The position numbers were made by a program, and so were the translations under genes. Under the pieces are notes generated by a model, which saw only the letters and a list, made by a program, of their open reading frames with translations, was not told the DNA's origin and ran no database searches. Shown here piece after piece: positions 1 through 64,000 of a stretch of DNA of 64,000 bases. The stretch is taken from the NCBI GenBank assembly GCA_049297675.1, contig JBAQUS010000004.1:13188-77187 (forward strand). The letters run 5' to 3'. Positions within the stretch are counted from its first letter, which is position 1; every line of letters starts with the position of its first letter. The stretch comes from Minisyncoccia bacterium (GTDB lineage: Bacteria; Patescibacteriota; Minisyncoccia; Phycocordibacterales; DATDWN01).

Positions 1-813
1 AGTATATTCAACCCTGTCAACCTGTTCAGCTTTTGCTCGAGTAAGTCTCTCCAGCTGACTACTTGCATTTATCCCCTCGTCTGTAAGTCTTTGAATGATC
101 TGGATTTTTCCCTCGATTATTTTTGCTAAACTAAAGGCATCTTGGGTTTTAGTAGCTAACTGAGTTATCTCATCGTATGCCCTAAGAGCACTTGTCATAG
201 TCCTATCTATTGAATCTATTTTTTTCTTCAAAATCTCAATCTCACTTGTAAAATCCTCAACTTGCTTTTTTATTGTATATGTATTTTCTGAGAAATCTCT
301 AGGGTTAAGACTTTTTATTACCTCGACAACCTCTGGGACATTTTTGTGCAATACTTTGAACGTGTAGTTACAGCTCGTCTCAGACTCTGTGTTGTTTTCA
401 AAGACAACATAGGCTAGTGATTTGAGCTTCAAAATCTCCTGACAATCTCTCGACTTGTTTCTGGTTTCAATATTTGCGTTATAATCCGTCACTTCAAAAT
501 CTTCTGCTCCGTCACCTACCCCACCTCCACCACCGCCAACTGGTGGATATATCATGTTTCGAGTTGAAAGAGTAGGAGCGGATTTTTCATACATTTCATC
601 TGCATACGAATCATAGACAGGCATCTCAGCCATTCCACCATATCCAGGTGCTATTGAACTAACACTAGGATAACTTCCAGTAGTCAAAGTCGAAGGAAAA
701 CTAGAGTTAAAAAGATTATACGAGAAAACAATAACAAAAAGGCTTACGAACAGAACACCAAGAGCCTTAAGTACGTTTATGGGTGTGAAAGTGAAGTTTT
801 TAATGAAATCCAT
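1..813 (-). CDS. Hypothetical membrane/secreted protein, C-terminally truncated by the window edge (N-terminal TM, Gly-rich linker, coiled-coil-like region)
   Basis: Minus-strand ORF starting at ATG 811-813 (MDFIKNFTFTPINVLKALGVLFVSLFVIVFS...GGGGGVGDG...) runs off the window start. It is absent from the ORF track because no stop lies in the window. Confidence 0.35.
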   Translation of the reverse strand, partial: MDFIKNFTFTPINVLKALGVLFVSLFVIVFSYNLFNSSFPSTLTTGSYPSVSSIAPGYGGMAEMPVYDSYADEMYEKSAPTLSTRNMIYPPVGGGGGGVGDGAEDFEVTDYNANIETRNKSRDCQEILKLKSLAYVVFENNTESETSCNYTFKVLHKNVPEVVEVIKSLNPRDFSENTYTIKKQVEDFTSEIEILKKKIDSIDRTMTSALRAYDEITQLATKTQDAFSLAKIIEGKIQIIQRLTDEGINASSQLERLTRAKAEQVDRVEYT

Positions 814-841
814 AGGTAATTATATTATAATTATAATATCA

Positions 842-1969
842 CTATCTCCATTCTTTGACGATCTGGTGTTTTATAGAACCTATAACACCAACTGAAAGTA
901 ACATCATAATCACCTGGAAGATAAAACCGAAGAACGGAACTAATCCCAAAACCTTAAAGACGACGACACCAATAAATATTGTTTTCAAACTGATTTCCGT
1001 TTCATCTTTTTTAAAGTAACCATAAACCAAACTTCCGACAATTATAGGTGAGATTACCCATCCAAACAAAAGTAGAGAAACGAATGCTATTATCCCCATA
1101 AGCCCAAGTGGAGCTCCTATAATAGTCATAATCAAAAGAACTGAAAGTAGTGGTAATAGAAGTAGAATAAGTAAACCTCTTCCAATCTCAAGCATTGGAC
1201 GCTCCATTGCCTTACTTACAACTTCGCTACTGTATCGTTTCAAATTTAGCCCGATTACAGAAGCGGTAACAAATAGTGCCAGGAATTTCCCAATAACCCA
1301 TAGTGACAGAACTCCCAGGAGTACATCTTTAGGAATCTGCCTTTTAGTTTGAGGCTTAAATTCAATCTCTCCTAAAACTACTGCTCCATCCTCTTTTATT
1401 AGTTCACTATTGGCCTTGTATGACAACTTGCCTTTAATAATTGCTGATTTACCTAGAGTTACAGACTCAGCCATAATACTAATCTCGCCTTCAATCGGTG
1501 AATTAATATAAACTTCTCCTCCAGCAATTTTTACTTTCCCGGAAACCGGCGCGTCAATTCTGATGCTCCCCGCACCCACAGTGACATCCCCTCCTACACC
1601 ACTTCCTCCTATGGTAACCTGGCCACCGGCTATTACAACATCCCCAGAAACTTTTCCTTGTATAACAATATTGCCACCAGCTATGCGTAAGTCATCTAAT
1701 ACATTTGAGACCACAGTCACACTACCTCCGCCAGCCAAAAGATCTGCTCCGACCGTACCACTGACCAAAACATTTCCACCACCAACTATGAGATCTCCCG
1801 TTACTTCTCCCATGCTTGTAACACTTCCCCCACCCAAATAAGCATCTCCAGTAATTTTCTCCCCCGATCCGATAGTGGGCTGTTCTCCACCTCGAAACTC
1901 AGCACTAAAGGCAAGTAAAGGGATGAAAACAAACAAAATCGACAAGAAATAAAGATATGATTTTTTCAT
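842..1969 (-). CDS. Secreted bactofilin-like (beta-helical Gly-rich repeat) domain fused to a C-terminal multi-TM domain
   Basis: Signal peptide, then tandem repeats of the type GGxVxVxGxVxGDLxxAGGxVxV (bactofilin/DUF583-like), then about 4 hydrophobic helices. Confidence 0.5.
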   Translation of the reverse strand: MKKSYLYFLSILFVFIPLLAFSAEFRGGEQPTIGSGEKITGDAYLGGGSVTSMGEVTGDLIVGGGNVLVSGTVGADLLAGGGSVTVVSNVLDDLRIAGGNIVIQGKVSGDVVIAGGQVTIGGSGVGGDVTVGAGSIRIDAPVSGKVKIAGGEVYINSPIEGEISIMAESVTLGKSAIIKGKLSYKANSELIKEDGAVVLGEIEFKPQTKRQIPKDVLLGVLSLWVIGKFLALFVTASVIGLNLKRYSSEVVSKAMERPMLEIGRGLLILLLLPLLSVLLIMTIIGAPLGLMGIIAFVSLLLFGWVISPIIVGSLVYGYFKKDETEISLKTIFIGVVVFKVLGLVPFFGFIFQVIMMLLSVGVIGSIKHQIVKEWR

Positions 1970-2073
1970 GTTCTAATAGTTAATTTTAATGTTTATATTA
2001 TACACCCACATCTTTTTCATTCAAGACAAACCTAATCCCATGAATACCTGCAACAAATATGTAAAAATTCATT

Positions 2074-2095
2074 CCAAAATTCTCAAGAATTTTGG
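2074..2095. promoter_or_regulatory. 10-2-10 palindrome CCAAAATTCT-CA-AGAATTTTGG overlapping the arsR-like stop and upstream of the bactofilin-like gene; candidate ArsR operator
   Basis: Perfect inverted repeat. It shares the core AATTCTCAAGAATT with the palindrome at 2471-2508. Confidence 0.45.
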
Positions 2096-2454
2096 AATTC
2101 AGTTAAAAATTTGACAAATCTTTCTCCGTAAGGAGTTAGAGAGTGAACAACATTATGACCTTTATAATTTTTATTTATTAGTCCTGCGCCTGAAAGCCTA
2201 CGTAAATGTTCGGATATAGTTTTAAAATTGCCTTTTAGGCTTGACGCAATATTTTCAACACTTGCTCCCTTTTCTTTTGATACTAGAAGTAAAATGGCTA
2301 TTCTCCAATGATTTGCGATTCCTTTTAAGTGCCTTTCCATTTGTTTGGCTGTTTTTGGAACACGATAAAAAGATGCTCCTCCATTAGATGATTTTTTTGA
2401 TTTACTTTTTTTGAAGGCTAATCCCGCTCCCATAGATTGACAGCATCCTAGCAC
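2083..2454 (-). CDS. ArsR/SmtB-family winged-HTH transcriptional regulator
   Basis: HTH_20-like segment (HWRIAILLLVSKEKGASVENIASSLKGNFKTISEHLRRLSGAGLI). GTG start in the track; the true start may be an internal Met. Confidence 0.6.
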   Translation of the reverse strand: MLGCCQSMGAGLAFKKSKSKKSSNGGASFYRVPKTAKQMERHLKGIANHWRIAILLLVSKEKGASVENIASSLKGNFKTISEHLRRLSGAGLINKNYKGHNVVHSLTPYGERFVKFLTEFQNS

Positions 2455-2470
2455 AATTCCATATATTGTA

Positions 2471-2508
2471 AACTTATTCTTAAATTCTCAAGAATTTAAG
2501 AATAAGTT
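2471..2508. promoter_or_regulatory. 18-2-18 perfect palindrome AACTTATTCTTAAATTCT-CA-AGAATTTAAGAATAAGTT immediately upstream of the arsR-like gene; candidate autoregulatory operator
   Basis: Perfect inverted repeat 17 nt upstream of the GTG start at 2454. Same core and same CA spacer as the 2074-2095 palindrome. Confidence 0.5.
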
Positions 2509-2567
2509 ATATTTGGATATTTATAATGAATAATTCTGACTACAAAAATTTCGATACTGACGTTTAC

Positions 2568-2882
2568 TCACTTAAACTCGAAAACAATTTTTTTAAAATT
2601 TATTATTTTGCCTTTTTCGACTTCTATTTTCTCTTTCTTGTACAATGCCATCCTCTCTTTTCTGTGTTTATTGTCCGTCCAGAACTTGCCGTCAGTATAA
2701 ACTATCCTATGCCATGGGATTTTATGATTGCCCTCCTGCCAAGCCTTGTACAAAATGCCTGTGATACTTCTCGAAGCCATGCTTCCCCCACCCCCTGCCT
2801 TAGCAATTTTACCGTAAGTCGTCACTCTGCCTTTTGGAATAGACATTGCCAGTTTTACAACTCTTTCTGAAAAAGTTTGCAT
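2568..2882 (-). CDS. Alkyltransferase-like protein (ATL; MGMT-fold DNA-binding domain with Trp replacing the catalytic Cys)
   Basis: VTTYGKIAKAGGGGSMASRSITGILYKAWQEGNHKIPWHRIV. The PWHR motif stands where MGMT has PCHR. Confidence 0.55.
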   Translation of the reverse strand: MQTFSERVVKLAMSIPKGRVTTYGKIAKAGGGGSMASRSITGILYKAWQEGNHKIPWHRIVYTDGKFWTDNKHRKERMALYKKEKIEVEKGKIINFKKIVFEFK

Positions 2883-2898
2883 GATATTTAAAAAAATC

Positions 2899-3768
2899 TT
2901 ATTTAACTATCATTTCTAAAAATTTAGAAAGTGAGATGAATGCTGCAGCGGCTTTTTTGTGACCATTTCCTCCCAAAATCTGAGCCAAGGTCAAGGCGTT
3001 TGGCTCATGACCATCTCTTCCTCGAAAACTTATTTTGACAGTGTTACCACTTATTCCAAATATACCTACGGTTTTGTTTTGTTGGCTAGAGAGAATATTT
3101 CCTCCAACCGATCTCAAACCAGAGTCAATGTTGTAAACTGGGACTTCAAAATCACCTATTTTTATAGTAATTGGCAGTTTCTCGAGCTCTTTAGTCAGCC
3201 TCTTGTCTTCGTATATGGATATCATTCTACCCTTATCCTTTTTTTCATCTAAATCAGAATTTATCAAACCAGCTACAGCTTTTGAATCATTTTGAAATAT
3301 TGATAAATAATTCCCCATATCTTTTGTATCATCTCTGTATTTCAACTTAAACAAGTCAGCATCTTCAACCAGTTTTATTAGTTCTGGAACTTCATCATCA
3401 GGGAAAAAATATGACCATGATAATGATGCCCCCGACTTATCATTATCAAAAATGAAAGTGAAATTTTTGTTTTCAATCGCCAACTTTTCGTATTCTTCCT
3501 TTGCACCTATATGATGATCTATTGATGTAACCTTAAAACCTAGACTCAAAATTTCCTTAACGCCCAAAACATTATCAACTGTATAGACATCTGTGCCTTC
3601 ATCAATCAAAGACAAAATATTCTCCAACTCTTCCCTCGTGTGTGAGTGAGATAGTGGAAAAACTTTTGCCTCAGGAAATTTCCTCAAAACCACCGCTCCG
3701 GCAGTTGTCCCGTCATTGCAATCCTTATGATATATGGCTATTACTTTTTTCATGATTTTTTCCTCCAT
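2899..3768 (-). CDS. DHH/DHHA1 phosphoesterase (NrnA-like nanoRNase/pAp phosphatase)
   Basis: DHH motif (SIDHHIGA) and N-terminal Asp-rich motifs (HKDCNDGTTAG). C-terminal DHHA1 GGNGHKKAAAA. Confidence 0.65.
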   Translation of the reverse strand: MEEKIMKKVIAIYHKDCNDGTTAGAVVLRKFPEAKVFPLSHSHTREELENILSLIDEGTDVYTVDNVLGVKEILSLGFKVTSIDHHIGAKEEYEKLAIENKNFTFIFDNDKSGASLSWSYFFPDDEVPELIKLVEDADLFKLKYRDDTKDMGNYLSIFQNDSKAVAGLINSDLDEKKDKGRMISIYEDKRLTKELEKLPITIKIGDFEVPVYNIDSGLRSVGGNILSSQQNKTVGIFGISGNTVKISFRGRDGHEPNALTLAQILGGNGHKKAAAAFISLSKFLEMIVK

Positions 3769-3789
3769 CTTGGAGCAAAACCTGTAGAA

Positions 3790-4083
3790 CTACCAAACCT
3801 GGAATATTTCTCTTGAGCCGGTCAGGTACATCTCAGTATAACCCTTCATTTTCTCCATAGCCTTTTTCATTTCTTTTGTCGGATTTTTGTATTTTTCCCA
3901 ACTTTTTTCATAAGCTGTCAGATCTTTATATTTTGAAACCATAATCACTCTGTTATATTGACCAGTCATGTCGGTCATTATGTTGACCAGATTCTTGTCA
4001 CTAGCCATCACCCCTTTAAATAACTTAGCCATTTTCGAAGCATTACCAGGCTTACAAACAAATACATCATGTACGATAATCAT
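3790..4083 (-). CDS. Hypothetical small protein (97 aa)
   Basis: Clean ORF with good spacing to neighbours. No motif recognised. Confidence 0.3.
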   Translation of the reverse strand: MIIVHDVFVCKPGNASKMAKLFKGVMASDKNLVNIMTDMTGQYNRVIMVSKYKDLTAYEKSWEKYKNPTKEMKKAMEKMKGYTEMYLTGSREIFQVW

Positions 4084-4142
4084 AATTATTTTGGTTAATG
4101 ATAATTATTTATTATACACCTTTTAGATAAATACAAAGTGAA

Positions 4143-5330
4143 CTATATAAAAGTTAGTGCCTTACCAAGCTTTCCGGCTCTCCCTGTTCGTCCTATTCTA
4201 TGTATGTAGTCTTCATGCGTGCCCGGTACATCGAAGTTAATAACGTGGCTTACATTTGGAATGTCCAAGCCTCTTGCCGCCACGTCTGTTGCAACGAGTA
4301 CTTTAGTTTTGTTTGCTTTAAAATCATTTAGAGCTCTCTGTCTTTGAGTTTGGTTTTTATTTCCATGTATTGCTGTGGAAGAGACTCCTCTTTTTGAGAG
4401 CTCATCAGATAGTTTTTGAACACCATGTTTTGTTCTAGCAAAAACCAAAACCTTCTCGAATTCATCTTTTGAGAGTAATCCGTGTAACACATCAACTTTT
4501 GGCAAATCGTTAACCCGTACAACATCTTGATGAACATTTTTTGCAGTATCACCTGTTTTAACAGAAATTCTAACAGGATTATTCAAAAATTCAGAAATAA
4601 GTTTTTCGATCTCATTTGAGAGCGTTGCTGAAAAGAAAAGGGTTTGTCTTTCTTTTGGCATTTTAGACATAACAAGTCTCATGTCGTTTATAAAACCCAT
4701 GTCTAGCATCCTATCTGCTTCATCCAAAACCACAGATCTATAATTTGAAATATTCAGAACTCCTCTTTCCATTAAATCTTTTATTCTTCCGGGTGTACCG
4801 ATTACAAATTGATTGTGAAATCGTAGCTGTCTTATTTGCCCGCCAATAGGTACTCCTCCAACAGCACAAACCGAATGAATGCCTACATTGCCAACAAATC
4901 CTTTAAGTTCATCGTTTATCTGTACTGCCAGTTCACGTGTCGGAGCTATGATAAGAACCTGCTCATTGACACCGTTGTAAACTTTATGAATAAGCGGAAT
5001 AAGAAAAGCCGCAGTTTTGCCTGTACCTGTATTTGCAATTCCAACAATATCTCTGCCAGCTAAAATCTCTGGAATGGCACCGTCTTGAATAGGTGTAGGT
5101 GTTACGTAACCTTTTTTTATAATGTTACCCTTCAAACCTTCCACAATTTTAAAGTCAGCAAAACTATGCTTAGGCACGAATGGTATTTCCTTCGCTACTT
5201 CAACTTTAGTATTTATATATCTAGAGACATCAATGCTTTTTTGTGCAAATTTTCCTCTACCTCTACCTCTTCCATTAAATCGTGGACTGGAAAAACTTCC
5301 ACGTCCAAAATTTCCATTATTTCTGTACAT
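4143..5330 (-). CDS. DEAD-box ATP-dependent RNA helicase with N-terminal RGG-rich tail
   Basis: Motifs TGTGKT (Walker A), DEAD (VLDEADRMLDMGF), SAT and HRIGRTGR. Confidence 0.85.
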   Translation of the reverse strand: MYRNNGNFGRGSFSSPRFNGRGRGRGKFAQKSIDVSRYINTKVEVAKEIPFVPKHSFADFKIVEGLKGNIIKKGYVTPTPIQDGAIPEILAGRDIVGIANTGTGKTAAFLIPLIHKVYNGVNEQVLIIAPTRELAVQINDELKGFVGNVGIHSVCAVGGVPIGGQIRQLRFHNQFVIGTPGRIKDLMERGVLNISNYRSVVLDEADRMLDMGFINDMRLVMSKMPKERQTLFFSATLSNEIEKLISEFLNNPVRISVKTGDTAKNVHQDVVRVNDLPKVDVLHGLLSKDEFEKVLVFARTKHGVQKLSDELSKRGVSSTAIHGNKNQTQRQRALNDFKANKTKVLVATDVAARGLDIPNVSHVINFDVPGTHEDYIHRIGRTGRAGKLGKALTFI

Positions 5331-5706
5331 ATTATTTAGCGAATACTCGCTATAACCCTGAGCGTTATATTAAAATCTTGCTCCGACTCAAGGGTTTTAT
5401 GAAGGTCTAGCCTTCGCAATTAGAGAGTTAAAAGTCCCTGAAACCACTGAGATATTAAGTTATCCCACCATTATAGCAAATCCACATATTTTTGTCAAAT
5501 AAGCCGAAATAAACGCTTTGTTAGTAAATAAAAATGATATAATTCTTAACATACTTTGAACTATGAAACTCGACGAAAACACATGTTTTCTGGCGTATCT
5601 CGGAATGCGTGTAGCATGAGAGTTAAGGAAAATTTTCAGCAGAAAATTATTCCGGCACCATAAAATATGTGTTGAGTAAGAGTTTCATGTTCCATAACAA
5701 AAAACA

Positions 5707-6897
5707 ATGCAATTTGGTTATACCAACATCTTTCCCTACTTTGTAATCAGTGCCTTTATGGTCGCATTTTCTATTTTTGTGTTAAAAAGAAGTAGTTTTT
5801 TTCAAAAAATAGCCGAGGCTGAAGTATCTGAGAGATACGAAGCCTTGGATGGTTTACGTGGGTTTCTAGCTATCGGGGTTTTCTTTCAGCATGCTGTACA
5901 AAATTTCTCTTTCTTTCAAACTGGTGTTTGGGTAATCACCGACTCACGGTTTTACAGATTTTTAGGGGGAGAAGCTGTTATATTATTTTTCATTACCACA
6001 AGCTTTTTATATTGGACAAAACTGGTCTTAGTAAAAAGTCACGGTGAAAATCAAATGTTTCGGTTGTATCGAAGCCGGTTACTTAGATTAGCTCCTCTTT
6101 ATCTTTTTTCGGGACTATTGGTCAGTATTATTGCCCTGTATAATGTTGACTTCAGTATTATTTCAATAAGTGGTTTTTTTAGAGATATTTTTTATTGGCT
6201 AACACTTGGACTACACACCATCCAAAGCTTTAACGGCACTGACATAATACCTATCAATGCCGGAATACACTGGACACTAAGATACGAATGGGCATTTTAT
6301 CTCTTACTACCCCTAGTAGCATTTTTGATGAAAAATTCACTTGGTAAAATTGCTTCAGTTCTTATTTTGATAGGAATATTCTCCCTTCCCGACAGAGGAT
6401 ACTGGGCAATATTTCTTTTTGGCATTCTCTCCGCCTATATTGTAAGTTACTACCCATCTATTCCATGGTTTAAGAAAAATAATTGGTCAGCTTTGGTTCC
6501 ACTCGTGGGCCTGTTTCTTGTGTACTCAATAAATTACAAACCATACTCTTATGTTCAATATTTTATCAGTATGATAGTCTTTCTGTGTTTCGTATATGGC
6601 AACAATTTATTTGGATTGTTGAAAACGCCTTTCGCAAAATTTTTGAGCACTATTAGTTACAGTGTCTATCTTTTACATGGAATAGTCCTGTATATTGTTC
6701 TAAATATTGTAAACAAGTTCTATCCCGTAGCATCTCTTAGTCCGCTTCAGTATTGGACTGTCATTCTCTTTGCTGGAATAATAGTTATTGTTGTTTCGGC
6801 TCTATCTTATAGGTTCATTGAACACAGGTTCATAGAGAAAATCAAACTTGGTAAGAAAGGGTCGTCGCCTACACCTGTAATAGAAAAAGTTATTTGA
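5707..6897 (+). CDS. Membrane acyltransferase family 3 (OatA-like O-acyltransferase)
   Basis: Multi-TM protein with LDGLRGFLAIGVFFQH-type N-terminal motif. 4-nt overlap with the downstream M23 peptidase gene. Confidence 0.6.
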   Translation: MQFGYTNIFPYFVISAFMVAFSIFVLKRSSFFQKIAEAEVSERYEALDGLRGFLAIGVFFQHAVQNFSFFQTGVWVITDSRFYRFLGGEAVILFFITTSFLYWTKLVLVKSHGENQMFRLYRSRLLRLAPLYLFSGLLVSIIALYNVDFSIISISGFFRDIFYWLTLGLHTIQSFNGTDIIPINAGIHWTLRYEWAFYLLLPLVAFLMKNSLGKIASVLILIGIFSLPDRGYWAIFLFGILSAYIVSYYPSIPWFKKNNWSALVPLVGLFLVYSINYKPYSYVQYFISMIVFLCFVYGNNLFGLLKTPFAKFLSTISYSVYLLHGIVLYIVLNIVNKFYPVASLSPLQYWTVILFAGIIVIVVSALSYRFIEHRFIEKIKLGKKGSSPTPVIEKVI

Positions 6898-7910
6898 TTA
6901 TGCAACACCATATTCATCACAATCATAAAAGGAAAAGGAGAAAAGTTTTTTGGCTTGTCTCACTTTTGGTTATTTCAACTATTTTGATAGCAATGTATTT
7001 TAGCAATAAGGATTCACTCGTAGTAAACGAAAAAATTGCTGTTGCCACTACAACAAAAATAACAAAACCAAAAACAACAGTTAAACCTGAAAAAATCAAA
7101 CCACAGACAAATGGCGAAATGAGTATCTCCGTTTTTCCAGATTCTATTATGCAGGGAGAACCAGCTATTATAAAAGTAAATGGATTGTCATCGACAACAA
7201 ACGTAAAGTCTTTCACGTTCGACAGTCGCCCTCTTATCTTTTTTCTCTATGAGGATGAAGTTACAGCCTTTCTCGGTGTAGATCTAAACTATGCAACCGG
7301 TACTTTTCCACTTGTACTAACCATGAAAGACGGTAAGCAAATTCGTCAAGATTTTGTCATAAAGACACGCCCCGTGGTCAGAATTCCTTTTGATATTCCT
7401 GAAAAACTCGGCGGTAATACACCGCAGAGCGTCAAAATTCTTTTCGCAACACTTGCGCAGGAGGCAAAAATTGTTAACGCCATTCCAACCGGTTACACTA
7501 GACTCTGGACAGATAAATTTAGATCGCCATTAGACACTCCTATTGTTGTAGAAGATCCTTATGGCTACACAAGAATTACCGGAAACTCCACCATGCCTCA
7601 CAAAGGTACGGATATAAGAGCACCTATCGGCACCCCCGTCTATGCTATGAATCGCGGCTTGGTTAAATTTACAGACAATCTTCGCAACTACGGTAACACA
7701 GTGGTTATAGATCATGGACTGGGATTGCAAACTGTCTATATGCATCTTTCAGAAATTAAAGTAGCCAAAGACCAGATGGTAGAAAGAGGAGACATGATTG
7801 CCCTAAGTGGTGACACTGGTTATGTTCTAAACCCACATCTTCATCTGACAGTCAGAATTTGGGATATTTCCATAGACGCCATGAAATTTTTAGAACTTTT
7901 AGGTGAGTAA
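6894..7910 (+). CDS. M23/LytM-family metallopeptidase with N-terminal TM anchor
   Basis: HKGTDIRAPIGTPVYA (HxxxD), GNTVVIDHGLGLQTVYMHL and GDTGYVLNPHLHLTV motifs. Confidence 0.75.
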   Translation: MIMQHHIHHNHKRKRRKVFWLVSLLVISTILIAMYFSNKDSLVVNEKIAVATTTKITKPKTTVKPEKIKPQTNGEMSISVFPDSIMQGEPAIIKVNGLSSTTNVKSFTFDSRPLIFFLYEDEVTAFLGVDLNYATGTFPLVLTMKDGKQIRQDFVIKTRPVVRIPFDIPEKLGGNTPQSVKILFATLAQEAKIVNAIPTGYTRLWTDKFRSPLDTPIVVEDPYGYTRITGNSTMPHKGTDIRAPIGTPVYAMNRGLVKFTDNLRNYGNTVVIDHGLGLQTVYMHLSEIKVAKDQMVERGDMIALSGDTGYVLNPHLHLTVRIWDISIDAMKFLELLGE

Positions 7911-7928
7911 AATTATCTGAGTGTTAAT

Positions 7929-8855
7929 TTAATTCTTTTTTGACTCCATTAGGTCGTAAATCTCTCTTGAGAGTTTTTTCAGTGAAAATTCCTGCCAAGG
8001 CCACTTAGTTTTAGTAATGGTCAGAACAGCAATAGCATAATGTGAATTTTTACCTTCCACAACTCCTGCATCTCCACTATATTTAATAACAGCATAGCCT
8101 TTATTAAAAGCAGTTCTAATACCATGGTATATGTTCCATTTATATCCATTAATTACTAACCATCCTCCTTTACGGTAGTAACTCTTAAAATCTTTGAGAT
8201 TTAAACCACCCCTTCTGTCCCTGTTCCATCTTAGTAAATAGCTTTTTAATTTTTCTGATACCCACGGATTAACTAATTGTCCTTGCTCCACTTTATAGAA
8301 AAATTCAGCTAAATGACGTGCATTGGATACTGTAATCTTAGAAACACGATATTCACCTTCCTCTTTTAATCTGTCTAGGAACTTTCTAGTTACATCACTC
8401 CCATTCCATCCATTCGGTAAAATTATATTGTTATTAATATTTTCTCTATTGGCTATATCAATAAGTACATTTGAGGCGGTGTTATCACTCCTTGTAAGCA
8501 TGAGGTCTAAAAGGTAGTCTGTGGTGACTTTATCTCCTGTTTTAAGTAGAGGTCTATAATCTTTGTGGGTACATTTTGGGAAAAATCTTACGTTTTTATC
8601 AACCTCATTTACAAGAGTAATCTCTACGACATCTTCAAGTTTTCTCAAACCAGCATTTATTTGTCTCAATATTTCAGCTCCAACAAAAACCTTGTATATA
8701 CTTGCTGGGTAAATAAAGTGATCCATATTAAATCCAGCAATTTGTGCTTCAGGATTTTTTAAATCAATGATGGCCAAAGATATTTCGTTTGGTTTTGGAT
8801 GGAAATTTTCAACAATTTCTTTTATTTTTTGACTAAGTTGTAGATTTTCTTTCAT
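7929..8855 (-). CDS. Serine hydrolase of beta-lactamase/D-Ala-D-Ala carboxypeptidase fold
   Basis: SxxK (ASIYK) and SDN (RSDNTASN) motifs. Confidence 0.5.
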   Translation of the reverse strand: MKENLQLSQKIKEIVENFHPKPNEISLAIIDLKNPEAQIAGFNMDHFIYPASIYKVFVGAEILRQINAGLRKLEDVVEITLVNEVDKNVRFFPKCTHKDYRPLLKTGDKVTTDYLLDLMLTRSDNTASNVLIDIANRENINNNIILPNGWNGSDVTRKFLDRLKEEGEYRVSKITVSNARHLAEFFYKVEQGQLVNPWVSEKLKSYLLRWNRDRRGGLNLKDFKSYYRKGGWLVINGYKWNIYHGIRTAFNKGYAVIKYSGDAGVVEGKNSHYAIAVLTITKTKWPWQEFSLKKLSREIYDLMESKKN

Positions 8856-8961
8856 GCTTTTTAATCATTTCCATTTCAGGTAATATTGCTCCACTTCTCA
8901 TCCTAAACCTTTCATCATTAAATCTTCTTCCTGTGTCTACAAAACCAAGTTTGTTGGGAGT

Positions 8962-8982
8962 AGTGGACACCGAGTGTCCACT
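8962..8982 (-). terminator. Hairpin AGTGGACAC-CGA-GTGTCCACT downstream of the GNAT gene (minus strand), followed by a U-rich tract in the transcript
   Basis: 9-bp perfect stem. Position fits a rho-independent terminator. Confidence 0.45.
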
Positions 8983-9060
8983 ATTCGACTACATTTTATG
9001 GTTATTTTAGGATTTTGAACAGTAGTAGTGGGAATCCCCTCGCTTATTCGCTTAGACTGT

Positions 9061-9552
9061 TTAGAGCTCTATACGAAAAAATACTTGTGGTCCCCATTTT
9101 GATTCCAAGGGAAAACTTTTAATAATCCTCTCCTTATAATGCCTGGATATATTTTCAGCAAAGTCATTTGCAATAAGAGCATTTCTTTCTAGATATTTAA
9201 AGCCACGAATCTTTAATTCATTTTCCAATTTATCCATAATAACCCCGAGTAGACCCTTACCCCTATAATCTTTTTTAATCACCGTGTCCCACATCCATGC
9301 AGTTTCTCCAGGTAAGGCTGGACTACCAGATGTTTCTGGTTCCATTGGTTTAGCATAAGCAAAGCCAATTATTTCTTGATTATCAAGATTTTTTAATAAT
9401 ACAATGGTATTTTCAGAATTTATAAAATCTTTCTCCAGTTCATCTTCAGTAAAAGGATGTTGTTCAAAAGCCTCATTTTCCAAAGAAATAATAGAATCTT
9501 TTGTTTCATTCCAACTAGATTGGTTACTATTAAATACCTCTGCCAAAATCAT
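9061..9552 (-). CDS. GNAT-family N-acetyltransferase
   Basis: YRGKGLLGVIMDKLENELKIRGFKYLE acetyl-CoA-binding-type motif. Confidence 0.6.
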   Translation of the reverse strand: MILAEVFNSNQSSWNETKDSIISLENEAFEQHPFTEDELEKDFINSENTIVLLKNLDNQEIIGFAYAKPMEPETSGSPALPGETAWMWDTVIKKDYRGKGLLGVIMDKLENELKIRGFKYLERNALIANDFAENISRHYKERIIKSFPLESKWGPQVFFRIEL

Positions 9553-9601
9553 GTATACATTATATCAGTTTTATTCTGCTAATGTTTCTGTTTCGTTTAT
9601 T

Positions 9602-10666
9602 TTAATTTTCCCTCTTAGCTTCATTATTTGCTCTTTCAACCATAAATTTCACTGATTCATTCATATTAATATCCTGTATCTGAATACTAGGTCTCTTATT
9701 TTTAAAAACTCTATAAATCTCATCTGCAAAAGCTTGTCCAACCGTAGGAACTTTATCGTAATCCATAATAATCACCTTAAATTTCTCAAGACCAGAAAGA
9801 ACTCTGCGGGCTTGTGATCGAGATATGTGTACTCCGCCCATAACATACAATCTAACTCTTATTTCAGTTTTATCAAATCCGTAGTCACTATTTTCACCTA
9901 CGTTTGTATACTTTTTAAATATATCACTCAGATGATGTCTATCACCAACATTCACACGAAAAGTAACCTTCGTGCCCTGTTTCTGACCTTTGACTTTTTT
10001 AATAAAAATATCTTTTATTACATTATTAGCAATAAATTGATAACCATAACTATTTAGTATAAACTCGTCACCAATTTTCGAAGTGAAAAAAATACCCTCA
10101 CCGGAGTGAAGCTTAGGGGCTGTTGTAGTTTTACCTTTAAGTAAATCTTGTATAGCTTCAATTTCAGAGTGTAAGTGTTTTTTTTGCATAATATTTCTAA
10201 AAGCACCAATACCAAAGTCGTCAACAATGAAAGTTAAGACATTTTTATTAAGAGAAACAAATATCTTTATTTTCTTTGAAGTTGAGTGTTCAATGGCATT
10301 ATTTAGCATTTCGGAAAACGCATATTCAAAAATACTTTTTACATTTTCAGATATTTTTAACACTGGAAGAAATTGCTTTTCAATATCATTAAAAATTTTA
10401 TGTTCTTCTAAATTTTTATTTGTTAGGATTTTTGAGTATGAGTTTGGCGCAAGTTTTGTATTCTTTTGCAAAAATTCTTCAGTAGTATAAAAGGCTGATC
10501 GTGTTGAGCCAATCTTAATAATCATGTTTTCATACACCAAACTTGATAGAAGTTTTGAAACGTACTGCCTAGACACACCAAAAGGCTCAATAAAATCCGA
10601 AGACCTTACCGTTCCCTTTTCTTTTATCTCTTGTATTATTTTTGCTTTAGTAAGCATTGTAAACAT
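9602..10666 (-). CDS. Three-domain protein: N-terminal wHTH, GHKL-type (histidine-kinase-like) ATPase, C-terminal STAS-like (DUF4325-like) domain
   Basis: N box EMLNNAIEHS, D box IVDDFGIGAF, G-rich GEGIFF. C-terminal ARRVLSGLEKFKVIIMDYDKVPTVGQAFADEIYRVF. Confidence 0.5.
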   Translation of the reverse strand: MFTMLTKAKIIQEIKEKGTVRSSDFIEPFGVSRQYVSKLLSSLVYENMIIKIGSTRSAFYTTEEFLQKNTKLAPNSYSKILTNKNLEEHKIFNDIEKQFLPVLKISENVKSIFEYAFSEMLNNAIEHSTSKKIKIFVSLNKNVLTFIVDDFGIGAFRNIMQKKHLHSEIEAIQDLLKGKTTTAPKLHSGEGIFFTSKIGDEFILNSYGYQFIANNVIKDIFIKKVKGQKQGTKVTFRVNVGDRHHLSDIFKKYTNVGENSDYGFDKTEIRVRLYVMGGVHISRSQARRVLSGLEKFKVIIMDYDKVPTVGQAFADEIYRVFKNKRPSIQIQDINMNESVKFMVERANNEAKREN

Positions 10667-10725
10667 AATTGTAAACTAATGCTTTTCAATTGTCAACCAA
10701 TTGTCAACCAATTCTACATCCTCTG

Positions 10726-11328
10726 TTAAATCCAGTTATTTTCCGTTAGAAAACCCTTAACCTTCTCATATATTTTACGATGTCCTTCAGCATTGGGATG
10801 CAGACCATCATCAAAGTCCTCATTTTCAAGTAACCCTACATCTAGAAAAGGAACGTTGTTTTCTCTACAAACCTCTTCCATTATCTTGCTATATTTCTTT
10901 ATATTCTCATTTGTGTAATAAATAGGAATCCAAGGTACTGGGGTTGTTTTAGATTCATCACAGTTTTTCAAATCCATAAAAACAATTTTGTCAGTAATCT
11001 TTTTTGCTCTTTTGATTATTTCTTCAAGATTACTCCTGAATTTCTCTGGCTGAACCATAAAATTACCTGGTTTATCATAAGAAGCATCATTACCACCAGT
11101 TTGAAATATAATTGCATCAGCACCTCTTATCTTTGCTTCATTTTCAAATCTCTCCAAAATTGTCTCTGTTGTTCCTCCAGAAATACTTTGATTATATATT
11201 TCTACATAATCTTCGTCTCTTTTTGCAACATAAAACCAAAGACGATTTACCCATCCACCTTTTTCCATATCCCAAGCGCCCCAAGCTGTGCTATCTCCAA
11301 ATATACAAATAGATTCTGGCTTTTTCAT
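10726..11328 (-). CDS. SGNH/GDSL-family hydrolase
   Basis: GDSTAWG (block I), QTGGNDAS (block III), DGLHPN (DxxH block V). Confidence 0.7.
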   Translation of the reverse strand: MKKPESICIFGDSTAWGAWDMEKGGWVNRLWFYVAKRDEDYVEIYNQSISGGTTETILERFENEAKIRGADAIIFQTGGNDASYDKPGNFMVQPEKFRSNLEEIIKRAKKITDKIVFMDLKNCDESKTTPVPWIPIYYTNENIKKYSKIMEEVCRENNVPFLDVGLLENEDFDDGLHPNAEGHRKIYEKVKGFLTENNWI

Positions 11329-11413
11329 ATAGTTTCTAAAGGATAAATATCAATACCCCCGCAACATTTTCTTCAGTTTCTCCATGTCTAACTAAAAATA
11401 ATTTCATATAAAT

Positions 11414-11977
11414 TTATATATCTAAGTTAATTACTTTGTACTCATATTCCTTAAGAAATAAATTCTCTAAGTCTTGTGCTATATCTTTGAATACATCCTT
11501 ATATTCCTCTTTATAATGGGGAATGATTTTAAGAGGAAGAATACCAAGACCTTCCATTATTTGATTTGCACTTGGACTAAAGAAGAATCTACCAAATACA
11601 TTCGCACCAGCTGACTCTCCAGCTACGGTTTTTCCTTTCAATGAGTCTTTCAATTCAGGAAACTTTTTCAATGCCTCTAGTAGTTTTAGAGAAGTGCCAC
11701 CTTGAAAATATATAATATCCGCATATTTTACCTGTTCAATAAAAGACTCTTCATTCGCAACCTCAAAGTTAAGTTTCTCTTGGTGTTTATTTTGATTAAA
11801 TTCACCCTTAACTCTTTCTGTGGTGATATGTATTCGTTCAATATCTTTTGCAAAAGGAACAATCAAAACCTTTGCATTTTCAGGAGCATCTTTCAGGATT
11901 TCCTTATAGAAATCTGAATTATTCTCTTCTTGATTACCAGGAGTGAACCCCCCATGGAGAATAAACTTTGTTTTCAT
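11414..11977 (-). CDS. Peptidase S51 (dipeptidase E/cyanophycinase-like) family protein
   Basis: IIYFQGGTSLKLL and VAGESAGANVFG motifs typical of S51. Confidence 0.5.
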   Translation of the reverse strand: MKTKFILHGGFTPGNQEENNSDFYKEILKDAPENAKVLIVPFAKDIERIHITTERVKGEFNQNKHQEKLNFEVANEESFIEQVKYADIIYFQGGTSLKLLEALKKFPELKDSLKGKTVAGESAGANVFGRFFFSPSANQIMEGLGILPLKIIPHYKEEYKDVFKDIAQDLENLFLKEYEYKVINLDI

Positions 11978-12381
11978 ATAACTTTACCTAAATTACCATT
12001 CAAAATAATAGCGTCATAAGCCTGGAGTTCATCGTCAATGTATTTTTGATGTGGTAAAGAATTAAGAACAAAAATTTTCTTATCTCTATAATGAGCAAAC
12101 GCCATTTCAAGAAAAGTGCTAGCGCCAATATAATTTTCGATATCTCCTTTTGTATAATTACAGACTAATATAGCATCTGAGGCTTCAATTTTGTCTAAAT
12201 GTACTTTTGCTAAATTTAAACTTTTCTTTGCTTCCACACGACTCGAGCCATCTTCACTGAAATAATCTACATTTTCAACCTTTATTGGTCTGTACACTTC
12301 ATGACCATTGGCCTCAAGTTGTTTTTGAATTTCAATCATATTATCAAAAAACTTTATTGATCCACAAAGCGTAATTTTCAT
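11974..12381 (-). CDS. Nucleoside 2-deoxyribosyltransferase-like protein
   Basis: ITLCGSIKF N-terminus and ILVCNYTKGDIENYIGASTFLEMAFAHYRDKKIF resemble the NDT/PF05014 fold. 4-nt overlap with the upstream gene. Confidence 0.45.
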   Translation of the reverse strand: MKITLCGSIKFFDNMIEIQKQLEANGHEVYRPIKVENVDYFSEDGSSRVEAKKSLNLAKVHLDKIEASDAILVCNYTKGDIENYIGASTFLEMAFAHYRDKKIFVLNSLPHQKYIDDELQAYDAIILNGNLGKVI

Positions 12382-12384
12382 AAG

Positions 12385-12945
12385 TTATGATTTTAATCCG
12401 AATAATTTTTGACCCTCATCAAACAAATCGAGCATATCCTTCGAAAGAATGAGTGGGATAAACTTTTGTCTATCTTCTGGAGTAAGATTGTTTAGAGAAT
12501 CAATCTTCCAAGCTTCAAAGCCTATCGCTTTACCGGACTCGACCTGAAGGTCGCTGACCTTACCATCAAAAAGATAAACGTATTGTGAACGAATAGTATT
12601 ATTCGTAAGTTTTGTTACTTCATCAAAACTTTTCTTAAACATCTTTTTTACTAGCTTTAATTTTGAAAGATCTACATTAATTCCAGTTTCTTCTTTACAT
12701 TCTTTAACCGCTGTCTCATCATAAGTCATTTTTGGATCAACATGCCCACCAACAGTTGCATCAAGAAGATCTGGATATGTGTCTTTATCTTTTGCTCGAT
12801 GTTGGAAAACAATCTCCCTATCTGGAGTTATAAACCAAATATGAATTTCGCGATGCAATAATCCTTTTTCATGAACAGTTTTCCTTGGTTCAAGACCAAT
12901 TATTTCATCATTTTCATTTACAACTTCAAGCATTTCTTCTTTCAT
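12385..12945 (-). CDS. Nudix hydrolase
   Basis: Nudix box GGHVDPKMTYDETAVKECKEETGI. Confidence 0.7.
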   Translation of the reverse strand: MKEEMLEVVNENDEIIGLEPRKTVHEKGLLHREIHIWFITPDREIVFQHRAKDKDTYPDLLDATVGGHVDPKMTYDETAVKECKEETGINVDLSKLKLVKKMFKKSFDEVTKLTNNTIRSQYVYLFDGKVSDLQVESGKAIGFEAWKIDSLNNLTPEDRQKFIPLILSKDMLDLFDEGQKLFGLKS

Positions 12946-12960
12946 ATTTAGTATAATAAC

Positions 12961-12995
12961 AAAAAATCACCGAGTTGTATCGGTGATTTTTTGTC
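12961..12995 (-). terminator. Rho-independent terminator downstream of tRNA-Gln (A-run/hairpin/T-run, bidirectional in form)
   Basis: AAAAAATCACCGA-GTTGTA-TCGGTGATTTTTTGT. Near-identical copy at 33931-33968 downstream of tRNA-Trp. Confidence 0.7.
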
Positions 12996-13082
12996 TTGAA
13001 TACTGCACTCAGCAGGTATGCTATGTCGGAATAGGTACTTGAGCCATTTCGACCCTCCTCGGAGTCCGAAACTATCTCAAGC

Positions 13083-13156
13083 TGGCTGGGGGGGAAGGAA
13101 TCGGACCTTCATTAGAAGCTTCAAAGGCTCCTGTCCTACCATTAGACGACCCCCCA
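13083..13156 (-). tRNA. tRNA-Gln (anticodon UUG), CCA encoded
   Basis: Hand-folded cloverleaf: acceptor TGGGGGG/CCCCCCA, D-loop AATGGTAG, anticodon loop CTTTGAA, T-arm GAAGG-TCCGATT-CCTTC, 3' GCCA. Confidence 0.75.
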
Positions 13157-13436
13157 AATTTCTAGAATCAGGAAATCGGTCACAAATAATTTTCTGATGA
13201 AAATTTTCGCGACCCCGCCTCCTTCGTCTTCACTCAGTCCGGCCTTGCAAAAACATAACATGTTTTCTCACCCCTCTAAAGGCTTCAAAGGCCTCTGTTC
13301 TAGCGTGGGGCGTCTCCCAATATGCAATACAGTAACACTTTTTTTTGTCATCCTCAACTATTAGTCTAATCCAATTCACAATTACATACAAATATAAATT
13401 GATTAAACTTTAACTACTAATTAATTTACTTTGCTA

Positions 13437-13472
13437 TACACTTAACTTATGCTATAGCATAAGTTAAGTGTA
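13437..13472. promoter_or_regulatory. 36-nt perfect palindrome TACACTTAACTTATGCTA|TAGCATAAGTTAAGTGTA, 26 nt downstream of the PaaX-like gene stop
   Basis: Perfect 18+18 inverted repeat. Related to the palindrome at 14084-14130. Confidence 0.5.
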
Positions 13473-13498
13473 TGTAGTCTTAGTATAGTATTTTAAGT

Positions 13499-14071
13499 TC
13501 AATCGAGAGAAAGAGAAAATAATTTTCTAATTCTCTTATCACCTTCGATAGAATCTGCAATTATGTAAAGTAGATCCTTCCCTATTTTGAAATCAGCTTT
13601 CAGTAAATTAATAAAGTCCTCACAATCGTAAGGGTAAATCCAGACACTATCTTGTAATCTCAGAAAACCAACACTACTAAGAGTCAACCTGACCTTGTTT
13701 CTAAGAATTTTTCTTGTTTCGGGAATATCAAAAATGAGCATTCTCCATCTTTTATCCCATTTCTTTGGTTTGCTAATTTTCCAATCCCTTATTTCCATGC
13801 CTTCTAAATATTTTAGTCCCTTTTCAGTTATTCTTATTAACCCGTTCTCACGTCCTAAAAATCCATTTTGTAGCAATTTATCACGAGATCTAGCCATTAC
13901 TTCTCTCTGCCTCTTTATCGGCTTAAAACCTGCTTTCTCTAGATACTGAACGGCATTAGGAGCAAGCAGTGCGAGACTGACATACCCCGCTAACTTTACT
14001 GAGGTTAGTATTATTTTTTTGAGATCATTTCTTGCCTTCCTTTTTCTTGATTTATTCTCTATATCCCCCAT
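13499..14071 (-). CDS. PaaX-family-like transcriptional regulator (wHTH plus PaaX_C/Cas2-like C-terminal domain)
   Basis: WRMLIFDIPETRKILRNKVRLTLSSVGFLRLQDSVWIYP matches the PaaX C-terminal signature (W..v.fdvPe..R..lr..L...Gfg.l..svW). Confidence 0.5.
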   Translation of the reverse strand: MGDIENKSRKRKARNDLKKIILTSVKLAGYVSLALLAPNAVQYLEKAGFKPIKRQREVMARSRDKLLQNGFLGRENGLIRITEKGLKYLEGMEIRDWKISKPKKWDKRWRMLIFDIPETRKILRNKVRLTLSSVGFLRLQDSVWIYPYDCEDFINLLKADFKIGKDLLYIIADSIEGDKRIRKLFSLSLD

Positions 14072-14083
14072 TATTCGAATATA

Positions 14084-14130
14084 TCATATACACTTAACTA
14101 GTGCTATAGCACTGATTAAGTGTATATGAT
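14084..14130. promoter_or_regulatory. 47-nt near-perfect palindrome TCATATACACTTAACTAGTGCTA|TAGCACTGATTAAGTGTATATGA, 13 nt upstream of the PaaX-like start; candidate operator
   Basis: 23+23 inverted repeat with one dinucleotide swap. Shares ACACTTAACT...GCTATAGC...AGTTAAGTGT with 13437-13472. Confidence 0.5.
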
Positions 14131-14280
14131 AGTTACGTAATATGCGTTAGTGTGTCTAATTCGTGTGCTAATATGTTTGTCTAGGACTATCAATAATATA
14201 TTATGAATCTATAATCAGTTTATTTATTCTGCTATTATTACAAATGTTACTAATCCTTCGTAGAATTCAAGAAAACGATA

Positions 14281-14958
14281 ATGCAAACTAATGTGGACCA
14301 AGTAGAGAAATTAAAAAATAAATTAATTGGTAGTAGGATTTCAGGTTTAGCTCTAGACATAGATGAAACACTTGCAGATTCAAACACACATTGGTTCGAA
14401 AATATGTTTAAATTCCACGCACCAGAGGGACTGAATCTAAAGGACGTCATGAGTAAACATAAATTTGTGGAGGAGGTTCCTGAATGGTCTACTGTAGAAG
14501 CTTTTGAATTCATGCAGGAAATGCTCCATTCGGAAGAATTCAATGAGTCAGTTCCTCTAATTGAAGATTCTAACCATATTGTAAATAAAATAGACAAGCT
14601 AATTCCAATAGTTGCTTATATAACAGCAAGACCTAGCACTGTGATTAACGCCACAAATAGATGGCTAAAAAGACATGACTTTCCTGCGGTTGACTTGATA
14701 ACTCGCCCACATGACATACAAGCTACTGTAACTGATATTATAGACAGAAACAAATGGAAAGCGAAAATCCTAATTGATCTCTTTCCATATGTTTCAGGAA
14801 TTATCGATGACAACTTGCTATTAGCACAATCACTTGACGATCTAGGTTACAAAGGTACGCTCTATCTTTATGGAACCAAAACAACAAAGTTTGATCACAT
14901 GAATCATGTTATAACATGCCCTACATGGAATGATGTTTTAGATAATATAGTAAAATAA
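14281..14958 (+). CDS. HAD-superfamily hydrolase (5'(3')-deoxyribonucleotidase-like)
   Basis: Motif I LALDIDETLADS (DxDxT) near the N-terminus. Confidence 0.45.
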   Translation: MQTNVDQVEKLKNKLIGSRISGLALDIDETLADSNTHWFENMFKFHAPEGLNLKDVMSKHKFVEEVPEWSTVEAFEFMQEMLHSEEFNESVPLIEDSNHIVNKIDKLIPIVAYITARPSTVINATNRWLKRHDFPAVDLITRPHDIQATVTDIIDRNKWKAKILIDLFPYVSGIIDDNLLLAQSLDDLGYKGTLYLYGTKTTKFDHMNHVITCPTWNDVLDNIVK

Positions 14959-15005
14959 ATAAAAAAAATAATAATTACAATTGTCTTAATTTTACTAGGA
15001 AGTGA

Positions 15006-16025
15006 CTAACTATTTATAATATTTATAAGAGCAAGTTCAAGTGGAAGAGATGGAATATATGAGGTTCCCACTCTCTCATAAGAATTTAGAAGTTCAATAA
15101 GTGTTTTGGATGAAAAATCCCCTGAAGCTTTGGCTATTTTAGATACAAACTCAAATTCCTTTTCTGATAGTTTGTTTTTGACTGAATTTTCTGTCCCAAA
15201 GCGGACAAGTAATACTGCTCTGGTAGTTTGTAGTATTAGTTTCAAAAATACAGACATATCTATGTTTTGTGATACAGCTTTTTTTACTGCATTAAGTCCA
15301 TTTTCAAGTTTCTTTTCGCTAATTGACTCAAGTATTTCATGAACTAACTCAACAGATGGTGCTCCTGTAACAAGCCGGACTTCTTCTTCTGAAATTTTTT
15401 TGTCCTTTGTATAAGACAAGACTTTTTGTAAAATTCCTTGAGTATCACGAAAAGAACCATCTCCCAAAAGTGCGATGAGCTCGGCAGAAGAATCTTCAAT
15501 CGAATACCCTTCTTTTTTGGATATATTCAATGCAACCTTTTTCAATGTTTCTTCACTTGGTTTTTTGAAAGTAAAGACTTCACAGCGTGAGAGAACAGTT
15601 TCTGGAATTTTGTGCGTTTCCGTGGTGGCTAAAATGAAAACAACATGAGAGGGTGGCTCCTCCAAAGTTTTTAGTAGTGCATTTGAAGCGGACTTTGAGA
15701 GCATGTGAACTTCATCCAAAATGTAAACTTTGTATTTTGACTCAAAAGGTAATGTAAAAACTGATTCGTTCAGTGACCTAATATCATCTACTGAAGTATT
15801 TGAAGCGGCATCAATCTCATATATATCGTTTTGAGTTGTGCCAATTTCCTTTGCAAATATTCTGGCAACCGAAGTCTTACCGGTCCCCCTAGTACCAGAA
15901 AAAAGATAGGCGTGGGAGATGTTACCTGAGCCTACTTCAGCCTCTAAAACCTTTACAACATGGTCCTGACCAATAACATCTTTAAATTTTGCTGGGCGAT
16001 ATTTACGATATAGTGACTCTGACAT
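15006..16025 (-). CDS. dnaX: DNA polymerase III subunit gamma/tau (short form)
   Basis: YRPAKFKDVIGQDHVVKVLEA, Walker A GTRGTGKTS, ILDEVHML and sensor SRC motifs. Confidence 0.8.
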   Translation of the reverse strand: MSESLYRKYRPAKFKDVIGQDHVVKVLEAEVGSGNISHAYLFSGTRGTGKTSVARIFAKEIGTTQNDIYEIDAASNTSVDDIRSLNESVFTLPFESKYKVYILDEVHMLSKSASNALLKTLEEPPSHVVFILATTETHKIPETVLSRCEVFTFKKPSEETLKKVALNISKKEGYSIEDSSAELIALLGDGSFRDTQGILQKVLSYTKDKKISEEEVRLVTGAPSVELVHEILESISEKKLENGLNAVKKAVSQNIDMSVFLKLILQTTRAVLLVRFGTENSVKNKLSEKEFEFVSKIAKASGDFSSKTLIELLNSYERVGTSYIPSLPLELALINIINS

Positions 16026-16042
16026 GAAAGTAGTATAAACGA

Positions 16043-16069
16043 ATCAGACCGCGGAGTACACACGCGGTC
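16043..16069 (-). terminator. Hairpin CAGACCGCG-GAGTACACA-CGCGGTCTG between an upstream noncoding region and dnaX
   Basis: 9-bp perfect stem. Weak U-tract. Confidence 0.35.
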
Positions 16070-16500
16070 TGATAATCTGAATGCTGAACTACATAGGCGG
16101 CTTCTTCTCTACCCTGAGACCACGAAGTGTGTGATTACGTCGGAAACGCACCATTATGACATTTCCGTTTCGTTTGATGTATCTAAATGGAATATTGCGC
16201 TTTTTTGTGAAAACATGTGCAACACAATCCATTCTGGGGAAACTGGTTTTGAACACCAAAGGTGATCTCATGATGGCCCCCTGTTTCTAGTAGAACAGTA
16301 ACATTGTATTAAAAATAAAGTCAAACAATTTTGTGTAAAAAAACAAAGAGGTCTAGTGACCCCTTGAAACAGACAAAACAAAACTGAATAAAACGACTCG
16401 GTGCACAAAGCCCTCACCACCCCTGGTTATGGACAGCTTTGCGGAGAATCCCGCCGGACTGCCAATGCACCGAGTCAATTACACACTACTATAAAAAATA

Positions 16501-17493
16501 TTAGTCGTCAATTTTTTTAATATATTTTTCGATTACCTTTTCTACATCTAGGGAATTATTAGTTTCCATGAGTTTAATTCTTAACTCCTTTGCACTCCAT
16601 CCACTTAGATGAACATCAAAACCCGTCACATATGCTTTGAAATGTTTTTTCATAATTGAAAAATTTTTATGAGGTAGCATTTCTTCAAATAGTTTTGTGT
16701 GCTCAATCAGAATTTTCAGTTTTTCTTCTACATTAATTGGTAATTTCGATTCAGAAAAAAGCCATGGGTTTCCAAAAATAGCTCTTCCGAGCATTGCACC
16801 ATCACAACGATTCTCAAGACACTTTCTTCTAGCGTCCTCAATATCAATCAAGTCACCATTTCCAAAAATTAGAGTTTTACTTTTCTTACCATTTGAGTTT
16901 ACAAACGCATTTCGAATCTTAACAGCTCTTTTTACATGTTCCCATCTAGCTGGCACGAGTGACATCTCCTTTCGGGTACGTGCGTGAATTGTTATAACAG
17001 CAGGCTCCGCTTCAAGCAAAGTAGGTAGCCACGTTTCGAGTTCATTTTTATTGTATCCAATTCTAGTTTTGACAGAAACAGGAAGATCTCCCGCACCCCT
17101 CTTAGCTGACAAAATTAACTCTTGAGCAAGTTTTGGGTTTTTAATGAGTGCGGCACCAGCACCCTGCTTCTCAACACTTTTATCTGGACAACCAATATTT
17201 ATGTCCACTCCGTCAAAACCAAGTTCATTAGCTAATCTTCCAGCCTTCTCCATCATCTCAAGACTTGATGTAAAGAACTGAGCAACAATTGGTCTTTCAC
17301 TTTCATCAAAAGCTAAATCTTTTATTAATACATCATAGCCACCTTTAAACAAACCATCAGCAGAGACAAACTCAGTCCACATTACATCGGGTTTACCATA
17401 TTTTGCAATAATATACCTAAAGGCCGGATCAGTAACGTCCGCCATAGGTGCTAGAGTCATTATCGGTTTTTTAAGTTGATCCCAAAAACTCAT
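16501..17493 (-). CDS. dus: tRNA-dihydrouridine synthase
   Basis: LAPMADVTD, DINIGCP and ITIHARTR motifs. Start placed at MSFWDQ, overlapping the folD stop. The track ORF extends further 5'. Confidence 0.75.
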   Translation of the reverse strand: MSFWDQLKKPIMTLAPMADVTDPAFRYIIAKYGKPDVMWTEFVSADGLFKGGYDVLIKDLAFDESERPIVAQFFTSSLEMMEKAGRLANELGFDGVDINIGCPDKSVEKQGAGAALIKNPKLAQELILSAKRGAGDLPVSVKTRIGYNKNELETWLPTLLEAEPAVITIHARTRKEMSLVPARWEHVKRAVKIRNAFVNSNGKKSKTLIFGNGDLIDIEDARRKCLENRCDGAMLGRAIFGNPWLFSESKLPINVEEKLKILIEHTKLFEEMLPHKNFSIMKKHFKAYVTGFDVHLSGWSAKELRIKLMETNNSLDVEKVIEKYIKKIDD

Positions 17494-18290
17494 ATGTTTA
17501 AAAACAAACAAGATAAAGTTACCGGACCAACTCCCCCAGGAACAGGAGTCACGAGTAGAGCCTTTGGAAAACAATCTGGATCAACATCACCAACAATTTT
17601 TCCCTCTGACTCACTTGTTCCTGCGTCAATTAAGATCACTCCTTCCTTTATCATGTCGGGTTTAATAAAATGAGAATCACCAGCACCAGAAATAATAATG
17701 TCAGAAGTTTTAAGTAATTCATCTTTTTTTGTTGGATCAGTATTTTTATCTATTTGAGCATAGTTTATTTTCTTCATACTAAGCATGTTTGAAACAGGCT
17801 CACCCACCAATTTTCCAGAACCAATAATCAAAATTTTTTTGTCACTTAAATCAATACCGTGATATTTTATTATTTCTTCAACGGCTCTCGAAACAGGTGG
17901 GACTTTATCTGTTTGTCCTAACTTGTATTGTCTTTTAGCATTTTCACTTAGAACATCAATATCTAAATCAACTGGAACTAGATTTAAAACTTGATCAGTG
18001 TCAAGATTTTTAGGTAATGGAAGCTGTATAACAATACCAGAATAATTTCTCAATGTAATTTCATCAATAATTCTTTTTACATCTGTAAAAGTAACGTTCT
18101 CCGGATGTTCTGAAACAATTGCTTTAATACCCAAACCTTCAGCAAAACGACATTTCATATTTATAAACTGTCTACTACCTGGATCATTTCCAAATATAAT
18201 AAAGCAAACCTTCTTTTGAGAAGCTTTTGATAGATTATTTATTATTTGCTCTTTTAACAAAGAAGCGACTTGTTTTCCGTCAGCGATCAT
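17490..18290 (-). CDS. folD: Bifunctional methylenetetrahydrofolate dehydrogenase/cyclohydrolase
   Basis: C-terminal VTPVPGGVGPVT signature. NAD(P)-binding GSGKLVG. Confidence 0.7.
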   Translation of the reverse strand: MIADGKQVASLLKEQIINNLSKASQKKVCFIIFGNDPGSRQFINMKCRFAEGLGIKAIVSEHPENVTFTDVKRIIDEITLRNYSGIVIQLPLPKNLDTDQVLNLVPVDLDIDVLSENAKRQYKLGQTDKVPPVSRAVEEIIKYHGIDLSDKKILIIGSGKLVGEPVSNMLSMKKINYAQIDKNTDPTKKDELLKTSDIIISGAGDSHFIKPDMIKEGVILIDAGTSESEGKIVGDVDPDCFPKALLVTPVPGGVGPVTLSCLFLNI

Positions 18291-19165
18291 TATTCTCCCT
18301 TAAGTTTATAGAACAACTTATTACCATACCTCAAATCAATGTATTGTACAGGCAAATCCCCATCATTAGTTAAATTCAGATCTGGAGTTTTTAGTAAAGC
18401 CTCGAGATTATCATAAACTTTGGTGAGCGACTCGGCTGTGTCAAAATATATCTCCGTTCCACCAGAAAGAGTTAATGTAAACTCACCATTATCATTTCCG
18501 ACTATGTATAACGGATTTAGAGATAGCTCTTTGATTTTTGAAACAAAAATGTTTATGTCCCTAAACAAAGTGCTAGATGCCATATACTCCTTTCCTAAGA
18601 TAGATTCACCTGAAATTATTCCGTAATACTTAAAATAAGCGTCCCCGGAAAAATTTGGTGCCATGGCAAAAATAGTGCTATTTTGATCAATGAAATAACA
18701 ATTCTCCAAACTAGCAACCTCACTTATCACACCTTCAATTGTAGCATTATCCCTTCCAGGAACTGTGTTGCACCAAATAGCATAGGGCTTTCTCTCTCTA
18801 ATACTGACTATAAGTGTTTTAAAACCAGTTAATGAGATATCAATTTCTTCAATCCTTTTAAATGATTCCTTTAAATGATTATTTAAACCAGTCTTTGAGT
18901 ACCAAAAAAAGTTGTCTTTTGGAAAAAGCCACAGGTATGATCCTTCCAGATATTCTTTTGATTTTTTTCCTACTTCCTCCTCTGTCACTAAAACACCCCC
19001 AGAAAGCTTGATCTTTGATATTCGAAATTCAGAACGATGAGATATGTAGGAGAAGGCAGAAATAAAAATAATGACAAGCAAAACAGAAAGTCCTAATTTT
19101 ATCTGTCTTTGTTTTCTTTTTTTTCTTAAATATTCCTCTCTGTGTGTTAAATTGCTTATTGGCAT
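18290..19165 (-). CDS. Cell-division protein FtsQ/DivIB-like (TM plus POTRA)
   Basis: N-terminal basic tail, single TM, POTRA-like ISKIKLSGGVLVTEEEV...LIVSIRERKPYAIW. Immediately downstream of folD in the same orientation. Confidence 0.5.
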   Translation of the reverse strand: MPISNLTHREEYLRKKRKQRQIKLGLSVLLVIIFISAFSYISHRSEFRISKIKLSGGVLVTEEEVGKKSKEYLEGSYLWLFPKDNFFWYSKTGLNNHLKESFKRIEEIDISLTGFKTLIVSIRERKPYAIWCNTVPGRDNATIEGVISEVASLENCYFIDQNSTIFAMAPNFSGDAYFKYYGIISGESILGKEYMASSTLFRDINIFVSKIKELSLNPLYIVGNDNGEFTLTLSGGTEIYFDTAESLTKVYDNLEALLKTPDLNLTNDGDLPVQYIDLRYGNKLFYKLKGE

Positions 19166-19230
19166 GTGACTAATTTCAAATTTTAATGAGTGTTTTTTAG
19201 AAATTAAAAATTAGAAATTAGAAATTTAGA

Positions 19231-20502
19231 TTATTTTCTTGAAATAATTTTCCTCCCTCCCATGTAAGGCACTAGTACTTCAGGAATTTTTACGGAGCCA
19301 TCTGCCTGCTGATAATTCTCAATAATCATTATGAGTGGTCTACCAGAGAGAGCAGTATTGTTTAGAGAGTGAACAAATCTCATTTTCCCGTTGTCATCTT
19401 TGTAGCGAATATTTAGTCTCCTAGTTTGAAAATCATGGAAATACGAAGCTGAACCAGTTTCTCTATATGTATTCTCACTTGGAAGCCATACCTCGATGTC
19501 ATATTTTTTTACCTGACCTAATCCCAAATCACCTCCACAATTTGCTACAACATGATAAGGAAGTCCGAGTACTTCTGTCATTTCTTCAGTATTTCTTTGA
19601 ACCTCCTCATGTAATCTTACTGACTCCTCGTGACTTGCTTCACACAAAACAACCTGCTCAAACTTGTAAAATTCATGGACTCTTAGAATTCCTTTTGTAT
19701 CTTTTCCATGACTCCCCGCTTCTCTTCTGAATGAGTCAGAAAATGACAAAAACTTCATGGGTAAACTTTTCTTGTCTATTACTTCGTCCATAAAATAACC
19801 CATTGTGGCAACCTCTGCAGTTCCTGAGAGGTATTCTCCATCTTGAGTTTTGTACAAATCCTCCTCTCCCTGTGGAATGTATCCAGTTCCTAGTAATAAT
19901 TCACGTTTTAAAAGTGAAGGAACGATCATCGGAGTAAATCCACTTTTTTTTGCAAAAAAATCTTGAACAAATCTCCACAAGGCAAACTGCAGACTTGCTC
20001 CATCGCCTTTCAAAAAATACCCTCTAAACCCAGCGATCTTTGTCCCTCTTTCCAAATCAAGCATATCTAAGTTTTGCATAATCTCAATGTGACTTTTGGG
20101 AATAAAATCAAACTTTGGAATTTCTCCCCAAACTTTAACTTCCTTATTATCTTTATCATCCAACCCTTCTGGCACAGAAATATCTGGAACGTTAGGAACT
20201 GCAATCATCAGAGTCTGCCATTCATGCATTACTGTTTTTAGTTCCTCCTCCTCTTTTTGCATTTCTTGCTTAAGTGATTGCATTTTTACAATCATCTCAT
20301 TTTTTTCATTTTCATTACTAATATTTACAATTTTTTGACTTACTTCATTTTGCTCTGAACGTTTTTTTTCAACTGAGGTAAGCAAATCCTTTCTTTTATC
20401 ATCAACTAAAATAAGTTTATCAACATCAAAATCAAGGTGTTTTTTTTTGGCACCCATAACCACTGTATCTTTATTTTCTCGAATAAATTTAATATCTAGC
20501 AT
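19231..20502 (-). CDS. serS: Seryl-tRNA synthetase
   Basis: MLDIKFIRENKD N-terminus, coiled-coil arm, class II core motifs. Confidence 0.85.
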   Translation of the reverse strand: MLDIKFIRENKDTVVMGAKKKHLDFDVDKLILVDDKRKDLLTSVEKKRSEQNEVSQKIVNISNENEKNEMIVKMQSLKQEMQKEEEELKTVMHEWQTLMIAVPNVPDISVPEGLDDKDNKEVKVWGEIPKFDFIPKSHIEIMQNLDMLDLERGTKIAGFRGYFLKGDGASLQFALWRFVQDFFAKKSGFTPMIVPSLLKRELLLGTGYIPQGEEDLYKTQDGEYLSGTAEVATMGYFMDEVIDKKSLPMKFLSFSDSFRREAGSHGKDTKGILRVHEFYKFEQVVLCEASHEESVRLHEEVQRNTEEMTEVLGLPYHVVANCGGDLGLGQVKKYDIEVWLPSENTYRETGSASYFHDFQTRRLNIRYKDDNGKMRFVHSLNNTALSGRPLIMIIENYQQADGSVKIPEVLVPYMGGRKIISRK

Positions 20503-20537
20503 GATTCTATCAGTTTAACAAAATTTCACTAATATGA

Positions 20538-20592
20538 GAACCCCCGCAGAGGTTGGTAGAAAATGAACATTCTCTACCAAACTCATGCGGGG
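20538..20592 (-). terminator. Long nested hairpin (CCCCCGCA...TGCGGGGG with inner GGTTGGTAGA/TCTACCAAAC) between the small membrane ORF and serS
   Basis: Nested perfect and near-perfect stems overlapping the ORF stop. Confidence 0.5.
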
Positions 20593-20828
20593 GAAAACAA
20601 ACGAAACAAAAACAGTAGTCCACCTGAAAAAATTAACCAGACAGTAAGACCGGCCAGTAGCGAGACAACTAGGCTTATCACTACGGCCATGCAACCCATT
20701 ACAACTGCCTGATTATCTCCTCTTGACATATACTCTCGACCCTCCTCAGAGCCGATTATGTTTCGCATCGACGCCACAAAAACCAGAATCGCCACTACTG
20801 ACAGAAAAATGTAAGCCTTGGGTTCCAT
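20583..20828 (-). CDS. Small 2-TM membrane protein (81 aa)
   Basis: Two hydrophobic helices. Somewhat higher GC than the surroundings. Confidence 0.35.
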   Translation of the reverse strand: MEPKAYIFLSVVAILVFVASMRNIIGSEEGREYMSRGDNQAVVMGCMAVVISLVVSLLAGLTVWLIFSGGLLFLFRLFSPA

Positions 20829-20908
20829 ACTGCCTCCTTCTATATTTCAGCAGTTTTTAGTAATAAAATCAACTTCAAAGTCTCGGGAATTTGTGTACTA
20901 TTTAGTTC

Positions 20909-21763
20909 ATGATAATTAAGAACCTACCAAGAGAAGACTTTCCGCCCTTACTCCTCCAAATCAACGACCCGCCGAAGTCCTTGAGAATCGTCGGAGAATT
21001 ACCTAAAACCGAAAAATACTTGGCAGTGGTCGGCTCAAGAAAATACAGTGAGTATGGCAAAAATGTTTGTGAAAAACTTATCGAGGGACTTTCTGGATAC
21101 TCTATTACAATAGTATCTGGCTTGGCTCTTGGTATTGATTCAATCGGACACAGGTCGGCGATAAGAGCGGGACTCCCAACAATCGCTATCCCAGGGTCAG
21201 GTTTAGCAGAAGAAGTCCTGTATCCACACAGTCATAAAAATTTAGCAAAAGAGATCGTTGAGAAAGGCGGATGTTTGCTTTCTGAATTCCCTGATACTTA
21301 TCCATCTCTACCAAAAAATTTTCCTGAAAGAAACAGGATCATTGCTGGAATGTCACATGCTACCCTGGTTATTGAAGCGGAACTACAATCAGGTACACTC
21401 ATCACATCCAAACTAGCCACAGAATATAACAGGGACGTCTTTACAGTTCCAAATTCCATTTTTTCCAAAACATCTGAAGGTCCACACATGCTCCTGCGTC
21501 TTGGTGCAACACCAATAACACAGTCAGCAGATATTGTTTCAGCACTTGGGCTAACTCCCCACGATAACTTATTTCAAAAGAGAGATTATAAAAATTGTTC
21601 ATCTGATGAACATGAAGTCATTTCACTACTTTCTGAACCGTTTTCCCGCGATGAAATAATTCGTAAACTAGAAAAGCCTGTTTACGTAACTCAGACCATA
21701 CTAGCCACAATGGAGATCAAAGGACTAATAGAGGAAACAATGGGAGAAATACACTTAAAATAA
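20909..21763 (+). CDS. dprA: DNA processing protein DprA (Smf)
   Basis: LAVVGSRKYSEYG...IVSGLALGIDSIGHRSAIRAG Rossmann-like DprA core. Confidence 0.75.
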   Translation: MIIKNLPREDFPPLLLQINDPPKSLRIVGELPKTEKYLAVVGSRKYSEYGKNVCEKLIEGLSGYSITIVSGLALGIDSIGHRSAIRAGLPTIAIPGSGLAEEVLYPHSHKNLAKEIVEKGGCLLSEFPDTYPSLPKNFPERNRIIAGMSHATLVIEAELQSGTLITSKLATEYNRDVFTVPNSIFSKTSEGPHMLLRLGATPITQSADIVSALGLTPHDNLFQKRDYKNCSSDEHEVISLLSEPFSRDEIIRKLEKPVYVTQTILATMEIKGLIEETMGEIHLK

Positions 21764-21803
21764 ATTTCTAATTAACATAATTTCTAATTTCTAAATAAAA
21801 ACA

Positions 21804-22154
21804 ATGAACAACAACTCAAAATATGATCTCGAAGAGAGGACTGCAAAGTTTGGAGAAAATATAATAGTATTTTGTAAAGACTTGCCTAAAAATGAAATAA
21901 CCAAACCCTTAATCAATCAACTAATAAAATGTGGCACCAGTGTTGGTGCAAATTATTGCGAAGCAGACGATGCAGAGAGTAAAGCTGATTTTAAACATAA
22001 AATTGGAATTTGTAAAAAAGAAGCAAGAGAATCAAAACATTTCTTAAGAATGGTGGTTACAGCAGCACCAGAAACTAAATCGAGTGCAACAAAACTTTGG
22101 TTAGAGGCAAAAGAAATAAACTTAATTTTTAATTCGATATACAAAAAGTGCTAA
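21804..22154 (+). CDS. Four-helix-bundle protein (PF05635-like; 23S rRNA intervening-sequence-protein family)
   Basis: LINQLIKCGTSVGANYCEADDAESKADFKHKIGICKKEARESKHFLRMV. Confidence 0.55.
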   Translation: MNNNSKYDLEERTAKFGENIIVFCKDLPKNEITKPLINQLIKCGTSVGANYCEADDAESKADFKHKIGICKKEARESKHFLRMVVTAAPETKSSATKLWLEAKEINLIFNSIYKKC

Positions 22155-22266
22155 TTGAGTATTGTGACTTATTTAGAAATTAGGTTAATTAGAAATTAGA
22201 AATTTAAATATAAATTTGCTTTTTATAATATTTTTCTGTAATACTTAGTAAACAAAATAAAATAGT

Positions 22267-24516
22267 ATGAAATTACTTATTGTCGAATCCCCTGCCAAAG
22301 CTAAAACCATTTCAAAATATTTGGATGGCAAATATAAAGTGGTCGCATCTGTTGGTCATATTCGCGATTTGCCAAAATCAAACAAAAAAGCCATCGACAT
22401 CGAGGGTGGGTTTATTCCGCATTACGAAATATCCAAAGGTAAAGAACGTATTGTAAAAGAACTCCATGATCTTGCAGACAAAGCAGATGAGATACTTTTG
22501 GCAACTGACCCCGACCGAGAAGGCGAAGCTATCGCCTGGCATATTGCCCAAGCCACAAAGCTCAAAAATCCGAAGAGAGTAGTTTTTAACGAAATCACTA
22601 AAGAGGCAGTGACTGAAGCGGTAGAGCATCCTAGAAAGATAGATATGAATCTCAAGGAAGCACAGGAAGCAAGGAGAGTCTTAGATCGCTTAGTGGGTTA
22701 CGACCTATCCGGACTTATTTGGAAAAAGGTTCGTTACGGTCTGTCAGCTGGTAGAGTTCAATCCCCTGCTCTTCGAATAATAATGGAGCGTGAGCGTGAA
22801 ATCCGAGCTTTCAAACCTGAAGATTACTGGGTTATCTCCGCCTTAGTTTCCCCTACTTCGGATATAGGGGAAAAATTCACAACAATATGTGAGGAAGAGC
22901 CGAGAGATAAGAAGGAGTTTGAAAAAATTGTTGAGCTTACGGAAAAAGCCGGAAAGGAAAAAAGATGGAGAGTTGTAGATGTTAAAGAAACTGAAGCCAA
23001 AAAAACTCCAAAGCCTCCTTTTATTACTTCAACACTTCAGCAGTCAGCTTCTTCGAGACTAGGATTTTCTCCATCGAGAACAATGGGTATCGCTCAGAAA
23101 CTTTATGAAGCTGGATATATTACATACATGAGAACAGACTCTACAAATCTTTCAAATCAAGCTCTGGGAGATATTGGTCAAACTGTTGAGAAAAAATATG
23201 GAAAGGAGTTTTTACAAATTAGAAAATATGCAACAAAAAGTAAAAACGCACAGGAAGCCCATGAAGCTATCCGCCCAACACACTTTAGTGTAGAAAACGC
23301 CGGTCACAACGAAGAGCAGATAAAACTTTACAAACTTATATGGCAGAGGACCTTATCATCACAGATGGTTGATGCACAAATGATAAGAACAAAAATTTCA
23401 ACTAACGTTCACAATACTAATATACGAATTAATGCGAATGAAACGAATGAAAGTCAAATTCCGGACTTTTCAATAACTGGTTCGAGAGTTAAATCACCTG
23501 GGTGGCTTTTGGCAGATCCAGCCTCTCGTGGTGAAGAAGTGGAACTACCAAAAGTAGTGAAAGATGAAAAATTAGATTTAATAAAAATAAATACTGAGGA
23601 AAAACAAACCGAGCCACCAGGAAGATATTCGGAGGCTGGGCTAGTAAAGGAGCTTGAAAAAAGAGGTATCGGCAGACCTTCTACGTACGCATCAATCATT
23701 AAGACTTTGGAGGATAGAGGTTATGTTGAGAAAATAAACAAAGCTTTAGTGCCAACAGATACGGGTGATGTGGTTTCGTCTTTTCTTGAGGACAACTTCC
23801 CTACTTATATAAGTGATGATTTTACGGCACACATGGAAGATGATTTAGATGAGATAGCTCTAGGTAAGAAAGAGTACATCAAAACTCTAAGTGATTTTTA
23901 TAAACCATTTTCTAAGGAAGTTAAGAGCAAAGAAAAAATGGATAAAGTCACAAACATGGGTGATGCTGATCCGAAAATGAAATGCCCAACTTGCGGAGAC
24001 TCTATGATAATAAAACTTTCCAGAAATGGAAAATTTTTATCGTGTTCTCGATATCCTGAATGCGAGGGAGCACTGACGATGGATGGATTAGAGATAAAGA
24101 AAGATGAACCAATTGGTATCGACCCTGAGTCAGGACTGCAAGTTTTTATTCAAGTCGGGAAATATGGTCCATATGTTCAGTTGGGTGAAAGGGTGAAAGG
24201 AAAAGGAAGCAAGAAAGCATTGAAACCCAGGATGGCAAGCATCCCGAAAGAGAAACCTCTAAACGAAGTATCAATGGAAGATGCTATGAAATATCTCTCT
24301 CTTCCAAAAGTTTTAGGTTCACACCCAGAGACTGGTGAGACCATTACTGCAAATATAGGTCGCTTTGGGCCTTACATAGCTCATAATACCAAACCTAAAG
24401 CTGACTTCCGTTCGCTTAAAGTGGATGATGTTTACGAAATCGAGCTTCCTCGAGCACTAGAAATTCTGAAGGAAGAGAAAAAAAAGCGTGGATTTTTGAG
24501 AAAAAAGAAAGCTTAG
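22267..24516 (+). CDS. topA: DNA topoisomerase I
   Basis: MKLLIVESPAKAKTISKYL Toprim N-terminus, catalytic-Tyr region and C-terminal CPTCG zinc ribbon. Confidence 0.9.
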   Translation: MKLLIVESPAKAKTISKYLDGKYKVVASVGHIRDLPKSNKKAIDIEGGFIPHYEISKGKERIVKELHDLADKADEILLATDPDREGEAIAWHIAQATKLKNPKRVVFNEITKEAVTEAVEHPRKIDMNLKEAQEARRVLDRLVGYDLSGLIWKKVRYGLSAGRVQSPALRIIMEREREIRAFKPEDYWVISALVSPTSDIGEKFTTICEEEPRDKKEFEKIVELTEKAGKEKRWRVVDVKETEAKKTPKPPFITSTLQQSASSRLGFSPSRTMGIAQKLYEAGYITYMRTDSTNLSNQALGDIGQTVEKKYGKEFLQIRKYATKSKNAQEAHEAIRPTHFSVENAGHNEEQIKLYKLIWQRTLSSQMVDAQMIRTKISTNVHNTNIRINANETNESQIPDFSITGSRVKSPGWLLADPASRGEEVELPKVVKDEKLDLIKINTEEKQTEPPGRYSEAGLVKELEKRGIGRPSTYASIIKTLEDRGYVEKINKALVPTDTGDVVSSFLEDNFPTYISDDFTAHMEDDLDEIALGKKEYIKTLSDFYKPFSKEVKSKEKMDKVTNMGDADPKMKCPTCGDSMIIKLSRNGKFLSCSRYPECEGALTMDGLEIKKDEPIGIDPESGLQVFIQVGKYGPYVQLGERVKGKGSKKALKPRMASIPKEKPLNEVSMEDAMKYLSLPKVLGSHPETGETITANIGRFGPYIAHNTKPKADFRSLKVDDVYEIELPRALEILKEEKKKRGFLRKKKA

Positions 24517-24549
24517 TAACTTTCCTTTAAAGTTATATAATTATATCTT

Positions 24550-25953
24550 GTGAATGATCTAAAAGAAATAACCTCTTTGATGCTAAATCCGACGGAGAAT
24601 GATATTTCTCTTGTCGAAAAAGCCTTTAGTTTTGCTAAAAAGGCTCATGAAGGTAGTATGAGAAAAAGTGGTGAACCTTATTTTAACCATGTTTTTGGCA
24701 CCGCGAAAAATATTGCTGAGATTGGCATGGGAGCTACCACAATAGCTTCTGGACTTTTGCATGACACTATTGAGGACACAAAAGTAACCGAGGAGGAAAT
24801 CGAGAGAGAATTCGGAAGTGAGATATTGTTCCTAGTTGAAGGTGTAACCAAGCTCGGTAAATTGAAATATCACGGTACTGAGAGATATAACGAGAGTCTA
24901 AGAAAGCTTTTTGTGGCAACTTCAAAAGATATTAGGGTTCTTATCATAAAACTCTGTGACAGGCTTAATAATATGCAAACTCTTTCTGCCATTCCGAAGG
25001 AGAAACAAATTCGTATTGCTAAAGAAACTCTTGAGATATATGCACCTATCGCCTACCGGCTGGGCATAAAGAAACTCCAGAGAGATCTAGAGGACACTTC
25101 TTTCGGCTACGTATATCCAAAAGAATATGAGGAAATAAAAAAGATTTTGAATGTAAAGAAGAACGAAGTCGAGAAACATCTTGATAAATTTCAAAAGTCA
25201 TTAAAAAAGGAGTTGGCAAAAAACGATATTACAGATTTTAAGATTGATTACAGAGTAAAAAGCCTATACTCACTTTATAAAAAATTACAAAAATACAAAT
25301 GGAATGTTGAATCAGTTTACGATATTTCAGCCATTCGCATAACTGTTCCAGAGATTTCCGATTGTTATAGAGTTTTAGGAGTAGTTCACGGATCATGGAG
25401 ACCACTTCCTGAGAGAATAAAAGACTACATTGCATCCCCTAAGCTAAACGGGTATAGATCGATACACACGACTATTTTCACAGGAGATGGTGGAATTATA
25501 GAGGTCCAGATCCGAACTGAGGAGATGCATAAGGAAGCGGAGTACGGTATCGCTTCTCATTTATCGTACAAGCAAGGAGGAAAATCCGCCACTGGCTGGA
25601 TAAAAGACTTGATAGAATATCAAAAAGAAGCTGGCGACGAATTCATTGAAAACATAAAGACTGACTTTTTCGAGGAGAGAATTTTTATTTTCACCCCCAT
25701 AGGAGACGTCATGGACCTACCCAAAGGCTCATCAGTTATAGACTTTGCCTATGCTGTTCACACTGATATTGGAGACCACATGTCGGGGGCAAAAATAAAC
25801 GGTAAATTTGTGGCAATCACTACCACGCTTCAAAACGGCGACAGGGTTGAGATAGAAACCAAAAAATCCGCCAAGCCAAGCTCCAAGTGGCTAGAGTTCT
25901 GCAAGACTACCGTTGCCCGTCGAAAAATCCAACATTCACTCGAGAGAAAATAA
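24550..25953 (+). CDS. Small RelA/SpoT homolog (HD hydrolase plus (p)ppGpp synthetase plus TGS; no ACT)
   Basis: HD motif LLHDTIEDT, synthetase motif GYRSIHT, and TGS-like C-terminus. GTG start. Confidence 0.8.
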   Translation: MNDLKEITSLMLNPTENDISLVEKAFSFAKKAHEGSMRKSGEPYFNHVFGTAKNIAEIGMGATTIASGLLHDTIEDTKVTEEEIEREFGSEILFLVEGVTKLGKLKYHGTERYNESLRKLFVATSKDIRVLIIKLCDRLNNMQTLSAIPKEKQIRIAKETLEIYAPIAYRLGIKKLQRDLEDTSFGYVYPKEYEEIKKILNVKKNEVEKHLDKFQKSLKKELAKNDITDFKIDYRVKSLYSLYKKLQKYKWNVESVYDISAIRITVPEISDCYRVLGVVHGSWRPLPERIKDYIASPKLNGYRSIHTTIFTGDGGIIEVQIRTEEMHKEAEYGIASHLSYKQGGKSATGWIKDLIEYQKEAGDEFIENIKTDFFEERIFIFTPIGDVMDLPKGSSVIDFAYAVHTDIGDHMSGAKINGKFVAITTTLQNGDRVEIETKKSAKPSSKWLEFCKTTVARRKIQHSLERK

Positions 25954-25961
25954 TCACTACA

Positions 25962-26041
25962 CAAAATTTCTTTCTCACTATTTATTTTTCCAGACCGCAT
26001 AAATCCTTGGTAGGATTTTGCTTAGCCTCGGCACTCTAAGA
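25962..26041 (+). other. Conserved 80-nt noncoding element, copy A (candidate structured RNA, 3'-UTR element or terminator/attenuator)
   Basis: Shares CAAAATTTCTTTCTCAC...TTTTTCCAGACCGCATAAA-[hairpin]-TTTTGCTTAGCCTCG....TCTAAGA with 63919-63998. The internal hairpin covaries (AAATCCT/AGGATTT here). Confidence 0.5.
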
Positions 26042-26414
26042 GACTCATCAAAGGATTACCTTTGTGATTCTCTAAAGTGCCTGCGGAGTCTTCCGAAGAG
26101 TTCACACTGACTACTGCGTCGGATATAAGACTTCGCATGCTAAACCTCCCTGTTCTTGCAAAAGGATACCAATCAAATCTAGTTTTGTCAAAAAATATTT
26201 TACAAATAAATAAACGAAGACTCCCATCGCTTGTTCACAATTGTGGCAAAAAATTCTCACAATGAGAACATGATGAATAAAATCTCGTTGACTTGTAATT
26301 TTTTCAGAATATGTCGGAAGCCGAAGAGACCGAGACTTAAAGGAAAATTTCAGCAGAAATTTATCATGGTTCTGAAAAAATTATAAGGAAAAAGAGATTT
26401 TGTAATTGAAGTTT

Positions 26415-27461
26415 TTATATGCTGAAGTTTTTGATGGAGTATAATTCTTCATCACTGCTATTTTCATCTCGAGACTTCTCTAGAGGTGTTCGGTCGTCCA
26501 TTTCCTTTAGGTCGCTTATAGTAAGGTCAACTGCAGTTGAGTCGTTAATATAGTTTGGAACATTTTCGTTTTTTGGGGGAATGGGATTTTCTACAATATG
26601 TTTATCTAACATTTCTGTGCCAGTCATTTTTTGATTGGATTTTATAAGTTCGAGAATTTGATGGAGGTCTTCGTTTGAGAAATAATCTATAAGAATTTTC
26701 CCGCCATTTTCTCTTTTCTCGATCGAAACCCTTGTTCCTAGTGTCTCTGTTAGTCTCTCTTCCATCTCCTGCGTTTCAGGATCTAGTGTAGCTCCCTTCT
26801 TTTTTATTTTGTCATAGGCAATCCTCCTACCAATTGCTTCGGTTTCCCTAACGGTCAATTTTTTATACATTATTTCCTTAAACAGTGTTTGTTGTTCGTC
26901 TGGTCTGTCACCCAGCATCATGAGGGGTCTTGCATGACCCTCTGTGATCTTGCCTTGAGAGATAGCATCTAGAATCTCCTTGGGAAGGGCTAAGAGCCTT
27001 ACGGAGTTTGAAACATATTCACGGCTCTTTCCAACTTTCTTGCCAATCTCATGGTGTTTAAAACCAAACTCATCAATAAGTCTTTGAAAAGCTCTGGCTC
27101 TATCAACAGGATTTAGATCCTCTCTTTGGATATTTTCTATTATTGCTAACTCAAGCTTCAATAAATCATTTTCTTCATCCCCTACTTTTATAAGTGCAGG
27201 CACTTGAGAAAGCCCGGCTATCTTCGATGCTCGAAGTCGTCTTTCGCCCGCTATGAGTTCATACTGAACATCGAGTCCTCCATCTTCTTTTTGAATCTCC
27301 TTTCGAGTGACAACGAGTGCTTGCAAAACTCCGTACTGCCTTATTGAATCTGCAAGAGACTGGAGTTCAGCTTCGTTAAATTCCCTTCTAGGTTGAAAGG
27401 GGTTAGGAATTATTTTGTCTACATCTATCCAGAAAATTGAATCCTTATAAAACTGGGACAT
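26415..27461 (-). CDS. parB: ParB/Spo0J chromosome-partitioning protein
   Basis: ParB box LIAGERRLRAS plus an HTH region. Confidence 0.8.
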   Translation of the reverse strand: MSQFYKDSIFWIDVDKIIPNPFQPRREFNEAELQSLADSIRQYGVLQALVVTRKEIQKEDGGLDVQYELIAGERRLRASKIAGLSQVPALIKVGDEENDLLKLELAIIENIQREDLNPVDRARAFQRLIDEFGFKHHEIGKKVGKSREYVSNSVRLLALPKEILDAISQGKITEGHARPLMMLGDRPDEQQTLFKEIMYKKLTVRETEAIGRRIAYDKIKKKGATLDPETQEMEERLTETLGTRVSIEKRENGGKILIDYFSNEDLHQILELIKSNQKMTGTEMLDKHIVENPIPPKNENVPNYINDSTAVDLTISDLKEMDDRTPLEKSRDENSSDEELYSIKNFSI

Positions 27462-27535
27462 AAAATAGTTAAAGTTTGTAAAGTTATAAAGTTTGTAAAG
27501 TTATGAGATCATTTTATCACATAAGAAAATCTGGC

Positions 27536-28672
27536 TCAATCAAAATCTCCGACTAGTTCTGGCTCTATCCTAAGCCTTATTCCAAATTCTTTATACACTT
27601 TTTCTGACACCTCTTTTGAAAGATTGTAAATATCCTTGGCCTTAGCACGACCAGTAAAGTTATTTATTACCCCAGCATGACTCTCTAAAATCTTTGCACC
27701 CCCTCTGGATTTTCCTCTGTAGCCAAGTATCTCCACAAACAATCCTGGTGTAACTTTCATACCCTGCTTAACCCTAAATACACTTTTTTTGTCTACCATT
27801 TCTTGTGCCTTTTTATTGTGACCCATCTTTCTTAATTTATGAATTATTGAATCGAATGTTTTTGAATTTACGGATTTGGCATTCCAGAAACTGCCGACAG
27901 AACCATTCTTAGGACTGCCGGGAAATGGAAATTTGTTATCTCTTACTGAAATAATTGCCATCCTCAATGTTTTTAAACTAGGAATAATTTTAGGATGATT
28001 CTCAAAGTACTTCTTTAGATCGTTGTATTCAAAATTTAGTTTTCCTTTTTTCCATAATCGAAAGACTATACTTGTTACAACATATTTATTTTTATATTTT
28101 CTAGGATCATTTAAACAACTTTTTCTATAAGAAAATTTTATTTCTTTTCTGGATAAGATTTTCTCTTTTAGGGTTTTTCTATTTATTACTTTCACAAAAA
28201 CAACACTACTTGAAACTTCCTGACCGTATGCGCCTATATTCTGGACAACTGAAGCACCAACAGTTCCAGGAATATGTGAGAGATTTTCAACTCCATATAG
28301 TTTCTGATTTACTGAAAACTTAGCAAAATCATCCCAAATTTCACCGGAAAAAACCTCATAATCCCTATACTTACTACTCTCTCTCACAACCTTCACACCT
28401 CTCAAATTTACTTTTATAACTAATCCAGAAAAACCACTATCTGAAACAATAATATTACTTCCTCCCCCAAGAATAAAAACTGGAACTCTTTTTTCTTTTG
28501 CAAAAATTAAAGCCATTTTTAGTTCAGCGAGACTAGATACTGATGCAAAAAACCTTGCTTTACCTCCTACATGCATGCTTGTTAGAGGTTTAAGACTATG
28601 ATTTTCTTTAATCTTCATATTCAGCCCAAATATACCATATATGATATAATCGCCAACGTGGAAAAAACTCAA
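27536..28672 (-). CDS. murB: UDP-N-acetylenolpyruvoylglucosamine reductase
   Basis: FAD-binding LGGGSNII motif. The start is probably the internal Met (MKIKENHS). Confidence 0.7.
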   Translation of the reverse strand: MSFFHVGDYIIYGIFGLNMKIKENHSLKPLTSMHVGGKARFFASVSSLAELKMALIFAKEKRVPVFILGGGSNIIVSDSGFSGLVIKVNLRGVKVVRESSKYRDYEVFSGEIWDDFAKFSVNQKLYGVENLSHIPGTVGASVVQNIGAYGQEVSSSVVFVKVINRKTLKEKILSRKEIKFSYRKSCLNDPRKYKNKYVVTSIVFRLWKKGKLNFEYNDLKKYFENHPKIIPSLKTLRMAIISVRDNKFPFPGSPKNGSVGSFWNAKSVNSKTFDSIIHKLRKMGHNKKAQEMVDKKSVFRVKQGMKVTPGLFVEILGYRGKSRGGAKILESHAGVINNFTGRAKAKDIYNLSKEVSEKVYKEFGIRLRIEPELVGDFD

Positions 28673-29980
28673 AAAAACACAGACGATTTTGAGATAGAGG
28701 GCGGGAGAAAACTTTCTGGAACAATAAAAACTAACTACTCCAAAAACGGTGCAATGGGTCTTTTTTGCGCATCTCTTTTAAACAAAAGTACTACTATTCT
28801 TCATGGAATTCCTAGGATAGAGGAAATCGCTAGAGCAATGGAGATATTTGAAAGCATTGGGGTAAAAACCGAATGGATAGCAAAAAATTCTGTAAAAATC
28901 ACACCGCCGAAAAGATTTAAACTCCACAATATAAATATGAAATCTGCTGGGAGAATACGATCGGTGCTTATGATGATCGGTTCACTTATCCATTCTGAAA
29001 AAAAATTTAAAATTCCTCATGAAGGTGGATGCAAAATGGGTCAGAGAACAATCGCTGCGCACAGGTTCGGACTAGAATCCCTCGGAGTAAAAATTGTTAC
29101 CAAAGAATCATATTATGAGATAAGTCGTGGAAACCTTAAACCTGGAGAGATAGTGATGTATGAAGCTAGCGACACAGCTACAGAAAACTTGCTTATGGCA
29201 TCTTCACTTATACCAGGTAAAACCACTATAAAGTTTTGCCCATCAAACTATCAGGTTCAGGAGATTTGTTTTTTTCTGGAAAAATGTGGAGTAAAGATAG
29301 AAGGTATCGGAACAACCACACTAACAGTTCACGGCATAAAAAGAATAAACAAAAAAATCGAGTATCACAATAGTGAAGACCCTATTGAATCCATGATGTT
29401 TATTTCCTCCGCTATCGTTACAAAATCAAAACTAAAAATAACACGATGTCCTATTGATTTTCTTTCTCTAGAACTCCTGAAGTTAGAAAAAATGGGTTTA
29501 AAATTTTTAAAATCAAAGGAATACACTTCAGAAAATGGAAGAACCAAACTTGTCGATATTACAGTTTACCCATCAAAGCTTAAGGCTTTGTATGACAAAA
29601 TTCACGCCTCAGCCTACCCAGGAATAAATTCAGACAATCTTCCTTTCTTTGTGCCTATCGCCACACAAGCTAAGGGAACGACTCTTATTCACGATTGGAT
29701 GTGGGAAAACCGAGCTATATACTTTACAGAACTGAATCGCCTCGGAGCCAATATTGTCTTAGCCGATCAGCATAGGGTTTTTGTAAACGGCCCGACGGAA
29801 CTCAAAGCTAATCAGGTTATTTGTCCACCAGCCCTCAGGCCTGCCATGATAGTTTTCGTAGCAATGCTAGGAGCAAAGGGCACATCAATTCTAAGAAATG
29901 TATACTCTATAAAGCGCGGATACGAGAACGTAGCAGAGAGACTAAATGTAATCGGCGCAAAAATAAAACTATTGGAGTAA
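28598..29980 (+). CDS. murA: UDP-N-acetylglucosamine 1-carboxyvinyltransferase
   Basis: EIEGGRKLSGTIKTNYSKNGAMGLFCASLL plus the EPSP-synthase-like fold. The track start overlaps murB, so the true start is probably slightly later. Confidence 0.75.
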   Translation: MIFFNLHIQPKYTIYDIIANVEKTQKNTDDFEIEGGRKLSGTIKTNYSKNGAMGLFCASLLNKSTTILHGIPRIEEIARAMEIFESIGVKTEWIAKNSVKITPPKRFKLHNINMKSAGRIRSVLMMIGSLIHSEKKFKIPHEGGCKMGQRTIAAHRFGLESLGVKIVTKESYYEISRGNLKPGEIVMYEASDTATENLLMASSLIPGKTTIKFCPSNYQVQEICFFLEKCGVKIEGIGTTTLTVHGIKRINKKIEYHNSEDPIESMMFISSAIVTKSKLKITRCPIDFLSLELLKLEKMGLKFLKSKEYTSENGRTKLVDITVYPSKLKALYDKIHASAYPGINSDNLPFFVPIATQAKGTTLIHDWMWENRAIYFTELNRLGANIVLADQHRVFVNGPTELKANQVICPPALRPAMIVFVAMLGAKGTSILRNVYSIKRGYENVAERLNVIGAKIKLLE

Positions 29981-29985
29981 AAGCA

Positions 29986-30273
29986 CTATTTTATTTCATC
30001 TTTTTTCACAATACCAGCCTCCCTAAGTGTGTCGATTTCCGCAGAAACAGTGGTATCATACACTGATTCATCGTTAGCTTTTTTTTTAACTGTAGCAGAC
30101 AAACTATCTTCTGACACGTATAAATAGTACAAGTTTGGTTCGTATATAAGATGTTTTATTGCAGAACTAAATGCACCTAAAATACTCTCTTCTGACTCCA
30201 TTGGACCTTCAAGTTCAGACTGGATTTGATCTGGTTTCAATTCCTCTATATTCCTTATTTGTTCATTATTCAT
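29986..30273 (-). CDS. Hypothetical acidic protein (95 aa)
   Basis: Clean ORF following the murA stop. No motif recognised. Confidence 0.3.
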   Translation of the reverse strand: MNNEQIRNIEELKPDQIQSELEGPMESEESILGAFSSAIKHLIYEPNLYYLYVSEDSLSATVKKKANDESVYDTTVSAEIDTLREAGIVKKDEIK

Positions 30274-30298
30274 ATCTTTCTATTTTAACATAAAAACT

Positions 30299-30384
30299 TG
30301 GTGCCGGGAGAGAGAATCGAACTCTCAATGGATTGCTCCGCACGATTTTGAGTCGTGTGCGTCTACCAATTCCGCCATCCCGGC
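30299..30384 (-). tRNA. tRNA-Leu (anticodon CAA), long variable arm, CCA encoded
   Basis: Acceptor GCCGGGA/TCCCGGC, D-loop AATTGGTAGA, anticodon loop CTCAAAA, T-arm GAGAG-TTCGATT-CTCTC. Confidence 0.8.
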
Positions 30385-30464
30385 ATTTGTAAAATAAATA
30401 TATCACAAGTCTTAAAAAAGTTCAGGGTCAGCTCTCGCTAACCCTTAAACATCTTATAATTATC

Positions 30465-30887
30465 TCACTCTTTCCTTCTTCTCCGCAATTTCTTGTTGAG
30501 TGAATTGATCTCAGAAACTATCTCGGGCTTCATGCAATTGATCGAAGAGACTCTCAAGACAAGGCCACGAATTCCAGGACCAGCATTTGACGTCCCCTTT
30601 TGCTCTTGATTCCAGCTAAAGATCATGCCCACTTGAGCATGTGGACCCCTTTGCTTTAACATTATCCCACTAACAACTATTACCGCTTGACGTGATGCAT
30701 CCTCAAGTCTTTTGAGACTGGGAAGATTAAGTAGTGGACTTTCAATTCTTTCCTCAAAGATTCGAACTACAGCCACTTTCTGCCCCCTCCTACTTCCTAT
30801 CCAAACTGCATTGAGCAGTTTAGTTAGAATCGACTTGTTCAAAACATCCTGTGACTCAATTTTCTTGATCATTTTTCCTCCAATCAA
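30465..30887 (-). CDS. Hypothetical protein (140 aa), basic C-terminus
   Basis: ORF only. Confidence 0.3.
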   Translation of the reverse strand: MIGGKMIKKIESQDVLNKSILTKLLNAVWIGSRRGQKVAVVRIFEERIESPLLNLPSLKRLEDASRQAVIVVSGIMLKQRGPHAQVGMIFSWNQEQKGTSNAGPGIRGLVLRVSSINCMKPEIVSEINSLNKKLRRRRKE

Positions 30888-30930
30888 CGTTGCGGGAATC
30901 TACAATCCATTGTAAAGTATCTCTTAATTT

Positions 30931-31845
30931 ATGAAAAAATCAAGTGTTAAAAATGGACTTCCGAAAGTCCTTGTTATTCTCGGACCAACTTCAATGGGAA
31001 AAAGTGACCTAGCTGTTAGGCTTGCAAAAAAATTTAATGGTGAAATTATTTCCGCTGACTCAAGACAGGTTTATAAAGGACTAAACATTGGCACTGGAAA
31101 AATCACAGAAAAGGAAATGCTAGGTGTCCCCCATCATCTCCTGGACGTGGTTTCTCCTAAAAAAATTTTTTCTGTGTCAGATTTTCAAAAAATAGCAATC
31201 GAGAGAATCGAGAATATTTTATCAAGAGGTAAACTGCCCATAATCTGTGGCGGTACTGGATTTTATATCGACTCAATCGTCCACGGCATAGTTTTACCAG
31301 AAGTTCCACCAAATCCTAAATTGAGAAAAATCTTAGAGAAAAAAAGTCTGGAGGAATTAGTAAAAATATTAAAAAAATTAGACAAAAATAGACTGGAAAA
31401 TATTGATCAAAAAAACAAAGTCAGGTTAATCCGTGCTATTGAGATAGCAAAAAGTCTTGGTAAAGTACCAAAAGTTAAAAAGGAGGAAAGTAAGTATGAT
31501 TTTTGCCAAATAGGACTGAGGATTGATGACTATAATTTGAAAAAAAAGATTCGTAACAGGCTATTTTTGAGAATAAAAAAAGGAATGATAAAAGAAGCTG
31601 AAAATATTCACAAAAATGGGCTCACATACAAGCGAATGAAAGAGCTCGGTCTTGAATATAGGTTTTTAACTGACTTTTTAGAGAAGAAAATTACAAAAGT
31701 GGAATTGTTTAAAAAAATTATGGATGGAAATTGGAACTATGCCAAGAGACAAGTAACTTGGTTTAAAAGAGATGAAAAAATAAAGTGGTTCAAACCCACA
31801 GAGGAAAACTCAATTAAAAGAACTGTGGAAAAATTTTTGACATAA
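30931..31845 (+). CDS. miaA: tRNA dimethylallyltransferase
   Basis: P-loop GPTSMGKS plus ISADSRQVYKGLNIGTGKIT. Confidence 0.85.
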   Translation: MKKSSVKNGLPKVLVILGPTSMGKSDLAVRLAKKFNGEIISADSRQVYKGLNIGTGKITEKEMLGVPHHLLDVVSPKKIFSVSDFQKIAIERIENILSRGKLPIICGGTGFYIDSIVHGIVLPEVPPNPKLRKILEKKSLEELVKILKKLDKNRLENIDQKNKVRLIRAIEIAKSLGKVPKVKKEESKYDFCQIGLRIDDYNLKKKIRNRLFLRIKKGMIKEAENIHKNGLTYKRMKELGLEYRFLTDFLEKKITKVELFKKIMDGNWNYAKRQVTWFKRDEKIKWFKPTEENSIKRTVEKFLT

Positions 31846-31884
31846 ATTCGTAACACATATAAAATCAAAAAGGAGGTCTTCAGA

Positions 31885-32433
31885 ATGAAGTTGCCGACTG
31901 TATCAGCGAATACTATCGTCCGAAGTTGGGATGGTAGACTAGTCATTGTCAAACACAAACAGAAAGCCTACGACATTAGGCTCGAATGTCCGTGGGGTCT
32001 GCCAGGAGGTGGACTTGAAGACGGTGAAACTCCAATCGAAAATGCGATAAGAGAAACGAGACAAGAGATTGGAGTGGATATCAAAGCTCCAAAACTCATC
32101 GGAACGTTCATCCAGAGAGTTAGGGATGACGAAGCTCCGGGTGGCTTCGTCAGTGGCGTACTCCACCTTTTTGTATCAATTGAGTCAGATTTGGAAGGAA
32201 GGATCAGATGGGAAGGATGTGACGAAATAGAGGAGATTGCCCTTCTTGCACCCAAATCCATCTGCGAAAAACGACAGGAGATCGGACTCGGCTACTTTCG
32301 CATGATTCTCAAGTACATGAGATGCATCGACGGTGCTGACAGGTACGGATTCCAAAACCTCCGACTGTCCTTACCTGTTGAGTATCCACGATTCGGACTA
32401 AAAGACAAAGACCAACTTGTTCTTCAGACTTAA
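31885..32433 (+). CDS. Nudix hydrolase (compositionally atypical, about 48-50% GC)
   Basis: Nudix box GGGLEDGETPIENAIRETRQEIGV. GC clearly above the neighbours. Hairpin GGGGTGTGCC...GGCACGCCCC after the stop. Confidence 0.65.
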   Translation: MKLPTVSANTIVRSWDGRLVIVKHKQKAYDIRLECPWGLPGGGLEDGETPIENAIRETRQEIGVDIKAPKLIGTFIQRVRDDEAPGGFVSGVLHLFVSIESDLEGRIRWEGCDEIEEIALLAPKSICEKRQEIGLGYFRMILKYMRCIDGADRYGFQNLRLSLPVEYPRFGLKDKDQLVLQT

Positions 32434-32617
32434 GGGGTGTGCCAGTAATCTCGGCACGCCCCTTAAAATTTTACATGAAATTTAATATGAATTAGTGTAG
32501 ATTAATATATATGAATCCCGTTAGAAGTTGTAATATAAAACAATTCTTGAGAAATAATTATCAACTAGATTTAATTTTTGTACCAAAGAGTTAACAGCTA
32601 CTGGTACTTCTAACGGG

Positions 32618-33295
32618 ATGAAATCTGTGATACTTTGTGCAGGCGAAGGAACGAGAATGAGACCACTTACCTTTACTTTGCCTAAACCACTCATTGACGT
32701 ATCTGGCAAAACAATAATTGAAAGAATTTTAGAGTCTCTTCCAGAGGAAATCGATGAAGTTATTTTGGTTGTGGATTATTTGAGAGAGAAAATCATATCT
32801 CATCTTGTAGAAAACTTTTTAGGAAGAAAAATAAGCTATGCCATTCAAGGAGAAAAAAGGGGTACATTTGGTGCACTACTTAGTGCAAAAAATTTTATAG
32901 AGGAAAATGAAAGATTTCTTGTTCTAAATGGTGATGACATACATGATAAGTTTGAGTTAAGAGAATATTTAAAACACCCAAGAAGTTTCGGTATACAGAA
33001 AATGATAATGCCAAACTATTATAGTGTTTCAGTGGATGAGAACAAACATGTTATTGGTTTTGCCAAACAAACAGATAAGGAAAAACTATATGGAACCTTT
33101 GTCGCAACTGGAGCTTATGTTTTGGATTCAAATATATTTAAACATCCTGGAGTGATAGTTTTTGGCGGAGAATTAGGGCTTCCTCAAACTATTCTTGCCC
33201 AAAAAGACTACCCTATCAATGCAGTAGTCACAGAAAGGTGGGTACCTATAAACTCGTTTGAGGATCTAGAAAAAGCTAAAAAAATATTTTCTTAA
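32618..33295 (+). CDS. Sugar-phosphate nucleotidyltransferase (NTP_transferase family)
   Basis: ILCAGEGTRMRPLT (GxGTRxxP) N-terminal motif. Confidence 0.7.
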   Translation: MKSVILCAGEGTRMRPLTFTLPKPLIDVSGKTIIERILESLPEEIDEVILVVDYLREKIISHLVENFLGRKISYAIQGEKRGTFGALLSAKNFIEENERFLVLNGDDIHDKFELREYLKHPRSFGIQKMIMPNYYSVSVDENKHVIGFAKQTDKEKLYGTFVATGAYVLDSNIFKHPGVIVFGGELGLPQTILAQKDYPINAVVTERWVPINSFEDLEKAKKIFS

Positions 33296-33401
33296 TTTAC
33301 AGACGATCTTGTCCTGTGTGAATCCACTCTTTTCTGGATCATGAGTTTCCTAAATAGCACTATCTCCAAATATGCAAATTCATTCTGGTTTTTTCATACT
33401 T

Positions 33402-33917
33402 TCATTTTAAGATCTTGTAATGTAGCTGGATCGTATCCTCATTAAGTTTGTTAACTTCCATAAGTTTTAGATCGTATTCAAAATCAGCCTCAGAAAAAAC
33501 TTTTATTCCTTTTCCAAATATCAATGGTTCAACATCTAAATAAATCTCATCTATTAAGTTTTCTTTAAGAAAAGAACTATTTAATTGACCTCCTCCAGCC
33601 ACAAACGCTGTTTTAAAGTTTTTTGTTTCTAATAAATTCAATATATCTTTTGGTGACTTTTTTGTAATCAAAACATTGTCACCCCATTTATTTTCTATCT
33701 CCTGGTTAGATACTACAATATTCAAAGCATCTGGAAATGGAAAATATCCATACTTAGAAGTTTCTATATATGTATTTTTACCCATTATTGTATTTCCTGC
33801 TGATTTACTATGTTCGTAAAATCCTTTCAAGTCTTCTTCTTAAGTAAACTCTGAATTACCATTTTCTCTAGCAATATAACCATTAGCAGATATTCCCATA
33901 TAGATAATTGTCTTCAT
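33402..33917 (-). pseudogene. Dihydrofolate reductase-like (RibD_C/DHFR fold) gene interrupted by a single in-frame TAA (33840-33842, minus strand)
   Basis: N-terminal fragment MKTIIYMGISANGYIARENGNSEFT (33843-33917), then TAA, then in frame EED-L-KGFYEHSKSAGNTIMGKNTY... The track ORF begins at a TTG at 33830. Confidence 0.55.
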
Positions 33918-33930
33918 AATCATCATAATA

Positions 33931-33968
33931 ACAAAAAATCACTGATTTGTATCGGTGATTTTTTGTCT
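33931..33968 (-). terminator. Rho-independent terminator downstream of tRNA-Trp (copy of the 12961-12995 element)
   Basis: AAAAAATCACTGA-TTTGTA-TCGGTGATTTTTTGT. Confidence 0.65.
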
Positions 33969-34030
33969 CAAATATTGCTTTACTTTCTCGCAAAAACGTC
34001 ACATTGACGCGTCTCGTGCGACGCTCGACT

Positions 34031-34104
34031 TGGCGGGGGGTGGAAGAATCGAACTCCCGACAACGGTTTTGGAGACCGTAGTTATACCACTTAACTAACC
34101 CCCC
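34031..34104 (-). tRNA. tRNA-Trp (anticodon CCA), CCA encoded
   Basis: Acceptor GGGGGGT/ACCCCCC, anticodon arm ACGGT-CTCCAAA-ACCGT, T-loop GTTCGATTC. Confidence 0.75.
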
Positions 34105-34162
34105 AGATTTACAAAATATAGCAAAAAAACGCCTGATTGGCGAATAAAAAAACAAAATATAG

Positions 34163-35296
34163 CTAAATAACTATCCTCTCTATTAGTGGATTAAGTCGAG
34201 TAACAAATTCATAGTTTGTAGTTCCAGATACTTCTGCTAATTCATTTACTAAAACAGACAAACTGCCGGATCTACCCAAGAGAATAACTTCATCAAAAAT
34301 TTTTGCATTTTTTACATCTGTAACATCTACAACTATCATATCCATTGAAACTCTCCCTAAAACTTTGCAAAATTTATTTCCTATTATTACAACCCCTTTG
34401 CTTGAAAGACTTCTGGAATATCCATGCCAGTAACCAATAGGAATAATAGCAATTTTGGAGTCTCTTTTTAATTTTTCGGTTAGATCATATCCGACGCCAC
34501 TACCTTTTGGAACGTTTTTTATCTGGGAAATAATACTTTTCCAAGTTAACACAGGTTTAAGTATTACTTTATTTTTGTAATATTCTTCGATTTTTTTCGA
34601 TGGCCACAAACCGTAAATACCGATACCAATTCTAAGCATATCCATTTTATTACTTATAAGTATCGCTCCGCTTGTGGATTGACTATGAGTAATAAAATTT
34701 TTAAACCTAGCTTCTTTAAAAAAGTCGACGGCTATTTGGAATTTTTTTACCTGCAGCTCCGTCTGAGTTTTATCATCAGGATCTTTGGCTGAGGAAAAAT
34801 GCGTGTAAATCCCTTCTAACTTTATATTTTTTGATACTTTAATTAGCTCAATTACTTTTGGAATTTCCTCTAGAAAAAAACCTTGTCTGTGCATGCCTGT
34901 ATCAACTTTGACGTGAACGTTAATTTTTTCCTTAGACTTTCTAAGTTTATTTAAAGATTCGAAATCAGAAACGGTAATAGAAACACGATTCTTTATGGCC
35001 TCCTTAACTCTATCCGGAAGTGTAAAACCTAAAACAAGTATTGGTTTTCTTATCCCATTTTCTCTCAAAGCACTTGCTTCAACAATAGAATCCACTCCTA
35101 AAAAATCCACAGCAAGGTTTTGAAGTATACTAGAAATTGTGAGAAGTCCGTGACCATAAGCGTTTGATTTAACCACTCCCATGAGTTTCATTCCTTTAGC
35201 AATTTTTCTAAAAGTTTTGTAGTTACTTTTTATCGCCTTTTCGTCAATTTCAATCCAAGTTCTTAGCTTTTTTTTAATATTTACTGATTTAATCAT
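34163..35296 (-). CDS. alr: Alanine racemase
   Basis: PLP-lysine motif VVKSNAYGHG. Confidence 0.8.
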   Translation of the reverse strand: MIKSVNIKKKLRTWIEIDEKAIKSNYKTFRKIAKGMKLMGVVKSNAYGHGLLTISSILQNLAVDFLGVDSIVEASALRENGIRKPILVLGFTLPDRVKEAIKNRVSITVSDFESLNKLRKSKEKINVHVKVDTGMHRQGFFLEEIPKVIELIKVSKNIKLEGIYTHFSSAKDPDDKTQTELQVKKFQIAVDFFKEARFKNFITHSQSTSGAILISNKMDMLRIGIGIYGLWPSKKIEEYYKNKVILKPVLTWKSIISQIKNVPKGSGVGYDLTEKLKRDSKIAIIPIGYWHGYSRSLSSKGVVIIGNKFCKVLGRVSMDMIVVDVTDVKNAKIFDEVILLGRSGSLSVLVNELAEVSGTTNYEFVTRLNPLIERIVI

Positions 35297-35316
35297 TTAA
35301 TATTATGTTGAAAGTA

Positions 35317-35340
35317 AAAAAACGCTATTAAGCGTTTTTT
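35317..35340. terminator. Bidirectional hairpin AAAAAACGCT-ATTA-AGCGTTTTTT between rpmG and alr
   Basis: 10-bp perfect stem flanked by A- and T-runs. Confidence 0.6.
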
Positions 35341-35494
35341 ACTTTTTTGCCTCTTTGAAAGCAACTCTCTTACGGAGTTTTTTGCTGTACTTTTTGAGTT
35401 CGATTTTTCTCTCGACTTTTTTCTTGTTTTTCCTGGTCCAGTATACTTCCCCAGATTCTTTATTTCGAAGTGGTATTAATCTATCTTGTGACAT
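35339..35494 (-). CDS. rpmG: 50S ribosomal protein L33 (no Cys zinc ribbon)
   Basis: Hand translation: MSQDRLIPLRNKESGEVYWTRKNKKKVERKIELKKYSKKLRKRVAFKEAKK. RBS AAGGT 8 nt upstream. Too short for the ORF track. Confidence 0.75.
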   Translation of the reverse strand: MSQDRLIPLRNKESGEVYWTRKNKKKVERKIELKKYSKKLRKRVAFKEAKK

Positions 35495-35861
35495 AGTACC
35501 TTGAGATTAATATAAAATTAGAGAAAATGCAAGGAGACCAACCCGTTCGGATTGGCCTCTAGAAATCACAAACCATCGTCTGGAAAAACTCCTGGCAGTA
35601 TGAGCTGAATACTTCTGACAAATTTCTCGTACTCAGTAATGAATACATAGGAAATTCCTATGTAAGTGCCGTACGAAAAAATCCCAAGCAGTTGGGATTT
35701 GTTTCGTCGTGTGCGCCGGGTTGGAATTTCTCCCTCGCCTCTCAAGTTTGCCGTCGCAAACTCTCGGGCTGGTCACCGACTCGCGTTCGGCTTTTACTAA
35801 AGCCGAAATCGCTCCGTCGTTCGAATCCAACACGCAAAGCATGCTTTGCTCCGGCACACAC

Positions 35862-35880
35862 GAAAAAATCCCTTGCGGGA
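35862..35880 (-). terminator. Hairpin AAATCCC-TTGC-GGGATTT followed by a U-run, downstream of tRNA-Tyr
   Basis: 7-bp stem plus T-tract in the minus-strand reading. Confidence 0.55.
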
Positions 35881-35889
35881 TTTGTCGTG

Positions 35890-35972
35890 TGCGCCGGGTT
35901 GGATTCGAACCAACGAAGCCCGAGGGCGACAGATTTACAGTCTGTTGTGATAGACCACTCCACCACCGACGC
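35890..35972 (-). tRNA. tRNA-Tyr (anticodon GUA), long variable arm, CCA not encoded
   Basis: Acceptor GCGTCGG/CCGGCGC, anticodon arm ACAGA-CTGTAAA-TCTGT, T-arm GTTGG-TTCGAAT-CCAAC. Confidence 0.75.
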
Positions 35973-36027
35973 AACAGTTAGAGAATATCATAAAGCAACA
36001 CAATTTCAAATTTTTATATTCACAAAC

Positions 36028-38712
36028 TTACGCCATAGTAGATTCTGGAATGAAGCTTTCTGAAACAAATGAGCCGTTTCTTCCCTTCTTTACGTTGAAA
36101 TTAAACTCACCTCCCTTTAAATCAACATGAATTGTTCCGCCTTTTGAAATGCCTTTGCTGACCATGAGGGATGCAATGGGTGTTAGAATTTTGGACTGAA
36201 TCAGACGCTTCAGAGGTCTCGCCCCATATTGTGGGTTATAACCCTCTTTTGCTAGATGCTCTATAACGGAATTTGAAAACACCAGCTTTATTTCTTTTTG
36301 CAAGAGTCTATCTTTGACTTGTTCTACCTGAATATTAACAATTTCTGCTATGGCTTCTTTGGATAAAATATCAAATATTATTATCTCATCCAATCTGTTT
36401 AAAAATTCTGGTCTAAAGTGATCCTTAAGAGCTGACATGACATTAGTTTTGGCATTTTCATAATTTGCCTTCTCTCCACTACCAGAGGCAAAACCGATTT
36501 TCTCCATTTTGTCTATGAATCTCGAGCCAATATTTGATGTCAAAATAATAACTGTATTTCTAAAGTTTACCACCCTGCCCTTTGAGTCTGTTAGTTTGCC
36601 ATTATCAAGCACCTGAAGCAGAATATTGAAAACCTCTGGATGAGCCTTTTCTATCTCGTCGAAAAGAATAACCGAATATGGTCTGTGTCGAACCATTTCC
36701 GTAATGGTTCCTCCTTCATCATGACCTACATAACCTGGTGGAGCACCTATAATTTTTGAAACTGAGTGCTTTTCCATAAACTCCGACATATCGATACGTA
36801 TAAGAGCTTTGTCGTCGTCGAACATAAATTGGGCAAGAGCTTTAGTAAGCTCGGTCTTTCCAACCCCTGTTGGACCAAGAAAAAGAAAAGATCCTATTGG
36901 TCTGTTGGGGTCAGAAATCCCAACCCTACTTCTCTTTATAGTATCCGAAATCTTCTGCACTGGTTCGTTTTGACCGACTATTCTTTTCGTTAAGACTTCT
37001 TCCATTCTGCCAAGCTTTTCTGCCTCTTCCTCTAGCATTCTAGTAACTGGAATTCCTGTCCATTTTGAAACTATAGTTGCAATATCGTTTTCAGTTATTT
37101 CTTCTTTCAAAATTCTTCTTGACGATTGAAGTTTTTTTAATCGCTTTAACTTGCCATCTAGTTCTTTCTCAAGCGCCGGAATTTTACCATAGCGAATCTC
37201 AGCAGCACGTGAAAGGTCCGTTCTAGCCTCTGCGCTATCTGCCTCTAACCTCAAACTCTCAAGTTGTTTCTTTATTGATTTAATATCATTAACTGTTTCT
37301 TTCTCGTTATTCCATTTGAGCTCTATCTCACTAATGTCTTCCTTCAAATCGGCAACACTTTTTTCTATCTCCTTTAATCGTGTCTTTGATTTTGTGTCAG
37401 TCTCTTTTTTTAAGGCTTCTTGCTCGATCTGGAGCTTGACGATTTTTGAGTGAGCAGTCTGCAGAACTGGAGGTTTGTTCTCTAGTGCTATTTTTAAGTA
37501 GGATGAAGCTTCATCAATAAGATCGACTGCCTTGTCCGGTAAAAATCTATCAGAAATATATCTTGCTGAAAGATTTACAGCAGAAACTATTGCCTCGTCT
37601 GTGATATGAACTCCATGATACAGTTCATACTTCTCCTTAAGCCCTCGTAAAATAGTTACAGCATCATCGATAGAAGGTTCATTTACGTAAACTGGCTGGA
37701 AACGTCTTGTCAGAGCTGGATCTTTCTCGATATGCTTTTGGTACTCCTTAAGTGTCGTAGCTCCAATTGCTCTTAACTCTCCACGAGCCAAAGCAGGCTT
37801 CAGCATGTTTGAGGCATCAAGCGACCCTTCAGCCGCACCTGCTCCGACAATAGTATGAATTTCATCAACAAAAAGAACTATTTTGCCGTCAGCTCTCTCG
37901 ACTTCTTTCAAAATATTTTTAAGTCTTTCCTCAAACTCACCTCTATATTTTGTTCCAGCAATAAGAAGTCCTAGATCAAGTGAAACTAGCTCTTTATCCC
38001 TCAAAGATTCTGGCACTTCCCCCATAGACATTCTTGTAGCCAGTCCTTCAACAATGGCAGTCTTTCCCACACCAGCTTCGCCAATAAGTATCGGATTATT
38101 TTTTGTTCTTCGAGAGAGAATTTGTATTATCCTACCTATTTCATCATCTCTTCCTATAACAGGATCAAGTTTGTTTTGTTGGGCAAGTTTAGTAAGTGAC
38201 CTAGTATACTTTGAAAGAGCCTTAAATTTTTTCGGAGCCTCACTTTCAACAGTTTTAGCACTTCGAATATCTTCTAAAACCTTCAAAACCGCATCCTTGT
38301 TTATTTTAAATTTCAAAAGTAAATCTCTTGCTGAACTTTGAACTTCCGTAAGTGAAAGAAAAAGGTGTTCTGTCGATACAAACTCATCTTTCAGGCTAGA
38401 TGCTTCTTTTGCTGAAATTTCTATGGTCTGTGCCAAATCAGGTGTGAGATAAATCTGATACGAAGCAGATAAGGTTTGTCCGGCCTCAGTACCTTCTATG
38501 AGCTCAAGAAGTGAGTCCGTCAGTAATATTGTATCAATCTCCATTCTGTCCAATATAGAGGCGACTATACTCTCTTCCTGAAGAATAAGCGCTGTCAAAA
38601 GATGGTTGGTATTAACATGATTTTGACCACGTTCAATAGCCAGCTCATGAGCCTTTCTTATAGCTTCTTTAGCCTTTGTGGTAAATTTCCCAAATGGTGG
38701 CATGCTGTTCAT
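36028..38712 (-). CDS. clpB: ATP-dependent chaperone ClpB
   Basis: Two AAA+ modules (GEAGVGKTA and GPTGVGKTE Walker A), coiled-coil middle domain, Clp N domain. Confidence 0.9.
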
Positions 38713-38750
38713 TACACCACTATATCAGAAATTATTGCAAAATCAAAAAT

Positions 38751-39599
38751 TTATTGAGTTACAGTTTTCTTTTCGGATACTGTCTCAGTAAGACTATTTA
38801 GCTCATTTTTTAATACTGAAATTGGTGTAAAAATCCTAGTTTCGTTGTTTGAAAGTTTTATCCCAACAACATCACCAGAGAGATTAAATATCGGACTACC
38901 AGATACCATATCCCTTGAAGTAATATCAGTATTTATACTTGATATAACTTTTACTGTTGAAGTCCCAACACCAGAATCTTTGGTTGAAAGTGATGTAACT
39001 CTGCCTACTGTGACCGAGTTATCCGAAGTACCACCAAGACCTATAAGAGTCTGCCCGAGCTTAACTTCTGCTTCTGATATTACACTCGGCTCTAGATTTA
39101 TTTCCGATTTCTCAGGTAGGTTAGCTAGAAATAAAATAAAGTTTGTCTGTTTATCAATACCTTGGGGAATAATTTCAACAACTTCCCCATCGCTTAGTTC
39201 CGCAGAATATTTGTTTGTCTTCAAAACAGTTTTTCTGTCAGTAGCTATGCCCCCTCCGCCAATTATTATTCCTATCCCGTAAAAACTAGCCTCTTCTGTG
39301 AAAGGATTTCTCTCCCTTATCCTGACAACACTTTTTAAATTTTTGTTGATCGAATCTATTATTCTGTCTTCTTCCTTAACTACAACAGTAGTTATCTCCT
39401 TTTGGTTCGACTGAATGATGGACGGCGTTGCTGGCACGATCGTCTCAACAGTCTTTTCCACAATACTGTTTATGTTTCGTGTTATTTCTATCGGAGCCTC
39501 TTGAAGAAGAGCATTAGTCATTATTCCTGTGGCAATCGAGGTGACAAAACTAACAAGAAGTGTCAGCAGTACAATCTGATTTTTGTTAAGGTCCTCCAT
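38751..39599 (-). CDS. Trypsin-like serine protease (HtrA/DegP-like S1 family, no PDZ), membrane anchored
   Basis: N-terminal TM. GxSGSP-type active-site region DMVSGSPIFNLSGDVVGI. Confidence 0.55.
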   Translation of the reverse strand: MEDLNKNQIVLLTLLVSFVTSIATGIMTNALLQEAPIEITRNINSIVEKTVETIVPATPSIIQSNQKEITTVVVKEEDRIIDSINKNLKSVVRIRERNPFTEEASFYGIGIIIGGGGIATDRKTVLKTNKYSAELSDGEVVEIIPQGIDKQTNFILFLANLPEKSEINLEPSVISEAEVKLGQTLIGLGGTSDNSVTVGRVTSLSTKDSGVGTSTVKVISSINTDITSRDMVSGSPIFNLSGDVVGIKLSNNETRIFTPISVLKNELNSLTETVSEKKTVTQ

Positions 39600-39629
39600 A
39601 TATGCTGCATAATATCATTTCTTTTTATA

Positions 39630-40778
39630 ATGGTAAACGACTACATTTATGATAGTATAAAATGTATGAGTTTTGAATTACATACAATTGAAAATCCGAG
39701 TAGTCGAGATGACCAAGGTCACTTAAGTAGAAAGTTGGAAAAAATTAATCCTGGGAGAGACAGGGTTGAGGCTTTTAGAGTAGCCCGAGAAAGAATTCTC
39801 GGTAACCCTGATCTATACGAGAAATTTATAAAAGGCTTCATAAAAAGCAGTGATTCAATCCCTGTTGAGCTTGCCAGTGTACAAAATGAATTTCTATCAA
39901 ACTGTGTTGAATTATCTGATCAAGAGATAGACTCTCTGGTTAGACAATTCAACAAGGGATTAGCAGATTATCTAATAAAAAATTATGCAAAATTAGGAAT
40001 AGACTCGCAAAGAAAGGAGCATCTACTTTCTTCTCTTGATAGCCTTGGGATGAATTCAGTAGGAATAATTAGTGCAGTTGAATACATTAGGTCCAGAAAA
40101 AAACTATTCGAATTGGGTCCTGAACAGGATTATGGTTTTTATTTCGAGGATAGTCTAGATGCTAGATATAAAATTGATCTAATTGAAGTTTTATATTTGG
40201 ACGGGAAAGTAAATTCAATGAATTTAGTACAAATTAAATCGCGTAAACCCGATGACAACGAGATAGAAAAAATATTAGATGACCATAGGAGTTGGGTAGC
40301 AAGTTCTATGATGGATTTAGAGACTTTTGAGAGAGAATACACTGACGGTATTCCTGATAATTTGACTATAGAAATCATGTTAGAAAATGCTCAAGATGTC
40401 GAGGATTTACTTGTGGATGTCTGTACTGATCCAGACGGATTTAAACCTGATAAATTCATTGAAAAATTAGATCTGGGAAATCTAAATAACAAACAAAAAG
40501 CGTGGTTGCTACTTAAATACGGAAAAATCATGATTGAAAAAATTGCTAGTGCTGTCAAAAACCAAGTTCTTGATGCTAATCAAGCTGAAGAAATACTAGG
40601 AGCACTTAGCAAACTAACAAATAAAGTTATTGCAAAAGCAAAACTTCCAAAAAATTTTTCAACAGTAAGAAATATAAACTCAGTAATTGCTGTTGGTCCT
40701 GAGATTATTCGTGAAGAAAGAATACATGGAGATAGTATTTCAGACATACATAAAAAAGTTGTCGGTCTAAGTAATTGA
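39630..40778 (+). CDS. Hypothetical protein (382 aa), no recognisable domain
   Basis: Start placed at ATG 39630 to avoid overlap with the protease gene (the track ORF starts at 39402). Acidic, helical-looking sequence. Confidence 0.4.
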   Translation: MVNDYIYDSIKCMSFELHTIENPSSRDDQGHLSRKLEKINPGRDRVEAFRVARERILGNPDLYEKFIKGFIKSSDSIPVELASVQNEFLSNCVELSDQEIDSLVRQFNKGLADYLIKNYAKLGIDSQRKEHLLSSLDSLGMNSVGIISAVEYIRSRKKLFELGPEQDYGFYFEDSLDARYKIDLIEVLYLDGKVNSMNLVQIKSRKPDDNEIEKILDDHRSWVASSMMDLETFEREYTDGIPDNLTIEIMLENAQDVEDLLVDVCTDPDGFKPDKFIEKLDLGNLNNKQKAWLLLKYGKIMIEKIASAVKNQVLDANQAEEILGALSKLTNKVIAKAKLPKNFSTVRNINSVIAVGPEIIREERIHGDSISDIHKKVVGLSN

Positions 40779-40819
40779 TAAATAGACCAAATAATGATAT
40801 AAAATAAGTGGAGTCAGAC

Positions 40820-40969
40820 ATGAAAAAATCATCCTTACCTGGTCTTAAATCAATATCAGTGAATAATAAACCCACGGATAGAGGAGTGGCTAAGGTCAGG
40901 CTTGAAAAGGCGCGTGCTGAGTTCGAACGTCGCTTAGATCGTGTATTGAACGAAGGTAAGAAAAAGTGA
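40820..40969 (+). CDS. Small basic protein (49 aa) co-oriented after the 382-aa hypothetical
   Basis: MKKSSLPGLKSISVNNKPTDRGVAKVRLEKARAEFERRLDRVLNEGKKK. GGAG RBS. Followed by hairpin GGGTTACTACCA...TGGTGGTAGCCC plus a T-run (40973-41012). Confidence 0.35.
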   Translation: MKKSSLPGLKSISVNNKPTDRGVAKVRLEKARAEFERRLDRVLNEGKKK

Positions 40970-41008
40970 GGGTTACTACCAGTATGCCTTGGTGGTAGCC
41001 CTTTTCGT

Positions 41009-42217
41009 TTATTTAAAAATCTTTTTCAAGACAGAAACAAGCTCATCAATATCCCTCTTTGTGCTTTCCCTTCCTAGAGTAAACCGAAGAGAAGACATTT
41101 TGCATTCCTCCTTTCCGAGAGCCTCAACCACATACGAAGATGAATCCTCTTTTAGTGTTCGACAAGACGATGAGTATGAAGCTGAAATCCCTGCGACATC
41201 TAGTGAGATGACCCCAAACTCTGCATCCAAACCCGGAAAACAAATATTAATGTTGTTTGGAAGTCTTTCCTCCTTTGAGCCATTTAGACTAGTCTTCGGA
41301 AAGGTATTGAGAATTTTCTCAATTTCATAATCTCTAATTTCTTTAAGTCTAGTGGATTCGCTTTCTTTCATTTTTTCTGCAATTTCCAATGCCTTAGCAA
41401 ATCCTATTGCACTTGAAACGTTCTCCGTGCCACTCCTAAGCCCTCCCTCTTGTCCTCCGCCGAAAATAATAGGTGATATTTCTACTCCATTCTTTACAAA
41501 CAGAACTCCAGTGCTTCTCGGACCATAAATTTTAATGCCATCAAGTGTCATCATATCCACACCAAGTTTCAAAACGTTTACATCGAGATAAAGTGGTGCT
41601 TGGCAGGCATCTGTATGAAAATAAGGATACTCGGTGTTGTTCTTTATCCTAAAATCCTTAATCACTTTGCTGATTTCCTTTATTGGTTGGATTGTTCCAA
41701 TCTCATTGTTTGCGTACATTATTGAAACCAGAACAGTCTCTTTTTTTATTGCATCTCTTATGTCCTTAATTGAAACTAATCCCTCGGAATTTACTGAAAG
41801 TTTTGTCACCTCTCCTCCTCTTTTTTCTATTTCACTAAAAACTTCCAGGACAGACGGATGCTCGATTTGTGAAGTAATGAAATGTGGTCTAGAAATAAAA
41901 CTTTTGCTTTTTTCAAAAACTCCTAAAATAGTCATATTGTTTCCCTCAGTCCCACCACTGGTGAAATAAATAGATTTACTTTGAGTGCTTAGAATTTCTG
42001 CAACCTTTCTTCTAGCTTTTTCAAGATTTTCCTTTGCCGTAATTGCCTGACTGTAAAGTGCAGAAGGGTTAGCAAAAATTTTCTCTTCATATTCACGCAT
42101 TACTCTCACTACTTCCTTGTCTATGGGAGTGGTCGATGCATAATCTAAAAAAATCCTCTCTTTTTTACCTAATAAATTAAATAAATTCATGATTTTATGA
42201 TACAGATTATTTTGCAA
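41009..42217 (-). CDS. Cysteine desulfurase (class V aminotransferase, NifS/IscS-like)
   Basis: SGGTEGNNM, FHTDACQAP and GIKIYGPRSTGVLFV motifs. Confidence 0.75.
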   Translation of the reverse strand: MQNNLYHKIMNLFNLLGKKERIFLDYASTTPIDKEVVRVMREYEEKIFANPSALYSQAITAKENLEKARRKVAEILSTQSKSIYFTSGGTEGNNMTILGVFEKSKSFISRPHFITSQIEHPSVLEVFSEIEKRGGEVTKLSVNSEGLVSIKDIRDAIKKETVLVSIMYANNEIGTIQPIKEISKVIKDFRIKNNTEYPYFHTDACQAPLYLDVNVLKLGVDMMTLDGIKIYGPRSTGVLFVKNGVEISPIIFGGGQEGGLRSGTENVSSAIGFAKALEIAEKMKESESTRLKEIRDYEIEKILNTFPKTSLNGSKEERLPNNINICFPGLDAEFGVISLDVAGISASYSSSCRTLKEDSSSYVVEALGKEECKMSSLRFTLGRESTKRDIDELVSVLKKIFK

Positions 42218-42240
42218 ATGACAACAAATTATGACATACT

Positions 42241-42717
42241 ATGGAAATGTCATTTGATCTACTAACTATAATTTATATTACTTTAGTAATACTTGTAGTT
42301 TTAGTTGGATGGATTATAAGACTTGAAATAAAGTTAGGAAGGCTACTTTTGGGTAAAAATGCCAAAACGCTTGAAGACAGCATCTTTTTTGCCAAGGATA
42401 ATCTTGAAAAACTTAACAATTTCGAGAAGAAAACTTTGGAAAATTTCTCCCAAATGGAGAAGAAACTTAAAAGAAGCGTGCAGGCTGTTGAAACAATCCG
42501 TTTTAATCCCTTTAAAGGAAATGGGGATGGTGGAAGTCAGAGTTTTTCCACTTCTTTTTTATCTGAAGACGGAAACGGAGTGGTCATTTCCAGTCTATAT
42601 TCAAGAGATAGGGTCAGTATTTTTTCGAAACCACTTCAAAAGTTTGAGAGTAGTTTCGAACTAACGGGTGAAGAAAAAGAAGTGGTAGAAAATTCTAAGA
42701 AAGTTTTAGTAAATTAA
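42241..42717 (+). CDS. DUF4446-like small membrane protein
   Basis: N-terminal TM, coiled-coil segment, C-terminal RFNPFKGNGDGGSQSFSTSFLSEDGNGVVISSLYSR motif. Confidence 0.4.
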   Translation: MEMSFDLLTIIYITLVILVVLVGWIIRLEIKLGRLLLGKNAKTLEDSIFFAKDNLEKLNNFEKKTLENFSQMEKKLKRSVQAVETIRFNPFKGNGDGGSQSFSTSFLSEDGNGVVISSLYSRDRVSIFSKPLQKFESSFELTGEEKEVVENSKKVLVN

Positions 42718-42751
42718 TGCCAGATGGTCATGAACCAGCCCAAACACTGCT

Positions 42752-44257
42752 ATGAAAACAGAAAATCAAAATTCAGAAAAGCGTGGTCCTATCGTGGCTG
42801 TAATGGGTCATATTGATCATGGCAAGTCAACTCTCCTCTCTTTCATAAGAAAAAGTACTAAGCCTCTAGATGAAGCCGGAGGTATCACTCAACACATTTC
42901 TGCCTATGAAGTCCCCCACACAGACAAGGAGGGAAAAACAAGGAATATAACTTTTCTCGATACTCCTGGTCACGAGGCGTTTTCGGGAATAAGAAAAAGA
43001 GGGGCAAAAGTGGCTGATATAGCTGTTCTTGTTGTATCTGCAGAAGATGGAGTGAAACCTCAAACAAAAGAGGCACTGGAATCCATAAAGAACAGCAAAA
43101 CTCCATTCATTGTTGCTATAAATAAAATAGACAAGCCAGATGCAAACATAGAGAGAACTAAACAAAGTCTGGCAGAAAATGAAATTTATATTGAGGGATA
43201 TGGAGGAGATGTTCCATGTGTAAACATTTCAGCGAAGAACGGTGATGGCGTTGAAGATCTATTGGATATGATTATTCTAATTTCTGAACTTGAAAATCTT
43301 TCAGGAAACCCAGATGAAAACGCAGAAGGAATAGTAATAGAAAGTAATAGAGACTCCAAAAAAGGAATCTCTTCGACTTGTATAATAATTGATGGCAAAA
43401 TTCAAAAAGGAATGTATATTACTTCAGGAACCTCGAGTTCACCGGTTAGGATTATTGAAAACTTTCTTGGAAAACAAGTTGAATCAGCTCAATTTCCAAG
43501 CCCAGTAAAAATTATCGGTTGGGATTCGCTTCCAGAGGTTGGCGATAGTTTCCATGTTTGGAAAACAAGGGAAGAAGCAAGAGAAGCTGTACAGAAAGAG
43601 GTGGAAAATAAAAGCTCTAAGTCAATAAGTGGTGAGGACCTCAAATGTGAAAATTCCATAGCAATTGTAGTCAAGGCGGATACGGGTAGCAGTCTTGAAG
43701 CTATGATTGGTGAAATAAATAAACTTAGGCTTGAAAAAATATGTCCGGAAATTATTGCCTCAGGAATAGGAAATATTTCTGAAAATGATGTGAGACTTGC
43801 CGATGGTGGAAATAAAAAGGCTATTGTTGTTGGTTTCAATGTTGATACCGATTCTCTAGCAAAAAACTTATCGGAAAGAAACGGAACTCAAATAAAAACT
43901 TTCAACATTATTTATAAAATGAGTGAATGGTTAAGTAAGCTACTTATTGAAAACACGCCAAAGGAAAAAGTCTCTGAGAGCGTTGGTGTGGCTAAAATTT
44001 TGAAGATTTTTAGTAAAGTTCGTGACAAACAGATTGTCGGTGGGAAGGTTGAGAAAGGTAAAATCGATCTTGGCTCTCAAGTAAAAATTTTAAGGAGAGA
44101 GGCTGAAATTGCAGAAGGCAAAATAAGAGAGCTTCAAAGCCAGAAAAATCAAGTCAGTGAAGTCGTTGAGGGTAAAGAATTTGGAGCAATGATAGAATCA
44201 AAAATCGAAATAGTGCCGGGAGATAGGATTGAATGTTTTATTATTGTTGAAAAATAA
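42752..44257 (+). CDS. infB: Translation initiation factor IF-2 (short, G-domain-first form)
   Basis: GHIDHGKSTLL, DTPGHEAF, NKID G motifs. Beta-barrel domains follow. Confidence 0.85.
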   Translation: MKTENQNSEKRGPIVAVMGHIDHGKSTLLSFIRKSTKPLDEAGGITQHISAYEVPHTDKEGKTRNITFLDTPGHEAFSGIRKRGAKVADIAVLVVSAEDGVKPQTKEALESIKNSKTPFIVAINKIDKPDANIERTKQSLAENEIYIEGYGGDVPCVNISAKNGDGVEDLLDMIILISELENLSGNPDENAEGIVIESNRDSKKGISSTCIIIDGKIQKGMYITSGTSSSPVRIIENFLGKQVESAQFPSPVKIIGWDSLPEVGDSFHVWKTREEAREAVQKEVENKSSKSISGEDLKCENSIAIVVKADTGSSLEAMIGEINKLRLEKICPEIIASGIGNISENDVRLADGGNKKAIVVGFNVDTDSLAKNLSERNGTQIKTFNIIYKMSEWLSKLLIENTPKEKVSESVGVAKILKIFSKVRDKQIVGGKVEKGKIDLGSQVKILRREAEIAEGKIRELQSQKNQVSEVVEGKEFGAMIESKIEIVPGDRIECFIIVEK

Positions 44258-44580
44258 TGAGTAACAGAAATCAAAGACTAAGTGAAATTCTAAGAGATTT
44301 AGGTGCCCGTTTTCTGCTTCTTAATGGAAACAAATCCTCGCTTTTAACCGTGACAAAATTGGAATTAACAAGGGATGGAAAAAATGCTACTATTTTCTTT
44401 ACGGTTTTTCCAAATAGTTTTGAAAAAACTGCTCTTGAGTTTGCCAAGAGAAAAAGAAGTGATTTTAGAGAATTCGTTAAGGAAAATTCAAAACTAGGAC
44501 ACCTCCCCCAGTTTGATTTTGAAATTGATCTAGGAGAGAAAAACCGTCAAAAAATTGACGGATTATTAAATGAAAAATGA
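44257..44580 (+). CDS. rbfA: Ribosome-binding factor A
   Basis: Overlaps the infB stop. RLSEILRDLGARFLLLNG...LLTVTKLELTRDGKNATIFFTVF is a KH-like RbfA pattern. Confidence 0.7.
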   Translation: MSNRNQRLSEILRDLGARFLLLNGNKSSLLTVTKLELTRDGKNATIFFTVFPNSFEKTALEFAKRKRSDFREFVKENSKLGHLPQFDFEIDLGEKNRQKIDGLLNEK

Positions 44581-44650
44581 CCTAGTCGCCAAGTGGTAAG
44601 GCAAAGCTCTGCAAAAGCTTTATACGGCGGTTCGATTCCGCCCTAGGTCT
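44579..44650 (+). tRNA. tRNA-Cys (anticodon GCA)
   Basis: Acceptor GACCTAG/CTAGGTC, anticodon arm AAGCT-CTGCAAA-AGCTT, T-arm GGCGG-TTCGATT-CCGCC, discriminator U. Confidence 0.75.
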
Positions 44651-44719
44651 CCCTAAAACATTTACACAGTAAGTGTTTGGGTGAACAATTCATCCAGAGA
44701 GTTGTTGTAACCAAATTTT

Positions 44720-44801
44720 GCTCGGGTGGCGGAACTGGTATACGCGTTCGACTTAAAATCGAATCCCGAAAGGGGTATGGGTTCGATTCCCATCCCGAGC
44801 A
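44720..44801 (+). tRNA. tRNA-Leu (anticodon UAA), long variable arm
   Basis: Acceptor GCTCGGG/CCCGAGC, anticodon arm TTCGA-CTTAAAA-TCGAA, T-arm ATGGG-TTCGATT-CCCAT. Confidence 0.75.
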
Positions 44802-44850
44802 CAAAATTGAAATAAACTAAAATTAATGTTATAAATTTAAAGTAAAATTT

Positions 44851-44923
44851 GCGCCTATAGCTCAGCTGGTAGAGCAGATCCCTCTTAAGGATAAGGTCCC
44901 AGGTTCGATCCCTGGTGGGCGCA
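44851..44923 (+). tRNA. tRNA-Lys (anticodon CUU)
   Basis: D-arm TAGCTCAGCTGGTAGAGCA, anticodon loop CTCTTAA, T-arm CCAGG-TTCGATC-CCTGG, acceptor GCGCCTA/TGGGCGC. Confidence 0.7.
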
Positions 44924-44999
44924 CAAGCCGAAATAATCTAAACTGCTTTAGATTATTTCGGACTTGTGCGCAACCAGAATATACCTTTAGGTGATTCTG
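44919..44999. repeat. Two consecutive strong hairpins after tRNA-Lys: 44919-44972 (about 24-bp stem; the outer arm reuses the tRNA 3' end) and 44963-44999 (10-bp stem)
   Basis: GCGCACAAGCCGAAATAATCTAAA-CTGC-TTTAGATTATTTCGGACTTGTGCGC, then CAACCAGAAT...ATTCTGGTTG. CTTGTGCG recurs at 45016-45023. Confidence 0.5.
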
Positions 45000-45119
45000 G
45001 TTGAGGTTTCGGGCTTGTGCGTTATTAAAACATGTTTACTAAATAGTTTGAATCGTGGTTTCAAATTTGTGTGTGAAAGTAAGATAGCAATATAATGTTT
45101 TAGTTTCAAGTTAACAATT

Positions 45120-45203
45120 GGGCGAGTGGCGTAACAGTAGCCGCGCCAGTCTTAGGAACTGGTCCCGTAAGGGGTGGAGGTGCGATTCCTCTCTCGCCCA
45201 CCA
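45120..45203 (+). tRNA. tRNA-Leu (anticodon UAG), long variable arm, CCA encoded; atypical D-loop
   Basis: Acceptor GGGCGAG/CTCGCCC plus ACCA, anticodon arm CCAGT-CTTAGGA-ACTGG. The D-loop lacks the usual GG. Confidence 0.6.
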
Positions 45204-45491
45204 ATAAGGAACTAAAGGGTTCTGAATGCGAACCCAAGCGGAACGCCCGAAGGGCGTGCCAAGGATTTTCGCCTGATTCTGCAAGAGAATTCGGGAATTT
45301 TGGTGTGCAAGCGTGCAAGGTTTTTTCGTCGAGACGCAGGTTCGAGCCAAAGATTTCTTTGGCATAGACCTTTTTAGTAAAAAGATCTGAATCAGAAGCG
45401 ATTCTGTCCAATGATTCCGCGTCTTTTAGCCATTGTTGGAAAGGTGCGAGCCAATCATTCTACTTGTGTGAAAGAGAGGTCATTTCTCATC

Positions 45492-45515
45492 TGTCAAACA
45501 TCCGATGTTTGACAG
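45492..45515. repeat. REP-like palindrome TGTCAAACATC-C-GATGTTTGACA (copy 1, rayT1-associated)
   Basis: Perfect palindrome with 11-nt arms, 41 nt beyond the rayT1 stop. Confidence 0.6.
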
Positions 45516-45555
45516 TAAGTTAGGGGTAGATTATTACCGAAAATGTTAAAACTTT

Positions 45556-46215
45556 TTATACTTCAAAAGTTTTGGTGTCAGCTTTTACCCCGCTATTTTT
45601 TACAAATTTATAATATTCATATTTATCCTCAAATTGGTCTAATACTACTTCCCTTTTTAATATTTCCTTCCAACGATTTTCTGTAACGTAATCCTGATAG
45701 CTAGACCACTCATATTTTTCTGGATTATTACTCCAATGTGAAAGCTCTTTTGGATTTAAATGAACATACGCAGATAAATGTAGTAGTTGTTCATTACTTT
45801 CAACATGAACTGCTTTATACGGACCTTCAAAAAGATGCCCCGAAATTTTATATTTAGTATTGAAGTATTTTGTATACGAGTTAAGTACACGTTGCATATA
45901 TTTCCCAGTTCCACCTTCTTCATTTTCACGAACTATTAGATGAAAATGGTTAGTCATCATCGCAAAAGAAACTAGGTCAACGTATCTTTTCGAAATTATC
46001 TTTTCGTAATCATCACTGTTAATGTCAAACATCCGATGTTTGACATAATTCGAGATCATTCTTGAAACTTGAGGAAAAATAACATTTGCTTGAAAGTATA
46101 AAATGAGAAATAAAAATCTAATTCTATCTCTATCATCCTTGAAGATGATTTTCTTCCCAACTCCCCGATTATATATATGATAGTGTTCCCCAATTTCAAT
46201 ATTATCTCTTCTCAT
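45556..46215 (-). CDS. IS200-like Y1/HUH transposase, RayT (REP-associated tyrosine transposase)-type, paralog 1
   Basis: YHIYNRGV N-terminus, HUH motif HFHLIV, and Y-containing C-terminal helix (GPYKAVHVE). REP palindromes on both sides. Homologous to 54366-55043. Confidence 0.65.
   Translation of the reverse strand: MRRDNIEIGEHYHIYNRGVGKKIIFKDDRDRIRFLFLILYFQANVIFPQVSRMISNYVKHRMFDINSDDYEKIISKRYVDLVSFAMMTNHFHLIVRENEEGGTGKYMQRVLNSYTKYFNTKYKISGHLFEGPYKAVHVESNEQLLHLSAYVHLNPKELSHWSNNPEKYEWSSYQDYVTENRWKEILKREVVLDQFEDKYEYYKFVKNSGVKADTKTFEV
46022..46046. repeat. REP-like palindrome ATGTCAAACATC-C-GATGTTTGACAT (copy 2) lying inside the rayT1 coding sequence
   Basis: 12-nt arms. Encodes VKHRMFD in rayT1; the same peptide is read from the opposite strand because of the palindrome. 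Confidence 0.55.
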
Positions 46216-46240
46216 AACCTCTCATCCTACATGGACAACT

Positions 46241-46277
46241 ATCCATCTGTCAAACATCGGATGTTTGACAGATGGAT
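46241..46277. repeat. REP-like extended palindrome ATCCATCTGTCAAACATC-G-GATGTTTGACAGATGGAT (copy 3; centre inverted relative to copies 1 and 2)
   Basis: Perfect palindrome with 18-nt arms, 26 nt upstream of the rayT1 start. Confidence 0.6.
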
Positions 46278-46367
46278 AAGATCGATTATTAGAAAGGCTT
46301 GTGATTTTTTTAAAATCGATCTTGTTGCAAATAACGGCTTAATGGTGGGGGTTTTTTGACGACACCC

Positions 46368-46401
46368 TTGACTTGACTTTTGGATTTAATTGTGATAGAA
46401 T
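46368..46401 (+). promoter_or_regulatory. Near-consensus sigma-70 promoter: TTGACT (x2, overlapping), 17-nt spacer, extended -10 TGaTAGAAT
   Basis: Read directly: -35 TTGACT at 46373-46378, 17 nt, TG at 46393-94, TAGAAT at 46396-46401. It sits at the left edge of the high-GC block. Confidence 0.55.
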
Positions 46402-46499
46402 GGTGAGCAGAACGGGAGCGGCAATTCTTGCCCCTTTCGTCGCTCCTTGACACTCTAGTTTTTAGTTTACAAGCGCTTAAATGCGCAGAAGAGGTTAGC

Positions 46500-48038
46500 A
46501 TGTTTTACACTATCGCAATTTCCGTTCTCGTTGCAGTGACAATCTCGGTCCTGATCGTCGTCGGTTGGCTTATCTTCCGTGTCGTACAGACACGGAGGAG
46601 GACACCAGTCATTCATGATTGGGCGCGGAGGGATGATAGTCGCGAGACGACACCCTCCCCGACTCCTACCACGACATCCGGAATTGATGTCGACCTCACA
46701 CTGAATCCTCCCCGCCATACTCCGAAAGGAAATAGCGGAAGAGAACCCGAACCGTTGCCTCCATGTAAATGGAAAAAAGGCACGTTTCGTATCATCTACT
46801 GGGCGGTAATAATTCCGCTCGGAATGATATCTGTCTTCGTTCTGGAGTGGGGTATCCTATCGGGTCTGCCACTCACGTGGAATACCCTGTTGGAATTCAA
46901 CGCAACTTCAGTTGGGCTGACCCTTGTTGTTCTCTGGGTAGCCTACTTCTTGGACACATTCAAGATCGTCAAGTTCAATGAACTCGGCGGTCGTGTGGTA
47001 CTTGGTAGTTTCGAGTCCTACTCTGACGGGATAACTCTCGCACCGAGATGGATTACCGATCTGGTCAAGGTAACGAGAGCAACTGAAGAACTTGATCAAC
47101 CTCACAGTGACCCGTCAAAAATTTTCTGGGGAGACCTAAGCAAACTTCCAGACGGGAAAATCCCGGACGGTATGGTACTACCAATTCGTGTGCCATTCCT
47201 CCAGAGGTCAAGCGATGAAGACTTCGAAGTTCGCTGGCCACTTGAAACAGGAGAGGTCAAAACCAGAATTACAAAGGGCTATGACCTTCTTAGTGCAACG
47301 GATGCTCCTGTCGAGTATTCGATCGGAATCAGATTCATCGACATCCAACGTGTTATCGTTCGACTCAGGTCACTCAAAGCAGCCTACGACTTGGCAACAG
47401 ACTATGCAGAGACGCTCATAACGGGCACTTTGCAGAAAATGTCCGCTGCCGAAGCCCAAGTACTGAAACAGGAAATTTCAGTACATCTTGAGGAACAGAC
47501 GGACAACCGTGTTTTCCAATCGTACGGCTTCGTGATCGACTTCGTGACTTTGAAGTCAATCGGGACTTCGCACACAATCGCGGAATCGCGAGCGCAGGCG
47601 GCAGCAGCTGTCAACCTTGCGAATAAAACGGTTAGAGACGCAAAAGCTACAGCTAAGGCAACCGAACTTCAAGGTGCTTCTGTGGCTGGAGCTGAATTGG
47701 CACTACTCAACGCGAGGTCAGTAGGACTACGCAACATCGTCGACGCTGCGACTTCACGGTCAGGGGGAGTTGAACTCGCCAAAGCTATGGAAGCGGCACG
47801 CGCTATTCAGTTTGGCGCAGATTCGACAGTTGTTGTCCCAGGTGGAAACACTGGGGACGGTCTCGGACTCTTTGGCGCAGCGGTCGGTACAGCAATTAGT
47901 GCTTCGGCCGCACTTGGGAGAAAACCAGCTGGTGAAAAAGCTCTAACAGAGACCCAACCAGCACAACCAACAACTACTACAACACCCCCTGCACGTGGCG
48001 ACAGACGTGGCCATAAGAAAGGGGGTAAGAGGAGTTAG
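46500..48038 (+). CDS. SPFH/band-7 (stomatin/HflK/C-like) membrane protein, high-GC
   Basis: ATG 46500 with RBS GAAGAGG (the track ORF starts at an upstream TTG). TM helices, then VKFNELGGRVVLGSFESYSDGITLAPRWITDLVKV, then YGFVIDFVTLKSIG...AESRAQAAAAV...AEL coiled coil with Ala/Glu-rich tail. About 55% GC. Confidence 0.55.
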   Translation: MFYTIAISVLVAVTISVLIVVGWLIFRVVQTRRRTPVIHDWARRDDSRETTPSPTPTTTSGIDVDLTLNPPRHTPKGNSGREPEPLPPCKWKKGTFRIIYWAVIIPLGMISVFVLEWGILSGLPLTWNTLLEFNATSVGLTLVVLWVAYFLDTFKIVKFNELGGRVVLGSFESYSDGITLAPRWITDLVKVTRATEELDQPHSDPSKIFWGDLSKLPDGKIPDGMVLPIRVPFLQRSSDEDFEVRWPLETGEVKTRITKGYDLLSATDAPVEYSIGIRFIDIQRVIVRLRSLKAAYDLATDYAETLITGTLQKMSAAEAQVLKQEISVHLEEQTDNRVFQSYGFVIDFVTLKSIGTSHTIAESRAQAAAAVNLANKTVRDAKATAKATELQGASVAGAELALLNARSVGLRNIVDAATSRSGGVELAKAMEAARAIQFGADSTVVVPGGNTGDGLGLFGAAVGTAISASAALGRKPAGEKALTETQPAQPTTTTTPPARGDRRGHKKGGKRS

Positions 48039-48040
48039 TC

Positions 48041-49396
48041 ATGCCTATCGTCGCAATCGTTATCGTACTCCTCTTTCTCGTCTTCGGACGAAGGAAAGGA
48101 AACGATAGCAAATACATTCGAGAGTCAGAGGTCGTTGATACCAAGCCAAATGGTAAAACAGAGACGGAAAAACACACTCTGTGGTGGCACGTCGGCCACT
48201 ACAAACTCGTGTGGCTACAGCACTGGAGGAGGTCAACAACCCTCCGTGTCTCCGCCGGACTGCTTGCTTTCGGGCTGGGAGTCTGGATCTTCCCTCTAAC
48301 GAGGGAATGGTGGAGTTCGCAGTGGGTTAGCTTCGGCCTTTACCTAATTGCCGCTCTGGCCATTATCTGCCTTGGGTTCATGTTGGGCCCGGCGCAGAAA
48401 GTGCCGTTCGAGTACAGGCTCCGGCCTTTATTGCTCATCATTGGAATTGCGATCGCAGTCTACGGACTCGGTGCGAACACCAAGTTCGGTCAGAGCACCT
48501 GGTCGTGGATCGCCTCTCACTTCGGGAGAACAGATGGAAACATCGGTCTAACTCCAGAGGAGACAGCTGACCTACCGGACGGGTTCGTCGAGAGCGACAA
48601 TCCGAACCACTGGTCAAACCACGTCACCGATGAAAATCGTGATGTGGTCAACATGGTCCGGGCTGCCGTCCAGAGCGAACTTGTCCCAACCCATTGGGAC
48701 CTCGCCATGCAGATCTGCGGTATGGAATCGGCATGGTTTCGTCAGTTCGATGAGGACGGTAATGTTCTCAGAAACGTCAAAAACAATGACGGGTCAATCG
48801 ACTACGGAGTCTGTCAGATCAACTCCATATGGATGAAAAAGTCCAAGGAGTTGGGAGATGGTTTCCGGATCGACGGGCCGGCTGACGAAAACATTCGAAT
48901 GGCCATGTGGATCTGGACGAATCCAGAAACACGTGGGCCACGCGAGTGGACCGGTACGTACAACACAGCTCTTGCTGTTGTCCGCAATGCGCGGACAACG
49001 CCAGAGACTGTGAACGCACGTCGAACTCCAGAGAGGTCACCGGCTGAACAGGAGACTGTTCAGGCTGGGATCGCACTGGTCTCACAAACTGAGCCAATTC
49101 ACCAGCAACGCAACCCACAAAGAGAGGTGTCTGTCACAGCCATGTTTCCAGGATGGGTCACCGACAAGTCCTCCATGACCTGCGACCTCGAAGAGGACGC
49201 AGAAATCGAGGCGGTCGGTGAGCCTGGAATATTTTACTGGAGTGACACAAACTTCAGTACGAACATCCTAAAGCCTGGAGAAACTGCTTCACTTGCTGGA
49301 TTCAAATGCGTTGCAGTCAGATACTTTTCCCCAACGTTTGGGGGAAAACTGACTGAGGGTCAGAGCCCTTACGCAATCGTGAGACGATACAAATAA
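48041..49396 (+). CDS. 4-TM membrane protein with a lysozyme-like (C-type lysozyme/SLT-like) catalytic domain; possible VirB1-like peptidoglycan hydrolase
   Basis: MQICGMESAWF...DGSIDYGVCQINSIWMKK parallels hen lysozyme AKFESNF...DGSTDYGILQINSRWW (catalytic Glu and Asp regions). RBS AGGAG. About 55% GC. Confidence 0.55.
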   Translation: MPIVAIVIVLLFLVFGRRKGNDSKYIRESEVVDTKPNGKTETEKHTLWWHVGHYKLVWLQHWRRSTTLRVSAGLLAFGLGVWIFPLTREWWSSQWVSFGLYLIAALAIICLGFMLGPAQKVPFEYRLRPLLLIIGIAIAVYGLGANTKFGQSTWSWIASHFGRTDGNIGLTPEETADLPDGFVESDNPNHWSNHVTDENRDVVNMVRAAVQSELVPTHWDLAMQICGMESAWFRQFDEDGNVLRNVKNNDGSIDYGVCQINSIWMKKSKELGDGFRIDGPADENIRMAMWIWTNPETRGPREWTGTYNTALAVVRNARTTPETVNARRTPERSPAEQETVQAGIALVSQTEPIHQQRNPQREVSVTAMFPGWVTDKSSMTCDLEEDAEIEAVGEPGIFYWSDTNFSTNILKPGETASLAGFKCVAVRYFSPTFGGKLTEGQSPYAIVRRYK

Positions 49397-49429
49397 ACTA
49401 GAGTTAGAGAGGAGTACACATGTTCGCAT

Positions 49430-49466
49430 GAGGCCGTTACCCGATAAGGGAACGGCCTCTTTTTAT
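49430..49466 (+). terminator. Rho-independent terminator of the high-GC operon (GAGGCCGTT...AACGGCCTC plus TTTTT)
   Basis: 9-bp stem with an extra CCC/GGG inner extension and a T-run. Confidence 0.65.
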
Positions 49467-49492
49467 GCATGATGATATATAAAATTTCTCTA

Positions 49493-49525
49493 CAGAAAAC
49501 CGCTCAAGTTGTGAGCGGTTTTCTG
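49493..49525 (-). terminator. 14-bp hairpin CAGAAAACCGCTCA-AGTTG-TGAGCGGTTTTCTG, downstream of the pilin array (minus strand)
   Basis: Perfect stem. U residues lie partly within the stem. Confidence 0.5.
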
Positions 49526-49536
49526 TGACTAACTTG

Positions 49537-49827
49537 TTAATAGTTTCGTATTATAGCGTTGACTGCTGCGTTATTAGGTGCCACCCCGAAAGTGTTAAGG
49601 ACGAAGTGAACCAACCCATAAACCGAAAACATTATGACCATTCCCACTATTCCCCAGACCATGGAATCTCTGGACTCCTTTCTGGTATTTCCTTTATCGT
49701 CTGCATCAGAAGATAAAAACTTGATGGCCCCCCATACAAAGTACAGAAAGGCTATAGCAAACATGAGGAAAATCAATGGATTCAGTATAACGTTTGCTAC
49801 ATTACGTAGAAAAGGAACAATAGTCAT
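49537..49827 (-). CDS. TrbC/VirB2-like pilin paralog 1 (no signal peptide; two hydrophobic helices)
   Basis: FVWGAIKFLSSDADDKGNTRKESRDSMVWGIVGMVIMFSVYGLV conserved core shared with paralogs 2-7. Confidence 0.45.
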   Translation of the reverse strand: MTIVPFLRNVANVILNPLIFLMFAIAFLYFVWGAIKFLSSDADDKGNTRKESRDSMVWGIVGMVIMFSVYGLVHFVLNTFGVAPNNAAVNAIIRNY

Positions 49828-49852
49828 GTACTAGTTTCGTTAACTAGACTGA

Positions 49853-50206
49853 TTACAGACCTGTAACTGTTGGAACTGTACCAGTTGTGATGTTTTGAAC
49901 ACCAAATGTAGATTGTAACCATGCAACCAATCCGTAGATTGAGATCATGACTGCTATTGCAATCACACCCCAAATCATCTGGTTTCTACCTGCCTCCTGT
50001 GCCTTAGGATCCCCAGCTGAACGTAGGAATGTAACCAAGCCCCAGAAGAAGAACACTATCGCTAGACCGAAAACTATAGGGATAAGTGTTCTAACTGTTG
50101 TTGCAATGAAAGTAAGAAGTGCTTGCAAACCTGTTAAGTTTGGAGTCTGGGCGAAAGCCAAGACTGGAGCAAGAAAAGATCCTACTGAAATGACAATTTT
50201 TTTCAT
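49853..50206 (-). CDS. TrbC/VirB2-like pilin paralog 2 (signal peptide ending AFAQ)
   Basis: Signal peptide, then FFFWGLVTFLRSAGDPKAQEAGRNQMIWGVIAIAVMISIYGLVAWL. Confidence 0.5.
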   Translation of the reverse strand: MKKIVISVGSFLAPVLAFAQTPNLTGLQALLTFIATTVRTLIPIVFGLAIVFFFWGLVTFLRSAGDPKAQEAGRNQMIWGVIAIAVMISIYGLVAWLQSTFGVQNITTGTVPTVTGL

Positions 50207-50311
50207 TTTTTTGTTAATATTACGATTAATAATGCTATTATAGTACTTTTTAAAAATAATGCAAGTCCTCGGTCAAATAGACTCTGTGGATTAGTTTACT
50301 TCCAGTTATAC

Positions 50312-50689
50312 TTAGTTTGGACTAAAACATGTTTCAAAGTTAGTACAAGACTCAATACTAAAGACATTTCCAAGAAATGCCACTATTCCAAATAATGATA
50401 GAATGATGAACATGCCTATAATACCCCATAACATCCTTTGTTTTCCTTCCTCACGGGATTTAGAATCACCAGAATTTAGTACAAATTGTGCCACACCCCA
50501 TATAAAGAAAAGCAAAGCAACACTGCCTAGGATTGGTACTAATATATCAACTAAATCCTTAAATTCCTGAGCAAAAGTCTGAATAGTTTGAGCCGAAAGA
50601 ATGGTTGGAAAAATAGACCAAGACAAAGACACTACAAAAAATATTCTGCTGGTGTAACCATGAGAAAATATAAATTTTCTTACCATCAA
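50312..50689 (-). CDS. TrbC/VirB2-like pilin paralog 3 (signal peptide ending LSAQ)
   Basis: FFIWGVAQFVLNSGDSKSREEGKQRMLWGIIGMFIILSLFGIVAFL. Confidence 0.5.
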   Translation of the reverse strand: MMVRKFIFSHGYTSRIFFVVSLSWSIFPTILSAQTIQTFAQEFKDLVDILVPILGSVALLFFIWGVAQFVLNSGDSKSREEGKQRMLWGIIGMFIILSLFGIVAFLGNVFSIESCTNFETCFSPN

Positions 50690-50711
50690 AATAGTTAATG
50701 TTACAAAATTA

Positions 50712-51071
50712 TTATAAAGAAGTACAGATCATTGACCCGATTGGACACCCTGTTTGTGGTATCCCTAGAGCAGTATTTATAAATGCCACTATTCCGAATA
50801 TAGACATTATTACGAACATACCAACTACACCCCATATCATCCTTTGTTTTCCCTCTTCTCTCAGTTTGGTATCGCCAGCATTTAGAATAAATGTAGCTAC
50901 ACCCCACATAAAGAACATAAAAGCCAAACCGAAGACGATGGGTATAAGAAGTCGAACTATATTTCCGAATTCAGTCACTAGTGTTCTTACCACGGCTAGA
51001 CTCTGGGCAAAAATAAAAACAGGAAATAAAAGTTGTGGTGCATAAATTAAAAATTTTAGATTTTTCTTCAT
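50712..51071 (-). CDS. TrbC/VirB2-like pilin paralog 4 (signal peptide ending FAQ)
   Basis: FFMWGVATFILNAGDTKLREEGKQRMIWGVVGMFVIMSIFGIVAFI. Confidence 0.5.
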   Translation of the reverse strand: MKKNLKFLIYAPQLLFPVFIFAQSLAVVRTLVTEFGNIVRLLIPIVFGLAFMFFMWGVATFILNAGDTKLREEGKQRMIWGVVGMFVIMSIFGIVAFINTALGIPQTGCPIGSMICTSL

Positions 51072-51140
51072 ATTTTTTATTTATTTCTATTTATTACTAT
51101 CAGTTATGCATTATAATACATACAACACAAAAGTACAAGG

Positions 51141-51524
51141 CTAAAATCTAATGAAAACAAAGGCAGGATCAGCATCAGTAGAGCCATTCAACCCTACAGC
51201 GTTTATAACAACACCAATGATTGCTCTTACAGATAGTAGGACAAATAAAGCAATTGTTCCCCAAAGCATATATTTTCTTCCATTTTCTATTTCCGTTTTA
51301 TTTCCAGATCGAATAAAAAATTTAGAAAGACCCCAAATAAATACTAAAACAGCTAAAGAAAGAAAGGCTGGCAGGATTGTGTTGTAAATAAGTTCTCCTG
51401 TGGTGAAGGCGGCATCTCCAAATGTGCCACCCGGAGGTATAAGTTGGGCATAAGCAATAATCGGAAAAACACTGACAACAAGGTTTGAAATGAACCTGTA
51501 GTGCTTTAAAAAAAAAGTTTTCAT
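51141..51524 (-). CDS. TrbC/VirB2-like pilin paralog 5 (signal peptide ending AYAQ)
   Basis: VFIWGLSKFFIRSGNKTEIENGRKYMLWGTIALFVLLSV. Confidence 0.45.
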   Translation of the reverse strand: MKTFFLKHYRFISNLVVSVFPIIAYAQLIPPGGTFGDAAFTTGELIYNTILPAFLSLAVLVFIWGLSKFFIRSGNKTEIENGRKYMLWGTIALFVLLSVRAIIGVVINAVGLNGSTDADPAFVFIRF

Positions 51525-51536
51525 TATTGATAAATT

Positions 51537-51899
51537 TTAACCAACAGTGATTAGTTGACTAACCGTATTTCTAACCAGCTCTGATATGGCCACAGCTCCG
51601 AGGAGAATTCCTCCGCCTATGAGAGCCCAGAGAAGTCTCTGTTTTGCCTCGCCAAGTTTTTTCTCATTACCTTGGGCAGTTACAAAAGTAAAGCCTGCAT
51701 AAATAATGTACATTACAACCACCACGGCTCCTATAGGCAAAACCACGTTGTTAAGGAGTGCAGTTAAAATATCAATGAGATTGCTTCCTGCTTTGGTGGC
51801 CGGATTGGTAATGGTAATATTTTGAGCGAACAAAACTACTGGCAAAATAATATTAGCGAGTATCAGAAGAATTTTTGTGTATTTTTTATATATTTTCAT
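51537..51899 (-). CDS. TrbC/VirB2-like pilin paralog 6 (signal peptide ending LFAQ)
   Basis: MYIIYAGFTFVTAQGNEKKLGEAKQRLLWALIGGGILLGAVAI. Confidence 0.45.
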   Translation of the reverse strand: MKIYKKYTKILLILANIILPVVLFAQNITITNPATKAGSNLIDILTALLNNVVLPIGAVVVVMYIIYAGFTFVTAQGNEKKLGEAKQRLLWALIGGGILLGAVAISELVRNTVSQLITVG

Positions 51900-51903
51900 A
51901 TTA

Positions 51904-52314
51904 TTAACCTAGAAAAGTTGGAATATTATCATCTAATAATGCTGTGGTGATAAGTCTAACTAACACCCAGGCGATTATTATAATAGCAATACCCTGTACA
52001 ACTTTAAGAAGCATACCCGCGGCTTTTGCCCGCTCCGAAGCACTCTCTCCACCCATCATAAACCTAAAGCCAGCCCAAGCGATAACTATAACAGAAAAAC
52101 CTAGGGCAAACTTAGTTCCTTCGTTTGTCACTCGTCTTACGGCTCTTATCAGGTCATCAAATGTACACTCTCCTGCTATCCCACCAACTCCGGGACACTC
52201 GTAAACAAACTGGGCATGGCTTACTAGTGGTGTAAAAAGAAAAAGAAAAACAAGAAACAGGAGAATTTTTGATGCCAAATTATTTAAAAATGTACTTCTC
52301 ATTTTGTTAAACAT
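51904..52314 (-). CDS. TrbC/VirB2-like pilin paralog 7 (signal peptide ending SHAQ; Cys pair in the mature N-terminus)
   Basis: VIAWAGFRFMMGGESASERAKAAGMLLKVVQGIAIIIIAWVLV. Confidence 0.45.
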   Translation of the reverse strand: MFNKMRSTFLNNLASKILLFLVFLFLFTPLVSHAQFVYECPGVGGIAGECTFDDLIRAVRRVTNEGTKFALGFSVIVIAWAGFRFMMGGESASERAKAAGMLLKVVQGIAIIIIAWVLVRLITTALLDDNIPTFLG

Positions 52315-53603
52315 TATGATTTGATTAGAGCAGTCAGTTCTGTTTCCGCTCTGTTTAAGGCATCAGATGCTCTAGACCTTCCACTAGTTATGCTCTCAAT
52401 CATATCACGAAACAGATTTGAAGTTGCCTGTGGTTCAGGATCAATCCACGACCTGGAGATTAAGGCAGAATCATAGAATACTTGCATGTGAGCCTCTGGA
52501 GGCTTCACAGAAAGCATGTCTCTTCTTACAGGAGGTAGGTTTGTAATGCCACCTATTCCCTTTATAGCTTCGACCTCTGTCAGAGCGTTTAGGGCTATAA
52601 AGGAGGCCTGGATATTTTTGGATTGCTTTACAATGGATATACCGTAGAGATGTCCGAAAACTACTTTCTTTTTGCTATCTCTTATTTGTGGAACCGAAGT
52701 GACACCGTAATTTAGATTTGGATTTTTTTGTTGAATACCAACTAGCTCACTAGCAAAACCAAAATAAATAGCCAAATTTCCGGAGAGAAAGAAGTTGGAT
52801 GAAGATGGAAGGGACCTATTCCAGGAATATGAGACAAGGTTTGGATTAGAAAATTGGATGTAAAAATCTGTTGCTGACTGGCTCGGAGTCCTAGGATATC
52901 CGAACTGAAGGTTAAGCACTGTATCAAGCCCATTTTCCTCCCTCTGTATTATTGGTGTTCCAGCTTGGAGCATGAGCATTATGAGTAACTCCTTGGCACT
53001 TGTGATATTTCTCCATTCACCGAAAGCTATAGTTGATTGAGAAATATTGGCCTGACCGTCTTTTTTGGTGATCTTTGGAACCAAGTCTGGAATCTCGTCC
53101 CAGTATTTAGGAGGGGACGCAATAAAGTTGCTGGAGAATAAGTCTCTATTCCAATACATAACCATGGGATCAATAATGAATGGCAAAGCTAATATGCCTT
53201 CTGGAGTAAGAAACAATTCCCCTTCTTCTATAAACCTGTCCTTGAAATCCCTCTCTGGATAAAATTCCGATGGTATTGGATAAAGTTTATTTCTATTTTT
53301 GTAAACCAAATCCTCTCTAAGAATAACTATGTCTGGCCCTCTACCTTCTGCCAGAGCCTCGACAAAGTCTCTATCAAAATCTGATGGGTCCTTTCTGACA
53401 TACATCACTCTTATGTTTTTATTTCCAGAAAGTGACGAAGCTATATAAGCATTTGTAAATGCATCGTCCGAAATAGTTCCCCATGCGACTAGACCAGCAG
53501 ATACATTTGCTGTACCGGTATTTTTACTCAAGGCAAAAACCATAATACCTGCAACTATGGCCACAGAGAAGACGGCTATGACAGCTATTTTAAACGTACT
53601 CAT
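52314..53603 (-). CDS. ABC-transporter extracellular solute-binding protein, family 1 (MalE-like), TM-anchored
   Basis: N-terminal TM anchor. VMYVRKD...ALAEGRGPDIV, MYWNRDLF and WIDPEP motifs typical of SBP_bac_1. Stop/start overlap with pilin 7. Confidence 0.55.
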   Translation of the reverse strand: MSTFKIAVIAVFSVAIVAGIMVFALSKNTGTANVSAGLVAWGTISDDAFTNAYIASSLSGNKNIRVMYVRKDPSDFDRDFVEALAEGRGPDIVILREDLVYKNRNKLYPIPSEFYPERDFKDRFIEEGELFLTPEGILALPFIIDPMVMYWNRDLFSSNFIASPPKYWDEIPDLVPKITKKDGQANISQSTIAFGEWRNITSAKELLIMLMLQAGTPIIQREENGLDTVLNLQFGYPRTPSQSATDFYIQFSNPNLVSYSWNRSLPSSSNFFLSGNLAIYFGFASELVGIQQKNPNLNYGVTSVPQIRDSKKKVVFGHLYGISIVKQSKNIQASFIALNALTEVEAIKGIGGITNLPPVRRDMLSVKPPEAHMQVFYDSALISRSWIDPEPQATSNLFRDMIESITSGRSRASDALNRAETELTALIKS

Positions 53604-53640
53604 ATTCGCTGATTATAACAAGAAATCATTTTTTCTAAAA

Positions 53641-54168
53641 TTACATCTTCTTAAAGATTAATCCGTAGTGATGTGCTCCGGCGGAAATTTCCCTGTCTAT
53701 ACTAAAGCCCTGCTTTTCAAAAAGCTCTTTGGCTTTTGGTTTTTTAACAACATCGATCGGTTTTGGACCAATTCCACCGAATGAATCTGACCAGTCTATT
53801 ACCAATACCCTTCCCCCGGGTTTTAAAATTCTTTTGGCCTCTTTTATTGCCCCGACTTTATCATCTAGCTGAAAAAGAAGATTGCAAATAAAAACCAGAT
53901 CAACAGAAGAATCCCTAAGTTTTGCTCCATTTGGCTTTTCGACATTACCCCATACTACTTCTATGTTATAAAGGCCTTCTTTTGTTGAGTTATTTTTCAA
54001 TCTGGTCAGTAGCTCTTTATCTACGTCAATAGCGTAAACCCTACCAGTTGAAATGAGCGCCCTTGAAGCAGCCATGGAGTAATGTCCCGAGCCAGAACCA
54101 AAATCTGCAATATCCATCCCGGCCTGTATTCCACACTGCTCTATGTTTTTTATTGGATCGGAGAACAT
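53641..54168 (-). CDS. Class I SAM-dependent methyltransferase
   Basis: Motif I VADFGSGSGHYS. Post-I acidic residue (YAIDVD). Motif II-like LVFICNLLF. Confidence 0.65.
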   Translation of the reverse strand: MFSDPIKNIEQCGIQAGMDIADFGSGSGHYSMAASRALISTGRVYAIDVDKELLTRLKNNSTKEGLYNIEVVWGNVEKPNGAKLRDSSVDLVFICNLLFQLDDKVGAIKEAKRILKPGGRVLVIDWSDSFGGIGPKPIDVVKKPKAKELFEKQGFSIDREISAGAHHYGLIFKKM

Positions 54169-54341
54169 TGGCTAGTTATGAAGTTGAAAGTAAAAAGTTA
54201 GAAGTAATACAAACAGTATACTAACAAAATTACGTGCTATTTATTATACAACCAAAAAACCAAATCAACACTATAGTTGTTCACAAATTAGAGTTTAAAT
54301 TTTGTTAATTTTATATAAGGACTCAATATAAAAAACCTGTT

Positions 54342-54362
54342 TTACTAGGGTAACCCTAGTAA
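54342..54362. repeat. REP-like palindrome TTACTAGGG-TAA-CCCTAGTAA (rayT2-associated, downstream side), followed by TTACTAGTAA
   Basis: Perfect 9-3-9 palindrome 4 nt beyond the rayT2 stop. Confidence 0.6.
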
Positions 54363-54365
54363 TTA

Positions 54366-55043
54366 CTAGTAACTATCTTTATATTCTAACCAATCAGTTA
54401 TATTATCATTAAAATCAAAGATACTTGAAAAATACTCAGGGAAATTAGTTTTGTCTAAAATCATACCCGCTTCCCTCTTTTGTCCGACATAATCTAAATA
54501 ACTAGAACAATCATAATTCGATAGAAATTTTTTAGCTTTACTAATGTTTTTTATTCCAGATTCTTTCCAGTCATATTCAATTAATTTAACTGGATTAAGA
54601 TGAATGTAAGAAAATAAATATTTCAAATATTCATCAGAGTCAGCATGTTCTGCTTTATATGTACCCTGAAACAACGAACCCACTCTATCATTTAATTTAT
54701 TAAAGTAGGTAGAATAGCCCGTAGTCAATTTTTCCATAAACATAGCTGTACCGCCCTCAACAATTTCTCTAACAAGAATATGAAAATGATTTGGCATTAA
54801 AACCCATGCTCCTATTGCAACGAGTTGCTCGCCCCTGTTAATATCTTTCAATGGTAAGTCTATTGTTGTGCTGTACCTATAAGGAAGAGTATTGTTTGCA
54901 AGATATAAGAGTCTAATAAATCTCTTATAATCATTCTGTGAAATAAAAATATCGCGCTTTTCAACTCCTCGATTATATATATGGTAAAACTCGCCTTCAG
55001 ATATGACTATTTTTCTTTGCATAGAAGCACTATATACTAACAA
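54366..55043 (-). CDS. IS200-like Y1/HUH transposase, RayT-type, paralog 2
   Basis: FYHIYNRGV, HUH motif HFHILV, GTYKAEHAD and YIHLNP motifs. Homologous to 45556-46215. Flanked by its own palindromes. Confidence 0.65.
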   Translation of the reverse strand: MLVYSASMQRKIVISEGEFYHIYNRGVEKRDIFISQNDYKRFIRLLYLANNTLPYRYSTTIDLPLKDINRGEQLVAIGAWVLMPNHFHILVREIVEGGTAMFMEKLTTGYSTYFNKLNDRVGSLFQGTYKAEHADSDEYLKYLFSYIHLNPVKLIEYDWKESGIKNISKAKKFLSNYDCSSYLDYVGQKREAGMILDKTNFPEYFSSIFDFNDNITDWLEYKDSY

Positions 55044-55046
55044 CTC

Positions 55047-55077
55047 TCATCTTACTAGGGTAACCCTAGTAAGATGA
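55047..55077. repeat. REP-like palindrome TCATCTTACTAGGG-TAA-CCCTAGTAAGATGA (rayT2-associated, upstream side)
   Basis: Perfect 14-3-14 palindrome 4 nt upstream of the rayT2 start. Same core as 54342-54362. Confidence 0.6.
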
Positions 55078-55084
55078 AATTTTG

Positions 55085-55125
55085 ATACCATGAAGCCCTG
55101 AGACTTCATGGTCCCAGGGCTGTTA
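55085..55125 (-). terminator. Overlapping hairpins (AGCCCTG...CAGGGCT and CCATGAAG...CTTCATGG) downstream of the small high-GC ORF
   Basis: Two perfect 7-8-bp stems. Confidence 0.4.
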
Positions 55126-55133
55126 CCTGCTTT

Positions 55134-55343
55134 TTATTCTTCCTTCTCAGGTTTTTGTGGTGTGAAAGTGACAGAACCTGGGAGTTGACCTGAGGCACGT
55201 CTTTGCTGACGCACGGCTTCTTTGTAAAGTAGACATTGACGGTCAGCCTCAGCAGCATCACCACGTTCCCGTGCTTCTGACGCTCTGCACATACGAGTGA
55301 GCCACTCTGGGTTTGGTTCTGGATCAGTACCACGATTCGCCAT
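55134..55343 (-). CDS. Small hypothetical protein (69 aa), high GC (about 52%), co-oriented downstream of gyrA
   Basis: MANRGTDPEPNPEWLTRMCRASEARERGDAAEADRQCLLYKEAVRQQRRASGQ... Strong RBS GAGGAGG 7 nt upstream of the ATG. Confidence 0.4.
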   Translation of the reverse strand: MANRGTDPEPNPEWLTRMCRASEARERGDAAEADRQCLLYKEAVRQQRRASGQLPGSVTFTPQKPEKEE

Positions 55344-55372
55344 GATTAACCTCCTCAAATTTTCCACATACA

Positions 55373-57841
55373 TTATAAACAAATAAGTGAGGCAATACTA
55401 TCTCCTTCGCGGAGTTTCATGATACGGACACCTTGAGTTTGACGACCAAGAACTGGGATTTCTTTGCTGTCCACTCGGATGACTTGTGATTTTTTAGATA
55501 TTGCCACAATTTCACCTTCAACACTAGCAAAAACTTTAGCGGAAATCAGACTACCTGTTTTTGGAGTAACTTTGGCAGTTTTTATTCCCGAGCCACCGCG
55601 GTTTTGGATTTTGTATTCATCAATATCTGTGCACTTGCCATACCCGTTTGCAGAGATGACCATAACGTTTGCATTGTCTAGATCATTTGGAACTGTCTCA
55701 GCAGAAATAATCTCATCACCCTTTTTTAGTTTAATAGCCCGCACTCCCATAGCGGTTCTTCCCATCTCACGAATATCTGATTCTTTGAAATGAATGGCCT
55801 GTCCCTTGCTTGTTACAACGATAACTGTATCTTTTTTTCTAGTAAATGAAGCTGAGATGAGTGCGTCACCGTCATCTAGCTTTATTGCAATAATACCCGA
55901 AATTCGTACATCGTGAAAACTAGCAGTGGCTACTTTTTTTACTGAGCCTTGTTTAGTAACCATCATTGTTGAAGACTCTTCGCCCTTAACTTTCTTTGGC
56001 ATTGGCAAAATAGAAGTGATTTTCTCACCTTCTGAAAGTGGTAAAAAGTTCATGATTGATTTCCCACGAGTAGCCCTGCGTCCCTCTGGAATGTCATACA
56101 TTTTTGTCTGATAAACTTTTCCTCTGTTAGTAAAGAAAAGCAAATCGGAGTGAGTAGAAGTTATGAGTAGATTTGTAACAAAGTCTTCTTCTTTTGTGTC
56201 CAGGTCAATCACCCCGACTCCCCCACGTTTTTGTTTTCTAAACTCATCTGGATTGGTTCGCTTTATGTATCCACCAGCGGTCAATACTAGCGCGTTTTCC
56301 TCATCAGGAACGAGATCTTCGACGGAAAGTACTTGTGCTCCACCCTTTATTATTTTTGTGCGCCTCTCGTCACCATATTTTTCCTTAATATCTTCCGACT
56401 CTTTTTTTATTATTAAAATAACTTTCTTTGGAGAGTTTAATATGGACTTTAGTTCCTCAATCATAATCTGCACTGCCTTGAGTTCATCCTCTATCTTCTT
56501 TCTCTCAAGTCCGGCCAAACGTGAAAGCTTCATTTCCAAAATAGCATTGGCTTGAATTGACGAGAATTTAAACTCTTTCATCAATCTCATGTGAGCCTCG
56601 GGAGTATCTTTGGAAGATTTGATGAGTTTAATAATGGCATCAATATGATCGAGTGCTTTTTTCAATCCCAAAAGAATATGCTCTCTTTCCAGTGCTTTTT
56701 TGAGATCAAACTCTGTTCGTCTTTTTATTACTGTTACTCTGTGAGAAATAAATTCCTCCAAAATATCTTTTAGGGAGACTGTCTCTGGTATCCCTTTTAC
56801 GAGACCAACCATATTGTAATGAAAAGTGTCTTCGAGTTGAGTATGTTTATATAAATAATTCAGAACTGTTTGAGGATGAGCTGTACCTTTTAACTCAATA
56901 ACTATTCTTATATCTTTTGCAGACTCATCACGAATGTCTTTTATTCCCTCGACTTTTTTCTCCTTGTGAAGATCAACTATTTTTAATATTAGGTCAGCCT
57001 TGTTTACTCTAAATGGTAGCGAAGTAATAACGATTTGATACTGTCCAGATTTTGTCTCAACAACTTCTGCCATACCACGCACAACTACACCACCTTTTCC
57101 TGAAGAATAAGCATGATGCATGTCCTTAGCTCCAAAAGCTATTGCTCCTATCGGAAAATCTGGACCTTTGACGAACTGCAGAAGATCCTCTGTTGTAGCA
57201 TCTTTATTATCTGCCAAATGGATAACCGCATCCATCACTTCGTTTAGGTTATGAGGCGGAATATTTGTTGCCATTCCAACGGCAATACCTAGTGTGCCGT
57301 TTAGAAGCAAGTTAGGTACAGCGGTTGGCAAAACTTTCGGCTCCTTTTTTGTGCCGTCGTAATTTGGCACAAAATCAACAGTTTCTTTTTCAATATCGTG
57401 CAGAAGTTCGGATGCCAATTTAGTCATTTTTGCCTCCGTATAACGCATGGCTGCCGCATTGTCTCCATCAATCGAACCAAAATTTCCCTGACCTAATATG
57501 AGAGGGTAACGCATAGTAAAATCCTGCGCCATCTTAACCATTGAATCATAAACTGCTACATCACCATGCGGGTGATAATTTCCCAAAACTTCTCCGACTA
57601 CCGCAGCAGATTTTCTGGATTTGGCACCAGATGTCAATCCGAGTTCTGACATAGCAAAAAGAATTCTCCTATGCACAGGTTTTAGTCCATCACGAACATC
57701 TGGTAATGCACGATCGGTAATAACAGACATTGCATAATCTATAAAAGATGTCTTCATCTCAGAAGTTATTTCCTGCGAGATAACATTTTTTACAGCTAAA
57801 GCCGAATTGGTCTCTTCTGGATTATTTTTTTTACCTGACAT
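55373..57841 (-). CDS. gyrA: DNA gyrase subunit A
   Basis: [23 protein letters not shown], catalytic-Tyr region and C-terminal beta-pinwheel repeats. Confidence 0.9.
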
Positions 57842-57905
57842 TTAGGTGGTAAGTTAAATTAATCAGTGGATTATAGCACAACAAAAAGGCAAATTCAAAG
57901 CTTTT

Positions 57906-58274
57906 TTAATCGGAGGAAGGATTATTTTCTATTAGTAAATCTGAGGTACTAGAGGTATTTTTTGGAATATTTTCTGAATTGTTTTGAACGTAAGTCTCAG
58001 AACCAGACAAACCACCTAGAGAATTTTTAAAATTTGCCACCTCTCCTCCAAATGTCAAAAGGGATGAATAAACCAAATCAGAAAATGCCGATAAAGGACT
58101 TGGTTCACTATTTATGGCCTCAATGTCTCTTTTCTCTTGTTCCCTAAAACTGGGATATATAACAATTGCCCACATAAGCAAGATTATCCCAGAAAAAGTA
58201 ACAGCAATAAGTAAAGCAATTTTTTTTCTTATTTTATGGGGTTTTTCTCTTAATCTCTCAATGAGGTTGAGCAT
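57906..58274 (-). CDS. Hypothetical single-TM membrane protein (122 aa)
   Basis: One TM helix. No motif recognised. Confidence 0.3.
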   Translation of the reverse strand: MLNLIERLREKPHKIRKKIALLIAVTFSGIILLMWAIVIYPSFREQEKRDIEAINSEPSPLSAFSDLVYSSLLTFGGEVANFKNSLGGLSGSETYVQNNSENIPKNTSSTSDLLIENNPSSD

Positions 58275-58322
58275 TTAATAGTTATAAAGTTTAAAGTAGA
58301 AAGTTATAAAGTTGGTATTAAA

Positions 58323-58958
58323 TCAGATGGATTCGAGGACTAGTACGTCGCCTTCCTTGCCTTCTAGATCTTTTCTTTTGACAGTCAGTTTGTCGACAGG
58401 TTTTATTCCTTCCTCACCAGACTCCTTTAGAAATTTTTTCAATGAATCTTTTTCACCTACTTCCTCAAAATGACTAGGAATTATTATTTTTGGTTCAAAC
58501 TGCACAGCCACCTTGTGAGCTACAGCGGGATCTAAGACATCTCCACCACCTATTGGCACAAAAAGAATATCCACGCCGTCGATTCCCTCCTTTGTCTCAG
58601 AGGATAATTCCTTCTCTGAAAGTGCTCCAAGAAAACAAAGACTTATTCCCTCAAGTGAGACAGTATATATCGTGTTAATCCTTTCCTTGCCTCCGTAGTT
58701 GGACTTTGATAAAAAACCTTTTATGAAAACGCCAGAGACTTCATACTCACCCGGACCGTTTATAAGAAATGATTCCTTTTCTCCACGAGAAGTTGAGTCA
58801 GAGCCGTTGTGCTCCGGAGAATTGAGGGAAACAAGAGTAATGTCGCTTCCAAAACTCTTGCCTTTTATTTCGGAGTCCTTGGAAATTGGATTAACAGCAA
58901 TGGTGGTCTCACCAAAAGAAACCTTAAAAAAATCCGCTCCGTGGTATGTGATTATCAT
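58323..58958 (-). CDS. Metallo-beta-lactamase-fold hydrolase (UPF0173-like)
   Basis: MIITYHGADFFKVSFGETTIAVNP resembles the MKITWLGHACF...ILIDP N-terminus of MBL-fold UPF0173 proteins. Confidence 0.45.
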   Translation of the reverse strand: MIITYHGADFFKVSFGETTIAVNPISKDSEIKGKSFGSDITLVSLNSPEHNGSDSTSRGEKESFLINGPGEYEVSGVFIKGFLSKSNYGGKERINTIYTVSLEGISLCFLGALSEKELSSETKEGIDGVDILFVPIGGGDVLDPAVAHKVAVQFEPKIIIPSHFEEVGEKDSLKKFLKESGEEGIKPVDKLTVKRKDLEGKEGDVLVLESI

Positions 58959-59017
58959 AACGTTAGTCTAACAGAAAAATTTATTTTTTCAAACTGAGAA
59001 ATTTCAAAATTAAATTT

Positions 59018-59055
59018 CTTAACAGGTACTTGGCGGTTTAACCGCCAAGTACCTA
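59018..59055 (-). terminator. 15-bp hairpin AGGTACTTGGCGGTT-TAA-CCGCCAAGTACCT downstream of the small zinc-ribbon ORF
   Basis: Perfect long stem, with a U-rich segment after it on the minus strand. Confidence 0.5.
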
Positions 59056-59220
59056 AGAATTTTGAAAGTTATTTATTTGACTACTCAGTTGTAGAAATCA
59101 GTCGTAGAAAATAAAGCGAGGACTCCCCTCGCTTACTCGCTTAAAATACTTAGAGAAACAGAAAACCCGCCGACCGATGCCGACGGGTTTCATAATCGTC
59201 GCTTGAGGTGATTTCCATTG

Positions 59221-59472
59221 TCAGTACGAATCGCTCATTGTTTTCCACCCGCAATATGTACAAGTTGAGTAGACAAACGTGTACATCTTGTCTTCAGTAT
59301 TACGTGCCTCCTGGCTAATCTTTCTAGAAAAGCACTCAGGGCACGACTTGATTTTGAGGGACGGGGGAACTCCAATCCCAAGACCCTTCGACAAATCTTC
59401 GATCAAATCTCTGACGATGCTCATGGTTGAAACCTCCGCAACCATTATACACCCAAACACAACGCTTGTCAA
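59221..59472 (-). CDS. Small zinc-ribbon protein (CPEC...CTYC), start uncertain
   Basis: CxxC...CxxC pairs. Moderately higher GC. Confidence 0.35.
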   Translation of the reverse strand: MTSVVFGCIMVAEVSTMSIVRDLIEDLSKGLGIGVPPSLKIKSCPECFSRKISQEARNTEDKMYTFVYSTCTYCGWKTMSDSY

Positions 59473-59585
59473 GATGGTAAAAATGTGTTACTTCTGTATA
59501 CTGTTTGGGTATTTTACAAGCAGAGTCTAAAAGGAGTTAAACCATCACATTTGTGTAATCCCCTAGGTGTCACCTAGGGGAAAAT

Positions 59586-60740
59586 GTGATAGCCTCCTCT
59601 CTAAAATACTCAAGAATACTAATGTCAAGAAAAATAAAGGAGGAAGTTAAGAGCGAAGCGCTTGAAAAAGAAGCCAAGCAAAAGGAGGAGGGGGTAATGT
59701 CAAAAATGCTAAACGACGACATGATCCCCCCGGGAATTGATGATGTTGTCGAAGGAAAAGTCATAGGAATTGAAAAATCAAAAGTTTACATAGATATTCC
59801 CCCATTCGGTACGGGAATCATTTTCGGTAAGGAATATATAAACGCAAGAGACATTATAAAAAAAATAAATGTTGGTGATTCTGTTGCTGGAAAAGTAATA
59901 TCACTTGGAAACACGGAAGGCTACATTGAAATTTCCCTTAAGGAAGCTCGTCAGGCACTTATATGGTCTGAAGCAGAAGATGCAATAAGGGATAAGAAAG
60001 TTTTTGAACTCTCAGTCACAGAAGCAAATAAGGGTGGTCTTATACTTTCATGGCAAGGTATTTCAGGATTTCTACCAGCCTCACAACTGAAAACCGAACA
60101 CTACCCAAGAGTTTCCGATGGCGATAAAGACAGAATCCTAGAGGAGCTTAAGAAACTTGTTGGTCAGAGAATTTCCGTAACCATAATCGGAGCCAGTCCA
60201 AAAGAGGGAAAACTTATTTTCTCTGAAAAAAGTCCGGAGCAGAAAAATAAAGACTACATTATCGGAAAGTACGAGCTTGGTGAGGAAGTTGCTGGAGAAG
60301 TAACTGGTATGGTTGACTTCGGAGTTTTCGTAAAGCTTGAGGAGGGACTGGAAGGTTTGGTACACATATCAGAAATTGATTGGGCGCTAGTAGAGAATCC
60401 GAAGCTTATGTTTCATATTGGCGAAAAAGTCAGAGTAAAAATAATTGAAATAAAGGATGGGAAGATTTCCCTTTCAATAAAGGCTCTCAAAGAAAATCCT
60501 TGGAAAGATGCAGAAAAGAAATACAAAAAAGACGACATTGTGGATGGTGTGGTTATTAAGTTCAATAAACACGGAGCTCTAGCATCCATAGAAGAAGGCA
60601 TTGCAGGCTTGGTTCATATTTCAGAGTTCGGAAGTGACCAAACACTACATGAAAAACTTGAGCTAGGTAAGAACTACAAGTTCAAGATTAGTATGTTCGA
60701 CTCAAAGGAACAGAAAATGACATTAAATTTTGTAGGATAA
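59586..60740 (+). CDS. rpsA: 30S ribosomal protein S1 (multiple S1 domains)
   Basis: Repeated S1/OB motifs (GKVIGIEKSKVYIDI, VTGMVDFGVFVKLEEGLEGLVHISEI, GVVIKFNKHGALASIEEGIAGLVHISE). The true start is probably a downstream Met. Confidence 0.7.
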   Translation: MIASSLKYSRILMSRKIKEEVKSEALEKEAKQKEEGVMSKMLNDDMIPPGIDDVVEGKVIGIEKSKVYIDIPPFGTGIIFGKEYINARDIIKKINVGDSVAGKVISLGNTEGYIEISLKEARQALIWSEAEDAIRDKKVFELSVTEANKGGLILSWQGISGFLPASQLKTEHYPRVSDGDKDRILEELKKLVGQRISVTIIGASPKEGKLIFSEKSPEQKNKDYIIGKYELGEEVAGEVTGMVDFGVFVKLEEGLEGLVHISEIDWALVENPKLMFHIGEKVRVKIIEIKDGKISLSIKALKENPWKDAEKKYKKDDIVDGVVIKFNKHGALASIEEGIAGLVHISEFGSDQTLHEKLELGKNYKFKISMFDSKEQKMTLNFVG

Positions 60741-61306
60741 TCTCCACTCTACTAGTGGCATGAAGGGCGACCTTGTGGGTCGCCCTTTGGCACGAATACT
60801 TACTTCGTCCTGATAACTGCCTCTAGAATTTTTACGAGAGATTGCTTGGCAGTAGAAATGACTTCGGCAGCTTCGTTGCTTGTGACCTGATCCGACCTTC
60901 GCCAGGTTGGAGGGTGAGACAAGAGAGACTTGGATGATTCTTGTGAACTACCTCTCCTCCACATTTTTTCGATTTCTTGATGTGACATATTTCCCCCTAT
61001 CTTTCCTCAACTCCAAAACGTCTCAGGACTATACCATGGAAATTTTCTATTCTCCCCCATGATTTAGGGTCAAGTGTGAGAGTAGTCAAGAATGCCATCT
61101 CATACGAGGAAAAGCCAATTTCTACTACTTTCCACTCGCCTACAGACGATCTAGGGTCAGGAATGTAGTAAAAGAGTATTACTGGATCACTCTGAGACTC
61201 ACTAGAACGAGAATTCATACACATTTTCACCCTCCTCAGGATGAAGTTCTGACATAGACTATGCCACAACATAACACCAAAAACAAGGGAGTCTAACGAT
61301 TTAGAT

Positions 61307-61894
61307 TCAATTAAACCCTGTCATGGTTTTCTCCAGTCCCATAGTGACGAAAGTCTCTAATGACTCGTTTACTTTCTTTGATAACTTTTTCAGTTCCTTA
61401 ATTTCCTCGTCCTTAAACTTTCCTAATATAACTTTTGTTACAGCTTCATCACCACTTGGTTTTTTGATTTTTCCGCTAGAGGTCACAGGCGAAATCCCAA
61501 CACGAATACGTGCAAATTTTTCTGTTTTGACAGCCTTTATTATTGATTCCAGTCCCTTGTGTCCGCCGGAAGATTTGTTAAAGGAAATTTTAGATTTTCC
61601 AAAAGATAAATCGAGATCATCGTATATCACAACCATTTTTTCTGCTCCCTTAATACTAGATACAAGATTCTTTATGCTACTCCCTGATTTATTCATGAAA
61701 GTTTCTGGCAAAACAAGAGTCACAGGTGATTTACCCACTTTTACCTTAGCCAATGTAGCATTCTGCTTTTTATCAAAATTCCACTCTGCATCAAGGGTCT
61801 TTCCAAACCATGTGAGGAGCATCCGTCCAGTGTTATGACGAGTGTCTTTGTATTCTTCTCCCGGATTACCAAGACCTACAAAAATATATGACAT
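61307..61894 (-). CDS. pth: Peptidyl-tRNA hydrolase
   Basis: IFVGLGNPGEEYKDTRHNTGRMLL N-terminal signature. Confidence 0.8.
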   Translation of the reverse strand: MSYIFVGLGNPGEEYKDTRHNTGRMLLTWFGKTLDAEWNFDKKQNATLAKVKVGKSPVTLVLPETFMNKSGSSIKNLVSSIKGAEKMVVIYDDLDLSFGKSKISFNKSSGGHKGLESIIKAVKTEKFARIRVGISPVTSSGKIKKPSGDEAVTKVILGKFKDEEIKELKKLSKKVNESLETFVTMGLEKTMTGFN

Positions 61895-62016
61895 TTGATT
61901 ATCTTAGCATAAGATAATCAAAAATTTCCAATTACTAATTTCTAATTGCTAATTACTAAAATTACGTGTCTAAGTTTAAAAATTATAAATTTGAAATTAA
62001 AAATTAACTTTTTCTA

Positions 62017-62652
62017 TTGTGTCAAACGAGCTTTGCTTGTATACTTCTTTTTATGAATTCTGAAAATCCAGATAAAATTGTTGTTGAAAAAAATCAGGAA
62101 AAGAAAAGTACTTGGAAAGACATTGTCAAAGAAATAGTTATTTTTGTAATCATTGCTTTTGGTATTGTCTTACCTTTTAGAATGTATGTGGCTGAGCCGT
62201 ATTTAGTTGATGGCAGGTCAATGGATCCGACATTTAAAACAGGAGACTATCTGATAGTCAACAAAATACTTTACAGATACAAGACTCCAGAAAGAAATAC
62301 AGTTCTAGTCTTCAAATACCCAAACGATCCCAAAAAAAGCTTTATAAAAAGAGTGATTGGGCTTCCTGGTGAGACTGTAGAAATCAAGGGCAACACTGTC
62401 ACAATAAAAAACAAGGAAAATCCAGAGGGTTTGGTTTTAGACCAATCTTATGTTATACATACCTCTCAACAGGATATTAAGAGGGTGCTCTCCGAAGATG
62501 AATATTTTGTTATGGGAGATAATAGAACTGAAAGCTTTGACTCGAGAGCTTGGGGTCCGCTTAACAAAAAATACGTATCTGGTGAGCCACTTATTAGGCT
62601 TTGGCCACTAAATAAAATTGAACTTTTGCCAGGCATTTTGCAAGTTAAGTAA
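62017..62652 (+). CDS. lepB: Signal peptidase I
   Basis: Box B SMDPTF (catalytic Ser), box D/E GDNRTESFDSR. Confidence 0.8.
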   Translation: MCQTSFACILLFMNSENPDKIVVEKNQEKKSTWKDIVKEIVIFVIIAFGIVLPFRMYVAEPYLVDGRSMDPTFKTGDYLIVNKILYRYKTPERNTVLVFKYPNDPKKSFIKRVIGLPGETVEIKGNTVTIKNKENPEGLVLDQSYVIHTSQQDIKRVLSEDEYFVMGDNRTESFDSRAWGPLNKKYVSGEPLIRLWPLNKIELLPGILQVK

Positions 62653-62674
62653 TTAGGCAAGTAATTAGAAAAAG

Positions 62675-63910
62675 ATGACAAAAAAATTAGGAAAAAACTC
62701 CGGTGAAAAGCAGTCTAAATCGCACTTAGAGAGTGTTACTGATAAGGTTGGTGAAACAGCAATTCACTATGGATTTACGGTTGTCAGACCTCCCCAAATA
62801 ACATCTGATGATATTTCAAAGTATAAACAATTCAAAGAATCCGATCACTACGGTGACGCACTAGAAAAAATAGCTTTGACTCGCTGGTATATAGAAAACA
62901 GACTTGAAACAGAAGCCCAACCTATTACAATTCATTATAAACGGCCTCTTCTGGGAGGACACTTAAAGAAAAAACCAAACATTGAGATGTATGGCTTTGA
63001 AGTAATGGGTAACACCAAAGCTACTTCTGAAGCTCTGATTTTAAAAACCATTTTGGCAGTTTTAGACGATTTGGGATATAGGGATTTGTATTTAGACATA
63101 AATAGTATAGGTGACAGAGAATCTATTTCAAGATTTGAAAGAGAGCTTCAGTCATACTTTAGAAAAAATCAACACATACTACCAGCCAAACTACGTAATG
63201 ATTTTAAAAAGAATCATTACTCTTTTGTCATAGAAAACCACCCTGAATCAAAAGAGTTTTTAAAAAATGCTCCACAAACCGTCGGCACTCTCTCTGAAGC
63301 AGGCCGTCTTCACTTTAAAGAAGTTTTAGAGTCAATTGAAGCTTTTGACGTGTCCTACAAAATTAAGCCACACGCAATAGCAAGCAAACATTATGCTTCC
63401 TATACAATATTTGAAGTTAGACAAATTTCAGAGAAAAAAGAGGAGGATGGAATCCTTTTGGCTTACGGTTACAGATACAACCACTTGGCCAAGAAAATAG
63501 GAGGAAAAAAGGATATATCAAGTGTCGGTGGCACAATCCTTGTAAAAAAGCACCCCTCATTTACAAAAAAAGTAGCTATAAAAAATATAAAGAAACCAAG
63601 ATTTTACTTGGTTCAGCTAGGCTCCATTGCTAAACTAAAAGTTCTAAACGTTGTTGAAATGCTTCGTAAAAATAAAATCGGCGTTTATCACTCTATAACT
63701 AAAGACAAAATCACGGGACAACTAAATGGGGCTGAATACATGAAAGCCTCTCACGTTCTCATAATGGGTCAGAAGGAAGCCATAGAAAACAGTATCGTTG
63801 TCAGAAACCTAATAAACCGAGAACAAGAAACTGTCTCACTTGAGAAACTACCTGAGTTTTTAAAAAGTTTGGATAAAGATGAGGTAAAGAAGAAAAAGAT
63901 GAAGAAATAG
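62675..63910 (+). CDS. Histidyl-tRNA synthetase-like protein (HisRS/HisZ family; divergent catalytic motifs, typical HGTP anticodon-binding domain)
   Basis: GYRYNHLAKKIGGKKDISSVGG resembles HisRS motif 3 (GGRYD...G). C-terminal FYLVQLGSIAKLKVLNVVEMLRKNKIGV...VLIMGQKEAIENSIVVRNL is anticodon-binding-like. Confidence 0.5.
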   Translation: MTKKLGKNSGEKQSKSHLESVTDKVGETAIHYGFTVVRPPQITSDDISKYKQFKESDHYGDALEKIALTRWYIENRLETEAQPITIHYKRPLLGGHLKKKPNIEMYGFEVMGNTKATSEALILKTILAVLDDLGYRDLYLDINSIGDRESISRFERELQSYFRKNQHILPAKLRNDFKKNHYSFVIENHPESKEFLKNAPQTVGTLSEAGRLHFKEVLESIEAFDVSYKIKPHAIASKHYASYTIFEVRQISEKKEEDGILLAYGYRYNHLAKKIGGKKDISSVGGTILVKKHPSFTKKVAIKNIKKPRFYLVQLGSIAKLKVLNVVEMLRKNKIGVYHSITKDKITGQLNGAEYMKASHVLIMGQKEAIENSIVVRNLINREQETVSLEKLPEFLKSLDKDEVKKKKMKK

Positions 63911-63918
63911 TTGATTTT

Positions 63919-63998
63919 CAAAATTTCTTTCTCACCAAATCTTTTTCCAGACCGCATAAAAGTTTGCTAACTTTTTGCTTAGCCTCGAAAATCTAAGA
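63919..63998 (+). other. Conserved 80-nt noncoding element, copy B (truncated by the window end)
   Basis: Same conserved blocks as 25962-26041. Internal hairpin AAAAGTT/AACTTTT covaries with copy A. Confidence 0.5.
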
Positions 63999-64000
63999 AA

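Follow-up and report, generated by a model that had tools for sequence, protein, structure and literature searches.

A PaaX-like gene of Patescibacteria lies between two related palindromes, pointing to a self-regulating switch with a second site at its 3′ end

Introduction

To our knowledge, very few transcription factors can be recognised in Patescibacteria, and not one has been characterised. In a 64-kb stretch of DNA from an ultra-small, uncultured Minisyncoccia bacterium (the window), a reverse-strand gene for a 190-amino-acid PaaX-like protein (13499–14071) is bracketed by two related long palindromes, one past the stop codon and one before the start codon. An earlier note on this DNA took the upstream palindrome for the operator of an autorepressor; for its downstream twin it suggested control of a neighbouring tRNA-Gln or non-coding RNA, termination or the end of an inserted module. 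Why should a small regulator gene have the same palindrome at both ends? The locus was compared with 80 homologous loci from Paceibacterota genomes. The explanation that we favour, at a probability of roughly 0.7, is an autorepressor of the PaaX type that has a further cognate site at the 3′ end of its own gene. The data point to a self-regulating switch that is undescribed yet fairly conventional, with sites that are also scattered between other genes. Our literature search returned no paper that ties PaaX-like or Cas2-like proteins to Patescibacteria, leaderless promoters or these palindromes.

Results

The protein joins a winged helix to a Cas2-like domain

The protein is 100% identical to WAX44_00645 from a Minisyncoccia metagenome-assembled genome. 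Residues 103–178 match Pfam PaaX_M (PF20803, the Cas2-like central domain of PaaX; E = 4e-20, 72.1 bits against a cut-off of 24), and this domain is present in all 120 of the 120 homologues listed. The winged-helix match is weak (HTH_45, E = 0.046, residues 64–93); the Pfam PaaX N-terminal domain gave no match at E ≤ 1, nor did PaaX_C, and the protein stops at residue 190, directly past the Cas2-like fold. The PaaX equivalog model TIGR02277 scored 28.2 bits, far below its cut-off of 264.55. Cas2 profiles matched weakly (Pfam, E = 2.6e-4; TIGR01573, 26.4 bits against a cut-off of 24.5, residues 110–144 only).

A monomer structure model of moderate confidence (pLDDT 69.7 overall, 42–77 over the winged-helix part) predicted a winged-helix layout at the N terminus (helices 36–46 and 53–68, wing 72–81), followed at residues 108–172 by a ferredoxin-type β-α-β-β-α-β fold; an earlier model built with 25 sequences (pLDDT 53) was too poor and was discarded. 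Foldseek ranked E. coli PaaX (8A39, E = 5.7e-5) first in the PDB, ahead of Rv0674 (3KFW) and Cas2 proteins; the PaaX alignment spans 192 columns at an rmsd of 13.7 Å, with the winged-helix part of the model at low pLDDT. Together, the PaaX_M match and the Foldseek ranking bear out the description of the protein as PaaX-like. D115, at the position of the metal-binding Asp of Cas2, is invariant in 98 sequences. The DIPE motif could merely cap helix α1.

The family has at least 1,799 members, at 2–3 paralogues per genome, currently labelled "hypothetical", "PaaX" or "Cas2". The label "CRISPR-associated endonuclease Cas2", found in several metagenome-assembled genomes, is probably a misannotation; the match on which it is based spans ~35 residues. 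The protein matched neither Y1_Tnp nor REP_Tyr_transpos. An association with phage or defence was considered and dropped: no relatives of the protein were found on viral contigs, PADLOC returned Cas2 models only and PHROGs returned nothing.

Both palindromes contain the same 36-bp site

The downstream palindrome is perfect, as the earlier note had it, and slightly longer and closer to the gene than stated there (36 nt, 26 nt past the stop): it occupies 13436–13473 (38 nt; 19-nt arms with zero mismatch and zero loop) and begins 25 nt past the stop codon. The upstream palindrome was likewise correctly described as near perfect, and its quoted length of 47 nt and distance of 13 nt needed revision. 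It has 25-nt arms with two mismatched pairs at 14082–14131, or 48 nt when trimmed to 14083–14130, and it ends 10–11 nt short of the ATG (14071). The arm nearer the gene extends to −11, taking in the TG and the first two bases of a putative −10 element.

Within each palindrome lies a 36-bp core of the form TACACTTAA-N5-GCTATAGC-N5-TTAAGTGTA. The downstream core (13437–13472, 26 nt past the stop codon) reads TACACTTAA-CTTAT-GCTATAGC-ATAAG-TTAAGTGTA. The upstream core, a putative operator at 14089–14124 (−53 to −18 from the ATG), reads TACACTTAA-CTAGT-GCTATAGC-ACTGA-TTAAGTGTA on the forward strand, and its centre block sits over the −35 position. The half-site that the palindromes were said to share is real, with 30 of the 36 core positions identical. 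Across the 64-kb window, the exact 10-mer ACACTTAACT is confined to the arms of the two palindromes. A weight matrix built from the blocks of the homologous loci alone scored each site at 33.6 bits; no other position in the window reached 12 bits, a threshold at which shuffled windows gave 0–2 matches. Rfam returned only sub-threshold microRNA-hairpin matches over the palindromes and the neighbouring GC-rich stretch.

Paired sites recur across the family with one specificity per locus

Among the 80 homologous loci, 64 have an upstream site, 55 a downstream site and 51 both, with about five further sites in ~540 kb of genome flanks. Long palindromes are enriched 20–35 fold within 100 nt on either side of the gene, and hundreds of relatives show the same layout. 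Within a locus, the two sites share on average 29.7 of 36 bases, compared with 20.4 between loci, which suggests that each locus has one specificity, common to both of its sites. The two sites take no fixed orientation to each other (23 direct, 10 inverted and 18 ties among the 51 pairs); opposite orientation had been seen in four of the first five loci with asymmetric centres, but this fails over the full set. In one locus (L007), the upstream site read as its reverse complement is identical to the downstream site.

None of the genes next to this one is conserved in the set of 80 loci, and inspection of the largest neighbour clusters gave no hint of paa genes. Among the genome loci, the nearest relative (L001, 65% amino acid identity) has the same upstream neighbours and the same downstream tRNA-Gln. 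One-sided blastn alignments had hinted that the gene sits at synteny breakpoints; this was overturned by synteny at the protein level, which extends to both sides of the gene in many locus pairs. The suggestion that the palindromes are the ends of a recent insertion fails with it, given the two-sided synteny with L001 and in many other pairs and the lack of relatives on viral contigs.

The upstream site coincides with a predicted leaderless promoter

Family-wide, the site has three parts, TACAC-N9-GCTATAGC-N9-GTGTA. In 54 of the 80 loci, TACAC-N26-GTGTA lies at −35 to 0, so that the end of the site falls exactly at the ATG and the dyad centre between −18 and −17. The right spacer in these 54 loci forms a −10 hexamer (T at −12 in 46, A at −11 in 50 and T at −7 in 48). 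Mirror symmetry of the upstream sites is high in the blocks (0.8–1.0) and low in the spacers (0.41–0.65), which are thus not symmetric. Because the site ends at the ATG and its right spacer carries the −10 hexamer, it appears to coincide with a leaderless core promoter, and we infer that mRNAs across the family start at the A of the ATG.

In the window, the register is displaced: the site lies 17 bp further upstream than in the family, and the full palindrome covers −60 to −11, overlapping the −35 region and the TG of a putative extended −10 element, TGATATATT (14078–14086, reverse strand; TG at −15/−14, TATATT at −12 to −7). This element would place the transcription start at or beside the A of the ATG. 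A simple sigma-70 scan of the window found no −35/−10 pair on the gene strand. The earlier note had the upstream palindrome overlap both the promoter and the ribosome-binding site. Overlap with the promoter holds (−35 to +1 in the family, −60 to −11 in the window). Overlap with a ribosome-binding site does not, as the mRNA appears to be leaderless and the window gene has no Shine-Dalgarno sequence.

Site bases covary with the winged helix and the Cas2-like domain

Although the counts that follow are only partly corrected for phylogeny, bases in the blocks track residues of the protein. Position 4 of the site is G in 12 of 13 loci with an aromatic residue 58, against 0 of 51 otherwise; position 5 is C in 31 of 39 loci with R61, against 1 of 25 otherwise; and positions 2–3 track residue 57. 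All three residues lie on the predicted recognition helix (53–68), and covariation of the dyad blocks with the winged helix implies that the duplex is what is recognised. The centre block covaries with residue 141, which belongs to the Cas2-like domain: CTATAG is paired with D141 in 38 of 40 cases, whereas GC-type centres have N, H, K, Q or R at this position in 16 of 22 (Fisher's exact test with two ACAT centres included, 38/2 versus 6/18, p = 5e-9). A rough tree gave ~16 and ~15 inferred changes of the centre and residue-141 characters. Since the bases of the site covary with the predicted recognition helix, and the site overlaps the promoter, autorepression by the encoded protein, as originally proposed, is the best-supported reading.

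The downstream site is not a promoter and is not tied to the tRNA-Gln

The downstream site was considered as a promoter or operator of the next gene. A −10 element of the form TAnnnT is rare there (11 of 55 downstream sites versus 46 of 64 upstream sites), the following gene shares the strand in 27 loci and is on the other one in 26, and an open reading frame starts in register with the site in only 1 of 55, so this candidate was rejected. The proposed regulation of the tRNA-Gln or a non-coding RNA falls on the same evidence, as the twin is present in 55 of 80 loci whatever follows it. The downstream twin is no promoter, has no tie to the tRNA-Gln and marks no recent insertion.

Nor does it look like an intrinsic terminator. 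The site in the window is AT-rich and is followed by TAGCAAAGTAAATTA, with no U-tract; a terminator scan of the window found nothing at the site, and ordinary hairpin-plus-U terminators are used elsewhere, for example at 12959–12994. A canonical terminator comes after the downstream site in 15 of 54 loci, a frequency similar to that in loci that lack the site (5 of 25), so the idea that the site replaces a canonical terminator is unsupported. Upstream-downstream distances were also used as a test of looping and showed no helical phasing, a test that is weak at ~600 bp. Perfect symmetry of the spacers is seen in the downstream site of the window and in 10 of the 55 downstream sites counted above.

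Outside the module lies an intact tRNA-Gln(UUG) (13083–13156, reverse strand). The GC-rich stretch beside it (13160–13340), which had been singled out as unusual, is real, and its 5′ part is a degenerate copy of the 5′ half of the tRNA (13277–13323, reverse strand; acceptor TGGGAGA, anticodon loop CTTTGAA), a 70% direct repeat of tRNA-Gln(UUG) that accounts for part of the stretch. ARAGORN and Rfam made no call at 13277–13323; in L001, the intact tRNA-Gln occupies the position of this copy. The stretch as a whole folds no better than shuffled sequence (z = 0.24).

Related palindromes occur as intergenic orphans

A scan of metagenome contigs recovered 76 unique orphan copies in intergenic DNA, with the same architecture as the sites beside the gene. 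Forty-two are perfect, with spacer complementarity of 0.8–0.87 and symmetry out to 40–46 nt. Perfect orphans lie a median of 45 nt past a stop codon, and 20 of 26 are closer to that stop than to the next start. The repeated unit is the palindrome alone (38–50 nt); the spacers vary between copies and are symmetric within each, as in the TACACCTATC series (L093, L176, L200 and L102). Identical 36–41-mers occur at unrelated loci, one orphan is identical to a site beside the gene, and orphans cluster as pairs inside one intergenic region. Five or more T residues in the next 8 nt were found after only 4 of the 76. Density is low, at about one per 100 kb of genome flanks and zero in the other 63 kb of the window. 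In these properties the orphans resemble dispersed REP elements at low copy number.

No regulon theme emerged, as no gene family recurs near the orphans save that, in closely related contigs, a few imperfect sites adjoin uvrC and two further genes. A GC-rich class, TACACTGCGCGCTAGCTATAGCTGCGGCGCAGTGTA, found in ~17 metagenome contigs with a spacer that is not palindromic, was set aside as probably an unrelated conserved sequence. A search for the half-site had been suggested as a check on its link with the gene. Within the window the association is exclusive, with matches at the gene's two sites only; in metagenome contigs it is not, with orphans common near unrelated 3′ ends. These orphans widen the picture without overturning the association of the sites with the gene.

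Discussion

An autorepressor with a second site

We propose that the protein is a two-domain relative of PaaX in which the Cas2-like domain probably makes the dimer, although the geometry is a guess. The dimer would bind the 36-bp dyad-symmetric site through three contact blocks: two winged helices would read the outer blocks, TAC[A/G][C/T] and its mirror, ~31 bp apart, and the Cas2-like dimer would lie over the centre block, GCTATAGC, leaving the intervening spacers of 5–6 bp unread. In the family arrangement, the left block would occupy the −35 position, the right spacer would serve as the −10 hexamer and the right block would end on the A of the ATG. Protein bound at this upstream site would exclude RNA polymerase, and the gene would therefore repress itself. 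The downstream palindrome would be a second cognate site, placed at the 3′ end of the transcription unit and bound by the same protein. Most likely it would act together with the upstream site, whether through looping or, once bound, as a roadblock or insulator for transcription that enters or leaves the gene. Template-switch correction of quasi-palindromes is an established mutational bias, and the perfect symmetry of the downstream site, which has no −10 element to keep, may be a by-product of it. In addition, these proteins probably bind a small number of orphan sites at other places in their genomes.

Some observations sit outside this scheme. The block model fails to explain why spacers that are not read should be perfect in the downstream site of the window, in 10 of 55 downstream sites overall and in 42 of 76 orphans. 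Promoter occlusion predicts no 3′-end bias of perfect orphans, whereas 20 of 26 show it. Finally, no physiological output is evident for a regulator that has its own flanks as its clearest targets.

The perfect spacers and the 3′-end bias favour a function at the level of folded nucleic acid, in which the palindromes are hairpins, REP-like elements at 3′ ends that terminate transcription or protect mRNA, and the gene merely lies among them or encodes a protein that acts on the hairpin. Perfect orphans with near-complementary spacers, symmetry beyond the core, spacers that change between copies and remain symmetric in each, a repeated unit limited to the palindrome, pairs within one intergenic region and the position past stop codons would all suit hairpins. 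We consider this explanation unlikely. The upstream spacers are asymmetric, and a leaderless start would put the upstream site outside the mRNA, yet it has the same conserved blocks, which would therefore act at the level of DNA; block bases covary with protein residues; the U-tract is absent after the sites; canonical terminators are about as frequent with the downstream site as without it, and the window has ordinary ones elsewhere; and template-switch correction could give perfect symmetry without any function of the hairpin. The gene and its palindromes could instead form a selfish or mobile system of the RAYT/REP kind, in which a Cas2-like nuclease nicks or cuts at the dyad centre, thereby spreading or maintaining the palindromes or mobilising the cassette. 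Cognate palindromes on both sides are also seen with RAYT genes, and the window contains a palindrome-flanked RAYT-like gene (45491–46278; open reading frame 45556–46215, matching REP_Tyr_transpos). Multiple paralogues per genome, identical copies at unrelated loci (one of them a site beside the gene), the invariant D115, centre blocks that resemble restriction sites (GCGGCCGC, CGATCG and CTATAG) and the exact reverse-complement pair in L007 agree with it. This reading is nevertheless improbable in our estimation: two-sided protein synteny, between the window and L001 as in many pairs, argues for stable vertical inheritance; viral contigs lack relatives; copy number is low; the orientation of the sites is inconsistent; and the fixed start-codon register with an embedded −10 element is the anatomy of a regulatory site. 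PaaX is a repressor for which we know of no nuclease activity, and the DIPE motif, as noted above, may have a structural explanation.

A related proposal, which we hold to be rather doubtful, is that the Cas2-like domain is a sequence-specific reader, perhaps a cutter, of the dyad centre, and that these proteins and the dispersed perfect palindromes form an unrecognised repeat-plus-protein system in Patescibacteria comparable to REP/RAYT. Least probable of all, and by our estimate very nearly negligible, is that the downstream palindrome is the operator of a promoter for the neighbouring tRNA-Gln or non-coding RNA, through which the protein controls tRNA-Gln expression. The site does lie on the same strand as, and upstream of, the tRNA-like remnant and the tRNA-Gln, L001 is likewise followed by a tRNA-Gln, and the right arm in the window offers TAAGTT at a −10 position. 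However, ~110 nt separate the site from the remnant and ~280 nt separate it from the intact tRNA, and a tRNA-Gln is immediately downstream in 1 of 60 loci scanned, against a downstream site in 55 of 80; the downstream neighbours are mutually unrelated and on either strand.

Under the favoured autorepressor model, each member of the family gains a predicted operator and a leaderless promoter architecture, together with predicted pairings of residue 58 with position 4, residue 61 with position 5 and residue 141 with the centre. These predictions are open to direct in vitro testing without cultivation. If the Cas2-like domain does read the centre, such a role in recognising DNA would be new for the fold and would serve as a model for how PaaX spans its 39-bp site; if the repeat-plus-protein proposal were true, it could bear on how the Cas2 fold became linked with ~36-bp palindromic repeats. 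The 3′ twin and the perfect orphans point beyond promoter occlusion, to a function such as a roadblock, an insulator or a REP-like element, in genomes whose transcription-unit limits are little understood.

Comparison with known systems

The Cas2-like domain has the same ferredoxin-like β-α-β-β-α-β fold as Cas2 and VapD, with an Asp at the end of β1, and Foldseek matched many Cas2 structures alongside the weak profile matches. Cas2 is a stand-alone protein of ~90–100 amino acids, whereas the protein here is a 190-amino-acid fusion to a winged helix. Neither cas1 nor a CRISPR array was found in the window or the flanks; the one tandem repeat of the window is a 17-nt unit in two copies. REP/RAYT systems share with this one the short intergenic palindromes, mostly past 3′ ends, with identical copies and clusters, and a palindrome-flanked gene. 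They differ in encoding an HUH/Y1 (IS200-like) transposase, which the protein here is not, in having hundreds of copies rather than a handful per genome and in lacking an upstream copy embedded in the promoter at a fixed register.

The closest protein is PaaX of E. coli and Pseudomonas, which responds to phenylacetyl-CoA (PDB 8A39 and 3L09; Rv0674, 3KFW) and in which a winged helix likewise precedes a Cas2-like middle domain. The E. coli protein binds TGATTC-N27-GAATCA and, by keeping RNA polymerase off, represses its own promoter (PMC9493321); the half-sites here, for which binding is predicted, are similarly widely spaced (TACAC-N26-GTGTA). PaaX is longer (~305–316 amino acids) and has a C-terminal domain that is missing here, and the score against TIGR02277 sets the two apart. 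Phenylacetyl-CoA is an unlikely ligand for the protein here because both the C-terminal domain and nearby paa genes are absent. The site described here differs in having a conserved centre block whose bases covary with the Cas2-like domain, and only here are there a second site past the stop codon, dispersed orphans and an apparently leaderless promoter.

In its predicted arrangement of an operator on the promoter and a second cognate site hundreds of bp downstream, the locus resembles lac O1/O2 and gal OE/OI, where a primary operator on the promoter has such a partner. The winged-helix dimer RTP of B. subtilis offers another parallel, as it is autoregulated through Ter sites, which lie beside its own gene and also have a non-promoter role elsewhere in the chromosome. 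In lac and gal the second site is inside a structural gene, whereas here it lies past the stop codon, with no helical phasing and no sign of a tetramer or of looping. What further distinguishes the present system from lac, gal and RTP is that each genome has several paralogues of differing specificity.

A PaaX-like gene between two related palindromes

The gene at 13499–14071 on the minus strand encodes a 190-aa protein, identical to WAX44_00645 from a Minisyncoccia (Patescibacteria) metagenome-assembled genome. Residues 103–178 match Pfam PaaX_M, the Cas2-like central domain of PaaX (E 4e-20), and residues 64–93 give a weak winged-helix match; no match to PaaX_C was found by Pfam in the protein. 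A structure model built from 98 sequences (pLDDT 69.7 overall, 79–88 in the Cas2-like part) has two domains: an N-terminal winged helix (helices 36–46 and 53–68, wing 72–81) and a complete ferredoxin-type fold (beta 109–114, alpha 118–134, beta 137–140, beta 143–146, alpha 151–161, and beta 167–172). Its PDB matches were, best first, E. coli PaaX (8A39), Rv0674, and many Cas2 proteins.

A perfect 38-nt palindrome (13436–13473) begins 25 nt past the stop codon, and a 48- to 50-nt palindrome with two mismatched pairs (14082–14131) stops 10–11 nt short of the ATG; both contain TACACTTAA-N5-GCTATAGC-N5-TTAAGTGTA. The earlier note, which described a PaaX-like gene bracketed by two related palindromes, was right to within a few bases. 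The exact half-site has no further copy in the 64-kb window. A weight matrix made from homologues scores each of the two sites at 33.6 bits and finds no other site of 12 bits or more in the window (shuffled windows yield 0–2).

Locus-specific versions of the site across the family

Relatives of the protein number at least 1,799; almost all come from Paceibacterota and allied groups, and their annotations read hypothetical, PaaX, or Cas2. We sampled 80 homologous loci from species-representative genomes, several of which supply two or three paralogues. No neighboring gene is conserved across these 80 loci, the biggest neighbor cluster being 8 ORFs from 5 loci. Within 100 nt of either end of the gene (before the ATG or after the stop), long palindromes are 20- to 35-fold enriched. 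With a block matrix, 64 of the 80 loci have the upstream site and 55 the downstream one; 51 have both and 12 have neither. The flanks, roughly 540 kb in all, contain only about five further sites. Within a locus, the two sites have 29.7 of 36 bases in common, compared with 20.4 between loci, so each gene has two copies of its own version. At one locus (L007), reverse-complementing the upstream site gives the downstream site exactly (36/36), asymmetric spacers included, which suggests gene conversion or inversion between the copies. Two loci have a third cognate site 1.6 kb downstream (6190–6225 in L020; also L012), past thyA-like and folA genes, so that two consecutive transcription units there each end in a site.

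The upstream site as a predicted leaderless promoter

Counted from the start codon, the dyad centre lies precisely between –18 and –17 in 54 of the 80 loci. These in-register sites have three mirror-symmetric blocks (0.8–1.0): TACACTtAA at –35 to –28, GCTA|TAGC at –21 to –14, and TTaGTGTA at –7 to 0, the final A being that of the ATG. The spacers between them are asymmetric (0.41–0.65), and the right spacer has T-12 in 46/54, A-11 in 50/54, and T-7 in 48/54. Read from sequence, these bases are the signature of a –10 hexamer with a predicted transcription start at the A of the ATG, and on that basis the mRNA would be leaderless and its core promoter would occupy the 36-bp site. The site is displaced 9–18 nt upstream in the window and in the loci most closely related to it (L001, L002, and L004); the window core site occupies –53 to –18, and an outer palindrome arm extends to –11. 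A putative separate extended –10, TGATATATT, lies at 14078–14086 (–15 to –7), and there is no Shine-Dalgarno sequence ahead of the window gene.

Site bases covary with protein residues

Across the 64 loci with an upstream site, bases of the outer blocks vary together with residues that share a single face of helix 53–68; the counts are not fully corrected for phylogeny. Position 4 is G in 12/13 loci where residue 58 is Y or F (0/51 otherwise), position 5 is C in 31/39 loci where residue 61 is R (1/25 otherwise), and the TGTAC class is associated with a residue 57 other than E. Residue 141, located in the beta2-beta3 hairpin of the Cas2-like domain, varies together with the centre block: CTATAG centres occur with D141 in 38/40, and GC-type centres with N, H, K, Q, or R in 16/22 (Fisher 5e-9 for 38/2 versus 6/18, two ACAT centres pooled with the GC type). 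On a rough tree, about 16 and 15 changes are inferred for these two characters. These signals fall where a predicted wHTH-spacer-dimer-spacer-wHTH geometry would place them. E. coli PaaX, whose binding site is TGATTC-N27-GAATCA and which represses its own promoter by excluding RNA polymerase from it, is a precedent for the wide-spaced dyad geometry of the predicted operator (PMC9493321). We consider it likely, at a probability of about 0.7, that the encoded protein binds both palindromes and represses itself.

The downstream twin

The downstream twin goes with the module, not with the neighboring gene: it is there whether that gene runs on the same strand (27 loci) or the opposite one (26). 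A –10 is present in 11/55 downstream sites versus 46/64 upstream sites, and an ORF starts in register with the downstream site at only one of 55 loci. The proposal that the twin regulates the tRNA-Gln region is not supported on these grounds, and tRNA-Gln follows the family gene only in the window and, of 60 homologous loci scanned, in L001. A terminator had also been proposed; the twin is not simply that, since it is followed by no U-tract and canonical terminators are about equally frequent after the site (15/54 loci) and in loci without it (5/25). Because the upstream site would lie outside the leaderless transcript, the common blocks must work on DNA, which is why we take the twin to be another site that this protein would bind. 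It might loop to the promoter site, or act as a bound roadblock or an insulator; upstream-downstream distances show no helical phasing. Our confidence in any specific role is much lower than in binding and autorepression.

Orphan sites and possible origins of the symmetry

A metagenome scan with the pattern TACAC-N9-GCTATAGC-N9-GTGTA matched at least 120 contigs. Among the matches listed, only 15 sites flank family genes and at least 76 unique sites are intergenic orphans; 42 of the 76 are perfect 36-mers, with symmetry reaching 40–46 nt, and their spacers differ from copy to copy while being symmetric inside each. Near-perfect orphans in this list are nearer the upstream stop than the next start in 20/26 cases (median 45 versus 101 nt), and imperfect ones mostly adjoin the next gene's start (9/14, e.g., uvrC). 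The repeated unit is the palindrome alone, and one orphan is an exact copy of the L004 downstream site. Only 16% of gene-flanking sites fit the exact pattern; allowing for this, orphans are roughly as numerous as flanking sites, which makes a handful of them in each genome and not hundreds. There is no orphan in the remaining 63 kb of the window. Orphans of unlike specificity may be adjacent: on three contigs (L109 22–102, L164 4597–4699, and L191 5509–5701), TACAC-type orphans lie beside TACGT- or TACAT-type ones, 45–160 nt apart in one intergenic region, like clustered REP (BIME) arrangements. About 17 contigs (e.g., L101 1260–1295 and L103 985–1020) carry a conserved GC-rich sequence, TACACTGCGCGCTAGCTATAGCTGCGGCGCAGTGTA, that fits the pattern with a non-palindromic spacer and is probably unrelated to the family.

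Under the block model, spacers that the protein apparently does not read have no reason to be perfectly symmetric. Template switching that corrects quasi-palindromes, an established mutational bias, would fit; it would act wherever there is no –10 to keep. A hairpin or cruciform under selection would also fit, and a REP-like or nuclease-linked reading of gene and palindromes, though unlikely, would go with it; D115, which occupies the place of the metal-binding Asp of Cas2, does not vary among the 98 sequences. Mobility is opposed by synteny on both sides of the gene in many pairs of homologous loci, context conserved between the window and L001, and no relatives found in viral contigs, and the suggestion that the palindromes are ends of a recently inserted module is not supported for these reasons.

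Other palindromes and features in the window

An unrelated ArsR/SmtB-type regulator gene (2083–2454, minus strand) has the same twin-palindrome layout (2071–2508): a 38-nt palindrome immediately upstream (2471–2508), followed by TACAAT, and a 28-nt one (2071–2098) overlapping its stop codon, with AATTCTCAAGAATT common to both. Regulators in this genome may commonly have paired sites at their 5' and 3' ends. A RAYT/IS200-like gene (45556–46215, minus strand; NCBIfam REP_Tyr_transpos, E 2e-6) is accompanied by three copies of the palindrome TGTCAAACATCnGATGTTTGACA (45491–45515, 46022–46046, and 46240–46278), and the whole (45491–46278) looks like a classical REP-RAYT arrangement. Near-identical bidirectional terminator-like hairpins (ACAAAAAATCACyGA ... 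TCGGTGATTTTTTGT) lie 21 kb apart at 12959–12994 and 33931–33966, the latter adjoining tRNA-Trp. Further long perfect or near-perfect palindromes of unrelated sequence occur at 55047–55077, 59024–59054, and 44928–44961. The GC-rich stretch at 13190–13345 opens with the 5' half of a tRNA-Gln(UUG) in degenerate form (acceptor TGGGAGA, anticodon loop CTTTGAA), in the place of the intact tRNA-Gln of L001, the nearest genome-locus relative. An intact tRNA-Gln with another acceptor stem (TGGGGGG) lies 120 nt beyond; the remnant looks like a decayed tandem tRNA copy, and for the rest of the stretch Rfam gives no match and the fold is not unusual.

Comparison with known systems

We found no literature on this PaaX-like family in Patescibacteria. 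The protein is probably a two-domain PaaX-like autorepressor whose predicted tripartite operator coincides with a predicted leaderless promoter; a 3' copy of that site is conserved, and a few cognate palindromes are scattered elsewhere. The regulatory logic is ordinary; the family is large, uncharacterized, and directly testable in vitro, and its two odd features are the predicted reading of the centre block by the Cas2-like domain and the perfect REP-like orphans. The protein is not a CRISPR Cas2: no cas neighbor is conserved across the 80 loci, and the window has no CRISPR array. Some family proteins (P0081, P0083, P0118, and P0120) are labeled "CRISPR-associated endonuclease Cas2" in public records; TIGR01573 passes its cut-off only just (26.4 versus 24.5 bits) and only over residues 110–144 (about 35 residues), so such naming in Patescibacteria genomes is probably systematic misannotation. 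The protein is not a PaaX orthologue either: it has no C-terminal domain and no paa genes nearby, and it scores far below the equivalog cut-off. Its likeness to PaaX lies in the wide-spaced inverted repeat, here a predicted operator, across its own promoter.

Follow-up and report, generated by a model that had tools for sequence, protein, structure and literature searches.

The 64,000 nt of DNA analysed here (the window) hold four members of a genuine family of structured repeats, not described before, that belongs to one clade of Paceibacteria and is of a known general kind. At least 22 distinct members were found in all, 4 in the window and 18 in related Paceibacteria/Parcubacteria contigs. 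The existence of the family, its branched fold, the purifying selection on it and its placement, mostly behind stop codons, are established. We found no description of such an element in the literature on structured RNAs or repeats of CPR bacteria (Patescibacteria).

CPR bacteria have genomes of about 1 Mb with very little spare DNA; to our knowledge, none of this CPR group is routinely cultured and almost no noncoding RNAs have been described in the phylum. One copy per ∼ 16 kb, purifying selection and sites at stop codons, in genomes this small, make a general role in gene expression likely. The motif is well supported and its covariance model explains, for annotators, many otherwise empty intergenic regions. 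It poses the question of why a branched fold with frozen junction nucleotides is maintained at gene ends without wobble pairs.

Members of the family in the window

The original prediction described an 80-nt element in two copies, at 25962-26041 (copy A) and 63919-63998 (copy B), and a repeat search of the window confirmed these as a direct repeat of 83% identity. The three blocks that they were said to share are real: block 1, block 2 (TTTTTCCAGACCGCATAAA, a 19-mer) and block 3 (TTTTGCTTAGCCTCG, a 15-mer) each occur exactly twice in the 64 kb, with chance expectations of 0.05 for block 2 even with three mismatches and of 0.12 for block 3 at ≤ 2 mismatches. The hairpins between blocks 2 and 3 are in register and keep their pairing (AAATCCT-TGGT-AGGATTT versus AAAAGTT-TGCT-AACTTTT, differing at distal stem positions), and at least six further versions of this stem stand at the same place among homologues. 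It also holds that the copies sit behind unrelated genes, copy A behind a RelA/SpoT homologue (RSH) gene and copy B behind a HisRS-like gene, and that copy B is cut off by the window end. The proposed extent needs revision: the 80 nt are conserved, as claimed, but are merely the 5′ half of the element, the core of copy A reaching ∼ 26097. The suggestion that they form the 5′ part of a small RNA survives solely in the sense that they are half of a fold.

Contig breaks at 25991 and 26065 hinted at a repeat larger than 80 nt. All four Logan contigs of the same organism (L001-L004; independent assemblies from several runs) end at these two positions, inside copy A, which suggests either that nearly identical copies exist at other sites of the genome or that hairpins P3 and P4 vary between strains.

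Two covariance models were used, R1, built from five canonical copies (those with a long P4) and run without filters, and R2, built from 12 members. R2 finds the four members in the window and nothing else above noise. The features are as follows.

25961..26097, plus strand: conserved core of copy A (model positions 1-137; R1 119.7 bits, E = 5e-31, match 25986-26097; R2 114.4 bits)
25961..25988, plus strand: 5′ strand of the closing stem P1 of copy A, block 1 and TATTTATTTT (model alignment with unpaired marks, fold)
25992..25995, plus strand: 5′ strand of P2 of copy A, AGAC, pairing with GTCT at 26088-26091 (consensus structure)
25997..26021, plus strand: P3 hairpin of copy A, GCA-T-AAATCCT, loop TGGT, AGGATTT-TGC (the hairpin first noted, plus 3 bp)
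26022..26029, plus strand: junction of copy A, TTAG-CC-TC (CC at 26026-26027 pairs with GG at 26085-26086)
26030..26081, plus strand: P4 of copy A, the long variable-length hairpin, 52 nt (helices 6 and 7, alignment)
26082..26097, plus strand: 3′ junction and 3′ strand of P2 of copy A, TGCGGAGTCTTCCGAA (R2 alignment)
26098..26273, no strand: 176-nt spacer between the convergent copies A and A′, with extra hairpins
26274..26403, minus strand: copy A′, a complete short-P4 member (R1 57 bits, E = 1e-13; R2 83.7 bits, E = 2e-23; fold)
5559..5689, minus strand: third complete member, short P4 (R1 50 bits, E = 9e-12; R2 77.7 bits, E = 1.6e-21)
5470..5498, minus strand: consensus promoter TTGACA-17-TATAAT with TG (12/12 matches), downstream of the third member
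63918..64000, plus strand: truncated copy B, limited to the 5′ half (found by R1 as well; 64.3 bits with R2 in truncated mode, covering model positions 1-83)
24550..25953, plus strand: RSH gene, upstream of copy A (Pfam HD_4, RelA_SpoT, TGS)
26415..27461, minus strand: parB gene, upstream of copy A′ (Pfam ParB_N, HTH_ParB, ParB_C)
62675..63910, plus strand: HisRS-like gene, upstream of copy B (Pfam HGTP_anticodon; tRNA-synt_His below cut-off, 21 versus 25 bits)

Copies A and B both start 7 nt past the stop codon of the preceding gene; judged by its sequence, the HisRS-like protein may be a diverged HisRS or a HisZ-like paralogue. Copy A′ starts 11 nt past the stop codon of parB, and copies A and A′ converge. 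Accordingly, the '370 nt of hairpin-rich sequence' first noted behind copy A is noncoding and does contain hairpins but is a composite of the remainder of copy A, the 176-nt spacer and the diverged opposite-strand member at 26403-26274. The third member lies between the start of an acyltransferase gene (5707, plus strand) and the promoter of a DEAD-box helicase gene (Pfam); since this promoter (5498-5470) is downstream of the member, the latter is not part of the helicase leader.

Copy A is atypical, the canonical 3′ closing strand being missing after P2. The best candidate for a 3′ partner of its P1 is AAATAAATA at 26204-26212, in the spacer, a perfect 9-nt complement of TATTTATTT in copy A. 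The spacer further contains two segments complementary to GGAGTCTTC (26127-26135 and 26216-26224) and, on the minus strand, a promoter-like TTGACA-17-TATCCT (with TG) at 26191-26163 and a small hairpin, TTCTCA-TTG-TGAGAA, followed by T6 at 26268-26245. The spacer may represent remnants of additional copies or encode a separate small transcript.

Two larger-scale explanations of the repeats were rejected. The region is not a single 443-nt element with 30-nt terminal inverted repeats, because what looked like repeats are the 5′ arms of the convergent copies A and A′. Nor are the direct repeats attL and attR of a 38-kb island: they are only 83% identical, housekeeping and tRNA genes lie between them, and more copies exist elsewhere.

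Fold, covariation and distribution in relatives

The element measures 130-225 nt and consists of a closing stem P1, a short P2 and a three-way junction that carries the hairpin P3 and the variable-length P4. P1 comprises 25-30 A/U-rich base pairs, interrupted by two small conserved pyrimidine internal loops; inside it follow a U4/A4 run, the 4-bp P2 and the junction. Past block 3, homologues have the long variable hairpin, then CGGAGTCTTCCAAAA and then GGTTTGGTTCGACGAGATTT, which is complementary to block 1. Single-sequence folds give the same shape (z-scores -7.0, -4.8 and -6.0). With RNAalifold, the five canonical copies yield 58 pairs, 17 of which show compensatory changes, and the 2-bp helix that closes the junction changes from CC/GG to UC/GA.

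Of the 726 pair cells in the 16-member model alignment, 94.2% hold standard pairs, and both sides have changed in 49 of the 58 pairs. The covariation score of 0.42 was reached by none of 500 shuffles, which score 0.125, and a control in which the partners were slid by 1-3 columns gives 0.05-0.07. As this alignment is fitted to the model, the short-P4 members were refolded separately: a plain MAFFT alignment of eight of them, passed to RNAalifold, gives the same stems with 21 of 30 pairs compensated. By helix, P2 (helix 3) has double changes at all four pairs across the family, and P3 (helix 4) is 96.9% paired, with both-side changes in 10/10 pairs and the distal 4-5 bp different in almost every canonical copy. 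The two pairs of the junction helix 5 are CG in 9, UA in 4 and GC in 1, and CG in 13 and UA in 1, respectively.

P4 occurs in three forms: long (canonical), short (< 25 nt) and enlarged (> 100 nt, with a conserved sequence of its own). The enlarged form is found in L010 (3782-4000, minus strand) and L043 (11413-11636, plus strand), where, in different genomes and at different loci, it shares the conserved sequence CGCAAACUC..CUCAAACAAUGCUUCAGGC; it is a modular insertion inside the element.

Several further structural or coding features were considered and discarded. The 5′ strand of the P1 loop is all pyrimidine, so tandem G-A pairs are impossible and P1 contains no kink-turn. A kissing interaction between the P3 and P4 loops would fit UGGU/AUUA and UACU/AGUA, but L021 and L024 break the pattern. 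On the minus strand, ATGCGGTCTGG... opens chance ORFs only, which run antisense into the upstream gene and are not conserved in the short subfamily; we thus see no small ORF.

Scans with the 19-mer of species-representative genomes and metagenomes gave mostly chance matches plus true homologues, the latter in Minisyncoccia/Paceibacterota assemblies (L007, L010, L013 = L017, L019, L021 = L026, L024 and L027). The window RSH is 69-81% identical to proteins of named Parcubacteria/Paceibacterota MAGs, which places the window in that group, and six RSH loci of relatives were scanned with R2. The model recognized four members in L048, two in L043 and a single one in each of L047, L049 and L050. Candidatus Zambryskibacteria (L045/L046) gave none, the RSH-parB gap being taken up there by an ordinary hairpin only. 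L019 and L024 also have second copies. The covariance searches proposed with the original prediction thus produced many further copies in the window and in relatives, with structure-preserving variation, and the family is not limited to two copies. A 16-mer scan of viral contigs gave chance matches only, and a viral origin was discarded.

Copies A and B are 81-83% identical, and A and A′ can be aligned through the model only. Over the 5′ half, canonical copies are 73-91% identical whatever their locus or genome, without clustering by genome, and neither the 19-mer nor the 15-mer varies among them; for L010, which has the enlarged P4, the range is 62-73%. Four-fold sites of the window genome and L013/L021 are only 23-31% identical, i.e. 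saturated, at 75-82% identity of the RSH and ParB proteins. That the core is conserved despite this saturation demonstrates purifying selection on sequence and fold. Occupancy varies among close relatives: a copy lies behind topA in L043 and none there in the window, a copy lies behind the HisRS-like gene in the window and none there in L024, and the RSH/parB junction is held by different subfamilies in different genomes.

Placement at gene ends and possible function

Eighteen of the 22 members follow a gene on their own strand, with a start at -22 to +67 nt relative to its stop codon; 16 of these 18 overlap that codon or start ≤ 11 nt from it. The exceptions, without a preceding co-oriented gene, are 5689-5559 in the window, L024 79-1, L007 and L048 4370-4547. 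At the RSH/parB junction the element is always oriented with RSH, and in L013, L021, L049 and L050 a single element takes up the whole convergent gap between the two stop codons. If the next gene is codirectional, the intervening space is filled by the element; in L010 and L048 the element is followed by an extended -10 motif. Tail-to-tail pairs are formed by A/A′ and by L048 4370-4547/4663-4532. The flanking genes are unrelated housekeeping genes (RSH, parB, HisRS-like, topA, ftsZ, frr/rseP, mltG/mnmA, pepF/alaS, serS, an aminotransferase gene, rnj and an S1-like gene), with no common functional theme.

This placement bears on the idea that the element is a leader (a riboswitch, an attenuator or one bound by a protein) that would regulate the downstream gene in cis. 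A co-oriented gene does follow within 10-30 nt in L019, L010 and L048. At least eight members, however, face a convergent gene and so have nothing downstream to regulate; where promoters are recognizable they sit between the element and the next gene, and the flanking genes lack a functional theme. The element thus does not match the position of a riboswitch or leader, the 5′ UTR of a co-oriented regulated gene. The leader reading is largely refuted by the convergent arrangements and we regard it as hardly credible. An attenuator, one of the functions first proposed, does not fit for the same reason, many copies lying between convergent genes, and it is 3′-end termination or stability, also among those proposals, that best matches the positions.

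A-runs, which often comprise the last Lys codons and TAA, stand before canonical copies, and U-rich tails such as GAGAUUUUAUUUU come after them; by eye, CUC/GAG is followed by AUUUUAUUUU-type tails. These tails are not seen in L010 or L048, which are among several members without a U-tract, and a consensus terminator scan made no call at the elements. From the position at stop codons, the filled convergent gaps, the A- and U-tract flanks and the strand-symmetric pairing (see below), we tentatively favour a dispersed REP/ERIC-like family of transcript-end hairpin modules, although doubts about this reading remain considerable. The element would be transcribed as the tail of the preceding gene and, where genes converge, from the other strand as well; the transcript would fold into a long hairpin between A-tract and U-tract, which could end, insulate and/or protect the transcript from either side. 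The fold is branched, asymmetric and ancient and its unpaired nucleotides are constrained, which suggests a specific protein partner. These nucleotides might be the recognition surface for a putative protein such as a double-strand RNase or a terminator-associated factor. We infer transcription, termination or protection, and any such partner from placement and structure.

Several observations speak against the transcript-end reading, among them the missing terminator calls, the members without a U-tract and the four members that follow no co-oriented gene. In contrast to efficient intrinsic terminators, the stem is rich in A/U at its base and interrupted after the first 3 bp, and a plain terminator needs neither a three-way junction nor a frozen 19-mer. 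Copy A′ is followed by its own small hairpin and T6 and may thus not itself terminate. Finally, a hairpin that functions on two strands leaves the far lower reverse-strand model scores unexplained.

The pairing itself is strand-symmetric. In the 16-member alignment G-U occupies 13 cells and A-C 18, or 10 and 16 without the misaligned outer stem of copy A (p = 0.33). G-U makes up 1.8% of element pairs versus 5.6% in 20 tRNAs from the same sequences, i.e. it is three-fold rarer (p = 5e-4). The lack of a G-U excess suggests that the helices are kept Watson-Crick on both strands. This qualifies the argument that compensatory change signifies a functional RNA: variation does preserve the structure, as had been claimed, but G-U is not commoner than A-C. 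Strand-symmetric pairing fits a hairpin needed in both transcripts, a DNA hairpin or template switching, and fits a one-strand RNA gene less well. Sequence conservation, on the other hand, is strongly one-stranded, every reverse-strand match of R2 being worse than E = 1e-6.

One-stranded conservation, together with conserved unpaired nucleotides between covarying stems, would be expected of paralogous stable small RNAs that act in trans, as part of an RNP or by sequestering a protein, and are either released from mRNA 3′ ends or transcribed independently. At every locus the canonical copies remain close to a single consensus, as such RNAs might, and the three to four copies without a co-oriented upstream gene would need a promoter of their own. 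Yet most copies start at or inside a stop codon and so leave no room for a promoter, no -10/-35 is conserved upstream, and scarce G-U pairs are atypical of a one-strand RNA. One copy per ∼ 16 kb would also be a very high gene dose for a ∼ 1-Mb genome. Taken together, small RNAs acting in trans appear unlikely.

Symmetric pairing would also suit a DNA-level repeat, i.e. an element, either mobile but non-autonomous or domesticated, akin to MITEs, REP/BIME sequences or IS200 ends, whose hairpins would be recognized as folded ssDNA or duplex sites by a transposase or other DNA-binding protein and whose position at gene ends would reflect tolerated or targeted insertion. The absence of a G-U excess is expected of DNA pairing or of template-switch correction of quasi-palindromes. 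The repeats are dispersed and multi-copy with an occupancy that differs between close relatives, they occur in both orientations with two inverted pairs as in BIMEs, and the canonical copies have the inverted termini AAATCTC...GAGATTT. These termini, however, covary in diverged copies (GAAACTC/GAGTTTC, AAATTTC/AAAATTT, GTGATCC/GGATTAC), which is unexpected for an inverted repeat bound by a transposase. Target-site duplication is absent: among 19 members the longest word shared by the two flanks is 4.42 nt, versus 4.22 ± 0.22 nt in mismatched flanks. Near-identical copies within a genome, a sign of recent transposition, were not found; the copies are old, diverged (62-91% identity) and not clustered by genome, and the core is conserved at a syntenic locus across saturated synonymous divergence. 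No transposase, reverse transcriptase or nuclease gene adjoins any copy among the flanking genes examined in the genome fragments. The lack of target duplication, the covarying terminal 7-mers and the age of the copies speak against a MITE. It is also not part of a known IS terminal repeat, no IS end having been found. An IS605/TnpB omega-RNA or the right end of an IS was rejected because the minus-strand ORF that adjoins copy A is parB. We therefore consider a DNA-level repeat rather unlikely.

The element was also compared with known RNA families. With Rfam 15, no family reached the gathering threshold in the window and nine loci except tRNAs, and four different members gave noise of < 20 bits only at E ≤ 10. 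ARAGORN finds eight tRNAs in the window, none of them at the elements, and no tmRNA at the elements. There was no Rfam match to riboswitches or to known ribozymes, including hammerhead, twister, twister-sister, hatchet and pistol. 6S, SRP, RNase P, tmRNA, Y RNA, 5S, retron msr/msd and T-box were rejected, as Rfam gave no match and the element is multi-copy without an RT or Ro neighbour.

An architecture like that of small ribozymes, with invariant nucleotides at a junction, variable stems and many intergenic copies per genome, might point to a new catalytic RNA, for instance a self-cleaving ribozyme, serving to punctuate polycistronic transcripts. This is very improbable, given that no known ribozyme family scores even at E = 10, that the junction nucleotides differ between subfamilies and that the pairing is strand-symmetric. 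Quite unlikely, too, is the proposal of a new functional RNA class peculiar to Paceibacteria. Its members would be self-processing ribozymes or else RNA signals for a dedicated protein machinery, by which transcripts are punctuated where genes end in these minimal genomes. If it were true, the invariant junction nucleotides would be an active site or protein-binding pocket and the stems scaffolding.

Judged by analogy, the behaviour of the element is closest to that of ERIC, REP/BIME and Correia sequences, dispersed repeats that are co-transcribed with genes and affect mRNA ends. REP/BIME sequences are gene-end hairpins, often in inverted pairs, that serve as 3′-end barriers and attenuators; Liang, Rudd and Deutscher (2015) reportedly observed that REPs within ∼ 15 nt of the stop codon disturb translation termination. 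A REP is a simple 20-40-nt hairpin with a conserved 5′ tetranucleotide and a RAYT partner. The units found here do not match such a palindrome, being branched, 127-224 nt long and four to six times larger, and no RAYT was seen among the flanking genes. ERIC (IRU) sequences of Enterobacteriaceae are ∼ 130-nt intergenic repeats near stop or start codons that occur in both orientations, form a long stem and are co-transcribed with their neighbours; they have short inverted termini, longer variants that arose by insertions at internal sites, and reported effects on mRNA stability (PMC2229807). The element resembles ERIC in size, intergenic sites at gene ends, both orientations and a long stem. ERIC, however, is one imperfect palindrome with TA duplication, whereas the element is an asymmetric three-way junction with conserved unpaired nucleotides and no duplication; its architecture and its CPR host set it apart. 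The Correia (NEMIS/CREE) elements of Neisseria are transcribed, consist of inverted repeats and lie at gene borders, and RNase III binds or cuts the hairpin in their RNA (PMC2649163, PMC2229807). Correia elements have conserved inverted termini of 24-26 bp, a TA duplication, an IHF site and copies that are nearly identical, none of which was found for the element described here.

As a hairpin between an A-tract and a U-tract that fills a convergent gap, and that would need Watson-Crick pairing on both transcripts, the element is also like a bidirectional intrinsic terminator. Ordinary terminators, unlike the element, are 20-40 nt long, have a G+C-rich base and are not conserved in sequence; simple terminators of this kind are also present in the window (12959-12994 and 33931-33966). 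The RNase III signals of phage T7 (R1.1 and others) are intercistronic hairpins with conserved internal loops, where cutting leaves a protective 3′ stem. The likeness is a functional analogy only, since T7 signals are unbranched, viral and without sequence relation. From the ERIC, REP/BIME and Correia sequences the element differs in being branched, asymmetric and ancient, with highly constrained unpaired nucleotides.

Other repeats and features of the window

A 66-nt repeat, 86% identical between 12941-13006 and 33913-33978, contains an A6-stem-T6 palindrome (ACAAAAAATCACYGA..TCGGTGATTTTTTGT) and adjoins tRNA-Gln or tRNA-Trp. It resembles ordinary bidirectional terminators and seems to have been duplicated with its flank. 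Near the first copy, 47 nt at 13277-13323 are 70% identical to 13113-13159, part of the tRNA-Gln gene 164 nt away, and are possibly a decayed tRNA duplicate. Inverted repeats of 54 nt at 13420-13473 and 14088-14141 (78% complementary, each palindromic) bracket a 190-aa ORF (13499-14071, minus strand), an arrangement like that of a cassette or an invertible segment.

A perfect 28-nt palindrome, CATCTGTCAAACATCSGATGTTTGACAG, occurs three times (45488-45515, 46019-46046 and 46244-46271) around and inside the ORF 45556-46215 (minus strand) and is operator-like. A second short intergenic motif, GGAMTCCCCTCGCTTAYTCGCTTA..TTAGAG, at 9031-9066 and 59120-59155, is 83% identical between its two copies, the flanks of which cannot be aligned. 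Between dprA and topA lies a gene (21804-22154, plus strand) for a PF05635 protein (23S rRNA intervening-sequence/Avd-like four-helix bundle), which is absent in L043, L045 and L048 and kept at that place in L050.

Follow-up and report, generated by a model that had tools for sequence, protein, structure and literature searches.

Folate interconversion genes are widespread among CPR bacteria: folA, glyA and/or folD were found in 90.8% of 4,581 CPR genomes, and three CPR folA genes allow an E. coli delta-folA strain to grow without thymidine (Microbiome 2025, PMC11974145). The gene described here is like those folA genes in organism group, which in that study includes Paceibacterales, and in annotated function, a likeness by description only; the published genes are intact, whereas the present one is interrupted. 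Its best match by sequence in the PDB is the DHFR of T. maritima (1CZ3/1D1G; phmmer E value of 7.6e-24 over residues 2 to 169). The two proteins are of the same length class (about 165 to 171 amino acids) and share a GGG motif as well as the motif ...W/F-[ST]-S-x-E-D... before helix alphaB, although their identity is only about 32%. In the DHFR of E. coli, Asp27 forms a bidentate salt bridge to the pterin (PMC6290769). The archaeal RibD/Rib7 reductases (2AZN, 6P8C, and 5XUX) fall in the same Pfam family, PF01872, and have the same fold (TM scores of 0.72 to 0.76), and the N-terminal motif of RibD reductases resembles the “S-x-EED-L” segment of our gene; at about 220 amino acids, they are longer than its 171-residue product, which lies nearer to T. 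maritima DHFR than to any of them.

The gene lies on the minus strand of a stretch of 64,000 nucleotides, referred to below as the window, from a genome assigned to the Minisyncoccia. We consider it probable (roughly 0.85) that the gene carries a genuine, recent nonsense mutation and is a loss-of-function allele. The features on which the argument turns are as follows.

33402 to 33917, minus strand: disrupted DHFR-family (RibD_C / T. maritima-DHFR-like) gene, 171 codons plus TGA, with one internal TAA
33840 to 33842, minus strand: premature stop TAA at codon 26, in place of a near-invariant Ser (ancestral codon TCA)
33843 to 33917, minus strand: N-terminal 25 codons, strand betaA and active-site loop, from the homologue alignment and the AlphaFold2 model of homologue P0002
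33402 to 33830, minus strand: 142-amino-acid ORF from TTG (codon 30), present in NCBI MAGs as “dihydrofolate reductase”
33925 to 33972, minus strand: upstream module, from sequence, between tRNA-Trp and the ATG
34031 to 34104, minus strand: tRNA-Trp (CCA), a landmark shared with the related locus L011, from ARAGORN and Rfam

Reading frame, family and fold

Read directly from the sequence, the frame opens with an ATG at 33917-33915 and runs for 25 sense codons (MKTIIYMGISANGYIARENGNSEFT) to a TAA at 33842-33840, after which 145 sense codons continue in the same frame to a TGA at 33404-33402. The next in-frame starts past the TAA are a TTG at 33830-33828 (codon 30) and then an ATG at 33785 (codon 45). 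The original prediction had located the stop and the TTG exactly, but its upstream end, 33926, took in 9 nt ahead of the ATG. Because the window is AT rich (37% GC) and holds 59 pairs of same-frame open segments parted by one stop, the split pattern by itself means little; the split gene at 33402 to 33917 counts as real because homology continues across the stop. A second candidate split gene, at 2899-4104 on the minus strand (104 and 296 codons around a TAG), was rejected as two separate genes that share a frame and have no Pfam link. That pair encodes unrelated proteins of about 97 and 289 amino acids, each with a start of its own.

When the two segments are joined across the stop, the product matches Pfam RibD_C (PF01872) with 61.5 bits (cut-off, 24.1) and DHFR_1 (PF00186) with 28.9 bits (cut-off, 25). 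The RibD_C match extends from residue 4 to residue 162. A search of 5.8 billion protein clusters returned 448 homologues of the joined product, among them dozens of intact 171-amino-acid proteins with 65 to 84% identity at 100% query coverage and E values down to 5e-92. The closest of these are 83 to 84% identical over their full length (E values of about 1e-91), and the 25 residues before the stop align to the homologues as well as the remainder does. Patescibacteria MAGs (Uhr-, Levy-, Azam-, Jorgensen-, Zambryskibacteria, and others) are the source of the intact homologues, whose annotation reads “dihydrofolate reductase family protein.” Translation, Pfam matches and homologues thus agree, in both family and frame, with the original prediction that a lone in-frame TAA divides one DHFR/RibD_C-like gene.

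The fold was examined on P0002, the closest intact homologue (84% identical), by AlphaFold2 modelling, so that the structure described is that of the homologue rather than of the window sequence. The model (pLDDT, 94; pTM, 0.89) has strand betaA at residues 2 to 9, a short strand at 14 to 16 and helix alphaB at 27 to 40; betaA, loop and alphaB follow one another as in a DHFR-type fold. Its top Foldseek match is again 1CZ3 (E value of 5e-18; TM score of 0.86 to 0.89; 32% identity). Membership in the riboflavin pathway, as a pyrimidine reductase of the RibD C-terminal or archaeal RibD kind, was rejected, all NCBIfam equivalogs being far below cut-off for the joined product: TIGR01508 gave 49 bits against 186.45, TIGR00227 gave 34.2 against 150.15, and TIGR00326 gave 19.5 against 156.35.

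In the alignment, Asp29 of the window gene falls opposite the Asp in the “SFED” motif of T. maritima DHFR and is more than 90% conserved in the family, while G108 to G110 (AGGGQ) are invariant. By alignment, Asp29 would be the equivalent of E. coli Asp27, and the premature stop takes the place of the Ser that corresponds to the second Ser of T. maritima “WSSFED.” On these comparisons of sequence and fold, we place the gene in the DHFR/RibD_C superfamily as a T. maritima-DHFR-like member, and because the solved structure nearest to it is that of a proven DHFR, its intact form is predicted to have DHFR activity.

The stop codon and its ancestral state

The base call at the stop is repeated in separate records. 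Logan contigs of two sequencing runs, SRR28011841 and SRR28011830 (L001 and L002), match the window at 100% identity, through the TAA, for 5516 and 3983 nt. The 127-amino-acid ORF that begins at Met45 (P0051) occurs on four Logan contigs, two of them this base-compared pair, and the 142-amino-acid ORF that begins at the TTG (P0005) is entered at NCBI under four protein accessions, MFZ2522450.1, MFZ2569122.1, MFZ2715934.1 and MFZ2728631.1, which belong to three contigs of Minisyncoccia MAGs. The Logan runs and the NCBI MAGs probably share a project and a single clonal population as their source; what they establish is the base call rather than its persistence over evolutionary time. The TAA allele appears to be dominant or fixed in the sampled community, having been recovered in every available assembly of the strain.

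These records bear on one of the options that had been raised for the stop, a sequencing or assembly error that hides a true TCA codon in an intact gene. The consensus of a MAG can hold mistakes, the evidence here is at the assembly level, and the gene is otherwise perfectly preserved, all of which an error would accommodate. Since the TAA is identical across separate assemblies, however, an error confined to one of them is very unlikely; the same TAA stands in the separately built Logan assemblies of two runs, the truncated ORF recurs on two further contigs and under the four NCBI accessions, and the site (ACT TAA GAA) is not a homopolymer. Among the 5.8 billion protein clusters there is no near-identical intact version, the best full-length match being 84% identical, and pattern scans of JGI metagenome contigs found no sense allele of the strain. 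An artefact at this position is, in our judgment, scarcely credible. As a separate observation, both of the Logan contigs that match the window stop at the same base, 30402, by the tRNA-Leu(CAA) at 30299-30384, which hints at a repeat or a strain-variable junction there.

The codon that the stop replaced can be read from the homologues. In the alignment of 97 full-length homologues, the column of the stop holds Ser in 96 and Cys in 1, and the columns beside it, Thr at -1 and Leu at +4, are as conserved. The homologous loci L003 to L011 have TCA, TCG or TCT at this column, so that on the coding strand a single C-to-A substitution would be enough to turn TCA into TAA. The gene accordingly presents what defines a pseudogene of this kind, an in-frame stop within the homologous region where orthologues have a sense codon one substitution away.

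One of these relatives is a positional orthologue. In L011, a contig of a Zambryskibacteria MAG whose gene is 70% identical to ours, the order tRNA-Trp, gene, MiaA, tRNA-Leu(CAA) is the same as in the window; the tRNA-Trp (234-307) lies directly ahead of the gene (316-828), which is intact and has TCA at codon 26. The window differs from L011 in two extra genes, for an NTP-transferase and a NUDIX protein, between the DHFR gene and miaA. Among the relatives compared, the locus is common to L011 only, and the closest intact homologues (P0002, P0003, and P0009) show no synteny with the window, each having other neighbours. The comparison with orthologues from related genomes, proposed earlier as a check, found intact genes with Ser, or TCA, at codon 26 and none with a stop.

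Several observations concern the mobility of the family. The DHFR-family gene has a GC content of 27 to 30% (window positions 33400-33900), compared with 33 to 35% for its neighbours and the window mean of 37%. One close homologue adjoins an rve-type transposase, and the closest homologues lie in unrelated neighbourhoods. These features suggest that the DHFR family moves between Patescibacteria genomes, although the position in the window is conserved with L011. In contigs L004 to L007, which carry P0003 (84% identical), a gene for a 200-amino-acid GDSL lipase directly follows the DHFR-family gene; in the window, a gene for a GDSL lipase of 200 amino acids lies at 10726-11328 on the minus strand, 22 kb from the DHFR gene.

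Beyond the stop itself, no decay is seen in the gene. Scored with an HMM of the family from which the window sequence had been left out, the joined product reaches 319.4 bits, compared with 318.3 ± 7.2 (standard deviation) for the family, and ranks 41 of 98. The dN/dS ratio against intact homologues is 0.05 to 0.08 overall, where intact homologues compared with one another give 0.05 to 0.07; it is 0.04 to 0.12 for the 25 codons before the stop and similarly low for the 145 codons after it. Judged by these ratios, nearly all of the gene's history is one of purifying selection as a single ORF. Because no decay besides the stop is evident, the HMM score being average and dN/dS low on both sides, the stop itself would be recent. 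Together with the Ser in 96 of 97 homologues and the TCA in the positional orthologue, this absence of other decay favours the option of a recent nonsense mutation, and hence a pseudogene, over the others that the original prediction had listed. An absence of secondary decay would also be expected if the gene still worked through low-level readthrough or complementation between fragments, and both are considered below.

Loss of the gene could itself have been favoured by selection, with the inactive allele sweeping the population, instead of being a recent hit of neutral or slightly deleterious effect. Every assembly of the strain yields the nonsense allele and no other, the protein clusters and the JGI contigs hold no sense allele, and apparent loss is seen elsewhere in the family: among 80 species-representative loci, two (L035 and L056) seem to carry frameshifts, each giving two tblastn segments in different frames, which would mark the gene as dispensable in some lineages. 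The loci in question, L035 3001-3523 and L056 3001-3500, come from a Saccharibacteria MAG and from “bacterium MDV bin63”; they appear to be pseudogenes or assembly errors, and so to represent occasional loss, or assembly error, elsewhere in the family. Against an adaptive origin, hitch-hiking mutations become fixed in a clonal population even when selection is absent, and the family is very widespread in Patescibacteria and under strong purifying selection (dN/dS of about 0.05). We therefore hold it very unlikely that the inactivation was adaptive.

Fate of the transcript and its products

The region between the tRNA-Trp and the ATG contains, in order, an A-tract, a 10-bp hairpin (arms 33964-33955 and 33942-33933), a T-tract and TGTTATTAT. 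The last of these (33933-33925) is an extended -10-like box and ends 7 nt before the ATG. The module of about 48 nt, AGACAAAAAATCACCGATACAA[A/C]TC[A/G]GTGATTTTTTGTTATTAT, occurs twice on the minus strand of the window, at 33925-33972 and at 12953-13000, where 0.03 matches would be expected by chance. Each copy directly follows a tRNA (Trp and Gln, respectively) and lies 7 nt ahead of the ATG of the next gene, which in the case of tRNA-Gln is a NUDIX gene at 12945; two positions close to the loop distinguish the copies. We infer that the module combines the terminator of the tRNA-Trp with a promoter belonging to the DHFR-family gene. A sub-threshold Rfam match to psRNA14 falls on the terminator hairpin.

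Many of the 54 starts in the window have a TATAAT-like (TAnnnT) box 6 to 9 nt before the ATG, and Shine-Dalgarno (SD) sequences are rare, which suggests that leaderless mRNAs are widespread in this genome. Because many starts combine such a box with the lack of an SD sequence, the DHFR transcript is likewise predicted to be leaderless, or nearly so, and it would be monocistronic.

The proposed course of events begins in an uncultured Patescibacteria bacterium, presumably of the Minisyncoccia/Paceibacteria type, in whose chromosomal T. maritima-type DHFR-family gene a C-to-A change would have turned the TCA codon of Ser-26 into TAA. Ribosomes that begin at ATG 33917 would stop after 25 residues, and the N-terminal 25-codon segment would be the sole product of normal termination at the TAA. 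The full-length 171-amino-acid reductase would then not be made, or would be made in trace amounts only, and any product restarted at TTG 33830 or ATG 33785, which would begin after betaA, the active-site loop and Asp29, is expected to be inactive. By this course the gene would have lost its function.

That sequence of events presupposes that TAA terminates translation in this organism. Evidence from the window indicates that it does: TAA ends 38 of the 60 long ORFs and is the main stop codon, and on this count genome-wide recoding of TAA was ruled out. The base after the premature stop is G. In E. coli, UAA followed by G is an efficient termination signal. Programmed or tolerated readthrough, or recoding, that yields a full-length functional enzyme would fit the perfectly conserved frame on both sides of the stop, the lack of further lesions and the apparent dominance of the allele in all assemblies. 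It is opposed by the standing of TAA as the main genuine stop and by the UAA-G context, as well as by the comparative record, in which no stop occurs at the codon 26 column of any of the 97 aligned full-length homologues, and in-frame stops among 80 GTDB loci occur solely in L001 and L002, which are contigs of the window strain itself. Nor does the window offer a means of recoding. ARAGORN found no suppressor with a UUA anticodon among the 8 tRNAs of the window, and the “taa” anticodon that was found belongs to an ordinary tRNA-Leu for UUA/UUG; an Rfam scan returned tRNAs only, with no riboswitch or recoding RNA near the gene; and the mRNA around the stop has no unusual structure compared with shuffled sequences (z score of -1.1). 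Programmed readthrough, one of the explanations originally offered, thus finds no support here, and we judge it extremely unlikely.

Restart after the stop has in its favour that the 142-amino-acid ORF is annotated as a protein by NCBI. Under this explanation, ribosomes would re-initiate at TTG 33830 or ATG 33785, and a fragment of 142 or 127 amino acids would work, either alone or together with the 25-residue N-terminal peptide. At 9 nt past the stop, the TTG is close enough to favour re-initiation, and in E. coli re-initiation at short stop-to-start distances needs no SD sequence (PMC2268962). No SD sequence precedes TTG 33830, which tells against restart, although most genes of the window do without one: an SD-like match is missing at 29 of 54 starts and spans at least 4 nt at only 10. 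The weak ribosome binding site that had been noted at the TTG is thus real but uninformative, about half of the window genes having no SD sequence. Because restart at short distance needs no SD sequence and most window genes have none, some of the 142-amino-acid product may be made.

Whether such a product would work is another matter. The original prediction had allowed for orthologues that naturally start at the downstream TTG or ATG; no homologue starts at codon 30, and the shortest gene calls start at Met7 (165 amino acids). No homologue is naturally split. The TTG is simply the codon for Leu30, as it is in the intact genes of L010 and L011, so that a newly evolved restart codon was rejected. 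Mapped on the P0002 model and the alignment, the 142-residue fragment is without betaA (2-9), the active-site loop, the first turn of helix alphaB (27-40) and Asp29. In the DHFR topology, betaA is a central strand of the sheet. With betaA, the active-site loop and the conserved Asp29 missing, the TTG-started product is probably inactive. Two-piece expression by restart at the TTG, also among the options first proposed, is therefore unsupported, and we regard a working fragment as unlikely, and strongly so.

A further conceivable way for the TAA allele to be alive combines elements of both: low-level readthrough of the UAA, or restart on a leaderless mRNA with pieces of 25 and 142 residues that reassemble noncovalently. 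An allele of this kind would explain both a frame without further decay and the dominance of the allele in the population. We think it most improbable, and prefer the reading of a recent nonsense mutation with loss of function.

Genomic setting and comparison with known pseudogenes

The window is ordinary chromosome, with genes for GyrA, TopA, IF-2, SerRS, DnaX, ClpB, MurA, MurB, Pth, S1, LepB, and others. Among the 50 ORFs of the window that were scanned, there was no thyA, thyX, glyA, folD or second DHFR. If the genome has thyA without another DHFR, dependence on host-supplied reduced folate or thymidine would be predicted.

Other parts of the window drew attention in their own right. The segment at 35500-35890 (minus strand), between tRNA-Tyr and the L33 gene, has a GC content of 47 to 56%, compared with 37% for the window, and folds far better than shuffled sequences (-151 kcal/mol; z score of -7.2), with two terminator-like hairpins that flank a structured core of about 150 nt. 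It matches no Rfam family, and an intron-containing tRNA was rejected since ARAGORN made only low-confidence calls there, at a relaxed threshold; the segment may encode a small RNA so far undescribed. An IS200-like (Y1_Tnp) transposase gene at 45556-46215 (minus strand) adjoins a cluster of tRNAs for Cys, Leu, Lys and Leu (44579-45203), and a run of small genes with matches to T4SS pilins and TrbC-VirB2 pilins lies at 50712-51899 (minus strand).

The case matters mainly for annotation hygiene. The truncated 142-amino-acid ORF is recorded publicly as a normal protein, not as a pseudogene, and counts of folA in Patescibacteria would score the strain as folA positive while its gene is most likely inactive. 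Counts of this kind are made in studies that propose an exchange of folate by cross-feeding between CPR bacteria and hosts. The locus also represents one case of ongoing gene loss in a symbiont with a reduced genome.

Compared with known systems, the finding is an ordinary one. Bacterial pseudogenes that arose by a single nonsense mutation have the same construction as the gene described here: one in-frame stop interrupts an ORF that is complete in all other respects, and the orthologues have a sense codon only one substitution removed from it. In both, the stop is unconserved, and we see no substantive difference between the interrupted DHFR-family gene of this bacterium and ordinary bacterial pseudogenes of that type.
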